A stretch of 39,366 bases of DNA. It comes from a virus. Each line of letters starts with the position of its first letter. Positions within the stretch are counted from its first letter, which is position 1. Where the stretch lies: the IMG/VR virus record IMGVR_UViG_3300045988_130974, positions 1-39,366 of that record; one strand, 5' to 3'. Both the position numbers and the translations under genes were made by a program. Shown one piece after another: positions 1-39,366 of this stretch. The notes under the pieces were generated by a model that saw only the letters and a program-made list of their open reading frames with translations, was not told the DNA's origin and did not search any database.

Positions 1-89
1 AACATAACGAATTACTGATTCTGCATTAAAACTTTCCATTCTATTTACCCCTTTCGTTCATTTTCGGGAACATCTATTTCAAAAAAAAT
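1..89. repeat. Terminal overlap, identical to 39278..39366
   Basis: Base-by-base comparison of aacataacgaattactgattctgc...ctatttcaaaaaaaat at both ends. This indicates assembly circularisation or terminal redundancy. Confidence 0.95.
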
Positions 90-281
90 AGGCATTTTAT
101 TTTTGTCGTAACCTAGCGCTGTAAGGATTTTTGCAAACTCATCAACAGAAATATTAATATCGCCGTTTTCACGTTTAGCATAGCTAACACGTGTCATACC
201 AAGCTTTTTCGCAATGTCAGCTTGCGTCATTCCTTGCGCTACACGTTCGGCCTTCAATCGTTTCAGATTAAATTTGACCAT
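45..281 (-). CDS. cro: Cro-like XRE-family HTH regulator (78 aa)
   Basis: The internal ATG at 281 is preceded by AGGAG. The product MVKFNLKRLKAERVAQGMTQADIAKKLGMTRVSYAKRENG is a classic HTH_3 motif. It is divergent from the repressor gene. The longer ORF-track extension to 455 crosses the promoter region. Confidence 0.8.
   Translation of the reverse strand: MVKFNLKRLKAERVAQGMTQADIAKKLGMTRVSYAKRENGDINISVDEFAKILTALGYDKNKMPIFFEIDVPENERKG
63..73. promoter_or_regulatory. Distal operator copy TTCGGGAACAT (O3)
   Basis: Same 10-11 nt motif as the two sites in the cI-cro intergenic region. It lies inside the 3' end of cro, about 240 bp from the others. Confidence 0.5.
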
Positions 282-304
282 TGCATAGCTCCTTTCCGTT
301 TCCT

Positions 305-343
305 TTCGGGAACAATTAATACTATATTCCATATGTTCCCGAA
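305..343. promoter_or_regulatory. Operator pair: TTCGGGAACA (305..314) and its inverted copy TGTTCCCGAA (334..343)
   Basis: Exact 10-nt inverted repeat. One copy fills the spacer next to the -35 of the cro promoter and the other sits just downstream of its -10. Confidence 0.6.
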
Positions 344-349
344 TGTCAA
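321..349 (-). promoter_or_regulatory. Early lytic promoter (P_R-like): TTGACA-17 nt-TATAGT
   Basis: The minus strand reads gtgTTGACAttcgggaacatatggaaTATAGTatt, a consensus -35 with 17-nt spacing and a 5/6 -10, directly upstream of cro. Confidence 0.7.
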
Positions 350-377
350 CACTAATATACAATATTTTTTCTTGTTG

Positions 378-406
378 TTCCAAAAACTGAACATTTGTCA
401 TATAAT
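378..406 (+). promoter_or_regulatory. Candidate repressor promoter (TATAAT at 401..406, weak -35 TTCCAA)
   Basis: A perfect -10 hexamer lies 32 nt upstream of the cI ATG. The -35 is poor. Confidence 0.35.
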
Positions 407-437
407 TTAAAGACAAAACAATAAGGTGGTGAAAGCA

Positions 438-1085
438 ATGAGAAATAACGATCAAGTAATAGATTATTTAAACGAGTTAATGGAAAAACAGCATATTTCG
501 CTTAATGAATTAGCGCGTAGAACGGGATTAGCTAAATCTAGTTTATCTAGGTATTTCAACAAAAAACGTGGTTTCCCAATTAATAAAGTAGATAAGTTTG
601 CAAAGGCGCTATATACAACTCCTGAAGAAATATTAGGAATCAACGAACAAAAATCAGACAATAATCACATAGATAAAGGTTATATAGCAGGAACTGAAAA
701 AATAACAATACCTATTGTCGGCGAAATTGCTTGCGGTGATCCGATTACTGCTGATCAAAACATAGATGGATATGCAACGGAAATATTTAATAAGCCCGTT
801 CCGTCTGGTATCTTATTTGGACTAATTTGTAAAGGCGATAGCATGGAACCAACAATACCTAACGGTGCGCTTGCTATAATTCATGAACAACCTACTGTTG
901 AAGACGGTGAAATCGCAGCCGTTCTCGTTGACGGCGATACGCAGGCTACTTTAAAACGGGTTCGACATCAAGGGAACGTTGTTATGCTATTAGCAGATAA
1001 CAACGATTACCCGCCTATTGTTTTAAGTGAAGATTACCCAGGCAGAATCATAGGTAAGTGCATTAGATATACAGTTAATTTATAA
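438..1085 (+). CDS. cI: CI-like repressor: N-terminal XRE HTH plus C-terminal S24 (LexA-like) autopeptidase
   Basis: ISLNELARRTGLAKSSLSRYF is the HTH. The C-terminal domain carries GDSMEPTIPNGA (catalytic Ser) and ATLKRV (Lys). The ATG at 438 follows AAGGTGGTGA. The gene is divergent from cro. Confidence 0.9.
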   Translation: MRNNDQVIDYLNELMEKQHISLNELARRTGLAKSSLSRYFNKKRGFPINKVDKFAKALYTTPEEILGINEQKSDNNHIDKGYIAGTEKITIPIVGEIACGDPITADQNIDGYATEIFNKPVPSGILFGLICKGDSMEPTIPNGALAIIHEQPTVEDGEIAAVLVDGDTQATLKRVRHQGNVVMLLADNNDYPPIVLSEDYPGRIIGKCIRYTVNL

Positions 1086-1132
1086 CTAAAGGAAATAAGT
1101 AGCAAAATTATAAATAATTGAGGTTAGATATT

Positions 1133-1996
1133 ATGAGAAAAAGTATTGCTTTCTTGATAATGGCATGTGGAATTGCCTTAGCCGGTTGCAGCACTAATAC
1201 AAACAAAGCGAAATCTTCAAGTTCTTCCAGTTCATCAAACGTTTCAAGATCATCATCGGTTAAGCCTGACCCTAACGCCTCTGAGCGGACTTGGACTTAC
1301 AAAAACAACGTTTTTGACGCTGGCAACGAAACTTATCGTTTTACCAAATGGGACGTTATGGATTCAGCAGATCAAGGCAAAAAGATTCTTGTCCTTTACT
1401 GTGATGTTACTAACAACTCGACAAAGGAAATGGACCCGTCAAACGTATATATGGTAGTTGGTGCCTATCAAAAAAACGAAACTTCTGACGTGCAGCTCAC
1501 ACCGGGAATGGCAGCATTAGATGAAAATGGGAACAATCCATTACAGCAATATGAAGACGGATTATACAACAAGTTGCTTCCTGGAAAGACCGTTAAAGCG
1601 GTTATGACGTTCACTATTAACAACGACAATCCAGTTCGCTTGGAATTTGACAACTATAACTTTGAAACAATCGGGACCAAGACTTACAAAGTTAGCAAAA
1701 AGTTAAGCAAAGCAGAAAGAAAGAAACTTAATCAATCTAACTCTTCATCATCTTCTACAACTCAAACAAACGTGGTTTCGCAAACTAAAACCGTTACTCA
1801 AAATAATGGTGGTAGCAGCACTACCCAGGCATCAAGTTCAAGCAGCAGCGATCAAACTTACACCGCTCAACCATCGCAAGGTGGTACGATTTATCAGACT
1901 GGCAACGATACTGGCAGTTTTGCAGGCGACCCAGATGTTATTGCTGACACGCAGCAGATTCAAGAAAGCATTGCAAAAGCGAATGGTTGGGAATAG
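1133..1996 (+). CDS. Prophage-encoded surface lipoprotein with Ser/Thr-rich linkers; candidate superinfection-exclusion factor
   Basis: Signal peptide with lipobox MRKSIAFLIMACGIALAGC-S. GAGGT RBS before the ATG at 1133. Poly-Ser tracts flank a globular domain. Located between repressor and integrase. Confidence 0.75.
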   Translation: MRKSIAFLIMACGIALAGCSTNTNKAKSSSSSSSSNVSRSSSVKPDPNASERTWTYKNNVFDAGNETYRFTKWDVMDSADQGKKILVLYCDVTNNSTKEMDPSNVYMVVGAYQKNETSDVQLTPGMAALDENGNNPLQQYEDGLYNKLLPGKTVKAVMTFTINNDNPVRLEFDNYNFETIGTKTYKVSKKLSKAERKKLNQSNSSSSSTTQTNVVSQTKTVTQNNGGSSTTQASSSSSSDQTYTAQPSQGGTIYQTGNDTGSFAGDPDVIADTQQIQESIAKANGWE

Positions 1997-2012
1997 CAAC
2001 TTAAACAAAAAT

Positions 2013-2037
2013 AACCCTAGCTGTTACGGCTAGGGTT
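2013..2037 (+). terminator. Hairpin AACCCTAGC-tgttacg-GCTAGGGTT after the lipoprotein gene
   Basis: 9-bp perfect stem followed by TTTAAAAAT. The T tract is weak. Confidence 0.45.
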
Positions 2038-2082
2038 TAAAAATAGACTTAAATCGAACATATGTACGAAAGGAAAATATTT

Positions 2083-3177
2083 ATGGCTTCTTTTACAAAA
2101 CGGAATGGAAAGTGGCAAGCTCGTATCAGCTGGCATGATGAAAATGGGAAACTCCACCAGAAAGCAAAGTCTGGATTTGCTACCAAAGCGCAGGCCAAAG
2201 ACTATGCAACTCAAATGGAAAATGAGCTGATCAATGGCGTTGATATTGCAGCAGACCCGGTTTTTGCCGACTACTTTAAAACGTGGTGTGAAACTTATCG
2301 CTTGCCGAAAATATCAAAGGCAACGGCTCGCAACTATATGAGTTATTACCGAGTTATCACAAGTTATTTTGGCGAAACTAGAATCAAGCAGATCAAGCGC
2401 AGCACCTATCAGCAATTTTTAAACGACTATGGCAAAGATCACTCGTTGGGAACAATGAAAGAAATGACGTCAAAAATTAAAGCTTGCGTTAAATCAGCTA
2501 TTGCAGACGGTATCATCACTAAAGACTTTACCTATAATGCAAATATAACCTATGACAAATCGTTGACACGAAACCCTGAGTATTTATCTATTAATGAGCT
2601 TAAACGGCTTATATCAGCCCTTAATGACGATTTAAAACCAGATAACGTTAAGCCTTATATCGTTTTGACTGCTATTTATACCGGCGCAAGATTTTCGGAA
2701 ATTATTGCTTTGACCTGGAAAGACGTTGACTACCTGCACCGAACGATCACGATTAATAAATCCATTGACTATAAGTACAATACCGGATTTAAGCCAACCA
2801 AAAATGAAAGTTCAAACAGGACAATTCGAGTTAATGGTGAGCTGCTTAAGATATTGTCGCAGCTAAAAGTTAATCAAACGCCACTTTTGTTTGCTAAAAC
2901 TCCGCAATCTTTTCGAACTATTTTCATAAAAAAAGTTAACGCCTATCTTAAATCGACTATGGAACGAATCGGAATTAAAAAACGCGATTATACGTTTCAT
3001 GCACTACGCCACAGCCATGTTGCGTTTCTTTTAAGTCAAGGAATCGATATTTACGCAATTAGCAAACGATTAGGGCACTCAAATATGACGACAACTAGCA
3101 ATGTATATGCTTACTTGATAGATGAATATAAGCACAAGCTGGACGACGAAATTGAGCAGAAATTAGCGCAATTATAG
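2083..3177 (+). CDS. int: Tyrosine recombinase (phage integrase)
   Basis: N-terminal SAM-like domain (FTKRNGKWQARISW). Catalytic motifs TGARFSEI, HALRHSHVAFLL and LGHSNMTTTSNVYAY. AGGAAA RBS before the ATG at 2083. Confidence 0.95.
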   Translation: MASFTKRNGKWQARISWHDENGKLHQKAKSGFATKAQAKDYATQMENELINGVDIAADPVFADYFKTWCETYRLPKISKATARNYMSYYRVITSYFGETRIKQIKRSTYQQFLNDYGKDHSLGTMKEMTSKIKACVKSAIADGIITKDFTYNANITYDKSLTRNPEYLSINELKRLISALNDDLKPDNVKPYIVLTAIYTGARFSEIIALTWKDVDYLHRTITINKSIDYKYNTGFKPTKNESSNRTIRVNGELLKILSQLKVNQTPLLFAKTPQSFRTIFIKKVNAYLKSTMERIGIKKRDYTFHALRHSHVAFLLSQGIDIYAISKRLGHSNMTTTSNVYAYLIDEYKHKLDDEIEQKLAQL

Positions 3178-3182
3178 CTATC

Positions 3183-3376
3183 GTTGCACTAATATTGCAC
3201 TGCTAAACTATAAATGCTGTTATATCAACGTTTTAACGATGTTAAATACATTGTCGATAAAGGTCAGCATAGTGTTATATAGTTTTTTATAATGCACAAA
3301 TATGCATATCAGCTCGATTTGCTGACCTAGAATGATATATAAGTTCCCTAACCGTTGCACTTTTTGTTGCACAAAA
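3183..3376. other. Probable attP: four TTGCAC/TGCAC arm-type repeats flanking a 9-bp inverted repeat
   Basis: cgTTGCACtaataTTGCACtg at 3183..3203 and cgTTGCACtttttgTTGCACaaaa at 3352..3376. AGGTCAGCA (3261..3269) pairs with TGCTGACCT (3320..3328), enclosing ATGCAcaaataTGCAT. The region lies immediately downstream of int. Confidence 0.45.
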
Positions 3377-3378
3377 AA

Positions 3379-3399
3379 CGGCCGTCATAATGACGACCG
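3379..3399 (-). terminator. Intrinsic terminator directly after the mini-CRISPR unit
   Basis: The minus strand reads CGGTCGTCAttaTGACGGCCG (9-bp stem, one mismatch) followed by TTTTTTGTG. Confidence 0.6.
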
Positions 3400-3486
3400 C
3401 AGCCCCACTCATGGTGGGGATAACTTTTTAAAAATCCAAACATCTAATATCAATATTGGGATCACGCCCACATACGTGGGGATAAC
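3397..3486 (-). CRISPR. Cas-less single-spacer mini-array with type I-E-like repeats (repeat 3459..3486, spacer 3425..3458, degenerate terminal repeat 3397..3424)
   Basis: The minus strand reads GTTATCCCCACGTATGTGGGCGTGATCC, then the 34-nt spacer CAATATTGATATTAGATGTTTGGATTTTTAAAAA, then GTTATCCCCACCATGAGTGGGGCTGCGG. The first 11 nt of both repeats are identical and both form CCCAC/GTGGG hairpins. The period is 62 nt. The repeat architecture matches the lactobacillus I-E class GTATTCnCCACGTATGTGGnGGTGATCC as recalled from the literature. Confidence 0.7.
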
Positions 3487-3513
3487 AATTTAAGTATATC
3501 TCAGCAGACTAAT

Positions 3514-3546
3514 AAAGTAACCCCTGTCAGGTTGCTTTATTTTTTA
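3514..3546 (+). terminator. Intrinsic terminator AAAGTAACC-cctgtca-GGTTGCTTT + ATTTTTTAT
   Basis: 9-bp stem (one G-U pair) with a strong T tract on the plus strand. In the minus direction it also follows the stop of the 52-aa gene, with a weaker T tract (TTTATTA). Confidence 0.6.
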
Positions 3547-3568
3547 TCCATTATCAATTTAACTGACT

Positions 3569-3727
3569 TTAGCCATGACCTTTGCCGCCGTATTTTTCAA
3601 TAATTAGTTTAATTGCCTCTACTTGTCGCAGATTAAAGACAATCTGTTCATAATGATTTCTTCCATCATATCCTCGGCTAACTACTTCGCCGTGTTGATT
3701 AAAATAAACATTTTTTTGCTCACCCAT
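3569..3727 (-). CDS. Small orphan protein, 52 aa (below the ORF-track size cut-off)
   Basis: Hand translation gives MGEQKNVYFNQHGEVVSRGYDGRNHYEQIVFNLRQVEAIKLIIEKYGGKGHG. GAGGT RBS 9 nt upstream of the ATG at 3727. Same strand as, and downstream of, the 65-aa gene. Confidence 0.5.
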   Translation of the reverse strand: MGEQKNVYFNQHGEVVSRGYDGRNHYEQIVFNLRQVEAIKLIIEKYGGKGHG

Positions 3728-3845
3728 TTATCGTTACCTCGAACATTAGTTTCTTTGATTATAGCATTTAAAATCAATTGAGAAACAATTGCAAAGAAAA
3801 CAAAAAGAAAAAGCCCGGCATCGCTCTTATAAAGCAAAAAAATTA

Positions 3846-4043
3846 CTATTTTTCCGAAATAATGCGATATGTTTTTTCAAAGATTTCTTTTTTTACTGGC
3901 CACATTTCTCCTTCAACGCCAATAATAATCCAATCTCCAGTATTAGCATGCATTACCCCTTCAAGCGTTTGAATATCCATAGGCTTATCTGTTTGATAAG
4001 CTTCAACTGGTATATATTTTTTTACTACTTTATACAATTTCAT
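3846..4043 (-). CDS. Small protein, 65 aa, resembling the PGDYG-type small beta-barrel phage proteins
   Basis: AAGGAAG RBS. The motif AYQTDKPMDIQTLEGVMHANTGDWIIIGVEGEMWPVKKEIFEKTY resembles the GDY/W..G..GE..P....F..TY signature of PGDYG-family proteins (recalled, not searched). Confidence 0.6.
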   Translation of the reverse strand: MKLYKVVKKYIPVEAYQTDKPMDIQTLEGVMHANTGDWIIIGVEGEMWPVKKEIFEKTYRIISEK

Positions 4044-4109
4044 AATCTATGCTTCCTTTTATTCGACCGGTATTCACTGTGCTCTTCAAATTAATATAAA
4101 TATACAAAA

Positions 4110-4196
4110 AAGCCCTACACACGGCCAATGTTAATTAAGAAGAGGACTCACCTCTTTTCTTTTTATTGATATTTTTTGGTGCCATGTGTAGGGCTT
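4110..4196 (-). terminator. Long nested hairpin: 16-bp outer stem plus inner AAGAGG/CCTCTT hairpin, with a T tract on the minus strand
   Basis: AAGCCCTACACACGGC (4110..4125) pairs with GCCATGTGTAGGGCTT (4181..4196). On the minus strand it is followed by TTTTTTGTAT. The inner hairpin 4139..4156 is followed by TTTCTTTTT on the plus strand. Confidence 0.55.
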
Positions 4197-4216
4197 ATAT
4201 TCAATTGTTATTAAAA

Positions 4217-4238
4217 GGCCCGGCATCAAAGCCGAGCC
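4217..4238 (-). terminator. Terminator of the late operon
   Basis: The minus strand reads GGCTCGGCtttgatGCCGGGCC followed by TTTTAAT, 65 nt after the stop of the last late gene. Confidence 0.5.
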
Positions 4239-4303
4239 TAAGTTGCGCGATATGGACTAGTCCCGACCAGGTGCGCTGAGCCTGGCCTTATCCTTGCATA
4301 TCA

Positions 4304-4900
4304 CTATTTACTGGAGCTACTAGTGGAGCTAGATTGTCCCCCAGCTATGAGATTTTGTACGCTATATGGCTCGTAGTAGCTTACGACTAAGTTACGAAAG
4401 CTGTATGTTGTCGTAGTATTATTGCCAATGCCAATCTTGATATATGCCACATTTTTTAGATTTGAATTGTCAAAAAGCCGTTGAGCACTTCGCAGACCAT
4501 TTTTGTTGCTAAAAATATCGTCCAACCCAACCGGAACCCCTTGATTATTCACAAGCTTATAGTTACCGTTGCTATCAACATCCCAGTATGACAACTCGTT
4601 CATATTTTTGTCTATAAAATTACACAGCAAGCATGGCCCTTGATCGCTTGCTGTAGAGGCGATATCTTTGATTTCAGCCGTCACACAAATCGGAACCCCT
4701 TTGAAGACGGGCACAATGACCAAAGCATCAGTCCTCCACCCAGAGGCTTTGGTCCAATTTGGATAAGTGATAGAAAGCGGGCCATTAACCGCTGGTTTAG
4801 TCATCAAATCAGTTAAATTAGCAATTGAAAGTTTGTCAGTAGTATGATAGTTAGCTCTGGCCTTGTCCATAAGAGAGGTCATAGTGCTGCTAAGCGACAT
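4304..4900 (-). CDS. Fibre/receptor-binding-like protein, 198 aa, post-lysin
   Basis: The N-terminus MSLSSTMTSLMDKARANYHTTDKLSIANLTDLM is paralogous to the N-terminus of the preceding 140-aa protein. Ser-rich C-terminal tail. GAGGGGG RBS. Overlaps the upstream gene by 11 nt. Confidence 0.5.
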   Translation of the reverse strand: MSLSSTMTSLMDKARANYHTTDKLSIANLTDLMTKPAVNGPLSITYPNWTKASGWRTDALVIVPVFKGVPICVTAEIKDIASTASDQGPCLLCNFIDKNMNELSYWDVDSNGNYKLVNNQGVPVGLDDIFSNKNGLRSAQRLFDNSNLKNVAYIKIGIGNNTTTTYSFRNLVVSYYEPYSVQNLIAGGQSSSTSSSSK

Positions 4901-5312
4901 ACGCTAAGCCCCCTCTCATAGTGCGGAAGAAAGACGTTAAGAGGGCCTTAGCTACCCCCCCTAATTTAGTCCAGTCAGACCAACCATTAGTGCTATTTTG
5001 ACGTGCCCAGACTACGTTGTTAACGAAAAAAAGTTGTGCTAAATTGCCATTCTTATCTTGAATGACATCGAGCTGTATTTTGTCGTCATTCGCCACGTTA
5101 GCGGGCTTACCTGAAAGGAACGCACCCGTTGTGTAATACCGAGCTGGTGTGGTTAAGTTACTAGCAACACTTGCCGCGCCGATGTTAACAATTTTGGTTC
5201 CTTCGTAAGAAGATAGTAAAGCAATTGCATCGCTAATTTTCAATGCTTGGTCAGTCTGTGTCACTTTACGCACAGAATTCATGAGTGCCTGCATCATATC
5301 ATTCAAACTCAT
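4890..5312 (-). CDS. Fibre tip / knob-like protein, 140 aa, post-lysin
   Basis: The N-terminus is MSLNDMMQALMNSVRKVTQTDQALKISDAIALL. The C-terminal VWARQNSTNGWSDWTKLGG resembles the W..W..L ending of pyocin-knob-type fibre tips (recalled). Confidence 0.5.
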   Translation of the reverse strand: MSLNDMMQALMNSVRKVTQTDQALKISDAIALLSSYEGTKIVNIGAASVASNLTTPARYYTTGAFLSGKPANVANDDKIQLDVIQDKNGNLAQLFFVNNVVWARQNSTNGWSDWTKLGGVAKALLTSFFRTMRGGLAYVA

Positions 5313-5316
5313 CTAA

Positions 5317-6108
5317 TCACCACTTCCCACTAAGAATAGCATCGTCTACATATTGCTTCGTCTCGTCTAAGATGTCTTGCTTATCGGCATCAGTCCAGTA
5401 ATCGGTGCCCTTGACCGGCGTATGACCGTCATTACCAGGATTGCCTTGAATGCCCTGTGGAATACCTAGATCAAGCGTGTAGGCGCCATTGTCGCCAGTC
5501 AAAGCTACTGTTGGTGCTTGATCAGGGCCAAGCTTAGTTACCGTTCCGATTTTTAGCGTAGGAGCAGGCCCTACATTACCTTTCTCACCTTGAATGCCTT
5601 GAGGAATGTTAAACGTTAGCTGATTTTCACCGTTAGCGATAGACTGCGTTACTGACGCCTTGCTTCCAGGTGATAACGTATTGGTGGCAACCACTTTGAC
5701 ATTCTGTCCAGCTTTATGCAGATCGTCGATAATAGCGTTGATGTCAGTAGTCGGGTCAATCGTCCCTAATGTATCATCGATATTTTCGTGCACCGTAAAC
5801 TCCATCACTCCGGTTGATGGATAGATAGCAGTAGATCTGTCATAGGTTTCCCACAACTCCAAAGCGTAGATGCCGTCTGGCAGTCTAGTTAGGTTACTTG
5901 ACGAAAGTTTGATTGTGTTGCCGAAAATCGCAACTGGGTACTCGCCGACATACTTATCACCTTTAGCAACCTTAGCTTTCCACGTGTGGCTGGCATCAGG
6001 TATGATTGGCCGTTTGTTATCGGCGTATAGTTTGATGGTGATATCGTTAGTCGTATCTTCACGCTTGAAGTCAGTATACGTAATGTCAAACTGTGTCACT
6101 CTAATCAC
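5317..6108 (-). CDS. BppU-N-like Ig domain protein with two short collagen-like G-X-Y segments, post-lysin
   Basis: The pattern ITIKLYADNKRPI...DGIYALELWE...VMEFTVHE resembles a baseplate-upper-protein N domain. GIQGEKGNVGPAP and GIQGNPGNDGHTP are G-X-Y runs. GTG start at 6108, or more likely the GTG at 6099 after AAGGGGTGA. Confidence 0.6.
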   Translation of the reverse strand: MIRVTQFDITYTDFKREDTTNDITIKLYADNKRPIIPDASHTWKAKVAKGDKYVGEYPVAIFGNTIKLSSSNLTRLPDGIYALELWETYDRSTAIYPSTGVMEFTVHENIDDTLGTIDPTTDINAIIDDLHKAGQNVKVVATNTLSPGSKASVTQSIANGENQLTFNIPQGIQGEKGNVGPAPTLKIGTVTKLGPDQAPTVALTGDNGAYTLDLGIPQGIQGNPGNDGHTPVKGTDYWTDADKQDILDETKQYVDDAILSGKW

Positions 6109-6111
6109 CCC

Positions 6112-7032
6112 TTACTCAAACTTGCCGTATGCCTCACCCGTGCGAGCATCGCGGACAGCTACATAGCCATAGCCGTTACCACGTGGTTGACGTACATAGA
6201 CAAACTCGTTGCCTCGCGACCAGGCATCATACTTGATCACACTGCCCGCTGGCAGAACTGCAATCGTAGATGCACTAGGTCGAGCGCCCCACCGCAAGTG
6301 CAAGGCCGTATTGCTGATAAATTTGCCGTCTTCAGCCGTCCACTTGTCGCCTAAGTTGTCTACCCAAGTCTTTGGCACAGCAACTGGCTTAGGCGTTGGC
6401 GTACTGATGACGGTCTTAGATTCCGGCGTGACAGTAGCATTAGTGTAGAATCCGCTAAAGTCGTATGACATATCAACGCCATTGCCAGCGATGTTGTAGT
6501 TACTTGAGAACTGCCATGTACCCACGTTGTCAACACCAGGCTGACTGACACCATAGTTGGCAACCCACTTGTTTTTGGCGATCAGCTGAGCAGCATTGAG
6601 CCGGCCTTGCCAGAACCAAGATGCCATCGAGTAAATGTCTACCTTAGGATAACCGGAATCCTTGACCGCTTGTAAGAACGCATTAGCATCACTGGTTGCA
6701 TACTTGGCGTTAGCTTTATCTTCAATATCCAGTGCTAATACTGAATCTGGCCCTAAACCAAACTTTTTAGCATGGTCGGTAAACCACTTAGCCTCGTTAC
6801 GTGCGTCTTGATTGCCGTTAAAGCGTGCGTAGTGATAGCCGTGTACAAGCAGTCCCACCGCCTGTGCATCATTAATTTGGGCTTGTGCCTTAGGATTTAC
6901 ATACGCATCACCATCTGCTGATCCTTGTGTTAGCTTAACGATTACGGCTTTAACGCCTGCATTTTTAGCTGCTTGAAAAAAGCTGACAGTATCTGGCTGA
7001 TACCCAGATACGTCCATGACGAGATTAGCCAT
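6112..7032 (-). CDS. Endolysin: GH25 muramidase with C-terminal SH3b-like cell-wall binding domain
   Basis: MDVSGYQPDTVSFFQAAKNAGVKAVIVKLTQGS...HGYHYARF is GH25-type. The C-terminal ...VLPAGSVIKYDAWSRGNEFVYVRQ... is SH3b-like. AAGGGAGG RBS. Follows the holin. Confidence 0.9.
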   Translation of the reverse strand: MANLVMDVSGYQPDTVSFFQAAKNAGVKAVIVKLTQGSADGDAYVNPKAQAQINDAQAVGLLVHGYHYARFNGNQDARNEAKWFTDHAKKFGLGPDSVLALDIEDKANAKYATSDANAFLQAVKDSGYPKVDIYSMASWFWQGRLNAAQLIAKNKWVANYGVSQPGVDNVGTWQFSSNYNIAGNGVDMSYDFSGFYTNATVTPESKTVISTPTPKPVAVPKTWVDNLGDKWTAEDGKFISNTALHLRWGARPSASTIAVLPAGSVIKYDAWSRGNEFVYVRQPRGNGYGYVAVRDARTGEAYGKFE

Positions 7033-7033
7033 G

Positions 7034-7450
7034 TTACTTGCCTCCCTTATTTTGCTTAGCGCCAGTAATGGCGTTGTAGTCCGTTGCGTCGTAGTCAGAC
7101 TGGAGCTTGACCAGGATTGCCTTGACCTGTGGTGGCAACCACAGTCCCATCTCGCCCCAGTTCTCGGTGATTGATGTTAGGTAGTTTAGGATAAATCCCC
7201 ACACCATCGTTTGCGCTAACAAGTCAAAACCTAGACTAATGAGATATGGATAGATGCTAATGATGCTAACCAAAACTACTGTATGTTTGACTAACCCGAA
7301 AAGGCCCTTAGTTGAGTTGGTCTTACGGACAAATGCCGATCTGATATAGCCAGTAACTACATCAATGATTACGCACCAAGTAAACGCAATGATAAGCGGA
7401 TCATCAACCATATGCTGCACTTGCCGAAACATTAAAATGTGATATGGCAC
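7034..7450 (-). CDS. Holin (multi-TM, holin_tox_secr / phage_holin_4-like)
   Basis: Three to four hydrophobic segments and a charged C-terminus. Lies directly upstream of the endolysin. GTG start after AAGGGGGGA. Confidence 0.8.
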   Translation of the reverse strand: MPYHILMFRQVQHMVDDPLIIAFTWCVIIDVVTGYIRSAFVRKTNSTKGLFGLVKHTVVLVSIISIYPYLISLGFDLLAQTMVWGFILNYLTSITENWGEMGLWLPPQVKAILVKLQSDYDATDYNAITGAKQNKGGK

Positions 7451-7516
7451 TTCAAAATCCCCCCTTCAAATCCGCCCCGCATGGTACTGTTGTCTTTCTT
7501 AGGCGACAAAATAAAA

Positions 7517-7540
7517 AAGATTACGCAGCCACGTAATCTT
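7517..7540 (-). terminator. Hairpin AAGATTACG-tggctg-CGTAATCTT + TTTTTATTTT, overlapping the end of the XkdX-like gene
   Basis: 9-bp perfect stem and T tract on the minus strand, between the tail genes and the lysis cassette. Confidence 0.5.
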
Positions 7541-7655
7541 GCCCGGTGATTTCCTTAAATTCTTCGGCGGTCAGCCAACCGACAAAAACCGCGTCCTTGC
7601 ATTGTTGTACAGTGAACAAGCCCATTGGGTAATACATTTTGAAAATAGAATACAT
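7521..7655 (-). CDS. XkdX-family small protein (44 aa, below the ORF-track cut-off)
   Basis: Hand translation gives MYSIFKMYYPMGLFTVQQCKDAVFVGWLTAEEFKEITGQDYVAA, with the XkdX-type ending G.IT.EE..EITG. AGAGAGGT RBS. Located just before the holin. Confidence 0.65.
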   Translation of the reverse strand: MYSIFKMYYPMGLFTVQQCKDAVFVGWLTAEEFKEITGQDYVAA

Positions 7656-7670
7656 AGCTTTTACCTCTCT

Positions 7671-8192
7671 TTAGTTATTTGCCTTTGCCTTTGCGTTTGC
7701 CAGTAGTGCGCTAGTTAGACTAGCAATTTGCGTACCCTGCTGCTTGACCGTCATTTGCGTTTGCAGCAGTTGAGCGGTAAGCAATGCAATAGTAGATTCA
7801 TCGTTCAATTCAATTTTTTCGGGTTTTTTCAATTTATCGATTTCTTCCTTTGACAACGTTTCAACCCACTTATTTTGGGACTTGTCAAATTTTGGCTTGT
7901 ACATGCCTAAGCCGTTTTCATCTAACGGCTTAATCGTTGTTTCATTGGAATTTAAAACCGCATCTTTTGTTGCGATTTCTAGACTATCTAAACTGCCATC
8001 ACTGTCATAATGATAGATAGTGATCAGTTCCGTGTTATCAACCCAATTTTGCCCGTCCCAGTATGCATTGGCAGTTTGAGGCGCTACCAATGTTTGACCT
8101 TCTGTCAATACAGCATTATCATCAACGTTTTCAGTTCCTAAAAACTCATGCATGCGATTTTTTGCATTGTAAAGATAAACTACTTTACTCAT
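7671..8192 (-). CDS. Hypothetical tail-module protein (tail-fibre-assembly-like position)
   Basis: 173 aa with an AGGAGG RBS and a coiled-coil-like C-terminus (LLTAQLLQTQMTVKQQGTQIASLTSALL). Located between the RBP candidates and XkdX. Confidence 0.5.
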   Translation of the reverse strand: MSKVVYLYNAKNRMHEFLGTENVDDNAVLTEGQTLVAPQTANAYWDGQNWVDNTELITIYHYDSDGSLDSLEIATKDAVLNSNETTIKPLDENGLGMYKPKFDKSQNKWVETLSKEEIDKLKKPEKIELNDESTIALLTAQLLQTQMTVKQQGTQIASLTSALLANAKAKANN

Positions 8193-8203
8193 TAAAACAC
8201 CTC

Positions 8204-8635
8204 CTAGCCAACAATCAGCAACGAAATCATAGCGCTAAATGGGGATAGATCGAAGTTATAACCATTTGTCATCGAAATTTTCCCGTTCCCTTGATCGAAA
8301 CTCAAACCACTAGCGGGGCTGCCATCGATATATCCGGTTTGTGCGAAATACGAACCGAACAAGTTCTTGATATCGTCTGACATCTTAACAATATCAACCC
8401 GCTGTCCTTGTTTAACAGTTGGCGTAGTACACCAACCAGAAAATTCTAGAATTGTCAATCCGCCCGCTTTATATTTGCGCCAACACAAATTATTTCCACC
8501 GAAGCCATTAAGGCTGGTCAGCCCAACTTTGCTCCACTCAGTACCACTACCACTAGCAGCGTTCAACTTTTCAAAGTTGGCCTGGATAGCTTCAGGCCCT
8601 TTATCCATGCCACTAAAAATTTTAGTAAGGTCCAT
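8204..8635 (-). CDS. Hypothetical baseplate/receptor-binding candidate (143 aa)
   Basis: GAGGTGA RBS. The assignment rests on position in the distal tail module. No motif recognised. Confidence 0.45.
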   Translation of the reverse strand: MDLTKIFSGMDKGPEAIQANFEKLNAASGSGTEWSKVGLTSLNGFGGNNLCWRKYKAGGLTILEFSGWCTTPTVKQGQRVDIVKMSDDIKNLFGSYFAQTGYIDGSPASGLSFDQGNGKISMTNGYNFDLSPFSAMISLLIVG

Positions 8636-8646
8636 TTTTTCACCTC

Positions 8647-9099
8647 TTAATTTTTAAAATAAATAGCCTTGACGCCATCAAATGCGCCAAAGCTACCATC
8701 ATCTAATCTTTGCATTAGTTGGTTGTCGGAAAAGTTGCTAAATTTACTCGTGATTTCTAACGTGCTAACACCATTAGATACACTGACAACTTTAACCGGC
8801 AACGTTTGTCGATTACCACCGCCAAAGAAACCGCTAGGCTCAGTGCCGATTGGCACGATACCGAGTGGATACTCCAGATAGATTACGTTGGCAGTTGAAC
8901 CGACTGTTAAAGTCGTAGGAACACGAATGCGAATGCCTCGTGTCAGTACGCTAATACTTTTTGATTCGCTTTCTCGCAAGCCGCTATAAGCCATTACGCT
9001 TAAGTTGTACGCAGTGTTAGGCAATAAACCCGTTACCGTATAACTCTTACTACTTGTAGTTGCGATTAAAGCGGTGCCGTTGCGTACTCGATACTGCAT
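8647..9099 (-). CDS. Baseplate/fibre protein starting with the C-terminal two-thirds of an FN3 domain
   Basis: QYRVRNGTALIATTSSKSYTVTGLLPNTAYNLSVMAYSGLRESESKSISV corresponds to FN3 strands C-G. AGGTGA RBS. Its ATG is in frame with the upstream ORF, separated by one TAA and 5 codons. Confidence 0.65.
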   Translation of the reverse strand: MQYRVRNGTALIATTSSKSYTVTGLLPNTAYNLSVMAYSGLRESESKSISVLTRGIRIRVPTTLTVGSTANVIYLEYPLGIVPIGTEPSGFFGGGNRQTLPVKVVSVSNGVSTLEITSKFSNFSDNQLMQRLDDGSFGAFDGVKAIYFKN

Positions 9100-9114
9100 G
9101 ACATCACCTGCTTT

Positions 9115-9624
9115 TTAAGTCCAGCTCAAACCAACGCTGTTAGTTGTTACGTTGCTTGACGTAAGGTTAGATACGTTGACCAGTGCTTCATAGACCGTGA
9201 TTGTTACCACGTTTGACGTCTTAGTGCCAATAGTTGCCTTAATCGTGGTTGTACCAGGCGCAATTGCCTTGATATTGCCAGACTGATCAACCGCTGCAAC
9301 CGTCGGCGTGGTACTGGTCAGCGTGTAGTCCCCGTCCGTTTCGTTAGTGGGCGTTACCGTTACGCTGGCCTTAGCCGTACCACCAACTTCAAGCGCAGTC
9401 TTATCAATCGCAATCGTAATGGATTGTACCGGGATTTCGCTCGTAGTTACCGTTACGATGTTCGACTTGGCACTTTCGCGCAGACCGTTGTAACTACTTA
9501 CAGCAAAACAATAGGTCGTTTTCGCTTGCAGACCCGTAACCGTGTAGGTTTTCTGGTCGGTAACTTCCGCAATCTTAGTAAGTTCCCCACTAGTGCCTGT
9601 ACCCTGATAAATATAATACTTCAA
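9115..9624 (-). CDS. Baseplate/fibre protein: partial FN3 + Big_2-like Ig domain + first strands of a further FN3
   Basis: KYYIYQGTGTSGELTKIAEVTDQKTYTVTGLQAKTTYCFAVSSYNGLRESAKS is FN3 C-G. ITIAIDKTALEVGGTAKASVTVTP...AAVDQSGNIKAIAPGTTTIKA is Big_2-like. It ends NLTSSNVTTNSVGLSWT (FN3 A-B). TTG start after GGGGGA. Confidence 0.65.
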   Translation of the reverse strand: MKYYIYQGTGTSGELTKIAEVTDQKTYTVTGLQAKTTYCFAVSSYNGLRESAKSNIVTVTTSEIPVQSITIAIDKTALEVGGTAKASVTVTPTNETDGDYTLTSTTPTVAAVDQSGNIKAIAPGTTTIKATIGTKTSNVVTITVYEALVNVSNLTSSNVTTNSVGLSWT

Positions 9625-9644
9625 CTTAATATCCCCCTATTAGT

Positions 9645-11006
9645 TTAGTTGCGCCATTCTAGCCGCTGCGTGTGCTCATCGATATAGATAGCCCGCAGAT
9701 CACTAGGACTTGTAGGCTTGCTGAAATAGCCCGAACTGCCTGCAAGTGCGCTCTTGCCTTTCCCTTCACCAGTCAACGCCAGTTGCGCGTTAACGTTGCC
9801 CAGACTGACCTTGATCGTCTTGTAGCCGTCACGAACATACCATGCACCGGCGCTCGATTCAAAGTTAGGCGCGTCATCAAGGTAGAAATTGCGCGGTAAT
9901 CGAACCTTAATCGTGTTAGCATCTGGATACGTAGCCATGCAAGGGACTAGCTTTGTGTTAGTCTGACCAAATCCGCTTGGACCACTCCCTAGCCCGTTAG
10001 GTTCAGTGCCGATTGCATATTCGTAATACATGACTTTCGGCTCTGGATAATCGGCTTGATTGTGTACGATTGTGATTTCGTAACCGTAAAGCAAGTCTTC
10101 CAGACTATCAGCCGTAACCATGCTTGCGTTACGCTCGGCAACCATGCCATTAGACAGTGCAATGACGTTGGTACCGTCTGGGGTTTCGTCCTTATGCTTA
10201 ACGCGAATTTGCCAAACAGCGCCATGCCCGTCATCGTAGTTATCCCAACCCTTCGTGATTGCAAGGTCGTTCGCAGCTAATGCAGCATAACTTTGCATGG
10301 TCGGGACATCGCTGAATTGCCATGCTCGATCGTGGAACTGAGCTTGTTTCAGCGTTTCTTGGATTTGTTGCGTCATCTCCAGCAGTTGATTATAGCGAAC
10401 GTACAACCCATTCTTAGGGTCGTTCACTTCTGCCATTGCGTCGTTCAACGATTGCTTGTACTTAGCCAACCATTCGCTGAATTCCTGACTGTACGTTTCG
10501 CCCGCTTCATTAAGCTTGTCCTTAATCGCGTTGCCTTTGTCGGTTACTTGCTCAAGGATTCGTTCAAACTCTCCGATATAATCTCGGCCGGCATTCCCAA
10601 CGTGTGCAAAAAACTGGTCATCGATAACATCAAAATCCATGTCAACGGTTGATACCGTTTGACCATCTCGCCCGATGAACCGAACAAAAAACTGTTGCCA
10701 GTGTCCAGGCACGTTAAATGTGCGCTCGTCAAAGTGTAACGTTACCCGTCCTAATGCGATTTGGTCGTTGCGATCATTAGCTTCAACATGGTAGATATGC
10801 TTGTGAACGTATCCTTGACTGTCGACACCGCCATATTCGTATTTCCAGCCCCGCATATCAACGGGAAGACTGTTGCTAGTGATATACACCGGCAAATAGT
10901 CGTCAGTATCACCTACACGGCCTTTGAAATATCCGCTAATGTCTAAGATTTGGTCTTGATAGCGGGTTAAATCAAGCGTTAGCCGTGCTTTTTCTCGTAA
11001 TGCCAT
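9645..11006 (-). CDS. Baseplate upper protein (BppU-like), ending in the first strands of an FN3 domain
   Basis: 453 aa with an AAGGTGA RBS. The N-terminus LDLTRYQDQILDISGYFKGRVGDTDDYLPVYI is BppU-like. The C-terminus is PTSPSDLRAIYIDEHTQRLEWRN. Confidence 0.6.
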   Translation of the reverse strand: MALREKARLTLDLTRYQDQILDISGYFKGRVGDTDDYLPVYITSNSLPVDMRGWKYEYGGVDSQGYVHKHIYHVEANDRNDQIALGRVTLHFDERTFNVPGHWQQFFVRFIGRDGQTVSTVDMDFDVIDDQFFAHVGNAGRDYIGEFERILEQVTDKGNAIKDKLNEAGETYSQEFSEWLAKYKQSLNDAMAEVNDPKNGLYVRYNQLLEMTQQIQETLKQAQFHDRAWQFSDVPTMQSYAALAANDLAITKGWDNYDDGHGAVWQIRVKHKDETPDGTNVIALSNGMVAERNASMVTADSLEDLLYGYEITIVHNQADYPEPKVMYYEYAIGTEPNGLGSGPSGFGQTNTKLVPCMATYPDANTIKVRLPRNFYLDDAPNFESSAGAWYVRDGYKTIKVSLGNVNAQLALTGEGKGKSALAGSSGYFSKPTSPSDLRAIYIDEHTQRLEWRN

Positions 11007-11020
11007 TTATTCACCTTCTT

Positions 11021-11197
11021 TCATCGTTCATTCAAAGTGTCTTCATCAAGCCCGTATGAATCCAAAAAGCCATCGACTTTGTCTTGCTTTGCAGCTAACA
11101 GTTCAAAGCCTTTTGCGATAGCTTCCCGAACATCTTTGCCATACTGAGCCTTGCGAATCGTTTCAGCAATGCTTTTCATATCATCAGTGGTTGCCAT
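11021..11197 (-). CDS. Small tail-module protein (58 aa, below the ORF-track cut-off)
   Basis: Hand translation gives MATTDDMKSIAETIRKAQYGKDVREAIAKGFELLAAKQDKVDGFLDSYGLDEDTLNER. Its start overlaps the Tal stop (TAATG). Confidence 0.5.
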   Translation of the reverse strand: MATTDDMKSIAETIRKAQYGKDVREAIAKGFELLAAKQDKVDGFLDSYGLDEDTLNER

Positions 11198-13488
11198 TAG
11201 CTTGCCCCTTTCAGCTTATCAACTTCGGCTTTCAATTTGTTAAAGTCCGCTTGCGATACATAGCCCGCCGGTATCTTATCGTTAATGATCGATTGCAATT
11301 GTTTCATATCAAACTTAAGCTGCGTTACATCTTCGCTGCTTGCTCCGTTCTGAATAATCGTGGTCGTACTTGACACGTTAGATTGACCGCTTGCTTGAAC
11401 TTCAGCTACACGGCCAACAATAACCTTAACTCTTTCGAAGTCTTGAGCTTGACGGTTCACTTCTAGCTGATAATCGGTCAGCCCTAACGACTTATCGCCG
11501 ATAGTCAGCGTTGACTTGTGCGGTTGCAAGAGGTCAACTTCTTTTTGCACCACTCGCAGCAACTGTAATTGCGCTACATACGGGTTGATGAACATATACC
11601 GGTCGGCAACTTTGAAATGATCAAAGTTAGGCAAATTAAACTCGACCGCGCTGACTTCCCAGCTCTCTGGCACTCGCTGTGCGTCAATCCATGCTTTTGC
11701 TTGGTTCATTAAATCGTTAGCGTCGGTTACTTCGTTAAACTCAATCGTTCCGTTGATAATGCCGAATTCTTTTTGCAAGTCTGGTATATCAATGTAATCG
11801 CGCCCTTCGTTGACGCTAGTAATCGTTAGCTTTGGCCTAGCAGCATTTGAGTCGCTGACCTCTTCTTTCTTACTCTCGTCTTTTGACTGTGAGCCATCAC
11901 CGCCGTTTTTGATCAGCGCTTGTGGGTCTAACCACGTGCCATCGTTTGTGAACGACTTCTTGACGGCATCGTAGAAATCAGCTTTAGTAACGCCAATGTG
12001 CAAGTGATCAGTGTTTCGCCAACCGATAATATCGCCAGTTTTGACCTTATCACCAATATTGACGCGAATCTGACCGGCACTGCTGAATGCCTCTTGATAC
12101 ACGATATTAAAACCGTCCGTACTGTGCGTTACAACATAGTTGCCAAGCCCGCCCATGTAGCCTTTGAAAACTACCGTGCCACCGTGAATAGCATGCACTT
12201 CACTACCCGGGTGATCTACGGAACCAAAATCTAATCCATCATGAAATGAATTAGGTCTAAAGCCACCATCATAGCCAAATTTTTGGGCTTGGCTAAAACT
12301 GCCTTCGCCAACGCTAGGAAACGGCCAGCCCCAACCGTTAGTGAGCGTTTCGGTCGTGGTATCACTGACTGAGCCATTAACCCGCCGTGTACCAGTTGGG
12401 CCCCAACCGCCGGCATGTGAAATGTCAGCAAGCCAGTTTGAATCGTTGAACAGCGCCAACAATTGTTGAAAGCCTTTGTGAATGTCTTCATAGCCTTGTA
12501 CCTTCCACTTATCGAATGTTGGCTGAATATACTGTAACAGCCCCGTTGACGGGTGGCCCGCCTGCGCGTTGCTGTCCCAGTTGTTCGTGACGGTTTCGCT
12601 ACCCCCAGATTCCTGATTGATACGCCTTAGAACAGCGTTCAACCCGTTCTGGTCAAGGTTGACGTTCATCATCTTCGCAGCATGCTTAATGGCTTCTGTC
12701 CAATCGCCATTAATAGCAGTCGTTGCCCCACCGCCAGTCGTTGTTGTTGAGTTTTCGCCGTCAACCTCGACTTTTTGGGGCTCTAACTGTTTGCCCAACG
12801 GGACGAGCCTAGTTATAACCTTTGTGGGGTCAATCGTAAGGCTCGCTGACTTCATGTTAACTGCTAACTGGATAGGCGTATCGTTCTTGTGATCGTTGCC
12901 AATGTCGGTTACATAGTCAAGCATGTTTGGGCCGTCCGGTTTGTACTCTGTTACCAGATAACCGCCCAGCTCGTTAATCAGCTTGTCTTTGATTGCGTCC
13001 CGTGTTTTTGGATAATCAATTTGCCGATAAGCGTCATCTTTATTGTTGGTAACGTTGCAGTTACGCAGTTTGAACTGCTTATACTGTGGCACTTGGCTAT
13101 TGTGGACATCAATCAATGATTGAAGAAATTCTTTCGGTGTTAGCCCAACCGCTTCATAGAAACGCTGAATGCTATCTAGCAGATACGCTTCAATATCTTC
13201 GAACGTGTACGTTCTGATGAAGCGCCCGCTTGATTGCATTTCTTTCTTTGGCTTGATTGCTCGGCCACGAAACAATAGTTTATCGTCATCATAGACTTCA
13301 ACGTGCGTGTGCATTGGCCTAACGTTGTCAAACAGCAAGTTATCACGGTTTACGGTTAACTCCAGATCATCAATATCAGTTTCTTTGATCGTTAACTTGC
13401 CTTCGCTGACCGTTCGATTTACTCGCTGATCAAGCACGATAAAGCCGTTCTTATCAGTTGGTTCGTTATACCCGATAATTCGATACAT
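11197..13488 (-). CDS. Tail-associated lysin (Tal): tail endopeptidase N-domain + lytic transglycosylase + M23 peptidase
   Basis: RRINQESGGSETVTNNWDSNAQAGHPSTGLLQYIQPTF is SLT-like. FHDGLDFGS...HAIHGGTVV...HLHIGV carries M23 motifs. 763 aa, downstream of Dit. Confidence 0.85.
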   Translation of the reverse strand: MYRIIGYNEPTDKNGFIVLDQRVNRTVSEGKLTIKETDIDDLELTVNRDNLLFDNVRPMHTHVEVYDDDKLLFRGRAIKPKKEMQSSGRFIRTYTFEDIEAYLLDSIQRFYEAVGLTPKEFLQSLIDVHNSQVPQYKQFKLRNCNVTNNKDDAYRQIDYPKTRDAIKDKLINELGGYLVTEYKPDGPNMLDYVTDIGNDHKNDTPIQLAVNMKSASLTIDPTKVITRLVPLGKQLEPQKVEVDGENSTTTTGGGATTAINGDWTEAIKHAAKMMNVNLDQNGLNAVLRRINQESGGSETVTNNWDSNAQAGHPSTGLLQYIQPTFDKWKVQGYEDIHKGFQQLLALFNDSNWLADISHAGGWGPTGTRRVNGSVSDTTTETLTNGWGWPFPSVGEGSFSQAQKFGYDGGFRPNSFHDGLDFGSVDHPGSEVHAIHGGTVVFKGYMGGLGNYVVTHSTDGFNIVYQEAFSSAGQIRVNIGDKVKTGDIIGWRNTDHLHIGVTKADFYDAVKKSFTNDGTWLDPQALIKNGGDGSQSKDESKKEEVSDSNAARPKLTITSVNEGRDYIDIPDLQKEFGIINGTIEFNEVTDANDLMNQAKAWIDAQRVPESWEVSAVEFNLPNFDHFKVADRYMFINPYVAQLQLLRVVQKEVDLLQPHKSTLTIGDKSLGLTDYQLEVNRQAQDFERVKVIVGRVAEVQASGQSNVSSTTTIIQNGASSEDVTQLKFDMKQLQSIINDKIPAGYVSQADFNKLKAEVDKLKGAS

Positions 13489-14258
13489 TAAACCATCTCC
13501 TCACGTTTAAAGACGAACTCTATTGTGCCGTTGCCAGACAAATTAATTTTGTTGTCGCCTATATCAAGCACTACTTGCGTTTGCTTGTAGTTGCCATCGT
13601 TTAACGACACTTCGCCGAAACTCCCTTTCGCCTTGACGTTACCAGTTACCACGAAAGACGATAGAACCGGCCGTGAGCCAATGTTTTTAACATTGACGTC
13701 CTGACTACCATTGACGCTGAACTTGACTTGTTGCCATATCCAGTGCGGGAAGAAAACATCGTCCCAGTAGTCAGCGCCTTCGTTGTGGTTCGTGTAAGCA
13801 TAGGGATATGCAGTGAACACGATTGACGCTTCTAGCGTTTCGTTGTCGCTGCTATCATCAACTTCAACGCTCTTGCACTTGGCCCACCAGTAGTAAACCG
13901 GTTCGTGAGTATCAACCAACTTGCCCCAGTTGTGGGGCATTAGTTGCCGTTTCAGCTCTTGTTCAAAGCCCTTGCGGTTGTGATACTCTTCGCCGACATA
14001 TAACAGCTTGTAGGTGATTTCTCGATTATTGAAAAACCGTTCGTTATCGATCATCGAAAAATCATAGCTACCTTGACGATATGGCACGCTTTCAGTGATT
14101 TCTTGCTCTTCTGGCGTTGGTGCCGTTCGTTCGGTTAACCACCAACCAGATTTGACGCTATCGAATTCAGCGAAAGCGAAGCCTTCAACGTTTGGCAACG
14201 TGTCAACGTCAACATCGGTTGGCGGTAAATCTCTGAATATAAATTCCATTAACTCCAC
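13488..14258 (-). CDS. Distal tail protein (Dit)
   Basis: 256 aa, located between the tape measure and Tal. The start is ambiguous (GTG at 14258 or ATG at 14249 overlapping the TMP stop). Confidence 0.7.
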   Translation of the reverse strand: MELMEFIFRDLPPTDVDVDTLPNVEGFAFAEFDSVKSGWWLTERTAPTPEEQEITESVPYRQGSYDFSMIDNERFFNNREITYKLLYVGEEYHNRKGFEQELKRQLMPHNWGKLVDTHEPVYYWWAKCKSVEVDDSSDNETLEASIVFTAYPYAYTNHNEGADYWDDVFFPHWIWQQVKFSVNGSQDVNVKNIGSRPVLSSFVVTGNVKAKGSFGEVSLNDGNYKQTQVVLDIGDNKINLSGNGTIEFVFKREEMV

Positions 14259-17017
14259 CTATCCTTTAATGCCGTTCGTTGCCCTAATCGTTGATCGTAA
14301 CTGCCAGCCGTTGCACCGACAAGCACGCCGGAATCAAGAATCATCGTTGTATCTTTGCCTGCAATTTGACGCAGTAAAGCGTTGTTCTGCATTTGCAAAG
14401 TGCTGTCTTGCATGGTCAGCGAGCCGGCGAACCGTGATTGTACATCGCTTGCCATGCCGTTCAATCGGTTAGCAAAACCAGATACATCAGGTTGCATTGC
14501 GTCGGTGATTTGCTTGTTCATTGCCAAAACAGACTTCTGAACATCACTAAAGCCATCGACTAACCCGTTGCCCAGACCGTTCATGATTGCGTGCCCGGCG
14601 GGAATCAGCAAACGCCGGTCAACGCTGATAGGCCCTTTGTGGGCTTTAATCCACTTGCCAATGCCACCGACAAACGACTTAACACTTTCCCAAGCCGATT
14701 TAAGACCGCCAAGCAAACTGTTCATGATTGCCTTACCGTTAGCCGATAAATCGATATGAGCAACTGAATCAATGACCTTACGCCCGACTTGTGCCATTAC
14801 ACCACCTAAGCCGCCCATCATTTGCAGAATACCTTTTATCAAAGCAGCTATAATTTGTACCCCTGCTGCTATAATCTGCGGTAAGTTGCTAATGATAGCT
14901 CCTGCTAATGCAACAATGATTTGTAACGCACTAACCACAAGCAATGGCAGCACTTGTGCAATACCATTAATTAACGCTGTAAGAATCTCTACCCCAGCTT
15001 CAATGATCTGCGGCAAATTGCTAATAATAGCATTAGCAAGTGCCATAATGATTTGCACGCCGGCCGTAATAAGCATTGGCAATACGGTAACAATGGCGTT
15101 AGCAAGTGCCATGATAATTTGCAGACCAGCCGTAATGATCATTGGCAAACTTGCAACTATGGTATTGATAAGCGCAATCAGAATCTGTACGCCTGCAACT
15201 ATCAGTAGTGGCAACGCAGCTACAATCGCCGTTGTCAATGACGTAATAATTTGCGTACCGACCGCAATGATTTGTGGAAGATTCTCAGAAATGCTGTTGG
15301 CAATGCCTACAATGACATTAGTTATCATTCCGACAATCAGCGGAATATTTGCAACAATAGCGTTAGTTATATTTGTGATAGTGTTGCTTAACTGATCGAA
15401 AACTTGAGTAATACCATCGGCGTTTAGTTGTCCAGTTTGCAGCCAAGCTGTTACAAAACTAATGACAGCCCCCGCAGCAAGCCCCCAAGGACCAGAAATC
15501 CCTAATGCAGCTAATCCTATTTTGGTTAAGGTGCTAACAATCGTGGAAGCAATACTGCCAATGCCGCCCATTTTGGTTATAAATCCTTGAATAGTTTGGC
15601 TAACACCACCCAATACGTTTTTTACCGTGTTACAAGCAGCGCTAACAGCATCACTAATTTTCCCCCAAACAGATGTAGCGATTGTCGATAGTGTTTGCCA
15701 TGCATTTGATAACCACGAAACAAAAGATTGCCACATTTGACGTCCCCTCTCAGTTTGAGTAAAGAAGTAGACTAATGCAGCAACTATTGCAACAATAGCT
15801 GCAATCGCAATCATTCTTACCCCGCCAAAGACTTTAAAGGCAGCATTGAGTTTTTCAATTGATTTAGTTACTGGGTCAACTCCCAACATAACATCATCAA
15901 ATGTCATGGTTTTCATAATCGCTTTGAATGTTGAAATAGAAGTTTTCGCACTATCAACAAACGATACAGCCTTCTTCAATAAAGCCATCTGTCCAGCAAA
16001 TGCACCAATTCCGATAGTTAATGGTATAAGCCAATCCTTGTTAGCGTTAACGAAATCAAACATTGACCTCAACGAGTTCAAAATAACCGTCGTTCCTTGC
16101 GTAACAATTGGCGTTATAGCAGTAAAAAATCCGTTAATGCCAACTTTCATGTTATCAAGTACTTGCGCGATAGAACCAAAACCGGCTTTGCTAAAACCAT
16201 CGTTAATGGCAGTTAACATGTTTCCAAGGTTCTTTACGACACTAGCTTTCAAGTTAGCGAAACTCGTTGCAATCCCGGCACTGTTTTTCTTCGCAAGTTG
16301 TGCAAAACCATTCTGACCCTTGTTAAGTTCGATAAATTTATCGTTCAACTGGTCAACTGATATTTGCCCACTTTGCAACGCGTTATAAAGGTCCTGTTCA
16401 GCAGATTTGCCAGTGAAACCAAACGCATTTGCAACTTTACGCAACGCTATAGGCATGGTTTCCATTAACGTCCGGTAACTCATCATATCGACTTTACCGG
16501 TTGACAACATTTGAGTGTACTGTTGCAGACCCCGACTAGTATCAGCAACACTTGCCCCACTCGCCAAAAAGGCGTTGTTAAGGGCTAATGCTGACTTACT
16601 AGCCTTTGTAGCGCTACCCGTCAATGGTGCTAACTGCTGTGCAACCGAAGTGATATCTTGCAATGACGTTGGCAACCCATCAATGCCTTTTTGCATTAAC
16701 TTGCTTGATTTCGCAACATCTCGTGCCGAATACCCCAAAGCGTCCATGACGACTGGATACTTGTTAAGTGTATCGAAACGATCAATTGCCCCGCCGATTG
16801 AATCTTTAACAACGCTAAATGCTTTGCTTGCAACCGCAACAAGCCCTAATGACGTTGCAAGATTTTTAACAGAACCGGTTGCCGATGTTGTAGCGCTTGC
16901 CGTTTGGTTACTTTGACCAACGACTTTGCTAAGGCTATCAACAGCCGCTTCCATCGTTTTGGTGAAATTTTGATCGACGGCGGAAAGAATCGCCTCGATA
17001 CTCATTTCTTGTGCCAT
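14249..17017 (-). CDS. Tape measure protein
   Basis: About 920 aa, Ala/Gly/Ile-rich with hydrophobic repeats. Follows the G/GT chaperones. ATG at 17017 after GAGGGGG. Confidence 0.9.
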   Translation of the reverse strand: MAQEMSIEAILSAVDQNFTKTMEAAVDSLSKVVGQSNQTASATTSATGSVKNLATSLGLVAVASKAFSVVKDSIGGAIDRFDTLNKYPVVMDALGYSARDVAKSSKLMQKGIDGLPTSLQDITSVAQQLAPLTGSATKASKSALALNNAFLASGASVADTSRGLQQYTQMLSTGKVDMMSYRTLMETMPIALRKVANAFGFTGKSAEQDLYNALQSGQISVDQLNDKFIELNKGQNGFAQLAKKNSAGIATSFANLKASVVKNLGNMLTAINDGFSKAGFGSIAQVLDNMKVGINGFFTAITPIVTQGTTVILNSLRSMFDFVNANKDWLIPLTIGIGAFAGQMALLKKAVSFVDSAKTSISTFKAIMKTMTFDDVMLGVDPVTKSIEKLNAAFKVFGGVRMIAIAAIVAIVAALVYFFTQTERGRQMWQSFVSWLSNAWQTLSTIATSVWGKISDAVSAACNTVKNVLGGVSQTIQGFITKMGGIGSIASTIVSTLTKIGLAALGISGPWGLAAGAVISFVTAWLQTGQLNADGITQVFDQLSNTITNITNAIVANIPLIVGMITNVIVGIANSISENLPQIIAVGTQIITSLTTAIVAALPLLIVAGVQILIALINTIVASLPMIITAGLQIIMALANAIVTVLPMLITAGVQIIMALANAIISNLPQIIEAGVEILTALINGIAQVLPLLVVSALQIIVALAGAIISNLPQIIAAGVQIIAALIKGILQMMGGLGGVMAQVGRKVIDSVAHIDLSANGKAIMNSLLGGLKSAWESVKSFVGGIGKWIKAHKGPISVDRRLLIPAGHAIMNGLGNGLVDGFSDVQKSVLAMNKQITDAMQPDVSGFANRLNGMASDVQSRFAGSLTMQDSTLQMQNNALLRQIAGKDTTMILDSGVLVGATAGSYDQRLGQRTALKDRWS
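14819..15280 (-). repeat. Seven tandem 22-aa (66-nt) repeats inside the tape measure gene
   Basis: LPQIIAVGTQIITSLTTAIVAA / LPLLIVAGVQILIALINTIVAS / LPMIITAGLQIIMALANAIVTV / LPMLITAGVQIIMALANAIISN / LPQIIEAGVEILTALINGIAQV / LPLLVVSALQIIVALAGAIISN / LPQIIAAGVQIIAALIKGILQM. Confidence 0.85.
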
Positions 17018-17018
17018 T

Positions 17019-17471
17019 CTAGCCGCCCCCTCTCCATGCTTGCATATCAATCAGGCCGCGCTTTTTAAGCTCTCTGAATTCCTTGTAGCGCCGTTGAAAC
17101 AGTTTCGTGGTATTTTCCTTGTCGTTATCGTTAGAACGTCCATACTGGGCATTAATCGCCGATAATGACTTGGTAATGCCAACGTCCTTGAGAAACTTTT
17201 GAACAGACGCATACTTCCACTTTGGATTTTTGCCACCAGTGGTTGCCTGAACAGCATAGTTGTACCACGCTTGATAGGCCTGGTCTTCACGTTTGCGAAT
17301 CGCTCGCAGTTCGTATGCTTCAAGCCGTAGTTGATACTCAGCTAACGTGATACGCTCTGCCTGTTTTAAATCGGTAAAGCCTAGATATGCCAGGCAGTTG
17401 ACCAAGATCATGCGATATGTTTCTTCGCTTGTCTGGTCGTTCTCTTGACTATCTAGGCTTTCAGATTTTTT
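17019..17471 (-). CDS. Tail assembly chaperone, T part of the G-T -1 frameshift product
   Basis: This ORF is in the -1 frame relative to the G gene. Read by hand, the -1 frame is open from the slippery site (CNKKSESLDSQENDQTSEETYRMILV...). It ends 2 nt before the TMP start. Confidence 0.7.
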   Translation of the reverse strand, partial: KKSESLDSQENDQTSEETYRMILVNCLAYLGFTDLKQAERITLAEYQLRLEAYELRAIRKREDQAYQAWYNYAVQATTGGKNPKWKYASVQKFLKDVGITKSLSAINAQYGRSNDNDKENTTKLFQRRYKEFRELKKRGLIDMQAWRGGG

Positions 17472-17800
17472 GTTGCAGTGCGCGCAGCATTGCTCGATTT
17501 CAGCTCCTTAGTGACGTCATCGAACAACTTATCAATGTTCGTTTTCTTATCATCAAGGTAAGCGTCAATATCGCTTTGCGATGGCCGTTCCCTATTGTCC
17601 CACGCAGCACAGTAAAGCAGGTCTGCCAGTACGGCAACATCATAGCTTCGTAGTGCGGGAACAGCTTTAGTTAGTGCCATACCGAAATTTTGTTCAACGC
17701 CTTTAATATCAAGCGTCATGCCGATTTTTCGATCAAGCTCACGAATAAAGCGAACGCCAAAATTAAGGTTGACATCTTTGTTGTTAACTTTGATTTGCAT
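17453..17800 (-). CDS. Tail assembly chaperone (G-like)
   Basis: 115 aa, between the major tail protein and the tape measure. Contains the slippery site near its 3' end. Confidence 0.75.
   Translation of the reverse strand: MQIKVNNKDVNLNFGVRFIRELDRKIGMTLDIKGVEQNFGMALTKAVPALRSYDVAVLADLLYCAAWDNRERPSQSDIDAYLDDKKTNIDKLFDDVTKELKSSNAARTATKNLKA
17465..17471 (-). promoter_or_regulatory. Programmed -1 ribosomal frameshift slippery heptamer A_AAA_AAT
   Basis: The minus strand reads gca acA AAA AAT ctg aaa gcc tag, an X_XXY_YYZ pattern 4 codons before the G stop. The -1 frame continues into the T ORF. Confidence 0.65.
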
Positions 17801-17811
17801 TAATAGTCCTC

Positions 17812-18399
17812 CTAGTTATCGCCAACACCTTGTCCGGCGTCAGTTTCTTTGTTCCAAGCCTTACCAGCGCCATCAGTACCATCGTTCTTTGGCGTGCCTT
17901 CAATTGCGCCAACGCCACGGAAAATGTAAGCTAACTCGGCTTCTTGCTCTTCGCTTAGTGTTACCCAACCACGAACCGGACCATAATCAACCGTGATAGT
18001 TGTTTCACGGCTCGAAACATCGTCTGGATCGTTGTCGTTGCTGTCTTCGGTAACCTTGCCCCGCAGATACAGTGCATAGTATTGACCGTCTGCATTCTTA
18101 CGTTGCCGGTTAACCGCCCAAAATTCCATTTCTTCGTTGTCGAAAATGGAATCAAGCAGCTGGTCGGCAATCTTGGACCAGTTGTTTACAAATTCAAACT
18201 TGAAATCAGTTTCCAAGCTCGACGTGGTAGTTACCGTCCCAGACTTAGTTTTCTTTTTATCAGAGTCGCGTTGTGGGTCAATGCTCAAACTCGTTTGATA
18301 CGGGATAAGCTGACCGGCTACTTTAGCAGCCTCCGCCAATTTGCGGGCATAGACAACGACGTTAACACCCTGAATTTTTTCTAAATTAGCATTTGCCAT
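17812..18399 (-). CDS. Major tail protein
   Basis: ATG at 18399 after AGGAGTGAGAGA. Product of about 195 aa, directly upstream of the chaperone pair. Confidence 0.75.
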   Translation of the reverse strand: MANANLEKIQGVNVVVYARKLAEAAKVAGQLIPYQTSLSIDPQRDSDKKKTKSGTVTTTSSLETDFKFEFVNNWSKIADQLLDSIFDNEEMEFWAVNRQRKNADGQYYALYLRGKVTEDSNDNDPDDVSSRETTITVDYGPVRGWVTLSEEQEAELAYIFRGVGAIEGTPKNDGTDGAGKAWNKETDAGQGVGDN

Positions 18400-18409
18400 T
18401 CTCTCACTC

Positions 18410-18802
18410 CTAACCCAATTCGAACACAAGCGACACAATGCCGTGCATTAACACGGTATCGGGCACGCTCGTATCAGTGATTATTTGATTGCTGTTAAGC
18501 GACGGCCGACCCACAAAACGGAAGTTTTCGGAAAGTAAAACGCCCTGTCCAATTGAAGACAAGGCGTTTATCATTTTTGCCACGTTGTAGCGATTCTCTC
18601 CAGTGTCCCACACGTTAAGCGTGATATCGATTCTAGCTCCGTAGGCGTCCTTATATGGACTTATGGTGGAATTTACGTCACCAACATTAATGAACGGGTA
18701 CGGGGCATTCTCGCTCTCTAGTGGCAAATGATCATACACGGTATAGCCTAGCTCTTGCGCTTTGGAAAATACCGTGTCGAATAATTCCTGTTCAGGTATC
18801 AT
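18410..18802 (-). CDS. Tail terminator / tail completion protein
   Basis: 130 aa, in the position after the HK97 gp10-like gene. The N-terminus has the pattern DHLPLESENAPYPFINVGD typical of this family (recalled). Confidence 0.6.
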   Translation of the reverse strand: MIPEQELFDTVFSKAQELGYTVYDHLPLESENAPYPFINVGDVNSTISPYKDAYGARIDITLNVWDTGENRYNVAKMINALSSIGQGVLLSENFRFVGRPSLNSNQIITDTSVPDTVLMHGIVSLVFELG

Positions 18803-18814
18803 GCCATCGCCTCC

Positions 18815-19180
18815 TTACTTCATCATTTTCTTCAAATCGTTAACGAACTGTACACTTTGATATGCAAATGCCGGCTTAAGTGTAGGCCGTGCCGACATCC
18901 ACCTGGTGCCGAATTCCAAGTAAGGGAAATACTCGGTGTGTGGTGCAACAGCTACCGTCATGCCAGCGTTTGAGAACGTAGTAGACAGCGAACGTCTAGT
19001 AGCACCAGTTACATAACCAGCTGTATACGCAGCAGCCATGTTCTGTGCCGTTTTCGTCTTAAGCAACGCACCATGTTTAGCAACAATCGTTTTCGTTTGC
19101 GTCGCCATCATCATAGGTCGCTTGGCGATTGCTCGTTGTAGTTCCCTAGCGCCTTTAATTTGAAACGTTACTTTAGCCAT
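18815..19180 (-). CDS. HK97 gp10-family head-tail joining protein
   Basis: The motif ...HTEYFPYLEFGTRWMSARPTLKPAF. ATG at 19180 after AGGTGA. Overlaps the upstream stop by 8 nt. Confidence 0.7.
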   Translation of the reverse strand: MAKVTFQIKGARELQRAIAKRPMMMATQTKTIVAKHGALLKTKTAQNMAAAYTAGYVTGATRRSLSTTFSNAGMTVAVAPHTEYFPYLEFGTRWMSARPTLKPAFAYQSVQFVNDLKKMMK

Positions 19181-19481
19181 TGCTTTCACCTACAATCAAA
19201 GTGAACAGTTTTAACGGTTTTCGCATTGTCTGCAGTACATACTTTTGCTTTCCATCGTCAATGGTCAGGTATGACCACTTAGGCGGTGCAGCATAAAGCC
19301 GTATTACTAGACTGTTCTGTTTATAGTCGCCGAACAATTGCACCGACTTAACCGTGCCGACATCAGTTACATTGCCATGCAACGTTGAAACTAGCTTTTC
19401 ACCGCCTACATAGTCATGTGTTTTCGGGTCGTAGTGCCGTTCAGACTTATCATAAAACTTGATAATATGGTCGAAACGCAC
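19173..19481 (-). CDS. Head closure / head-tail adaptor protein
   Basis: 102 aa, GTG start adjacent to the upstream TAA. Assignment by synteny in the connector block. Confidence 0.55.
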   Translation of the reverse strand: MRFDHIIKFYDKSERHYDPKTHDYVGGEKLVSTLHGNVTDVGTVKSVQLFGDYKQNSLVIRLYAAPPKWSYLTIDDGKQKYVLQTMRKPLKLFTLIVGESNG

Positions 19482-19841
19482 TTAATCACCCTGCTTTCGA
19501 TAGAACGGGTCAACCGTGGTTAGTACGCCATGACTATGACGTTTGCGCCAATCGTCAATATCAGCCTGGTAATCATCGAAATCGTTACTGTTAAACGTAA
19601 TGCTTTCACCTTCTTGGGTATATGAACTCATACCTTCGTTTTTTAGGCGATTATAGCGCCGTACAGCGACTTCGATTGGAATATAGGCCAATTCATTAGG
19701 CACTTGCTCGCCAGCGTCTAAGGCTAACTTAAACCGCAGTTGTAAGTCAGCGTTTTTGATAATCAGCGCCAAAACAGAATCTTGGCTTGTGTCATCAGTC
19801 GCAAGCCCTAGCATTGTTTTTAAATCGTCAAGACTTGCCAT
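19482..19841 (-). CDS. gp6-like head-tail connector protein
   Basis: MASLDDLKTMLGLATDDTSQDSVLALIIKNADLQL is a typical N-terminus for this family. Follows the capsid gene. Confidence 0.65.
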   Translation of the reverse strand: MASLDDLKTMLGLATDDTSQDSVLALIIKNADLQLRFKLALDAGEQVPNELAYIPIEVAVRRYNRLKNEGMSSYTQEGESITFNSNDFDDYQADIDDWRKRHSHGVLTTVDPFYRKQGD

Positions 19842-19859
19842 AATAAATCACCTTATCTA

Positions 19860-20702
19860 CTAGTGTCCCGTACCGCTAGCTTCAGCCGCTGCTTGAACCG
19901 TTGCGACAACCACCTTCGTATCGTCATACAGGAACGCTGCAAAGTGTTCAGTTGCCGTCATCTTAGTAGCATCATGATCAATATCTTGTTGTGTCTTAAG
20001 TAGTACGTTACGCTTCATGACCAGTTTCAGTGCTGGTGAGCTTTGGTTAGCTTTGATCAAAATCATCTCGGTATCAGTCAGCTTCTTACTCCGTACGATT
20101 TGAGCACCCAAAACATCGTAGTACGTGCCGTTAATAACTTGGTTAGCTCCGGCTTCACTACCTAGCTTCTTGTTAATTGCGTCCATACGTAGTTTAGATG
20201 CCGTCTTAGGGCTCATGATAGCAACGACAGTGGAATCATCTTCATCATTAAAAACATCAAGTGCCGTTTGCAGGCCTTCAACCGTTGGCGTGATCGTTGC
20301 CTTTTGACTGCCACTCTTCGCAGCAGTCAGTACGGCTGTATCAACAAAATCAGCAATGCTCAGTCCCAGTTGCCGAGTGCTTTCACCAATTGCATCACCG
20401 TAACCAGACAGCACAGCTTCATCAGTAATCATCGTACCCTTGGCTGCTTTTTGAACCTTAACCTTGGTCATCTTAGTGCCTAATTTGTCGAACGGGATCG
20501 CTTGGCCTTCGGCAATGTTTTTTGCATCACCAATGTAGGTGAACTTAGGGAATTGCAGAGTATCACCGGCGTTGCCAACAAGCGTGTTATCAACTTGTGC
20601 AAGTGGTGTGAACCGCATTGCGTGTTGCATCGTGTATTGAACAATTGGCGCATTGACCTCAGGATTTACCAGGTCCGCAATCATCGTCATGTTATCTGCC
20701 AT
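19860..20702 (-). CDS. Major capsid protein
   Basis: 280 aa with a strong AGGAGG RBS, between the scaffold and connector genes. Confidence 0.8.
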
Positions 20703-20704
20703 AG

Positions 20705-21367
20705 TTATTTACCTCCTAGAATCTTCACATATTCGTCGGGATTCTCACGCTGAAATTTAATTCGGTCGGCGGGTTTCAGTTTGATAAGATCGTTAGGCGT
20801 CAATGGCTTAACCTTCTTCCCGCTAACTCGTGGCGTTTTCCCCGCTAACAGCTTGTTTCGTTCGTCTTCTCGAATTGCCTCAATCGCAGTCAGCAGCACG
20901 TTAACGTTTGCTTGAGTGCTTTCGGCGGTGTCTGTTACAACCAGATCAAGCAGACCGTTATCAGCGTTGTTAAAACCACCGTCTGCTAACATTTGCTTGG
21001 CACTATCGCGCATTTCGTAGCGTGCCAGTTTTGCAGTAGCCTCTTTTGCTCGCTTGTTTGCTTTTTCCAGTTCGTAGTTAGCCTTTTGTTCGGCGTTCAT
21101 ACGGGATAACTTCTTGGCCTCGTCTTCCTTGGCCTTAAGCTGTTCCTTTTGACGTTCCAAACGTTGGCTAACAATCTTGTTAACTTCGTCTTGCGTGAAA
21201 GTCTTGGCTTGTTGCTCGCCATGCTTTTCTTCGCTATCACTTGGCTGTTCTGGCTCGGTATTTGGTGCACCGTCCGAACCTTCACCGCTTTGTTCAGCGA
21301 AAAATTGCAACATCATTGGCAAGCTATGAGTTTTAACAAGCCCGCTTTGTACTAACTTTTTGTACAT
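20705..21367 (-). CDS. Capsid scaffolding protein (DUF4355-like)
   Basis: LQFFAE motif near the N-terminus. A highly charged coiled-coil middle ([39 protein letters not shown]). GAGGTG RBS at 21367. Confidence 0.75.
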
Positions 21368-21464
21368 GGATACACCTCGTTTTAAGCCCGGTCGGCTATA
21401 TAGTCCGAACTTGTTCTTTTAGGCCTGCAAATAAGTCAAAAAGGCCAAAATTTAAGCATGAAAA

Positions 21465-21495
21465 AAGAGAACCCTTGCTATGCATGAGTTCTCTT
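21465..21495 (-). terminator. Terminator-like hairpin between the minor head and scaffold genes
   Basis: The minus strand reads AAGAGAACtcatgcatagcaaggGTTCTCTT followed by TTTTCATG. It sits in a 170-nt non-coding gap. Confidence 0.4.
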
Positions 21496-21537
21496 GAATT
21501 TGTTTTTAATTCGGAAAATAAACAGGCCTAGCCGCAG

Positions 21538-22542
21538 CTAAACTTTCTTTGCACCAATAGCTTTTTCAAGCGTCTTTGAACGTTTACCGCCGACAAGATT
21601 ATCATCTCTGCCATCAACCCACGTTTCAGATATGCTGCAACGACAATTTGGGTGCTCTGGAATCTCTGGCACTTTAGCAACCGTATAGACACCTTCGCCG
21701 AATCCACTATCACGACTTGCAATCGCTCGACAAGCAGGGCACGCTTTCGGTTCGGCCAGCCACTGGACGTAGTTGTAGCCGTGCTTTTTAATCGATTCAA
21801 GTTGCACGTTCGTTTGGATTCTCGCACTTTCAGTCCGTGCTAATCGCTCGGTTACATATCTTTGATTGCCAACCGCTGTTTTGACCTGTTCACGTAGCCG
21901 TGTAGCCATTTTACGTGGATTTTGACCCTGTATCATACCAACACTTAAAACTTGGTCTAGTTTTGCTTTAAGGGCGTCTTGGTCAGCCCACAAACGTTGG
22001 CTAAACGTTGCCCCGTTGGTTTGTGCCATTAGAATCTTAGCAGCGTCCTTGCCTGTCCAAGGCGAACGTTGCGCGCTGTCCATCATGATACCGGCTTGCC
22101 TAATGACTTCTTTTTGGTAATCACCGCTCAACTTATCTCGCAGACTGGAATCGACTTTAACACCGGCTCGCAGCATATCAAGACCAACTTCGGACTTAAG
22201 ATGTTCAAGCCGGTTGATTCGCATTGTAGCGTTGTAGACCTTCAAACGTTGGTTCACCTGGTCGCTAAAATCAGCATACGTTACTTTCTGACCGTTAGCC
22301 TGCATTTTCTCCGCCTCAGCCACAATTGACTTAGCTTTGGTTTCATACGCTTTGACGTCCATTTGTGTTACTTGGTCCTTGCCTACACGGTTAAGCTCTT
22401 TCTCGATACTATCGCTAATATCATCGATTGCTTGGTTGTAGTAGGTTTCTAGCAACTTGCCAAACTCAGCATCGTTTTCAAGCTGTTTGAGTTGCCAGGC
22501 CTTCTCTTGCTTGACTCGCTCTTCCCAATAGCTACTCGGCAT
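21538..22542 (-). CDS. Minor head protein (Mu F / SPP1 gp7-like)
   Basis: The C-terminal CPACRAIASRDSGFGEGVYTVAKVPEIPEHPNCRCS is the F-like signature. Overlaps the portal stop by 11 nt. Confidence 0.8.
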   Translation of the reverse strand: MPSSYWEERVKQEKAWQLKQLENDAEFGKLLETYYNQAIDDISDSIEKELNRVGKDQVTQMDVKAYETKAKSIVAEAEKMQANGQKVTYADFSDQVNQRLKVYNATMRINRLEHLKSEVGLDMLRAGVKVDSSLRDKLSGDYQKEVIRQAGIMMDSAQRSPWTGKDAAKILMAQTNGATFSQRLWADQDALKAKLDQVLSVGMIQGQNPRKMATRLREQVKTAVGNQRYVTERLARTESARIQTNVQLESIKKHGYNYVQWLAEPKACPACRAIASRDSGFGEGVYTVAKVPEIPEHPNCRCSISETWVDGRDDNLVGGKRSKTLEKAIGAKKV

Positions 22543-23968
22543 TTACATCATCGCCTTCATCATCATTGGCTTCGCTTTGGCTATCCTTGATGTTAGTCTT
22601 TTGCTGATCAGTCATGGACGGCATCGCCTGCAAGTTGTTTCGCACGTCTTCGGCTTGCTCTTCACGCATACGCTCGATTTCCTTCTTCGGGTCGTCAACA
22701 ATCGACAACGTGCTTAACTGGGTTTCCTTCGATACAATGCCTGACAGCGTAGAAGCTGTTTGTGCTTCGTTTTCAATATCAAGCGGAATGTTTCGTGCCG
22801 GTACGATTTGCAAGTCTTTCATGATATCAACTCGGCTAACCGTACCAATCGCCTTGCCCAGACCTAACGCAGTGCCCAGCAGTTGACGCAGACTAATAGC
22901 AAACTTACGGTCTTCAAACGCAGCTTGATTCTGCATTGATAACAGCTTATAGCGAATCGCAACCCCGCTTGCGTTACCGCTAAACGCTTCATCGTTAAGG
23001 TTGGCGACCATTGCCGTTTGGAAAATATCATCTTTCAAGCGACTAAGCATGTTTTCTTGCATGTTGTCGCCGTCTGGTTTGGTAATAAAATCGACTTCAC
23101 CTTGCGCAGCATCTGCACTTGGTGAGTAAAGCACGTGGTCTTGTTCCAAGTTAAGAACTGTTTTGCCGTCTTCATCTGTTGGCAACGGAATACCCAGAAT
23201 CTTAAGGTAGGCGTTGTCAAAATAAGCAACCTGGTTAGCCTTCTGACTGATAGCACGGTCATACTCTTCGACCAACGTATCAATCTTGCCAATCAGCGAA
23301 AGGCGCTCATCGTTAGCAAAGAATTCAGCAGCAGGAACAAAGCCAAACACATGGTTGGTTTGTTCTTCTACCTTGCCGTCATTACCAAAATAAGTAATTT
23401 CTTTGTCGGTATATACTTCACCGCTCAACTGGTCGTTGTAGCTTAAATACCGCACAAACGCAACGGGATTCCGCTTAATTGTGGTGTCGTAGATCATAAA
23501 GCTACTATCAGGCGCAGCAACCGCAATTTCTGTTTCACTGTTCTCATTTTGATAAGCCATCATGTATGATCGGCCATAGATAGCAACTTGCTTGGCAACT
23601 TCGCTCAGCTTGTCTTGGAACGAGTTGACGTTCAGCCAGTCTTGCAACCGCTCGTTAGTGCTATCGTCATCTAACGCAATCTTAGGTGGTTTACCGATGA
23701 AATAGCCTACATACGTATCAACAACGTAGTTAGCCCAGTTGCTAATGATACGGTTATCTGGACGCATTGAGTAACGATCACGTGGTTTGCGCAAAATATC
23801 ATGGTTACCGCTATACAAGTCGTAGTAATGGTTATACTTCGTAGACCGTTGGCGATTATCGTTGATGAACTGCATTAAGCTAGTCGTGTCCAGTTCTTCA
23901 CCGGCGAACAGATATACGCCTTCTTTGGTTACATAGCAATTTTCGCTAATCGTTTTTTGAATTGCCAT
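22532..23968 (-). CDS. Portal protein (SPP1 gp6-like)
   Basis: 478 aa, immediately downstream of terL, with an acidic C-terminus. AGGTGA RBS. Confidence 0.85.
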   Translation of the reverse strand: MAIQKTISENCYVTKEGVYLFAGEELDTTSLMQFINDNRQRSTKYNHYYDLYSGNHDILRKPRDRYSMRPDNRIISNWANYVVDTYVGYFIGKPPKIALDDDSTNERLQDWLNVNSFQDKLSEVAKQVAIYGRSYMMAYQNENSETEIAVAAPDSSFMIYDTTIKRNPVAFVRYLSYNDQLSGEVYTDKEITYFGNDGKVEEQTNHVFGFVPAAEFFANDERLSLIGKIDTLVEEYDRAISQKANQVAYFDNAYLKILGIPLPTDEDGKTVLNLEQDHVLYSPSADAAQGEVDFITKPDGDNMQENMLSRLKDDIFQTAMVANLNDEAFSGNASGVAIRYKLLSMQNQAAFEDRKFAISLRQLLGTALGLGKAIGTVSRVDIMKDLQIVPARNIPLDIENEAQTASTLSGIVSKETQLSTLSIVDDPKKEIERMREEQAEDVRNNLQAMPSMTDQQKTNIKDSQSEANDDEGDDVNAE

Positions 23969-24017
23969 TCTCTCACCTCTTTTTCGTAGCTATTAAACGC
24001 GTACGATACGCGTAAAA

Positions 24018-25244
24018 TCAGAAATACCTTGAACGAATCGTCCGTGCTTGGTTGTCGCGGTGTTGGTTAAATACTGCATAGCGTAGGCTGTCCATCACGT
24101 GGTCGTTCTCTTTGACAGGCTCGCCGGTCTTGTCGTCCCAGACGTACTGATAAATTTCGTCCAGAAACTGGTCAACGCCTTCTTTGACAACATAGAACTT
24201 GCCTTGTTTCATATACTCGCTGACCTTTTCAATACCCGCCATTTTTGCTTTGTTAGCGTTACGGGCTTGAATACCAGCTTGTTGAAATTCGCTCACGTTG
24301 TCAGGCCGTGCCGAATCGCACCAAAAAAGGATATTCCGGCCGTACTTGGCTTGAATATCCTTCGCAATGTTTTTCCAATACTCGATGAATTTAAACTGTT
24401 TCGTGTGCTCTTCGATTAAATAGACGTTGCCTTGCTTATCATCGCCAAAAACAGTGATAACACCGGCATGGTCAAAACCCCAGTCGACACCGCAATAATA
24501 GCTTAAATCGTCCGGTAAGTCCTGCTTGTCTATCATCATCGTTCGCTTGTTAAAATCACGATAAACAACGCCATCACCACTGACCCATAAGCCTAAAATA
24601 TCACGATCGTAAAAAACCCCGCTCGGTTTAGACGCCTTCAAAGATTCGACATAATCGGCTGATAGCGTTGGGTTATCGTCAATCGTGAAATTAAAGTATA
24701 TCGTTCTCGCTTTGGGGTCGTCCTTATCAATATGATTAACCTTAAGCCAATGCTGCGGGTTATCTGGGTTTGTGTCGCAAATAATCTTGCTATTAGGTTT
24801 TGAACAACGGTTATTGATTTCTTCGAAAACTCGCTCATTTGCCAAGCTGGCCTCGTTTACGTAAGCGCCATATGAAGTAAAACCACGTGCACCGGCTAAC
24901 CCACGAATAGAATCTGTGTAGATTGGCGTAATATCAACGCCAAACAAATGAAAATGGTTATGACGGTCTGGTGGTAAATCAATACCAAACGTGTTTGAAA
25001 TACTCAAAATTACGTTGTTATAAATTGAACCGCTAGACGCACCGGCCAAGATATATTGCGGGTGTTTTTCGCCTTCTAATTCTGCTTGCTTGGCAACTCT
25101 ACGTAACTCAAGCAGGAACAAATAGTTATTAATGTATGTCTTACCGCTCCGAACCGCTCCAGATAGTATCATCATACGAAAATCTTCATTTAGATACGTA
25201 TGCAGAACCTTATTCTGCTTTTCCGTAAATAAATCAGTTAGCAT
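24018..25244 (-). CDS. terL: Terminase large subunit
   Basis: Walker A motif LSGAVRSGKTY and a C-terminal nuclease region. ATG at 25244 overlaps the terS end. Confidence 0.9.
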   Translation of the reverse strand: MLTDLFTEKQNKVLHTYLNEDFRMMILSGAVRSGKTYINNYLFLLELRRVAKQAELEGEKHPQYILAGASSGSIYNNVILSISNTFGIDLPPDRHNHFHLFGVDITPIYTDSIRGLAGARGFTSYGAYVNEASLANERVFEEINNRCSKPNSKIICDTNPDNPQHWLKVNHIDKDDPKARTIYFNFTIDDNPTLSADYVESLKASKPSGVFYDRDILGLWVSGDGVVYRDFNKRTMMIDKQDLPDDLSYYCGVDWGFDHAGVITVFGDDKQGNVYLIEEHTKQFKFIEYWKNIAKDIQAKYGRNILFWCDSARPDNVSEFQQAGIQARNANKAKMAGIEKVSEYMKQGKFYVVKEGVDQFLDEIYQYVWDDKTGEPVKENDHVMDSLRYAVFNQHRDNQARTIRSRYF

Positions 25245-25731
25245 TCTCTTCACTATCCTTGCGTTCGATTGTAGTAAGCATTTTATCAATCAGCACTTCG
25301 ACATCTGCGCCGTTTTCTTCAAGCGACTTTGCCCTTGCCTCCGCCACTCGTGCATCGGCATTAGCCTTACGAACCTTAGCCCGTGTAAGCTCAGGCGTAT
25401 CGTTATCAGACAGCATGCCGGCCATTTTTAAAATGGTAGTCGCTGATTGTAGCTGAACCATTTCTGATTTAGCTTCTAACAACTCTTTCAGCTTCTTAAG
25501 TGCCTTACTTTCGTAGTCATTTTTAACAACAAGTGATCGGTACTGTTTTTGCGCTGCCTTGAACAGCTCTTCGTTTTTCCAACTACTCAAAGTAGACCTG
25601 CTTCGGCCAACTGACTTAGCAATTTCTTCATCGGTCAACTCGTCTTCAAACAGCAACATAACCGCTTTTTGCCGACGCTTGTCCAACTTATAAAAAGGCC
25701 CGTCTTGTCCCGTTTTGTTTACTTTACTCAT
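25234..25731 (-). CDS. terS: Terminase small subunit (HTH-containing)
   Basis: LTDEEIAKSVGRSRSTLSSWK is the HTH, followed by a coiled-coil C-terminus. Directly upstream of, and overlapping, terL. Confidence 0.7.
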   Translation of the reverse strand: MSKVNKTGQDGPFYKLDKRRQKAVMLLFEDELTDEEIAKSVGRSRSTLSSWKNEELFKAAQKQYRSLVVKNDYESKALKKLKELLEAKSEMVQLQSATTILKMAGMLSDNDTPELTRAKVRKANADARVAEARAKSLEENGADVEVLIDKMLTTIERKDSEENAN

Positions 25732-25766
25732 GGCATATCACCACACCTCGTTTCATCAAAATAAAA

Positions 25767-25792
25767 AGCGATAGCCGTTAAGCTATCACGCT
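25767..25792 (-). terminator. Intrinsic terminator just upstream of terS
   Basis: The minus strand reads AGCGtGATAGCttaacgGCTATCGCT followed by TTTTTATTTTG. It overlaps the stop of the 78-aa ORF. Confidence 0.55.
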
Positions 25793-26022
25793 TTGATATA
25801 CTTATTTTTCCATATCGCCCTATCGAATCGCTGTTCAATCGTGCCAGCCGGCGACAAGATCATTTCATAACCATCTTTGCATTTTGTAGTAACCGTATCA
25901 TATCCGGTTTCGCCATCTTCATAAACTTCAGCAACTATCAAGCCTTCTATATCGCTTGCGTTGATAGCGTGCATTTTGCCTTCGATGTCAGGCACTAAAT
26001 AAATAACATTTGATCGTTCCAT
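25786..26022 (-). CDS. Hypothetical protein (78 aa)
   Basis: ATG at 26022 after GAGGTG. No recognisable motif. Confidence 0.5.
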   Translation of the reverse strand: MERSNVIYLVPDIEGKMHAINASDIEGLIVAEVYEDGETGYDTVTTKCKDGYEMILSPAGTIEQRFDRAIWKNKYIKA

Positions 26023-26030
26023 TTCGCACC

Positions 26031-26210
26031 TCACAACTTCATTTTCGGCGGTTTAACGCTATACCTGACCTTTTTATCAATCTTCTTCTTAACGGGCTCG
26101 TGTCGCTCATTCTCGGCCTTGTGCCGCTCTCTGCATATCCGGTCAGCATAAGCCAACATGATATACTCAGACCGGCTACTGACTAGCCCGTATTTCTTTG
26201 TGATAAACAT
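26031..26210 (-). CDS. Hypothetical basic protein (59 aa)
   Basis: ATG at 26210 after AGGAGAGCGAACGA. The longer ORF-track version to 26318 would read through a terminator hairpin. Confidence 0.45.
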   Translation of the reverse strand: MFITKKYGLVSSRSEYIMLAYADRICRERHKAENERHEPVKKKIDKKVRYSVKPPKMKL

Positions 26211-26238
26211 TCGTTCGCTCTCCTGACCAAATAAAAAA

Positions 26239-26256
26239 GACGGGCCGAAACCCGTC
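26239..26256 (-). terminator. Intrinsic terminator downstream of tRNA-Tyr
   Basis: The minus strand reads GACGGGtttcggCCCGTC followed by TTTTTTATTT. Confidence 0.65.
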
Positions 26257-26363
26257 AATTGAAACTGATGCATAAGCAGCACGCCAACGACCACTGTCAA
26301 CGTACACGCTAAAACCATTTATTAAATCAACGAAAAATAGTTTTATTTTTTGCCCGTAGGCAA

Positions 26364-26444
26364 TGGAAATGGTAGGAATCGAACCTACGAACCCGAAGGA
26401 ACGGTTTTACAGACCGTCGCGTTTTCCATCTTCGCTACATTTCC
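26364..26444 (-). tRNA. tRNA-Tyr (anticodon GTA), class II with short extra arm, no encoded CCA
   Basis: Hand-folded cloverleaf. Acceptor GGAAATG/CATTTCC, 3-bp D stem GCG/CGC with GG in the loop. Anticodon stem ACGGT/ACCGT with loop CTGTAAA. Extra arm CC-TTCG-GG. T arm GTAGG-TTCGATT-CCTAC. Discriminator A. Confidence 0.9.
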
Positions 26445-27021
26445 AAAACCCGCCGGCGTTGATAAGGAACACCATGCCGGAAGGATTATATGCAAAGGAT
26501 TATGCAACCCGTTTCAAATTATGCCATCCCTGGCAAAGGATAGGTAGTGGACTCGCACCACTTTTTGCATGCTGCTAACGCCGGTAGATCGTTCAAGTAA
26601 CGTTAGCAACAAGCCCACCTGGGACCTTCCAACTATCTGTCGTGTCTTCCAGATAGTAACACCGTAAGACGGAATCGCACCGCCTCGCAAATGATCAGTA
26701 TTGGAGCGATCAAGTTTAAAGGTTTACGGAAGTAATCATTTGCCATCTTATACGGTATGAAAAAGCAAGTTTCCTTGCTTTAGTAGGTAAAAAGTCGCTT
26801 TGCAATCGCGAATATTTTTTATTGCGCATGCAAGCCTAGAAATCAAAGTATGACTAAATTAAACAATCGTCTTGAAAGGATTTCATTTCCAACAAATTTG
26901 AAAGACCATCGGAACAGAAAGGTTATATGCCATCTCTGGCACAATACCAATATACCGCATTTTCAAGGTTTATTTAATCCCCTCTTAGTACCCCAATTGG
27001 TACTACCTTATATACCACTTT
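26445..27021 (-). ncRNA. Candidate large structured non-coding RNA (ROOL/GOLLD-like context)
   Basis: 577 nt with no credible ORF on the transcribed strand and many perfect hairpins: ACTATCTG/CAGATAGT, TGCTAACG/CGTTAGCA, TAGTACC/GGTACTA, CCGGC/GCCGG. Two T-arm look-alikes are present (GGCGG-TGCGATT-CCGTC and AGTGG-TGCGAGT-CCACT). Abuts tRNA-Tyr on the same strand. Confidence 0.4.
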
Positions 27022-27513
27022 TTAAGCAGTGGCTTTTTTCATGATTGTAAACGTTGGGAATAGATCTTCAACTTGGTACTTTGCAATGGCTGTTTCGATC
27101 GTTTCTGAAAACTCATAGCATGCGAATTTCTCTGACTTGTGCCAGCTCTTGTTGCTACTGATATGCAGCAGCTCTTTGACGTCTTCTACTTGTTCCCGTT
27201 TTACGAACCGGTTTTTCAGAATAACACGGCTTTCTTCGCTCAGACAATTGTTGATTGCGTCATACACCGCATTTAACGCACGTGAATACTCCGTGTGAGC
27301 GATAAAGGCGTCTTCGTTGTGATTTCCACCACTACCACCAAAACCGCCGTCAGCAGACAATGACGGGCTTTTAATGTCGCCTGACCCTGCCTTGCGTAGA
27401 ATATGACTAAACGTCCGCTTGTTGAATCCATCATCAAAAAAGAAATCGCGCACCGCTTGACGGGTTGCCTGCTCATCGATTTCGTCAAATAATTCTGCTT
27501 GTTTAACTGCCAT
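27022..27513 (-). CDS. ArpU-family late transcriptional regulator
   Basis: The pattern ELFDEIDEQATRQAVRDFF...EYSRALNAVYDAINNCLSEESRVILKNRF matches ArpU/RinA-like regulators. It is the last early gene before the packaging region. Confidence 0.7.
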   Translation of the reverse strand: MAVKQAELFDEIDEQATRQAVRDFFFDDGFNKRTFSHILRKAGSGDIKSPSLSADGGFGGSGGNHNEDAFIAHTEYSRALNAVYDAINNCLSEESRVILKNRFVKREQVEDVKELLHISSNKSWHKSEKFACYEFSETIETAIAKYQVEDLFPTFTIMKKATA

Positions 27514-27516
27514 GCC

Positions 27517-28056
27517 CTAACCCCTTTCGACTACATAGCGACCCAGATATGGCTTTTCTTGCCGGCGTTTCAAATAGTTGTGTAGCGCATGAGCTTTAAA
27601 GCCTAACGCCCGTTCTGCTGCTTGAATGCTGATATAGTGCATGACTTTACCTAGCTTTAAATCTTTAATGGTGATTTCCACGCCATGCCTTTTAAATGAC
27701 GGCAACTTTTGGTGCATAACCTTTAGCGCGCCGTTTCTTCGAACATAGTAAAGATAGCCGCTTCTAGAAATTGGCACGTTCTCGATAACCCAATGCCAGC
27801 TTTTACCCTGCTCTAGTGCTTCCTTCTGTTTTGCGTAAATTTCAGCTTCAATGGCAAAGTTGTCAACGCTTTGTCCGGGCTTGTGATAGCTTGCCCGCAT
27901 TTCCTTAATCATCTCTTGCAGCTTTTTGTACTTCGCTGTTGCCGTTTCGCCGTCTGGGCAACCATCATCGTCCAGAAAGTCATACTCCAGATATAAATCG
28001 GGGTACGTTGTTCGATACCAGTTCTCCAACTGGCAAAACTCTTCCATGTCAATCAT
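27517..28056 (-). CDS. Hypothetical protein with NUMOD1/I-TevI-like C-terminal DNA-binding segment
   Basis: The C-terminal VEITIKDLKLGKVMHYISIQAAERALGFKAHALHNYLKRR resembles homing-endonuclease DNA-binding modules. No nuclease motif was seen. Confidence 0.45.
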   Translation of the reverse strand: MIDMEEFCQLENWYRTTYPDLYLEYDFLDDDGCPDGETATAKYKKLQEMIKEMRASYHKPGQSVDNFAIEAEIYAKQKEALEQGKSWHWVIENVPISRSGYLYYVRRNGALKVMHQKLPSFKRHGVEITIKDLKLGKVMHYISIQAAERALGFKAHALHNYLKRRQEKPYLGRYVVERG

Positions 28057-28158
28057 CTAACCAACCACCATTTTCAAGACTGCCAATGCTACTAACGCCC
28101 AGAACAACAAACACAAAGTTAAGACAAAGTCTAATCCGTTCCAGTTTCTATTATTCAT
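28057..28158 (-). CDS. Putative 33-aa single-TM peptide
   Basis: Hand translation gives MNNRNWNGLDFVLTLCLLFWALVALAVLKMVVG. It fills the gap exactly, with ATGAATAA and TAGATG couplings to its neighbours. Confidence 0.35.
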   Translation of the reverse strand: MNNRNWNGLDFVLTLCLLFWALVALAVLKMVVG

Positions 28159-28387
28159 GCTGCCCCTCGCTTTCGATTACATGCCTTCCAGTCGTATATA
28201 CGCTTTCCCAACCGGTTAAGATCTTCGGAAAGTGCTTTGAGTAGTAATGCCCTTCATCGTTGTACATCTCATCAAGCAGCACGGTTTTATTCAGCTTGTT
28301 CAGCTCGACGATTTGATACAACCTAAAACCGTCGATCAGCGTTACCAGTTCGTTGTTGCGGAATGCTCGCTCTACGTCGTTAATCAT
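28151..28387 (-). CDS. Hypothetical protein (78 aa)
   Basis: ATG at 28387 after GGTGGGGTGGGGAA. Ends ...EGQHE. Confidence 0.5.
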   Translation of the reverse strand: MINDVERAFRNNELVTLIDGFRLYQIVELNKLNKTVLLDEMYNDEGHYYSKHFPKILTGWESVYTTGRHVIESEGQHE

Positions 28388-28673
28388 TTCCCCACCCCAC
28401 CAATTCGATAATTGCGTTATCATTCAAGTGATGTTCAATAGCTAACTTATTCCTTGAATAAGCTTCAAATACTTCTTTTTCTCTGGATTTCATTTCAATT
28501 ATTTTTTCGCGTTTATAATTTTGTTTTCTGAACTTACGCGGTCGGCCTAGATTTTCATATTTCCGAAGCAATTTATAGTAAAAACCCTTTTCGTCGTATA
28601 CTTTCAACCATTTTCGATAAGGAATAATAACGTAGTTATCTTCCTTGTGCTGTTTTGCTCGTCTAGTGCTCAT
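28380..28673 (-). CDS. Basic small protein, paralog 2 (MSTRRAKQHKED...RPRKFRK)
   Basis: Shares the N-terminus and the GRPRKFRK motif with the upstream gene. The start is embedded in the conserved junction ATGAGCACTAG. Confidence 0.55.
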   Translation of the reverse strand: MSTRRAKQHKEDNYVIIPYRKWLKVYDEKGFYYKLLRKYENLGRPRKFRKQNYKREKIIEMKSREKEVFEAYSRNKLAIEHHLNDNAIIELVGWGND

Positions 28674-28950
28674 GCTGTTCCTCCTTTGTTGCCCAAAACG
28701 GTTCAAATGGATCCTGGTCAAACGGAGCTTTTACGAACCGCAGCAATCCTAGTGGCTCCGTCTTCAGGCTTTTATTTTCAATCTCTTTCGCGCGATGATA
28801 AGCACGTTTACGGAATTTGCGCGGTCGGTCAGCGAATTTCCTAATATCCTTATGCATAAGCCCTTCTTGGTCGAATGTTTTCCAGAATTTTCTAGCCTTG
28901 ACATCTAGAAAGACATCGCGCTTGTGGCTTCGTGCTCGTCTAGTGCTCAT
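28663..28950 (-). CDS. Basic small protein, paralog 1 (MSTRRARSHKRD...RPRKFRK)
   Basis: Tandem paralog of 28380..28673. Ends EEQHEH, with the stop inside the next gene's start junction. Confidence 0.55.
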   Translation of the reverse strand: MSTRRARSHKRDVFLDVKARKFWKTFDQEGLMHKDIRKFADRPRKFRKRAYHRAKEIENKSLKTEPLGLLRFVKAPFDQDPFEPFWATKEEQHEH

Positions 28951-29251
28951 GCTGATCACCATCAAAAAATGCATCTAAGTACTCACCACACAACTCAATT
29001 AAATTGCCAAACAGAACAGAGTTATCTTTATCGACGTAGATAGAGTCTAGATCAATTACTGGGGTCTCATCGACAGTGGTCAATTCAAATACAGTATCGT
29101 TGCCATAGGTGATCAAAACATTTCCTTTTTTGCTAAGGCTAACAAAACTGCCGTTTAAATTTGCCTCAGTATTTTCTAAAACTTTAAAACCTAGATGGTT
29201 ATCAAGTGCTTTGAGTTTCTTGCTAAACTCGTTGATTCGTTTACTGCTCAT
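28940..29251 (-). CDS. Hypothetical protein (103 aa)
   Basis: GGAGGA RBS. Ends GDQHEH with the same 11-nt overlap junction. Confidence 0.55.
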   Translation of the reverse strand: MSSKRINEFSKKLKALDNHLGFKVLENTEANLNGSFVSLSKKGNVLITYGNDTVFELTTVDETPVIDLDSIYVDKDNSVLFGNLIELCGEYLDAFFDGDQHEH

Positions 29252-29262
29252 CGTTCGTCCTC

Positions 29263-29469
29263 CTAATCAATAATCGTTGGCTTTTTGATTGAATCAATAT
29301 CGATTTTTTTAGCATGAAAATCTGTAGTTTGATAAGTGATGCCTCGCAGCTGCATACGCCAATTTAAGTGGTTGACAATCAGGCCGACTGCTTGTTTTTT
29401 GCAACCAGCAGCCACTATCCAATTACCGATATGCCGACGACCAGAAAAAGTCACTTTATATAATTTCAT
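29263..29469 (-). CDS. Hypothetical protein (68 aa)
   Basis: ATG at 29469 after AAGGGGGA. Confidence 0.5.
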   Translation of the reverse strand: MKLYKVTFSGRRHIGNWIVAAGCKKQAVGLIVNHLNWRMQLRGITYQTTDFHAKKIDIDSIKKPTIID

Positions 29470-29800
29470 AATCGTCCCCCTTAAACTCAATCCACGCGTA
29501 GATAGCGAGAATTGCCTGAATTAGCTGACTATCGTGTGGCGCTTGTAACTCTTCGTGCTCACCTTTCATCTTGCAGCCATAGCGTTTGCAAATCTTCTTA
29601 ACAGCGCCGACTTCTCGCCAGGTTGGCACGAAGTAGTCGAGATTAAATGCCGTATATCCGTCATCGGTAAAGTAGTTTTCATCGGATTTTCGATAAATTG
29701 TGATTCCGTAATCAAGGCAGTCAACAAATTCGGTATCATATGCAATCCAATCCACTTTGCCATTCTTTAAAATCACACGCTTGTGTCCAATCAAAGCCAT
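29456..29800 (-). CDS. Hypothetical protein (114 aa)
   Basis: Intact ORF in the early operon. No motif recognised. Confidence 0.5.
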   Translation of the reverse strand: MALIGHKRVILKNGKVDWIAYDTEFVDCLDYGITIYRKSDENYFTDDGYTAFNLDYFVPTWREVGAVKKICKRYGCKMKGEHEELQAPHDSQLIQAILAIYAWIEFKGDDYEII

Positions 29801-29803
29801 TTG

Positions 29804-29980
29804 TCACAGCTCCTTTGCAATAATCCATACTTCCTTGCACAGCAATGCAGATCCAAATACGATTGCAGCTGTCTTCAGAACATTCAGAACGACTTCTCGT
29901 TGATCCCAGACCACCCGGATAGCGGCTGCAGTCAAACTAAAAAAGCTGACTACAATAGCAACATTTAAAAATCGTTTCAT
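29804..29980 (-). CDS. Small membrane protein (58 aa, two TM segments)
   Basis: MKRFLNVAIVVSFFSLTAAAIRVVW...AAIVFGSALLCKEVWIIA. ATGA overlap with the upstream ORF. Confidence 0.5.
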   Translation of the reverse strand: MKRFLNVAIVVSFFSLTAAAIRVVWDQREVVLNVLKTAAIVFGSALLCKEVWIIAKEL

Positions 29981-30126
29981 TGCCAATGCCTCATTTCCTT
30001 TTCTCGCTCCGTTCGATATGCCCGCCAACGTGGACCAGAAACACCTGGCCCGTTGGCACGATAGCAGCGCTTGAATGCTTTCAATGCAAGCACAAGCCCC
30101 ACATGTTCCCGCGCCCGTTTTGTCAT
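29977..30126 (-). CDS. Small basic protein (49 aa) sharing its first 8 codons with the dUTPase gene
   Basis: Hand translation gives MTKRAREHVGLVLALKAFKRCYRANGPGVSGPRWRAYRTEREKEMRHWQ. Its start lies within direct-repeat copy A. Confidence 0.4.
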   Translation of the reverse strand: MTKRAREHVGLVLALKAFKRCYRANGPGVSGPRWRAYRTEREKEMRHWQ

Positions 30127-30175
30127 CTAGATAGTCCCTTCCTTTAGCATTTTCGCGATACGTTTTTCAGCACTG
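30103..30175. repeat. Direct repeat copy A (about 73 bp) downstream of the dUTPase cassette
   Basis: Hand alignment with 30672..30744 gives about 62 of 73 identical positions. Confidence 0.8.
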
Positions 30176-30231
30176 CTGATTGCTCGTTCAAGTTCGCAAG
30201 CCGTGACGCTAACTTCCTTGTATTCTTTCAT
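30127..30231 (-). CDS. 34-aa ORF duplicating the C-terminus of the 104-aa protein
   Basis: MKEYKEVSVTACELERAISSAEKRIAKMLKEGTI compares with ...ALVDSAEKRIAKMLKEGAI. ATGA overlap with the dUTPase stop. Confidence 0.4.
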   Translation of the reverse strand: MKEYKEVSVTACELERAISSAEKRIAKMLKEGTI

Positions 30232-30695
30232 TTTCCAGTGCTCCCAAATCCATCGTTGCCACGTCCATCTGAACTTTCGCCGATGTTGTCTACAACAGTT
30301 GCGTCTTTGTCGTACTTTGGCATCCACACTTTTATGATGACCAGCTGTGTTATCTTGTCGCCATTGCTGATGCTGTAATCATGGTCGCCGTTGTTGTACA
30401 GCTTGACGCGAATTGAACCAGTATAGCCACGATCAATCAATCCTGTTGCCGTCAGGTCGTGTTTGGTGTTTAAACCGCTTTTGGCAACAATCAGTCCTGC
30501 ACAACCGGCCGGAATTTTTACGTGAACGCCAGTGTTGATAATTACGCTATCGTGAGCCTTGACTTCTGCATCAACTGGCGAATACAGGTCAAAACCAGCA
30601 TCGTCCATATGTCCGCGAGTAGGCTTGTAGGCTCCTTCGTCCAACTGCACCGCTAAGATGTCTAAATCGTTATGTTCCCGTGCTCGTTTTGTCAT
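30228..30695 (-). CDS. dut: dUTPase (trimeric dUTP diphosphatase)
   Basis: Motifs AGFDLYS, GLIDRGYTG and a C-terminal RGNDGFGSTGK. Confidence 0.9.
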   Translation of the reverse strand: MTKRAREHNDLDILAVQLDEGAYKPTRGHMDDAGFDLYSPVDAEVKAHDSVIINTGVHVKIPAGCAGLIVAKSGLNTKHDLTATGLIDRGYTGSIRVKLYNNGDHDYSISNGDKITQLVIIKVWMPKYDKDATVVDNIGESSDGRGNDGFGSTGK

Positions 30696-30744
30696 TTAGA
30701 TTGCCCCTTCCTTCAACATTTTCGCAATACGCTTTTCAGCGCTA
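30672..30744. repeat. Direct repeat copy B (about 73 bp) upstream of the dUTPase cassette
   Basis: It spans the last 16 codons of the 104-aa gene plus the first 8 codons of dut. Matches 30103..30175. Confidence 0.8.
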
Positions 30745-31010
30745 TCAACCAGTGCAGCATATGCCTGCATGGTCTTAATTTCATCATCGTTATTTGCCGT
30801 CTGCTTGATATACTCGTCAAACGCAGCACTTAGTTTGCGTCCGCAGTACCAGCGCCGCAGCTCAACCACTTTACCAGTATCCTTCAGCGTGGCTTCAGTG
30901 CGGAATACGCCTTTGACACCGACAGACTTAAGCCCATCGTTAGTGTTTAGCGTTAGCAATAAATCCTTTGACTGTTCATTGTTTTCAGTCCCTTTGTAGC
31001 TTGATACCAT
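30696..31010 (-). CDS. Hypothetical protein (104 aa)
   Basis: Intact ORF. Its C-terminus is duplicated after dut. Confidence 0.55.
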   Translation of the reverse strand: MVSSYKGTENNEQSKDLLLTLNTNDGLKSVGVKGVFRTEATLKDTGKVVELRRWYCGRKLSAAFDEYIKQTANNDDEIKTMQAYAALVDSAEKRIAKMLKEGAI

Positions 31011-31012
31011 GC

Positions 31013-31504
31013 CTAATCCTCATCGACTTCTTCAGCAGCACGCCATAAATTCACGTTAGCGAAGGCTTCGTCCGTTTGCATATCACCGATTTCAACAGCC
31101 GTAAATGTGGCTTTTTGGTTGCTCATCTTGGCAATCTTTAGTGATGTTACGTTCCATGAATCAGTGCCTTCTGCCCGTGTCAGATAGCCATAATCTGTGT
31201 TTAGCATCTTGATATAGTATTTTTGTTTAAGCTGGCCATCGAAATACTCGTACAGTTGGCCGATAATATCACGCAGCACTACACGATCGGTCTTGTTGCT
31301 CCGTTCTGGCACAAAATCAATCATGAACCGACCTGGCTTATCACCTTCGTAGATATATGAATTTGCTACCAGCTCATCGTTCAGTTGGTCATACAGCCGA
31401 ATGGCAAAGCTGTTTTGTGAGCTTACTTTTGCAACGGCATAGGTGTAATGAAACGTCCCGATTGCATTCTTAGTGATTTCGCTTAACTTTTCTTTAGTCA
31501 ACAT
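31013..31504 (-). CDS. Hypothetical protein (163 aa)
   Basis: Intact ORF with an acidic C-terminus. Family not recognised with confidence. Confidence 0.5.
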   Translation of the reverse strand: MLTKEKLSEITKNAIGTFHYTYAVAKVSSQNSFAIRLYDQLNDELVANSYIYEGDKPGRFMIDFVPERSNKTDRVVLRDIIGQLYEYFDGQLKQKYYIKMLNTDYGYLTRAEGTDSWNVTSLKIAKMSNQKATFTAVEIGDMQTDEAFANVNLWRAAEEVDED

Positions 31505-31515
31505 TTGTCATACTC

Positions 31516-32148
31516 CTAACTTCTATCGTGATTTCTTGAGAATTCCCCAAAGTACTTGGTTTCTCCATTTTTTCTTGCAACAGCTGCCTCTTTTAGAGTT
31601 TCAAACGTTCCAAGACGTATCTCTTTTCTATCCACCATGATTCGTGCACGATATTTTCCATTCGGCGTTTTGCTTACGCCTGTAACTCCAGTTCTGTTGC
31701 TCTTTGACAAAGCCAAATTTCGTGAATTATTTTTTTGCGTTGTAATTCTTAAATTTTCTTTTCTGTTGTCTAGCGTGTCACCGTTTATGTGATCTACAAC
31801 TAATCCGTTGTCTGGTGCGTTGGTGACTAATCTATGAAGACGTATTTGTTTTTGCTTATAGGTGCAGACCAAATATCCAGACTTTAGCATTGACCAGCTG
31901 TGTTGTGTTACCTTATCCCAGTCGTCTAAATCAAACTTAAACTTGACCCCTTTGCTTGTTACTCCCTCAGCATATTTTTCATGTTTGATATACTTCGTTT
32001 TTACTTTTTTACCGTGCAGCCTAACGTCACCGTTCACGTAAATTCGGAGCCAATGCTTATTGCAGTAAGGCATGCCGTCTTGCCAGCCTGTTGCTTTTCT
32101 GCCACACCCAACCACAGAACATTTACAGCCATTAAGTTTCTTTTGCAT
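31516..32148 (-). CDS. HNH homing endonuclease with AP2 DNA-binding domain
   Basis: VVDHINGDTLDNRKENLRITTQKNNSRN is the HNH motif. TGVTGVSKTPNGKYRARIMVDRKEIRLGTFETLKEAAVAR is the AP2 domain. ATG at 32148 after GAGGT. Confidence 0.85.
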   Translation of the reverse strand: MQKKLNGCKCSVVGCGRKATGWQDGMPYCNKHWLRIYVNGDVRLHGKKVKTKYIKHEKYAEGVTSKGVKFKFDLDDWDKVTQHSWSMLKSGYLVCTYKQKQIRLHRLVTNAPDNGLVVDHINGDTLDNRKENLRITTQKNNSRNLALSKSNRTGVTGVSKTPNGKYRARIMVDRKEIRLGTFETLKEAAVARKNGETKYFGEFSRNHDRS

Positions 32149-32548
32149 AAATTTCAACCTCTATTCTTGGCTTGTCCGAGTAATACTTGTCGATTTCTTC
32201 GTGAACAATCATTGCGTCATCTTTCCATAAAACGCCGTTTAAGGCATCTTCAAATGATTTAAGGTAATTAGACAAGTCGGCTTTTACAATCGGTCTATGC
32301 GCTCCTGATGCCCGTCTATCGTGTTCTTTTTTCGATATGCTCTTTTGAATCTTTCGATAAAAGGCTACCTTGAGATAGATTTCACCCTCGACTGGTGCAT
32401 CGCGATACATCTCTGTTGCCAATGCTCGCAACTGTTTCTTGAATGTTGCTGTTTTAGGCGGGTCATACAGCCGAATTCCCTTGCCGAACCTTCTTGCTCG
32501 TGGCCTAGCCTGTGCCACCGGTTCGATCGGTAAGATCAGCTTGATCAT
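32132..32548 (-). CDS. rusA: RusA-family Holliday junction resolvase
   Basis: PVAQARPRARRFGKGIRLYDP...KADLSNYLKSFEDALNGVLWKDDAMI. ATG at 32548 in an ATGA overlap. Confidence 0.85.
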   Translation of the reverse strand: MIKLILPIEPVAQARPRARRFGKGIRLYDPPKTATFKKQLRALATEMYRDAPVEGEIYLKVAFYRKIQKSISKKEHDRRASGAHRPIVKADLSNYLKSFEDALNGVLWKDDAMIVHEEIDKYYSDKPRIEVEIYAKET

Positions 32549-32745
32549 CGATAAGTATCCAGTGAAAAACCTACTAACATGCAAACAAACATGCTGGCAA
32601 AACTCGTTGAAATAACTTTTAAGCCGATTAATCCGTTAAACCAAATGGCAACGATGAATCCAACTCCGATTGATACCATTGAAAGAACTGTCAGTACATC
32701 GAAGACTTTCACTAATTTTTTCAAAATCCTATGCCCCCATATCAT
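32545..32745 (-). CDS. Small membrane protein (two TM segments)
   Basis: The hydrophobic segments VLTVLSMVSIGVGFIVAIWF and FASMFVCMLVGF. The start codon is uncertain. Confidence 0.4.
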   Translation of the reverse strand: MIWGHRILKKLVKVFDVLTVLSMVSIGVGFIVAIWFNGLIGLKVISTSFASMFVCMLVGFSLDTYR

Positions 32746-32953
32746 GCATTAAGCTTGCGTCTACTTCGTTGTTGCTGTCCCAATGCCCGGAACTTTTCAT
32801 CACCCGTACGATTGCCGGGTCAATACGCAGCATGCCATCGCCTTCACAGAACGGGCACTTGCGTTCGATCGTGTCAAGATAGCCTGAACCTTCACACCAA
32901 GCGCAACTCTGCTCTGTATCTAAGATCATCTTGTCTTTCGTTAGCTTTAACAT
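32729..32953 (-). CDS. Small DnaJ-type zinc-finger protein (two CxxCxGxG motifs)
   Basis: CAWCEGSG and CPFCEGDG. AAGGTGA RBS. Confidence 0.6.
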   Translation of the reverse strand: MLKLTKDKMILDTEQSCAWCEGSGYLDTIERKCPFCEGDGMLRIDPAIVRVMKSSGHWDSNNEVDASLMHDMGA

Positions 32954-32964
32954 CTCTTCACCTT

Positions 32965-33792
32965 CTAAATCATGCTTGCTCGAACGTCTGTCATGCCGTT
33001 AAACACCAGTCGGCGCTTTTGATTCCGTGTTATCAGTCTGCTTAATAGCTTCTCGTTATACATTGCTTCAAGCTCTGCCATCGTGTTGTTTGTTGTTACA
33101 ATCGTCGATTGATTGCCGTATCGTGCGTCTGCTACTGCAAACAGTCCCTTTTGCATATCAACTCGGACTTGGCTTTGTTTGTCGGTCCGCATACCGCCTT
33201 CCGTTCCAAAGTCGTCTAAGATTAGAACGTCCACCGGCTCAATTTTCAATCGCTTGTCGCCCTTCATATAGGCGTTCAGTTCATAAAGCCGGTTTTGGGC
33301 TTGCTTGTCGTCAAAACGCATTGCATATAGTTCTGCTAGTGCGTCGGTTGAAACAAACATAGCCGTCTTGTTTGAGTTGTTTCTGATAAAATCAACCATT
33401 GCCAACGCTAGGCTTGTCTTGCCAGTGCCTGGCCTTCCTGCTAGATAAACCCGATATGGCTTGCCTTCCGCAATCTCTTTGGCTAATAAGTACGATTGAT
33501 TGCCTAAATTGCGGGCTAATTGCTCGTTTGGTTGTTTCTTTGGCTGCCAATCAGCATATGTGAATTTAATCGGCTCGCCAGTCCACAAGCTTTTGCGATA
33601 AACCCGATTAAAGTTGTGCCGTGCGTTCTCTTTCCGCCATTCGTCATGCAACGGCTCAGCTTTCTTTTTAAGATAGTCAGCCATTGCTTGCTTATCAGTC
33701 AGATCAACATCGGGAAGGTCCCAACCTTCTTTGGCAAAGATTTTCTTTAGACTCTTAACGCCTTCTTTGGCACTATCTTTTACGCTAAGCAT
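32965..33792 (-). CDS. DnaC/IstB-like AAA+ helicase loader
   Basis: Walker A GRPGTGKTSLA and Walker B VLILDDFG. Downstream of the DnaD-like gene. Confidence 0.85.
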   Translation of the reverse strand: MLSVKDSAKEGVKSLKKIFAKEGWDLPDVDLTDKQAMADYLKKKAEPLHDEWRKENARHNFNRVYRKSLWTGEPIKFTYADWQPKKQPNEQLARNLGNQSYLLAKEIAEGKPYRVYLAGRPGTGKTSLALAMVDFIRNNSNKTAMFVSTDALAELYAMRFDDKQAQNRLYELNAYMKGDKRLKIEPVDVLILDDFGTEGGMRTDKQSQVRVDMQKGLFAVADARYGNQSTIVTTNNTMAELEAMYNEKLLSRLITRNQKRRLVFNGMTDVRASMI

Positions 33793-33841
33793 GTTTCACC
33801 TCCAGCGTTTTTTGCTATTTTTAGGATTTGAAATCCGTAAA

Positions 33842-34687
33842 TTACCAGTATTCGTTGTCCATCTGATACCGTGTCAATCCGTTAGGGTCTGGCTGACCAG
33901 TCATCGGATTGATCCTTTCGGTATAGTAAGGATCGTTCTTGTCTGGTTGGCCCTTCACTTTCTCGTTTAGATAGTCTTCAAACTTAGTTCCAAACAGCGT
34001 TAATGGTCGTAGGTATTTGTTCATCTTGTTGTCGTTCAGCCAAGTAGCAGTTTTCTTGTCGATAACTGTTTTGAAGTCATCAACAGTGAATCCTTCTTTA
34101 ATCCTTGCTTGAACTAGCTGCTTGGTCTTTGGTGTGGTTGCTTTGTAGTGGCTATCTGTTTTTTCGTTCAGATAGTCAACAATTGTTTTTGTCTTGTCAG
34201 CCACTCCGTCGGGCTCTGCCCGACTATTATTGTCTGTTGTAATCTCTGTCGTAATCTCTGAGTAATCTCTGGTATTGGTTTGCTCATTTTGAGCAACTCC
34301 GTTTGCTCTTTTTGAGCAGTCCGTCTGCTCATTTTGAGCAACTCGTTTGCTCATGCCCTTATCAACCATTTCATAATCGATTGAATACCATTTCGTTTTG
34401 TCAAACCCGGCTTTATTGAAGTTGCCAGTAATGATCAATCCTTTTTTCTCGCAGTTTTCAATAGCCCGGCGAACCGTTGCTAAACTCCAAAAAGGGAAAT
34501 TATCTTTTTGCCATTGCTTATAACTGTTGTAAATCCACTTTCGACCGTTGATTAATTTGGCACTTTTGCCATTTAACCAATAGTTAAGTTGTTGCAGCAC
34601 GATTGCTTCGTTAAGCCCAAATACTTTTGCTAATTCACGATCAACAACAATTGGGTGTGAATCAAAAAGCCATCTACTCATCGCCAT
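33842..34687 (-). CDS. Replisome organizer (DnaD-like N-domain plus phage C-terminal domain)
   Basis: The winged-helix-like N-terminus is AIVLQQLNYWLN...WSLATVRRAIENCEKKGLI. The C-terminal IVDYLNEKTDSHYKATTPKTKQLVQARIKEGFTVDDFKTVIDKK is typical of phage replication proteins. Confidence 0.75.
   Translation of the reverse strand: MAMSRWLFDSHPIVVDRELAKVFGLNEAIVLQQLNYWLNGKSAKLINGRKWIYNSYKQWQKDNFPFWSLATVRRAIENCEKKGLIITGNFNKAGFDKTKWYSIDYEMVDKGMSKRVAQNEQTDCSKRANGVAQNEQTNTRDYSEITTEITTDNNSRAEPDGVADKTKTIVDYLNEKTDSHYKATTPKTKQLVQARIKEGFTVDDFKTVIDKKTATWLNDNKMNKYLRPLTLFGTKFEDYLNEKVKGQPDKNDPYYTERINPMTGQPDPNGLTRYQMDNEYW
34239..34354. repeat. Iteron cluster inside the organizer gene: probable origin of replication
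   Basis: 3 x GTAATCTCTG (34239, 34251, 34262). Then 3 x about 20-nt units, (T/C)TGCTCATTTTGAGCAACTC at 34280 and 34325 and a variant at 34303, each containing the palindrome TGCTCA-ttt-TGAGCA. Confidence 0.55.
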
Positions 34688-35375
34688 ATACTCCCTTCAC
34701 GCCTAATTTTCTTAAAACGTCAGGCGTTAGTTTTATACCCTTTACATGGATATGATATTTTCGTTCAAAGCCTTTAGTATTAAGCGTTTCAATTTCTGTG
34801 TGGTGTGCTCTACATAATGGGTATAAATCTCGTTTCGAATGATCAATGTTATTTCGGTTCATGCCCATGCCAACCGTATTGTTTCCAATGCCATAATCGA
34901 CATGGTGCAGGTCAGCATGCCGACCGCAAATTACGCATTGTCGGTGAATCAAGCATTCATAAATGAAATAGCTTTCGTCTCTTGGCAACAATGGATAGCC
35001 ATCGTTGATTGGCACCTGGTAATCGAAAATAAAATCGATCACCAAATTAATTAATTCCGTTGCGTCTGATACCGTGCTAACAGTATCGTTCGCTAGGCTA
35101 ATTTCTTTCCCGGCCGTTTTGATCGTGTATTGAAGGTAAAAGTATTCCTTCAACCACTCCGCCGGTTCACCTGACCATCTGTGAATATCACTTAACAGTG
35201 CAAAGAATAGTCTTCTCTGACGTGGTCTTGCTTTTCGCCTATCTGGGATTTCGTACTCCACCGGAACACCGCTGACCTTGCCATACATCGTTTCGATATG
35301 ACTAAGGTTTGGTGTTTCGTCTGGGGCAATCCACCACCCACCCTGCTCCCAGTAGGCTTTACCGCTCCGCAGCAT
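34674..35375 (-). CDS. HNH-motif protein (DUF968-like)
   Basis: CVICGRHADLHHVDY...CRAHHTEIE is a Cys/His nuclease-type motif. Its start overlaps the SSB stop (TAATG). Confidence 0.5.
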   Translation of the reverse strand: MLRSGKAYWEQGGWWIAPDETPNLSHIETMYGKVSGVPVEYEIPDRRKARPRQRRLFFALLSDIHRWSGEPAEWLKEYFYLQYTIKTAGKEISLANDTVSTVSDATELINLVIDFIFDYQVPINDGYPLLPRDESYFIYECLIHRQCVICGRHADLHHVDYGIGNNTVGMGMNRNNIDHSKRDLYPLCRAHHTEIETLNTKGFERKYHIHVKGIKLTPDVLRKLGVKGVYGDE

Positions 35376-35818
35376 TAGAACGGAACGTCATCGGCGCTAT
35401 CGTCAAATGGCAAAGCGCTGTCGAACGGTTGCTGTTGGTAGTTATCGTTCTGATAGCCGTTGGATTGATAACCGCCTTGTTGACTTTGATCGTTGTTCTT
35501 CTTGGAATCTAAGAATGTTACGTTTTCAGCTACAACTTCCGTTACATAGACCCGTTGGCCTTGATTGTTTTCGTAGTTTCGTGTTTGGATTCGGCCTTCA
35601 ATGCCAACCAGTGAGCCTTTACCGCAATACTTACATAACAGATCAGCAGTCATGCCCCACGCTTGAATGCCGATGAAATCAGCATCATGCTCACCGTTAG
35701 CGTTTTTGAATCGGCGGTCAACTGCCAATGAGAAGTTGACAACTGACGTGCCCTTGCCAGTTTCGTGTTTTTCTAAATCTTTCGTGATACGGCCTGTTAA
35801 ACTCACACTATTAATCAT
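35375..35818 (-). CDS. ssb: Single-stranded DNA-binding protein
   Basis: OB-fold N-terminus MINSVSLTGRITKDLE, a Gln/Gly/Tyr-rich linker and an acidic tail DDSADDVPF. Confidence 0.95.
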   Translation of the reverse strand: MINSVSLTGRITKDLEKHETGKGTSVVNFSLAVDRRFKNANGEHDADFIGIQAWGMTADLLCKYCGKGSLVGIEGRIQTRNYENNQGQRVYVTEVVAENVTFLDSKKNNDQSQQGGYQSNGYQNDNYQQQPFDSALPFDDSADDVPF

Positions 35819-36576
35819 TATTTTTGTTCCCCGCTTTCTAAGAGTGCCTTAACAGCATTTACATAGTCTTCACCGCTATGTTTACCATCGCCGAGAGTGC
35901 CCTTCACAAGTTCCTCAGCGCGCTTTGAATCTCCGTTAAGCCGATTAATCAGCTCCATCATTAAGCGCCGATATTCGGCTTGTAATGCGTTCATTTTGCG
36001 TTGTTGATTAACTTGTTCCTTACGCTGCTCTGCTTGCTGTTTGTCAGCTTCGTTGATGTCAGCCATTGGCAAGTCTTCGCCGGCATAAATGCTTAAACCA
36101 AGACCTGCAAGGGCCAGTGCCTTAACAAGACAACGCTTTTGCGTTTTATTGATTTCCTTCATTGTTGGATTGATAACAGCGTTGTTGTTGTTATCCATGA
36201 CATAAAGGCTTTCAGTGTATGATTCGCCTTCGATCGTGATAGTGCACTCAACCATTGTTCCAGTCATCGTGGTTAGATATGGAACTTCTCGATCAATCAG
36301 TTCAGCATGCTTAACGACTGTTCGATATTTGGTGTACTCTTTATCGCCATACTTGACCTTGTATGGCTCTTGATACGTCGTTAATGCCATTTCCTTGTAT
36401 TTGGTAAACTTTGGTGTTGGCGTATCTGGATAAATCGACTTAACAAAGTTCCATGCCCAAGACCAACTGACATAACTAAGTGCTGGTCCTTTCTTCATCT
36501 TGATAACTTCAACGTGCTTTGAAACGTCAACCGCAGACAACGTTTCAAACACTGATTTCTTCTTTTCGTCTGCCAT
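35818..36576 (-). CDS. Rad52-like single-strand annealing protein (Sak/DUF1071-type)
   Basis: The signature LSYVSWSWAWNFVKSIYPD. Located between Gp157 and SSB. Confidence 0.7.
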   Translation of the reverse strand: MADEKKKSVFETLSAVDVSKHVEVIKMKKGPALSYVSWSWAWNFVKSIYPDTPTPKFTKYKEMALTTYQEPYKVKYGDKEYTKYRTVVKHAELIDREVPYLTTMTGTMVECTITIEGESYTESLYVMDNNNNAVINPTMKEINKTQKRCLVKALALAGLGLSIYAGEDLPMADINEADKQQAEQRKEQVNQQRKMNALQAEYRRLMMELINRLNGDSKRAEELVKGTLGDGKHSGEDYVNAVKALLESGEQK

Positions 36577-37077
36577 TTACTTGATAACCCCCTTGTAGTT
36601 CGTTGCCAGATAAGCACCAGGAACTTCCTTGCCATCTTTGATTGCCTTCTTGATTTCAGCCTTAACGGGCTTGCGGTCAACCTTGACCGTTTCTTTCCAA
36701 TAGTCAGCCGGAATCAAGCTTTCATCGCTAAATTCGACTGTTTGGCTCTTTCGTTTGCTATATACATGCTTATCAGTACGGACCTTTGCCGAACCGGAAT
36801 TAGCAACGATGTAACCAACGTATTCTTGCAAGCGGTCAACACGGGCTTTTGCCTTGTCCCGTTCTTTCTTGATTTCAGCCATCTTTTCCAGCTCGTGGTT
36901 GTAGATAGCTAAATCTTTTTCGGTGTCGTTAATCAACCAAGCAATGGCATCTAGCTTGTCGGCCAGCTCAAGCTGCAAGGCGTCGATAGTGTCCGTGTAG
37001 GATTGCTGATCGATTTCGCCTTCGGCTCGTTTCTGATCAACTGTTGCGATAGCAGCAATGATTTCAGCAGTGTTCAT
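36577..37077 (-). CDS. Siphovirus Gp157-family protein
   Basis: 166 aa with a coiled-coil N-terminus. The C-terminal IPADYWKETVKVDRKPVKAEIKKAIKDGKEVPGA resembles Gp157 (recalled). Precedes the SSAP. Confidence 0.6.
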   Translation of the reverse strand: MNTAEIIAAIATVDQKRAEGEIDQQSYTDTIDALQLELADKLDAIAWLINDTEKDLAIYNHELEKMAEIKKERDKAKARVDRLQEYVGYIVANSGSAKVRTDKHVYSKRKSQTVEFSDESLIPADYWKETVKVDRKPVKAEIKKAIKDGKEVPGAYLATNYKGVIK

Positions 37078-37091
37078 GTTTCAGTTCCTTT

Positions 37092-37217
37092 CTAATCGTG
37101 CTTTGGTTCGTCTTTCAGATAGTCGTTGTTTTCATCGATCAGCGCGTCTTGATAGCCTTCTTCGTATCCTGACTGCCAGGCTTTAATCAGTTCGGCTTTC
37201 GTATACGTTTCTTTCAT
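37092..37217 (-). CDS. Small acidic protein (41 aa, below the ORF-track cut-off)
   Basis: Hand translation gives MKETYTKAELIKAWQSGYEEGYQDALIDENNDYLKDEPKHD. AGGTGA RBS. Confidence 0.4.
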   Translation of the reverse strand: MKETYTKAELIKAWQSGYEEGYQDALIDENNDYLKDEPKHD

Positions 37218-37253
37218 GCTATAATCACCTTGAATTTTGTTTTTTAATTGGCA

Positions 37254-37424
37254 TTACCGGCGGTCGGTAGTGCCTTTTTTTGTTGCGCTAATCGTTGTCT
37301 GCAAAGCAAACAGCACAATCCAAACGACCGCACACCAATTAGCTTTAATGAAGTGGTTAGTCATGTATAGGTAGACAAACCCACCACTTAACAGCGACCA
37401 GACCGCAGCTTTAATGGTTCCCAT
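37254..37424 (-). CDS. Small membrane protein (56 aa)
   Basis: ATG at 37424 after GGAGGA. Two hydrophobic segments. Confidence 0.5.
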   Translation of the reverse strand: MGTIKAAVWSLLSGGFVYLYMTNHFIKANWCAVVWIVLFALQTTISATKKGTTDRR

Positions 37425-37545
37425 GACGTCCTCCTCGATTAATACCTGCTTGTTTTTCAAGCGCAGCAACCTTGTTGGTCAGATCTGCAAGACCGACAAA
37501 TAAGATTGCGACTAGCAAGCCCAATAGAATTAATGCAATTCCCAT
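37411..37545 (-). CDS. Small membrane peptide (44 aa, below the ORF-track cut-off)
   Basis: Hand translation gives MGIALILLGLLVAILFVGLADLTNKVAALEKQAGINRGGRHGNH. TAATG coupling to the upstream gene. Confidence 0.35.
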   Translation of the reverse strand: MGIALILLGLLVAILFVGLADLTNKVAALEKQAGINRGGRHGNH

Positions 37546-37862
37546 TACTTCACACCCCAATTAAATTCGTGATAGTGTTCGTTGACCCATAAGCTGGCAT
37601 CGTAGGCATAAATAATGGTTTTACGCCCCGTTCCAGGGAATGGATCAACAACAAACCCGCCGTTTTCAATGTGCGTTTCTGGGTAACGATCAAAGATTTC
37701 ACGCTTGACCCATGCCCGGCCTTTACCGCCCAAGCATTGTTTGCGGAACTCTTCGATGTCCCACGTTTTGCCTTTTAACGTTTCTTCTGGGACTAGCCCC
37801 AGTTTCTTAATCGATTGCTTGACGGACTGTTCAATCAGTTCATCATCAATCGCAATTTGCAT
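37545..37862 (-). CDS. DUF771-like phage protein
   Basis: The pattern TWDIEEFRKQCLGGKGRAWVKREIF...ENGGFVVDPFPGTGRKTIIYAYDASLWV resembles DUF771 (recalled). Confidence 0.5.
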   Translation of the reverse strand: MQIAIDDELIEQSVKQSIKKLGLVPEETLKGKTWDIEEFRKQCLGGKGRAWVKREIFDRYPETHIENGGFVVDPFPGTGRKTIIYAYDASLWVNEHYHEFNWGVK

Positions 37863-37900
37863 TTGATCACCTCCTACAAGCAGAAAAACTTTTACGGTTG

Positions 37901-38056
37901 TTAGAAATACAAGACTTCGGCTTGCTCTGATTCGCCGTTCTCATCTTTGACGTACGACACGGAAAGAAAATCCACGTCTGCAAGCAGCACATCAACTCGC
38001 AGCTCAAAATCTGCTTGGGTTTCGCCTTCTAGGCGTTCAATAATCTTTTTGTTCAT
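37901..38056 (-). CDS. Small acidic protein (51 aa)
   Basis: ATG at 38056 after GGAGG. The longer ORF-track form overlaps the upstream gene. Confidence 0.5.
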   Translation of the reverse strand: MNKKIIERLEGETQADFELRVDVLLADVDFLSVSYVKDENGESEQAEVLYF

Positions 38057-38060
38057 TTTG

Positions 38061-38537
38061 TTAGTCCTCCGATAAAATGCTGTTTGGTTCGTAACGCTTT
38101 TTGTTCCCGTTGCTATCAATCGTATAAATTGGAATGTTGTTTTCCCGTGCAAATCTTTCAATGACGCTTTCACCAGTTCGGCGTTTGTGCCAATCACTAA
38201 TAACGTTCATCGCCTTAACTGCTGCAAATAAAGCGTCGTGGTTTAAGTAGTCGAGCATGAACTCAAAGCCGCTACTGATTTTTTTGTCCCACCCGATTTC
38301 TTCTTCGATATACTTAACTACTGAAAAATAATCTTTGCAGCCCCACTTTTGACCGTCGTAGGTCTTTTCAATCGGAAACACTTGATCAAATAGGCGTGGG
38401 GTTAATGCCCCGACGGTTTCATCTAATGCACTTACCCAATTTACACGTTCTTTCCAACGCATTTCGTCAACGAAAATTGCCTCTTTTACAAGCCGATATA
38501 AAATAACCTGATTTCGAATATCTTGACTGCTACGCAT
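38061..38537 (-). CDS. Hypothetical early protein (158 aa)
   Basis: Intact ORF with an AGGAGG RBS, directly after the antirepressor. No motif recognised. Confidence 0.55.
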   Translation of the reverse strand: MRSSQDIRNQVILYRLVKEAIFVDEMRWKERVNWVSALDETVGALTPRLFDQVFPIEKTYDGQKWGCKDYFSVVKYIEEEIGWDKKISSGFEFMLDYLNHDALFAAVKAMNVISDWHKRRTGESVIERFARENNIPIYTIDSNGNKKRYEPNSILSED

Positions 38538-38548
38538 ATTCTGGCCTC

Positions 38549-39316
38549 CTAAAGTCCTAATTCGTTATCATCTTCAACAATCTCTTTCTTGTGTTGTTGA
38601 AATTTATCAATTGCTTTCTCGTTGTAGTAATACCGTTCACCGCTCCAGTAGCCATATTGGTTGCGATGGCCTTTAGGGGCTTTCAACCCTAAAATTTGTC
38701 CCCACTTACCGATGTTGTAAGCATTGGTACCAAGTTGTTCAGCAATCGCACCGGCGGTAACTGCTAAGCCGTTGGCGATTGGGAACATCAGCTGATTAGT
38801 TGCCTCTGTATAGTAGGCTTGACGATACCGTTCTTCTTTCTGGCGGTCGCCAATCTTAATCAGTAGTTCAGCCCGTTTGTTAGCCGCTTCCTGCTCTTTC
38901 ACCGCTACATATCGTTGGCGGTACTCAATATCTTGTTGCTTTAAATTCAAATCTCCATTCGTGATTAGTTTGCCGTTGTGCTCTGCTTCGTACTCATTGA
39001 ACAAACTTACATACGTTGCGGTGAAAATCGTGCCCTTGCGTCCAGTCAGCTTATTAGCCACAAATTCGCAGCCTTTTTTCGTTAGCAGGTAGCAAGGCTT
39101 TTCGCGATGCATACTATCTACATAGCTTGATTCGATGAAGAATTTAGATGAATCCAATTTTGGATCCATCTCCATATCGTTGATATACCGGTAAATATCA
39201 CGCATTAGGTGTGCGTGACTTTTGCCAATCATCTTGGCAACGTCCCTGCTGTCGATTACTCGTGTTTTTGATTCTCCAACATAACGAATTACTGATTCTG
39301 CATTAAAACTTTCCAT
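38549..39316 (-). CDS. Rha-family phage regulatory protein / antirepressor
   Basis: The N-terminal VIDSRDVAKMIGKSHAHLMRDIYRYI is the Rha (pRha) motif. Second gene of the cro operon across the circular junction. Confidence 0.75.
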   Translation of the reverse strand: MESFNAESVIRYVGESKTRVIDSRDVAKMIGKSHAHLMRDIYRYINDMEMDPKLDSSKFFIESSYVDSMHREKPCYLLTKKGCEFVANKLTGRKGTIFTATYVSLFNEYEAEHNGKLITNGDLNLKQQDIEYRQRYVAVKEQEAANKRAELLIKIGDRQKEERYRQAYYTEATNQLMFPIANGLAVTAGAIAEQLGTNAYNIGKWGQILGLKAPKGHRNQYGYWSGERYYYNEKAIDKFQQHKKEIVEDDNELGL

Positions 39317-39366
39317 TCTATTTACCCCTTTCGTTCATTTTCGGGAACATCTATTTCAAAAAAAAT
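39278..39366. repeat. Terminal overlap, identical to 1..89
   Basis: Same 89-nt string as the window start. It contains the antirepressor start codon and the 3' end of cro. Confidence 0.95.

Follow-up and report, generated by a model that had tools for sequence, protein, structure and literature searches.

A mini-array beside the attP site of a Limosilactobacillus mucosae phage

The DNA analysed here, a stretch of 39,366 nt that we refer to as the window, comes from a temperate phage of the gut bacterium Limosilactobacillus mucosae. The phage is found as circular-size contigs of ~39.3 kb in three metagenomes, and its lysin, its Rha regulator and a 65-amino-acid (aa) ORF product cluster at ≥90% identity with proteins named as L. 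mucosae. A circular relative of 39,346 bp has been deposited as 'plasmid unnamed3' of L. mucosae A1 (NZ_CP058957.1); it shares 90% identity with the window across 43% of the first 12 kb, and it, too, has a version of the unit described below. On the minus strand, tail genes, a holin gene, a GH25 lysin gene and four small or unknown ORFs are followed by a cas-less mini-array and then by attP, past which the opposite strand encodes the integrase, a DUF5067 lipoprotein and a CI-like repressor. The mini-array thus lies where morons are classically found in temperate siphoviruses. The neighbouring ORFs (52 aa, 65 aa and PGDYG-like, 198 aa, and 140 aa) had no informative match in Pfam or PHROG, and comparison with the same two resources recognised no known acr or aca gene adjoining the unit. 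The features of the locus are as follows.

3511..3541, minus strand: terminator-type hairpin with a 12-bp stem, closing the upstream 52-aa ORF (the scan gave the plus strand; the hairpin is symmetric)
3502-3487, minus strand: conserved block, putative promoter, GAGATATACTTAAATT
3486-3459, minus strand: first repeat (R1), 28 nt, GTTATCCCCACGTATGTGGGCGTGATCC
3480-3476 and 3471-3467, minus strand: R1 hairpin, stem CCCAC/GTGGG with loop GTAT
3465-3459, minus strand: intact 7-nt 5' handle of R1, GTGATCC
3458-3425, minus strand: spacer-like sequence, 34 nt, GC 0.18, CAATATTGATATTAGATGTTTGGATTTTTAAAAA
3424-3397, minus strand: terminal degenerate repeat (psiR2), GTTATCCCCACCATGAGTGGGGCTGCGG
3419-3414 and 3408-3403, minus strand: psiR2 hairpin, stem CCCCAC/GTGGGG with a 5-nt loop
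3372..3400, minus strand: intrinsic terminator, 10-bp stem GCGGTCGTCA/TGACGGCCGT plus a T run, overlapping the psiR2 tail
3249..3371, minus strand: attP region with GTGCAAC direct repeats, probable integrase arm sites
2062-3177, plus strand: integrase gene

Minus-strand positions 3502-3372 hold, in order, the promoter block, a repeat, a spacer, a degenerate repeat and a terminator, an arrangement that would be expressed as a self-contained transcription unit. R1 and psiR2 start 62 nt apart and are identical in their first 11 nt, after which their tails differ. The hairpin is kept in psiR2, and the handle is replaced by CTGCGG, which forms the first part of the terminator stem. On the 3' side of psiR2 the minus strand reads GTCGTCATTATGACGGCCG, followed by the T run. 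A first-pass annotation of this DNA, made from the sequence alone, had described two repeats with a 62-nt spacing around a 34-nt spacer in type I-E geometry, and all of its coordinates and sequences proved right. The R1 28-mer is present in one copy in the window, with none expected from 100 shuffles when up to three mismatches are allowed. Rfam returned no CRISPR-DR or other family matching the unit.

The signals proposed earlier for the start and end of the transcript are likewise in place. A -10-like TATACT (3498-3493) ends 6 nt ahead of R1. A terminator scan located the 10-bp stem at 3400-3378 with the T run after it, and this stem is present in both the minimum free energy (MFE) and the centroid fold. 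Because a strict -35/-10 promoter scan does not call the block at 3502-3487, we treat it as a putative promoter. The hairpin at 3511..3541 stands between the 52-aa ORF (3569-3727) and the mini-array, and its 3' arm provides a weak -35-like TTACTT; homologous phages have a clearer terminator at this position, before the conserved promoter block. The MFE fold of the whole unit also contains a long-range pairing of R1 with psiR2, which we set aside as an artefact of their near-identical stems, uninformative on Cas6e substrates.

We used a prophage in a 246-kb host contig (L159) to place the unit relative to the phage boundary. The prophage is identical to the window for ~130 nt beyond the terminator, until ...CTGACCTTTATCGACAATG (~3267-3249), and past window position ~3249 its sequence enters a host gene. 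Phage and host thus part only ~130 nt past the terminator, which puts the unit within the phage, by the att crossover, and not in host flank. Together with the circular phage assemblies and the circular 39.3-kb episome of L. mucosae A1, this comparison bears out the view that the unit is phage-borne and sits by attP.

The repeat is of type I-E

We searched GTDB, represented by one genome per species, with the query TWWTCCCCACNNNNGTGGGNGTGATCC and recovered 112 stretches, nearly all of them in Lactobacillaceae arrays. The closest genuine I-E repeat among Lactobacillaceae, GTATTCCCCACGTATGTGGGGGTGATCC, is three mismatches from R1, in agreement with the I-E assignment made at first pass. It is found in arrays of at least eight species, with 5-35 copies in Lentilactobacillus, Liquorilactobacillus oeni and a Limosilactobacillus sp., and the array of Limosilactobacillus sp. 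L082 adjoins a cas2-cas1-cas6e-cas5-cas7-cse2 operon. Two siblings of the window unit (L150 and L061) have a repeat that is exactly canonical. In R1 itself, position 21 is C where the canonical repeat has G, and the closing pair of the stem is lost as a result. The period of host I-E arrays is 61-62 nt, which compares with 62 nt, including a 34-nt spacer, in the window unit. The stem-loop followed by GTGATCC that is a feature of I-E arrays is present in R1, and psiR2 has the stem without the handle. In the I-E system of Lactobacillus crispatus, GTGATCC is reportedly the 7-nt 5' handle left by Cas6e.

No I-E Cas homologue was found in the window by tblastn with two full sets of I-E Cas proteins (best E = 0.29), consistent with the earlier statement that the 39 kb contain no cas gene. 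The promoter block shows no likeness to 64 host I-E leaders, and a host-type leader is absent, as are adjacent I-E cas genes. As it has neither an I-E Cas homologue nor a host-type leader, the unit is an orphan mini-array borne by a mobile genetic element (MGE) and not a CRISPR-Cas locus. Among L. mucosae strains, LM1 is reported to have a type I locus. Type I-E systems occur in 12 of 93 L. mucosae strains (PMC7016874).

Related units recur on phages and relaxase elements

Taking the repeat core and the psiR2-terminator junction GTGGGGCTGCGGTCGTCN{3,5}TGRCGGCC as queries, we collected ~25 related loci with the unit, on phages and on MobL-relaxase elements. Because it recurs in ~25 independent loci, the unit is not a chance pair of hairpins. 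Common to the family are the promoter block, a first repeat with GTGATCC, 1-3 spacers of 32-35 nt and the fusion of a repeat to the terminator. The block before the first repeat, [G/T]ATATATACTTAAAT, is kept in phages with unrelated upstream genes as well as in MobL elements. Across 16 distinct family repeats, the GTGATCC handle is invariant, even where the 5' part of the repeat is scrambled, and the first-repeat stem is 86% paired. Position 21 is C, T or A and not G in most phage first repeats, and the closing pair is lost in 10 of the 16 distinct repeats. In psiR2, GTGGGGCTGCGGTCGTC is invariant in 13 distinct family members, the loop varies freely, and family-wide the 3' stem arm of the terminal repeat runs directly into the invariant terminator.

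The lineage of L159 and L167 has a CCCGC/GCGGG stem in place of CCCAC/GTGGG. This variant was left out of the covariation count because it is shifted by one base. The covariation test on R1 found no double changes in register, and support for the hairpins from covariation is nil because they are conserved by identity. The parts that are conserved family-wide (the handle, the stems, the psiR2 arm and the terminator) are those that a crRNA needs.

Some members of the family are reduced. L157 consists of the promoter, psiR2 and the terminator, and is therefore a solitary repeat unit, and four loci (L155, L158, L160 and L163) have just psiR2 and the terminator behind other sequence. Because L157 and these four have nothing more of the unit in common, psiR2 with the terminator is its sole universal part.

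The genetic surroundings of the unit are varied. Upstream of it lie genes of at least three unrelated kinds, and it is followed by at least four different att/arm-site modules (of the GTGCAAC, GTACAAC, TGGGACAC and TAGACAC types); in L. mucosae 6A and in metagenomes it lies beside MobL relaxases. This modular persistence argues for selection and against a role as an att site or a relic. An inert relic, whether the trailer of a host array, a fragment of a mini-array from upstream of cas3 or a part of the att site, carried neutrally, is in our view very improbable. Such an origin would suit the position of the unit: the att crossover, a place at which imprecise excision picks up host DNA, is ~130 nt away. 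The terminal repeats and mini-arrays of hosts also keep the hairpin and lose the tail, and L. mucosae genomes that include CRISPRs without cas genes have been reported (PMC7016874). However, the promoter and terminator are kept across at least four att modules and on non-phage elements, the handle and stems are invariant while loops and flanks diverge, and the unit is present in free circular phage genomes. Capture may account for the origin of the unit, but not for its persistence. The variety of att modules and the relaxase elements also disfavour, as present-day roles, the captured trailer end and the att mimic that had been put forward at first pass.

The spacers form an AT-rich family

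The last spacer of every array belongs to one homologous family, so that the window spacer, at first taken to be unique, is one of a set of related spacers common to many phages. Three types were used in the searches described below.

Type A: CAATATTGATATTAGATGTTTGGATTTTTAAAAA, in the window
Type B: CAATATTGATATTAGGGATATTGCTTTATAGCAA, in L002, L006, L015, L061, L162 and others
Type C: CGATATCAATATGATGTTTGGATTTTAAAGAGA, in L003, L006, L017 and others

The spacer types of the family start with CAATATTGATATTAG..., AAATATAGATATT..., TGATATTAATAT... and CGATATCAATAT.... Among 18 variants, positions 3-6 (ATAT), 9-10 (AT), 12 and 14 are invariant, and positions 1, 2, 7 and 8 are variable. The mean GC content of the family is 0.21, as against 0.44 for 1146 host-array spacers, 3.9% of which are at or below 0.27. 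Family spacers change through point changes and indels and not through replacement, and two-spacer arrays join different variants of the one family; Cracr arrays likewise combine related spacer variants (bioRxiv 10.1101/2024.10.29.618823).

Arrays on MobL elements have 0-2 extra unique spacers, of ordinary GC content (0.39-0.56), ahead of the type B spacer. The extra spacer of one such array (L153) has matches of 94-97% over 29-33 nt in small lactobacillus plasmids, and it resembles a spacer of a bona fide array in L078. As the plasmid match shows, arrays of the family can carry real anti-MGE guides.

By eye, the family spacers resemble the repeat-proximal end of I-E leaders (...GGGATCTTTTAGT), a relationship that we considered and rejected. 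Against a leader HMM of 64 leaders the phage spacers score no better than shuffles or 1097 real spacers, and Smith-Waterman scores between spacers and leaders are mostly non-significant against shuffles.

Searches for a target

We found no protospacer for types A, B or C in INPHARED (50,697 phage records). PLSDB (72,556 plasmid records) also contained none, the only real match being the unit of the L. mucosae A1 phage itself. Exact-core scans of IMG/VR gave no protospacer, and the extra matches that they returned were unrelated 18-20-mers. The window together with 1.6 Mb of relatives, L. mucosae phages included, was equally free of protospacers. A candidate self-target at 4164-4173 was discarded as a 10-nt match at chance level with a mismatched seed; the guide seed of the window spacer is predicted to be the 5' end of the spacer. 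When ~1300 host-array spacers were compared with the phage family, they matched at chance level only, and thus no I-E host array examined targets these phages.

These searches bear on the possibility that the unit is a weapon between MGEs, its crRNA guiding Cascade-Cas3 against a competing L. mucosae phage or plasmid in a form of superinfection exclusion. We regard this as rather unlikely. Mini-arrays borne by viruses are an established class (PMC6858448), and sibling MobL arrays have ordinary-looking extra spacers, including the plasmid-matching one of L153. Yet the spacer family itself has no protospacer in INPHARED, PLSDB, the IMG/VR cores or L. mucosae phages, a mobilome that is thinly sampled; its members are far more AT-rich than MGE-derived spacers, and they evolve as a homologous family and not by replacement. 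The earlier suggestion of a guide against a competing phage thus found no protospacer to match it, and a guide against a host locus or an RNA anti-CRISPR are the best candidates left among the options originally listed.

We also compared the spacers with the regions upstream of cas3 and cas8e and with the leaders of ten I-E loci from taxa other than L. mucosae, and found nothing above background. These loci come from an L. frumenti-like species (L138), L. vaginalis (L135-7), Parascardovia (L141), L. viscerum (L143), a Lactobacillus of GC 34% (L164), an uncultured species of GC 48% (L169), Lentilactobacillus (L173) and L. fermentum DR9 (L168, from PLSDB), together with L176 and L178. Cas7 searches had no L. 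mucosae among the matches listed.

Two of the ten loci have mini-arrays of their own upstream of cas3. In L138 (4838-4928) the mini-array is made up of a promoter, a repeat with a handle, a spacer and a repeat with a degenerate tail; that of L173 (902-985) has the same build and stands behind a GATATACT motif that resembles the phage block. The L138 spacer has its best off-self match (16 of 20 informative positions) in its own promoter, 86 nt upstream, just past TATAAT and after GAA. The score of this match, 16, compares with a shuffled maximum of 17, and the score of 12 for the L173 match with a shuffled mean of 12.9. The target matches of the two host mini-arrays, only weakly above shuffled controls overall, are no more than suggestive.

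A different kind of target would be an AT-rich regulatory site at some other chromosomal locus of L. mucosae, belonging neither to cas genes nor to rival elements, to which the spacers would direct Cascade. We consider this distinctly unlikely. The target may then be another defence system or a gene whose silencing helps the lysogen, with spacers that are hexamer-periodic and promoter-like, and in some relatives (L167 and L159) a chimeric array would mimic I-C and I-E repeats in a single transcript. If this were so, the host CRISPR effector would serve as a programmable repressor for lysogenic conversion.

A crRNA-like RNA that may act on host Cascade

The unit is very probably a functional repeat mimic that exploits the host I-E system. 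We propose that the temperate L. mucosae phage carries it as a small-RNA gene of the moron type, a mimic of a one-spacer type I-E array. The gene's own promoter would drive the transcript and its own terminator would stop it, and in I-E-positive hosts Cas6e would cut the transcript after each hairpin. The predicted product is a 63-nt crRNA-like RNA composed of GUGAUCC, the 34-nt spacer and the 22-nt psiR2 hairpin; because psiR2 is without a handle, the transcript would give no further product. This RNA would be loaded into host Cascade, which the spacer would send to an AT-rich, promoter-type regulatory target, and it would also contend with host crRNAs for Cas proteins. If the analogy with Cracr/crlRNA holds, the I-E cas promoter of the host itself would be this target, and the unit would amount to an RNA anti-CRISPR protecting the phage or prophage.

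As to this specific mechanism, a regulatory anti-CRISPR of the Cracr type, we favour it tentatively and by analogy, at somewhat short of an even chance, because the anatomy of the unit, its selective conservation, the promoter-like composition of the spacer, the multiplexed variants and the published precedent all fit. Against it, the family spacers are without a match in the ten I-E loci of other species. Seed positions 1, 2, 7 and 8 vary within the family, and the Cracr-type reading therefore needs the extra assumption that targets differ between strains. The R1 stem without its closing G and the 5-nt loop of psiR2 could each impair Cas6e cutting; in a Salmonella Cracr array, a one-nucleotide loop change impaired cutting by Cas6e.

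The RNA might instead act without a target, as a Racr-like decoy whose hairpins soak up Cas6e and Cas7 in dead-end complexes and so lower interference. The reduced members of the family (the solitary repeat unit of L157 and the four siblings with psiR2 and terminator alone) are consistent with such a decoy. Solitary repeat units of the I-E type have been shown to inhibit I-E systems (PMC10651486), and the departures of R1 and psiR2 from the consensus could make aberrant complexes more likely. We nevertheless judge a pure decoy to be unlikely, since most members retain the full handle and a spacer of canonical length (32-35 nt), the spacer has invariant positions for which a decoy has no need, and the window unit has more than the one repeat of a solitary unit.

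Probiotics and starter cultures make use of lactobacilli, whose native I-E systems are under development for genome editing. Widespread phage- or plasmid-borne RNAs that hijack or silence I-E would have consequences for phage resistance and lysogeny and for how efficiently these tools work. The family represents a compact natural crRNA cassette, in which a promoter, a handle and a guide are followed by a hairpin fused to a terminator, and its natural variants (a solitary repeat, one to three spacers, altered stems) can serve as a mutational series that already exists. Should the target be the cas promoter, as in the Cracr-type mechanism, RNA anti-CRISPR regulation would extend to the Lactobacillaceae; should it be another host locus, the unit would represent a new form of phage control over host genes.

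Comparison with known systems

The closest parallels are the Cracr arrays and viral crlRNAs (Liu et al., 10.1101/2024.10.29.618823; Shmakov et al. 2023, 10.1101/2023.03.03.530964), which, like the window unit, are cas-less and borne by phages or other MGEs. Both they and the window unit comprise a repeat-like sequence with an intact handle, a spacer-like element and a degenerate repeat, outside CRISPR-cas loci. Their arrays of 1-3 related spacer variants also have a counterpart in the phage family. Type I-E examples of Cracr are known, including a Salmonella prophage array, and host loci have cognate mini-arrays near cas3. The Salmonella Cracr spacer is shortened to 21-24 nt, whereas the window spacer has its full length of 34 nt. 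Cracr spacers match a host CreR/CreA spacer or a cas or toxin promoter at nine or more PAM-proximal positions; for the phage family, no such match was found in the ten I-E loci of other species. In the window unit, unlike in Cracr, psiR2 is fused directly to the intrinsic terminator and no acr neighbour was recognised with Pfam and PHROG. The main texts of the two Cracr/crlRNA papers contain no Lactobacillus term, whereas the host clade here is the Lactobacillaceae.

Virus-borne mini-arrays (Medvedeva et al. 2019, PMC6858448; Faure et al. 2019) resemble the window unit in being cas-less, in having 1-2 spacers and in relying on a host effector. Their spacers match related viruses, whereas the window spacer family had no such match when searched, and a plasmid-matching spacer is found only in the sibling MobL array. 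The Racrs (Camara-Wilpert et al. 2023, PMC10651486) are prophage repeat mimics with their own promoter, as we suppose the window unit to be, and I-E Racrs have been validated. A Racr is a solitary repeat behind a promoter, a description that fits L157, whereas the window unit has two repeats and a conserved spacer. On account of its two repeats, its conserved spacer of canonical length and its intact handle, the window unit resembles a guide more than a bare decoy.

Host crlRNA mini-arrays of the CreR type, found upstream of cas3 in L138 and L173, have their parts in the order of the window unit, with a similar -10 motif in L173. These host mini-arrays form part of cas loci, and their predicted target is their own promoter, whereas the window unit is phage-borne, with a spacer unrelated to any of the host spacers recovered.

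MGE-borne mini-arrays, Racrs and Cracrs have thus all been described, and their carriage by the present phage group was previously unreported; Lactobacillaceae go unmentioned in the main texts of the Cracr/crlRNA papers and in the Racr paper compared here. The particulars of this family are the module in which a hairpin is fused to a terminator, the conserved family of AT-rich spacers and the coexistence of these spacers with genuine anti-plasmid spacers.

A possible I-C-like element beside the unit

Directly upstream of the I-E-type unit in the Limosilactobacillus mucosae A1 phage (NZ_CP058957.1, our L167) lies the sequence GTGCTTTCAGCACGCGGATTGAAAT, at positions 3418-3445, and an equivalent is found in L159, a 246-kb host contig with a related prophage. 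In L167, this sequence comprises a 5-bp hairpin and then GGATTGAAAT, which we take to be the 3' terminus conserved among type I-C repeats; an AT-rich stretch of 33 nt (CTATAATTAAATTAGGC...) follows. L167 and L159 may each hold a chimeric mimic array that combines I-C with I-E elements. The I-C-like motif is absent from the window, the sequence of which we searched for it. Strains with I-C systems also exist in L. mucosae (PMC7016874).

NZ_CP058957.1 was deposited as a non-mobilizable plasmid, yet it is a circular temperate-phage genome that encodes an integrase, a holin, a lysin and tail proteins. The PLSDB 'tet(C)' resistance call on one of its hypothetical phage proteins looks spurious.

Variation at and around the unit

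Two relatives that keep the degenerate terminal repeat fused to its terminator (psiR2-terminator), L155 and L158, have the promoter, handle-bearing repeat (R1) and spacer swapped for a different candidate small RNA that lies some 150 nt ahead of psiR2 and its terminator. The candidate has its own promoter (TTGACA-N17-TAGCAT) and two hairpins (GGTGCACC...GGTGCACC and CCCCTTAG...CTAAGGGG), and its 3' end is the psiR2-terminator, as in the I-E-type unit.

Further features of the window are as follows.

3569-3727, minus strand: small moron-type ORF of 52 aa that matches no family and has a good promoter (TTGCAA-N17-TATAAT)
3846-4043, minus strand: small moron-type ORF of 65 aa, encoding a PGDYG-like protein
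26363-26445, minus strand: tRNA-Tyr (GTA anticodon), called by both ARAGORN and Rfam

Both ORFs sit immediately upstream of the unit, a position at which related phages have a different gene. Such gene turnover is as expected for an accessory or anti-defence islet.

I-E-type arrays on other viruses and plasmids

The architecture of the unit is shared by a second phage group in IMG/VR (L004, L012, L016 and L018), in which a handle-bearing I-E repeat is followed by a spacer that is conserved (GGAGGACACTGT...CTGGATCTTTATAAT) and then by a degenerate repeat, the last being fused to a terminator unlike that of the window's unit. The spacers of this group likewise vary by point changes. More small I-E arrays are present on other viral contigs (L010 and L011/L013).

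Spacer 1 (TGACCACATAGGGGGTGTCGTAGTACCCCTCT) of the array on a MobL-relaxase element (L153) has matches on small lactobacillus plasmids such as NC_006399.1 and NZ_CP097643.1. Because it resembles the spacer at 4390-4414 of L078, which belongs to a genuine array from another species, both appear to target a conserved plasmid site. Single or paired I-E-type repeats unaccompanied by cas genes also occur on plasmids of other Lactobacillaceae, namely L. plantarum, Pediococcus damnosus and Loigolactobacillus backii (PLSDB matches H97 and H101-H105), and repeat mimicry may be common among plasmids of this family.

Host I-E loci

Three L. vaginalis-like contigs (L135-L137) contain the operon cse1-cse2-cas7-cas5-cas6e; no cas3, cas1, cas2 or array lies closer to it than 10 kb. 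The operon may represent an I-E module that consists of the effector alone and is borne by a mobile element; its neighbours are a 418-aa Helicase_C protein, a HaeIII-type R-M pair, PemK, an IS605 element and a large relaxase-like gene.

Lactobacillaceae hosts also have, in their I-E loci, mini-arrays upstream of cas3 (L138, 4838-4928; L173, 902-985; L094, ~6645-6720), each built from a handle-bearing repeat, a 21-34-nt spacer and a degenerate-tail repeat. The L138 spacer partially matches that locus's own promoter. These three host mini-arrays look like autoregulators of the CreR type, a class of crRNA-like regulatory RNAs.

Follow-up and report, generated by a model that had tools for sequence, protein, structure and literature searches.

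The window, that is, the whole 39,366-nt stretch of viral DNA that was analysed, contains an RNA element on its minus strand, placed exactly where the early region of a temperate phage of the Limosilactobacillus mucosae type meets the late region. The element is bordered upstream by the gene of an ArpU-like late transcriptional activator. The product of this gene matched PHROG 248 'transcriptional activator' with E=2.4e-24 and NCBIfam TIGR01637 phage_arpU with 41 bits, slightly below the cut-off of 43.1, while a Pfam search of the same protein gave no match. From the stop codon of the activator gene to tRNA-Tyr(GTA), which abuts the region as the first-pass annotation had stated, 576 nt were counted. 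The tRNA is followed by a tail and a strong intrinsic terminator located 19 nt upstream of the ATG (26210) of the first late ORF, a placement which suggests a role in late-gene control. All features are listed in Table 1.

Table 1. Position of the element, its parts and its borders in the window.
Feature	Position	Strand	Remarks
ArpU-like late transcriptional activator gene	27022..27513	minus	directly upstream of the element
Alternative sigma-70-like site TTGAAG-16-TACAAT	27071-27044	minus	inside the activator gene
Whole ncRNA locus, ~790 nt	~27019 to 26229	minus	26446-27021 is its main part
Structured RNA region	26446-27021	minus	between the ArpU-like activator gene and tRNA-Tyr
Extended -10 promoter-like motif TGGTATATA within AAGTGGTATATAAGG	27009..27017	minus	5' boundary of the element
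5' multi-helix domain, ~240 nt	26782..27019	minus	window-like group only
Hairpin AGUACC/GGUACU	27004-26987	minus	in the 5' domain
GNRA hairpin UGCCA-GAGA-UGGCA	26941-26928	minus	in the 5' domain
GAAA-tetraloop hairpin and U-tract, AAGCAAG-GAAA-CUUGCUU UUUUC	26763..26780	minus	
TL1, tRNA-like module 1	26659..26758	minus	RNAalifold
TL1 acceptor-like stem AUACCGU/ACGGUGU	within 26659..26758	minus	
TL1 long arm	26744-26687	minus	
TL1 T-arm GGCGG-UGCGAUU-CCGUC	26684-26668	minus	
Hairpin ACUAUCUG-GAAGACACGA-CAGAUAGU	26632..26657	minus	conserved ACAC loop motif
TL2, tRNA-like module 2, cloverleaf mimic	26537..26631	minus	covariance model R1
TL2 7-bp acceptor-like stem with bulged A			
TL2 mini D-like hairpin CCC-AGGN-GGG			
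TL2 long variable 'anticodon-position' arm and A-rich linker			
TL2 T-arm AGUGG-UGCGAGU-CCACU	26562-26546	minus	
GNRA hairpin UGCCA-GGGA-UGGCA	26522..26535	minus	in the 3' trailer of TL2
Direct repeat TGCATAATCCTT / TGCATATAATCCTT	26506-26495 / 26494-26481	minus	
Clamp helix CCUUCCGGC...GCCGGCGGG	26449..26484	minus	helix 27; encloses conserved CUUAUCAAC (26466-26458)
tRNA-Tyr(GTA), no encoded CCA, exchangeable 'slot'	26363..26445	minus	ARAGORN; Rfam tRNA 63.5 bits
3' tail	26257..26362	minus	nearly invariant in the window-like group
Post-tRNA hairpin UUGCCUACGGGCAA	26363-26350	minus	in the 3' tail
Intrinsic terminator GACGGG-UUUC-GGCCCGUC and U-tract	26229..26256	minus	

About 60 related loci, from prophages and metagenomes, carried the element in conserved form, and compensatory changes in its base pairs were numerous. 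Matches came from a single GTDB species, L. mucosae, and from gut metagenomes. This is a narrow family, and part of the conservation therefore reflects recent common ancestry. Cultured carriers were L. mucosae DSM 13345 and strain A1, in which the phage is recorded as a circular replicon of 39 kb. Three architectural groups were distinguished, the window-like group and the sister groups B and C, all with the constant order of activator homologue, element and TerS/TerL. Up to the tRNA, the element measured 576-582 nt. The activator directly preceded the element except where extra genes intervened (L050, L061). Unrelated genes separated the element from terS in L050, and in L061 they were located between activator and element as well as downstream of the element. 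Homologues of the activator protein formed only three clusters among 5.8 billion proteins, one of which led to L034, the most informative of the divergent homologues; another contig with a homologue was too short to use. Searches of IMG/VR with looser T-loop patterns and a 5'-domain pattern retrieved the same phage groups again and no further architecture. In blastn searches of GenBank phages, the window region had only a tRNA match and a group C element had no match. No described equivalent of the element was found in the literature.

The region had been described as lacking a plausible ORF. Mechanical ORF detection yielded 58 aa on the minus strand and 64 aa on the plus strand, of which the former was intact in six of 25 relatives and the latter was disrupted by a frameshift or stop in about half of them. 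The RefSeq annotation of L. mucosae A1 contains no CDS in the region. It has no conserved ORF and does not qualify as a protein-coding gene. The minus strand had a minimum free energy of -173.4 kcal/mol (z = -4.0), which none of 100 shuffles equalled, compared with -142.4 kcal/mol (z = -2.3) for the plus strand, and this strand asymmetry was the same in both halves of the region. The consensus fold branched at multistem junctions within the 5' domain and within both TL1 and TL2, and it did not correspond to the ROOL model. Over the whole element in 25 distinct homologues, 96.7% of pair cells were standard, against about 40% with partners slid by 1-3 columns. Double changes were present at 25 pairs versus 5.4 in shuffles, and 0 of 500 shuffles reached 25. 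The fold is thus conserved beyond chance at the RNA level, and a large structured RNA on the sense (minus) strand, as had been proposed, is borne out. We consider it very probable that the RNA is genuinely structured and belongs to a new family. The individual stems reported before were all recovered: TAGTACC/GGTACTA as a hairpin of the 5' domain, TGCCA/TGGCA as two GNRA hairpins, ACTATCTG/CAGATAGT as the ACAC-loop hairpin, GCTAACG/CGTTAGC as an arm inside TL2 and CCGGC/GCCGG as the clamp helix. The same applied to the direct repeat and to two hairpins with 5-bp stem and 7-nt loop, which are the T-arms of the two predicted acceptor-plus-T-arm mimics, TL1 and TL2.

A DNA-level site, such as a pac or cos packaging signal, an origin or a protein-binding array in which inverted and direct repeats are incidental, would suit the position directly upstream of terS/terL, the direct repeat and a palindromic motif, GTGATA-N-TATCAC, found at the 5' edge in groups B and C. 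It is nevertheless very improbable, as folding is strand-asymmetric, 20 of the 169 modelled pairs in the window sequence are G-U and turn into A-C mismatches on the other strand, covariation keeps pairing and not sequence, and the direct repeat is lost in L034.

The first-pass annotation had proposed the region as a candidate RNA of the ROOL/GOLLD type. The size of about 580 nt, the prophage setting and the tRNA adjacency of that proposal held, but membership in these families did not. With Rfam 15, neither ROOL, GOLLD, raiA, HEARO nor tmRNA was matched in the whole window at gathering thresholds or, with filters relaxed and E<=10 allowed, in 26200-27200. At E<=10, L034 gave no match to any of these five families, RF03087 and RF01998 included, and the group C locus L039 none to ROOL or GOLLD, and ten loci of the two sister architectures matched only tRNA at gathering score. 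A local T-arm match of L039 to the tmRNA model reached 17.8 bits, with a gathering score of 47. The window had no match to OLE RNA or to tmRNA in ARAGORN, and no cis-regulatory family of Rfam matched 26200-27200, L034 or L039. The element is outside every catalogued RNA family, ROOL and GOLLD included.

ROOL averages 581 nt and occurs in prophages near tRNA genes (PMC5737381), and GOLLD sometimes carries tRNAs within its linker (PMC12286853). Like the element, ROOL (RF03087) and GOLLD (RF01998) are large structured ncRNAs of prophages and phages, in Lactobacillales and others, often located beside tRNA genes, and the average length of ROOL is close to that of the element up to the tRNA. Unlike them, the element consists of tandem tRNA-like units with pre-tRNA trailers, gains and loses modules, has no covariance-model similarity to either family and has a narrow distribution, covering gut metagenomes and prophages of L. 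mucosae. A distant membership in ROOL or GOLLD is hardly credible: only size and genomic context agree with it, whereas RF03087 and RF01998 were matched neither at E<=10 (window region, L034, L039) nor at gathering score (window, ten sister loci).

At the 5' boundary, the promoter-like motif TGGTATATA occurred once in the window. Of 15 loci checked, 11 had a single related motif, (A/G)TG(A/G)TA(T/G)NNA, at the 5' edge of the element, mostly as GTATCGTGATA(T/G)(A/G)AA in the sister groups. The other four were L016, L061 and L065, without any match, and L034, without one near the edge. Judged by sequence, the motif in the window is a putative promoter. The 5' domain folded with z = -4.7 on the minus strand versus -3.4 on the plus strand. 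Its helices 1-13 were kept in the 25 homologues, mostly invariant and with few double changes, so that the fold of this almost invariant part rests mainly on thermodynamics. If transcription started after the motif, the outermost helices of the domain would be absent. The stem of the following GAAA-tetraloop hairpin was swapped in relatives for GCGG-GAAA-CCGC or GGGC-UUGC-GCCC. Its reading as an internal terminator is doubtful, as the U-tract varies among relatives.

In TL1, the T-arm runs straight into the 3' strand of the acceptor-like stem, and this arrangement was supported by covariation. Seven different complementary versions of the T-stem were found among the loci, including GGCGG/CCGCC, GACGG/CCGUC, GGUGG/CCACC, GCCGG/CCGGC and GCAGG/CCUGC. 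The acceptor pairing ACCGUA/UACGGU of the window was represented by ACCGCA/UGCGGU in a sister group. The insert between acceptor and T-arm comprised about 66 nt in the window and 14-24 nt in most group C loci, and was longer still in group B; its overall range was 14 to about 130 nt, and TL1 has no D-arm. Wobble-only substitutions in the TL1 arm were consistent with a minus-strand RNA. A close paralogy of TL1 and TL2 was discarded, because covariance model R1 gave only a 9-bit local T-arm match on TL1. In the adjacent ACAC-loop hairpin (helices 19-20), six of eight pairs were changed on both sides. Its stem appeared as ACUACUCG/CGAGUAGU, ACCGUACG/CGGUACGG, GCGCUG/CAGCGC, GUGCUG/CAGCAC or CUCGC/GCGAG, while the loop stayed ACAC. 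Pairing of this loop with GGUGUU of the clamp is possible in the window-like group but, on inspection only, was unsupported in groups B and C.

TL2 showed a cloverleaf-like outline, with a D-like hairpin of 3 bp and 4 nt, a variable arm of 8-14 bp with varying loop sizes and a T-arm directly continued by ACCUAUCC, which was supported by covariation. Model R1 detected a single copy in the window (95.3 bits, E=7e-23) and one copy in each of 62 loci. In 19 diverse sequences, 92.5% of TL2 cells were paired versus 82.4% in shuffles and 37-50% when slid, and 12 pairs were changed on both sides, a number reached by 0 of 500 shuffles. The T-loop UGCGAGU and the D-like CCCAGGNGGG were invariant in 62 of 62 copies. 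RNAalifold also offered a fold in which GGUGGGCU pairs with AGUCCACU and the D-like hairpin and the T-arm do not form. It was rejected, since the T-stem covaries, while the N of AGGN is U, C or A with no compensating change. In the trailer hairpin 3' of TL2, the loop varied within GNRA only (GGGA, GAAA, GAGA, GCGA) and the stem was GCCGG/CCGGC in L034.

The clamp helix overlaps the 3' end of the direct repeats (26506-26481) and ends 3 nt upstream of the tRNA. In group B, it was represented by UUGGC/GCUAA instead of CCGGC/GCCGG, with the loop motif kept. The tRNA position behaved as an exchangeable slot, which in relatives held tRNA-Ser(GCT), tRNA-Asn(GTT), tRNAs with a 6-nt anticodon loop or tRNA-like RNAs with the anticodon arm truncated or missing. 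In many relatives, the slot was thus occupied by a tRNA derivative incompetent for decoding, yet with acceptor, D and T arms retained. The terminator stem was compensated in L034 (GGUGGGG...CCCGCC), and an equivalent terminator was present at the end of group B and C elements. The architecture is modular: sister groups lacked the 5' domain or had modules added or removed, and recombinants joined halves of different groups inside TL2.

Rfam tRNA (RF00005) at E<=10 and ARAGORN identified only tRNA-Tyr in 26200-27200 and did not match TL1 or TL2, from which a standard D-arm and an anticodon arm with a 7-nt loop are absent. In both modules, the acceptor-like stem is stacked on a 5-bp T stem with no intervening nucleotide, and the 7-nt loops UGCGAUU and UGCGAGU keep the U1 and A5 positions of a T-loop. 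T-arms of groups B and C carried canonical UUCGAYU loops. The 'top half' of a tRNA, acceptor plus T-arm, is imitated by TL1 and TL2 alike; TL2 has a D-like hairpin in addition, and in both an arm that is free to vary takes the place of the anticodon arm.

That TL1, TL2 and the odd slot RNAs are functionless pseudogenes of a former phage tRNA cluster would account for the obviously degenerate slot tRNAs of many relatives and for the canonical T-loops in groups B and C. Such a decaying array is quite improbable, since compensatory changes maintain the stems in lineages more than 25% different, the non-canonical UGCGAGU and the D-like CCCAGGNGGG did not vary among the TL2 copies, and architecture and trailer grammar were retained in three groups.

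None of the tRNA or tRNA-like units encodes CCA, and all three are followed by a trailer of the type seen in CCA-less pre-tRNAs. The pattern N-UU-hairpin was found 3' of TL2 in 68 of 69 cases, 3' of the slot tRNA in 65 of 66 and 3' of TL1 in 51 of 66, with UA in 13 more. RNase Z in lactic acid bacteria cuts CCA-less pre-tRNAs right after the discriminator (PMC8549757). The N-UU-hairpin without CCA corresponds to this context, which supports RNase Z-type processing.

We propose, with a probability of roughly one half, that the element is an uncatalogued tRNA-mimic precursor that is cut by host tRNA enzymes and expressed late. Transcription would probably start at the promoter-like motif at the end of the activator gene, proceed through the 5' domain, TL1, ACAC-loop hairpin, TL2, GNRA hairpin, clamp helix and genuine tRNA, and stop at the terminator just ahead of the packaging genes. 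Host RNase P and RNase Z would cut the precursor at all three units. This tRNA-type processing, to which we give about even odds, would release tRNA-Tyr, a pair of mimics of tRNA size and spacer RNAs capped by hairpins, accumulating late in infection. The mimics would take no part in decoding and would work by their tRNA shape, titrating or diverting tRNA-binding host factors, or would be mere processing punctuation; an action by tRNA mimicry is put forward only tentatively. Speaking against the account, constraint also acts on the spacers (ACAC loop, GNRA loops, CUUAUCAAC), which suits one large functional RNA, or a leader acting in cis, no less than processed pieces. The closeness of the strong terminator to the first late ORF also weighs against it. 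TL1 and TL2 also lack an Rfam tRNA score, even at E<=10.

An RNA of about 580 nt that stays whole once RNase P has freed the downstream tRNA, and acts intact as a folded or oligomeric particle, would be a functional but non-homologous analogue of ROOL and GOLLD. Its length of 576-582 nt and its prophage location directly upstream of a tRNA are those of ROOL and GOLLD (PMC5737381, PMC12286853), and tRNAs can sit in the linker of GOLLD (PMC12286853). Three GNRA tetraloops and the T-loops, typical tertiary-contact motifs, are conserved, as are the spacer motifs. On the other hand, the turnover of modules in the sister groups and the recombination inside TL2 hardly suit a single integrated tertiary fold, and each module has its own pre-tRNA-like trailer. 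We regard this alternative as unlikely.

The element may instead be a cis-acting late-operon leader, a 5' untranslated RNA of the packaging and structural operon whose structure decides, by processive antitermination or attenuation, how far transcription passes the terminator (26256-26229), with the tRNA merely co-expressed. From the activator gene to terS, no promoter-like motif other than the one at the 5' edge of the element is conserved, the element is always closed by a strong terminator, and in the window the 19 nt from U-tract to first late ORF could not accommodate another promoter. The position between activator and terminase is constant, and the locus has the same order as lambda PR'-6S RNA-tR', in which a late regulator gene is followed by a promoter, a short non-coding transcript to a terminator and the late genes. 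In contrast to the element, lambda 6S RNA is short and is known neither as a conserved structured RNA nor as tRNA-like. ArpU-type proteins are not known to be antiterminators, and tRNA-like modules with pre-tRNA trailers are foreign to known antitermination RNAs such as put, nut and EAR. No Rfam cis-regulatory family was matched by 26200-27200, L034 or L039, and the unrelated neighbours in L050 and L061 point to a self-contained cassette. A leader is a possible reading of the locus, though a fairly unlikely one.

Within the tRNA-mimic precursor reading, a more specific and speculative version, in our view on the unlikely side, is a late-expressed cassette whose RNAs, each matured by RNase P and RNase Z, mimic tRNAs without decoding and serve as decoy or sponge for host factors recognising the acceptor, T-arm or elbow. 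TL1, TL2 and the often anticodon-disabled slot tRNA would form the cassette. Its targets would be, for example, abortive-infection toxins acting on tRNA by modification or cleavage, or factors of tRNA processing or translation. Phage T5 tRNA-Lys evades the tRNA-targeting defence PARIS (PMC11455837). In both cases the phage supplies tRNA-shaped RNAs, and the swap of the slot tRNA (Tyr, Ser, Asn) between close relatives is what an arms race would lead one to expect. Unlike T5 tRNA-Lys, TL1, TL2 and many slot RNAs cannot decode; an anti-defence role would be that of a decoy at most. If true, this would widen the arms race between phage tRNAs and tRNA-targeting immunity from replacement tRNAs to pure mimics.

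Two known systems are similar in outline. The tRNA cluster of phage T4 encodes 'species 1 and 2' (RNA C, D), stable RNAs which are cotranscribed with the tRNAs, partly tRNA-like and matured by the tRNA-processing machinery; we know of no function assigned to them. They share with the element that they are phage-encoded, tied to tRNAs and partly tRNA-like, but differ in host, sequence and genome position, which for the element is that of a late-promoter leader, and the likeness is one by description. In MALAT1/mascRNA and the tRNA-miRNA (TMER) transcripts of murid herpesvirus 68, a non-decoding tRNA-like fold is followed by hairpins, and RNase P and RNase Z define the ends. The tRNA-like folds of the element also directly precede hairpins. 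Those are, however, eukaryotic or viral RNA polymerase II/III systems, and the processing of the element is deduced from its trailers.

The element represents an RNA family wholly missed by current annotation. GOLLD and ROOL are large phage RNAs beside tRNAs without assigned function. The element shares their context, and its architecture is readable. With tRNA-shaped modules, precursor-type trailers and a swappable slot, its processing, partners and late read-through are open to direct experiment. Single motifs recurred at other positions of the element in relatives: the UGCCA-GNRA-UGGCA trailer hairpin was also located 3' of the slot tRNA in some sister loci, and CUGCUUAUGCAUCA, part of a conserved 3'-tail segment, was found again in the 5' part of group C elements.

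The window is the genome of a temperate phage of the siphovirus type, read here on the minus strand. The gene for the ArpU-like activator was followed, in this order, by an RNA element, tRNA-Tyr(GTA), two small ORFs, TerS and TerL. The element was resolved into helical domains that included two tRNA-like modules, TL1 and TL2, and a position directly after the clamp helix that was occupied by a tRNA, here termed the slot. All coordinates of element parts refer to the minus strand. For the ORF of 179 aa that precedes the activator, all matches were weak: PHROG 3855, an HTH DNA-binding protein (E=0.007), and TIGR01453, a family of group I intron endonucleases (E=0.004, well short of its cut-off). 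This ORF may encode an HTH protein or one resembling homing endonucleases.

Table. Features of the RNA element and of its genomic surroundings.
Feature	Position (nt)	Strand	Remarks
Early and replication genes	~39-28 kb	minus	
179-aa ORF	27517-28056	minus	upstream of activator
ArpU-like activator	27022-27513	minus	PHROG 248, E=2.4e-24; TIGR01637 41 bits, just under cut-off
Alternative promoter-like site	27071-27044	minus	TTGAAG-16-TACAAT
Promoter-like motif TGGTATATA	27017-27009	minus	occurs once in window
5' multi-helix domain	~27019-26782	minus	includes GNRA hairpin
GAAA hairpin	26780-26763	minus	
TL1	26758-26659	minus	acceptor-like stem AUACCGU/ACGGUGU, long arm, T-arm GGCGG-UGCGAUU-CCGUC
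ACAC hairpin	26657-26632	minus	conserved ACAC in loop
TL2	26631-26537	minus	7-bp acceptor-like stem with bulged A, hairpin CCC-AGGN-GGG, long variable arm, A-rich linker, T-arm AGUGG-UGCGAGU-CCACU
GNRA hairpin	26535-26522	minus	
Clamp helix	26484-26449	minus	encloses CUUAUCAAC; preceded by direct repeats
tRNA-Tyr(GTA)	26363-26445	minus	slot; directly after element
Post-tRNA hairpin and conserved tail		minus	after tRNA-Tyr, before terminator
Terminator	26256-26229	minus	19 nt before ATG (26210) of first late ORF
TerS	25234-25731	minus	PHROG 7344
TerL	24018-25289	minus	Terminase_6

The first-pass annotation had described an ORF-free, hairpin-dense region beside tRNA-Tyr. This feature was confirmed as real: every stem named there, as well as the direct repeat and both hairpins with 5-bp stems and 7-nt loops, was located at the position given. 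Two mechanical ORFs (58 and 64 aa) were present in the region, but no ORF was conserved, as frameshifts or stops disrupted the 58-aa ORF in most and the 64-aa ORF in about half of 25 relatives. The minus strand folded with -173.4 kcal/mol (z = -4.0), a value reached by none of 100 shuffles, and the plus strand with -142.4 kcal/mol (z = -2.3). This asymmetry was seen in the 5' half (z = -4.7 on the minus versus -3.4 on the plus strand) and in the 3' half (-2.2 versus -0.4). G-U accounted for 20 of the 169 modelled pairs.

When 25 distinct full-length sequences were compared, 96.7% of the pairs in the curated structure were standard, as opposed to 35-46% with slid partners. Both sides had changed at 25 pairs versus 5.4 in shuffles (0/500). 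The strongest helices were the ACAC hairpin, with both sides changed in six of eight pairs, the T-stems of TL1 and TL2 and the TL2 acceptor. TL2 alone showed 92.5% paired cells in 19 diverse sequences, versus 82.4% in shuffles and 37-50% with slid partners, and double changes at 12 pairs (0/500 shuffles). Its long arm was wholly replaced in sequence between groups while pairing was kept, and its T-stem occurred as AGUGG/CCACU, AAGGG/CCCUU or AACGG/CCGUU. A TL2 covariance model found exactly one copy in each of 62 loci, with 79-96 bits. The TL1 T-stem was present in seven complementary versions and the TL1 acceptor as ACCGUA/UACGGU in some loci and ACCGCA/UGCGGU in others. Variation of the GNRA loops stayed inside GNRA. 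The 5' domain was nearly invariant, so the main support for its fold comes from folding energy and from its retention in L034, a divergent homologous locus. Covariation and strand asymmetry speak against decay of a pseudogene and against a site acting at the DNA level, and both explanations are disfavoured. The locus is a conserved, strand-specific, modular structured RNA.

Apart from tRNA, no Rfam 15 family was found in the whole window at gathering score or in 26200-27200 at E<=10. Likewise, only tRNA was found in L034 and in ten sister-group loci. In the sister-group locus L039, searched at E<=10, the tmRNA model additionally matched a T-arm locally, with a score far under the threshold. 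Membership in ROOL, GOLLD, raiA, HEARO or tmRNA, the models proposed for comparison, is thus not supported. Of the suggested ROOL/GOLLD type, size and context are shared, and these are the only features in common (PMC5737381; PMC12286853). An intact ROOL- or GOLLD-like particle ranks as a rival reading behind cis-regulation of the late genes. Literature searches found no account of such an element. The element lies at the start of the late region, combines a tRNA slot with two tRNA mimics that do not decode, and is absent from Rfam. The best description is a new family of composite phage RNAs that mimic tRNA.

Slot content, compared in L001-L017, L034 and L037-L078, differed between close relatives. 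It was tRNA-Tyr(GTA), tRNA-Ser(GCT) or tRNA-Asn(GTT), in many loci a tRNA whose anticodon loop had 6 nt (listed by ARAGORN as 'tRNA-???'), and in others a tRNA-like RNA with truncated or deleted anticodon arm and intact acceptor, D and T arms (e.g., L012 5070-5140 and L043). None of the TL1, TL2 and slot units encoded CCA. The acceptor 3' strand was followed by one nucleotide, UU and a hairpin in 68/69 TL2, 65/66 slot and 51/66 TL1 units; 13 further TL1 cases of the 66 had UA instead of UU. In lactic acid bacteria, precursors that lack CCA are cleaved by RNase Z directly behind the discriminator (PMC8549757). Judged by sequence, the trailers of all three units present the predicted context of this cleavage.

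Among GTDB species representatives, the sole match was Limosilactobacillus mucosae DSM 13345. Nothing similar to the element was found in GenBank phages. In L. mucosae A1, a near-identical phage genome was deposited as the circular 39346-bp 'plasmid unnamed3' (NZ_CP058957.1), carrying the same element with 94% identity and no annotated CDS over about 980 nt of this region. In culture, this phage may occur as an episome or as an excised circle. In 17 IMG/VR contigs, the activator was 95-99% identical in amino acids, but the intergenic region just 77-95%. The Logan contig L034 held an activator with 82% identity and a far more diverged element. A TL2-derived pattern search yielded 41 loci from metagenomes as well as additional IMG/VR contigs.

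Three architectural groups shared TL1, the ACAC hairpin, TL2 and the slot. The 5' domain was restricted to the window-like group and L034. In group B, the element began with the promoter-like motif, immediately followed by a long TL1, and the slot contained tRNA-Asn. In group C, TL1 was minihelix-like, an additional T-arm module and a further tRNA-like unit were present, and the slot contained tRNA-Ser or an anticodon-less derivative. L046, L037, L050 and L074 were mosaics of 5' and 3' parts from different groups with the junction within or beside TL2, which appears, from these sequences, to be a shared homology block for recombination. A conserved module with CUGCUUAUGCAUCA was located in the 3' tail in the window-like group (window 26257-26330, where TTGACA precedes CUGCUUAUGCAUCA) but in the 5' part of the element in group C (L039, L043), indicating shuffling. 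Two source genomes, IMG/VR 2630968579 (_000003/_000004; L014/L029 with L080) and 2654588121 (_000001/_000002; L011/L020 with L100), each held two different prophages with their own element versions, one window-like and one of group C. In all groups, the element lay between the activator homologue and TerS/TerL, directly or with extra genes on either side. Such genes were inserted between activator and element in L061 (about 1330 to 610 nt before TL2; the first resembling a HicA-type toxin by eye only) and between element and terS in L050 (460-1975 nt after TL2), so the element behaves as a self-contained cassette.

Transcription would start from the motif at 27017-27009 or the site at 27071-27044; a motif related to TGGTATATA was present at the 5' edge in 11 of 15 loci checked. 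RNase P and RNase Z would then process every tRNA and tRNA-like unit, and the mimics would act through tRNA shape. Some phage tRNAs counter tRNA-targeting defence (PMC11455837), and by analogy the mimics could plausibly serve as decoys. The strongest rival is a cis-regulatory element of the late genes, because the terminator is placed directly before them. This strong intrinsic terminator leaves no room for a promoter ahead of the first packaging-region ORF, so the late genes would need read-through from upstream. L034 and groups B and C shared this arrangement. At the 5' boundary of group C (L039, L043, L044, L048, L050, L100 and L106), 350-480 nt upstream of TL2, an inverted repeat such as GTGATA-GAAA-TATCAC or the shorter TGATAT-GA-ATATCA overlapped an extended -10-like sequence and may be a candidate binding site of the ArpU-like activator.
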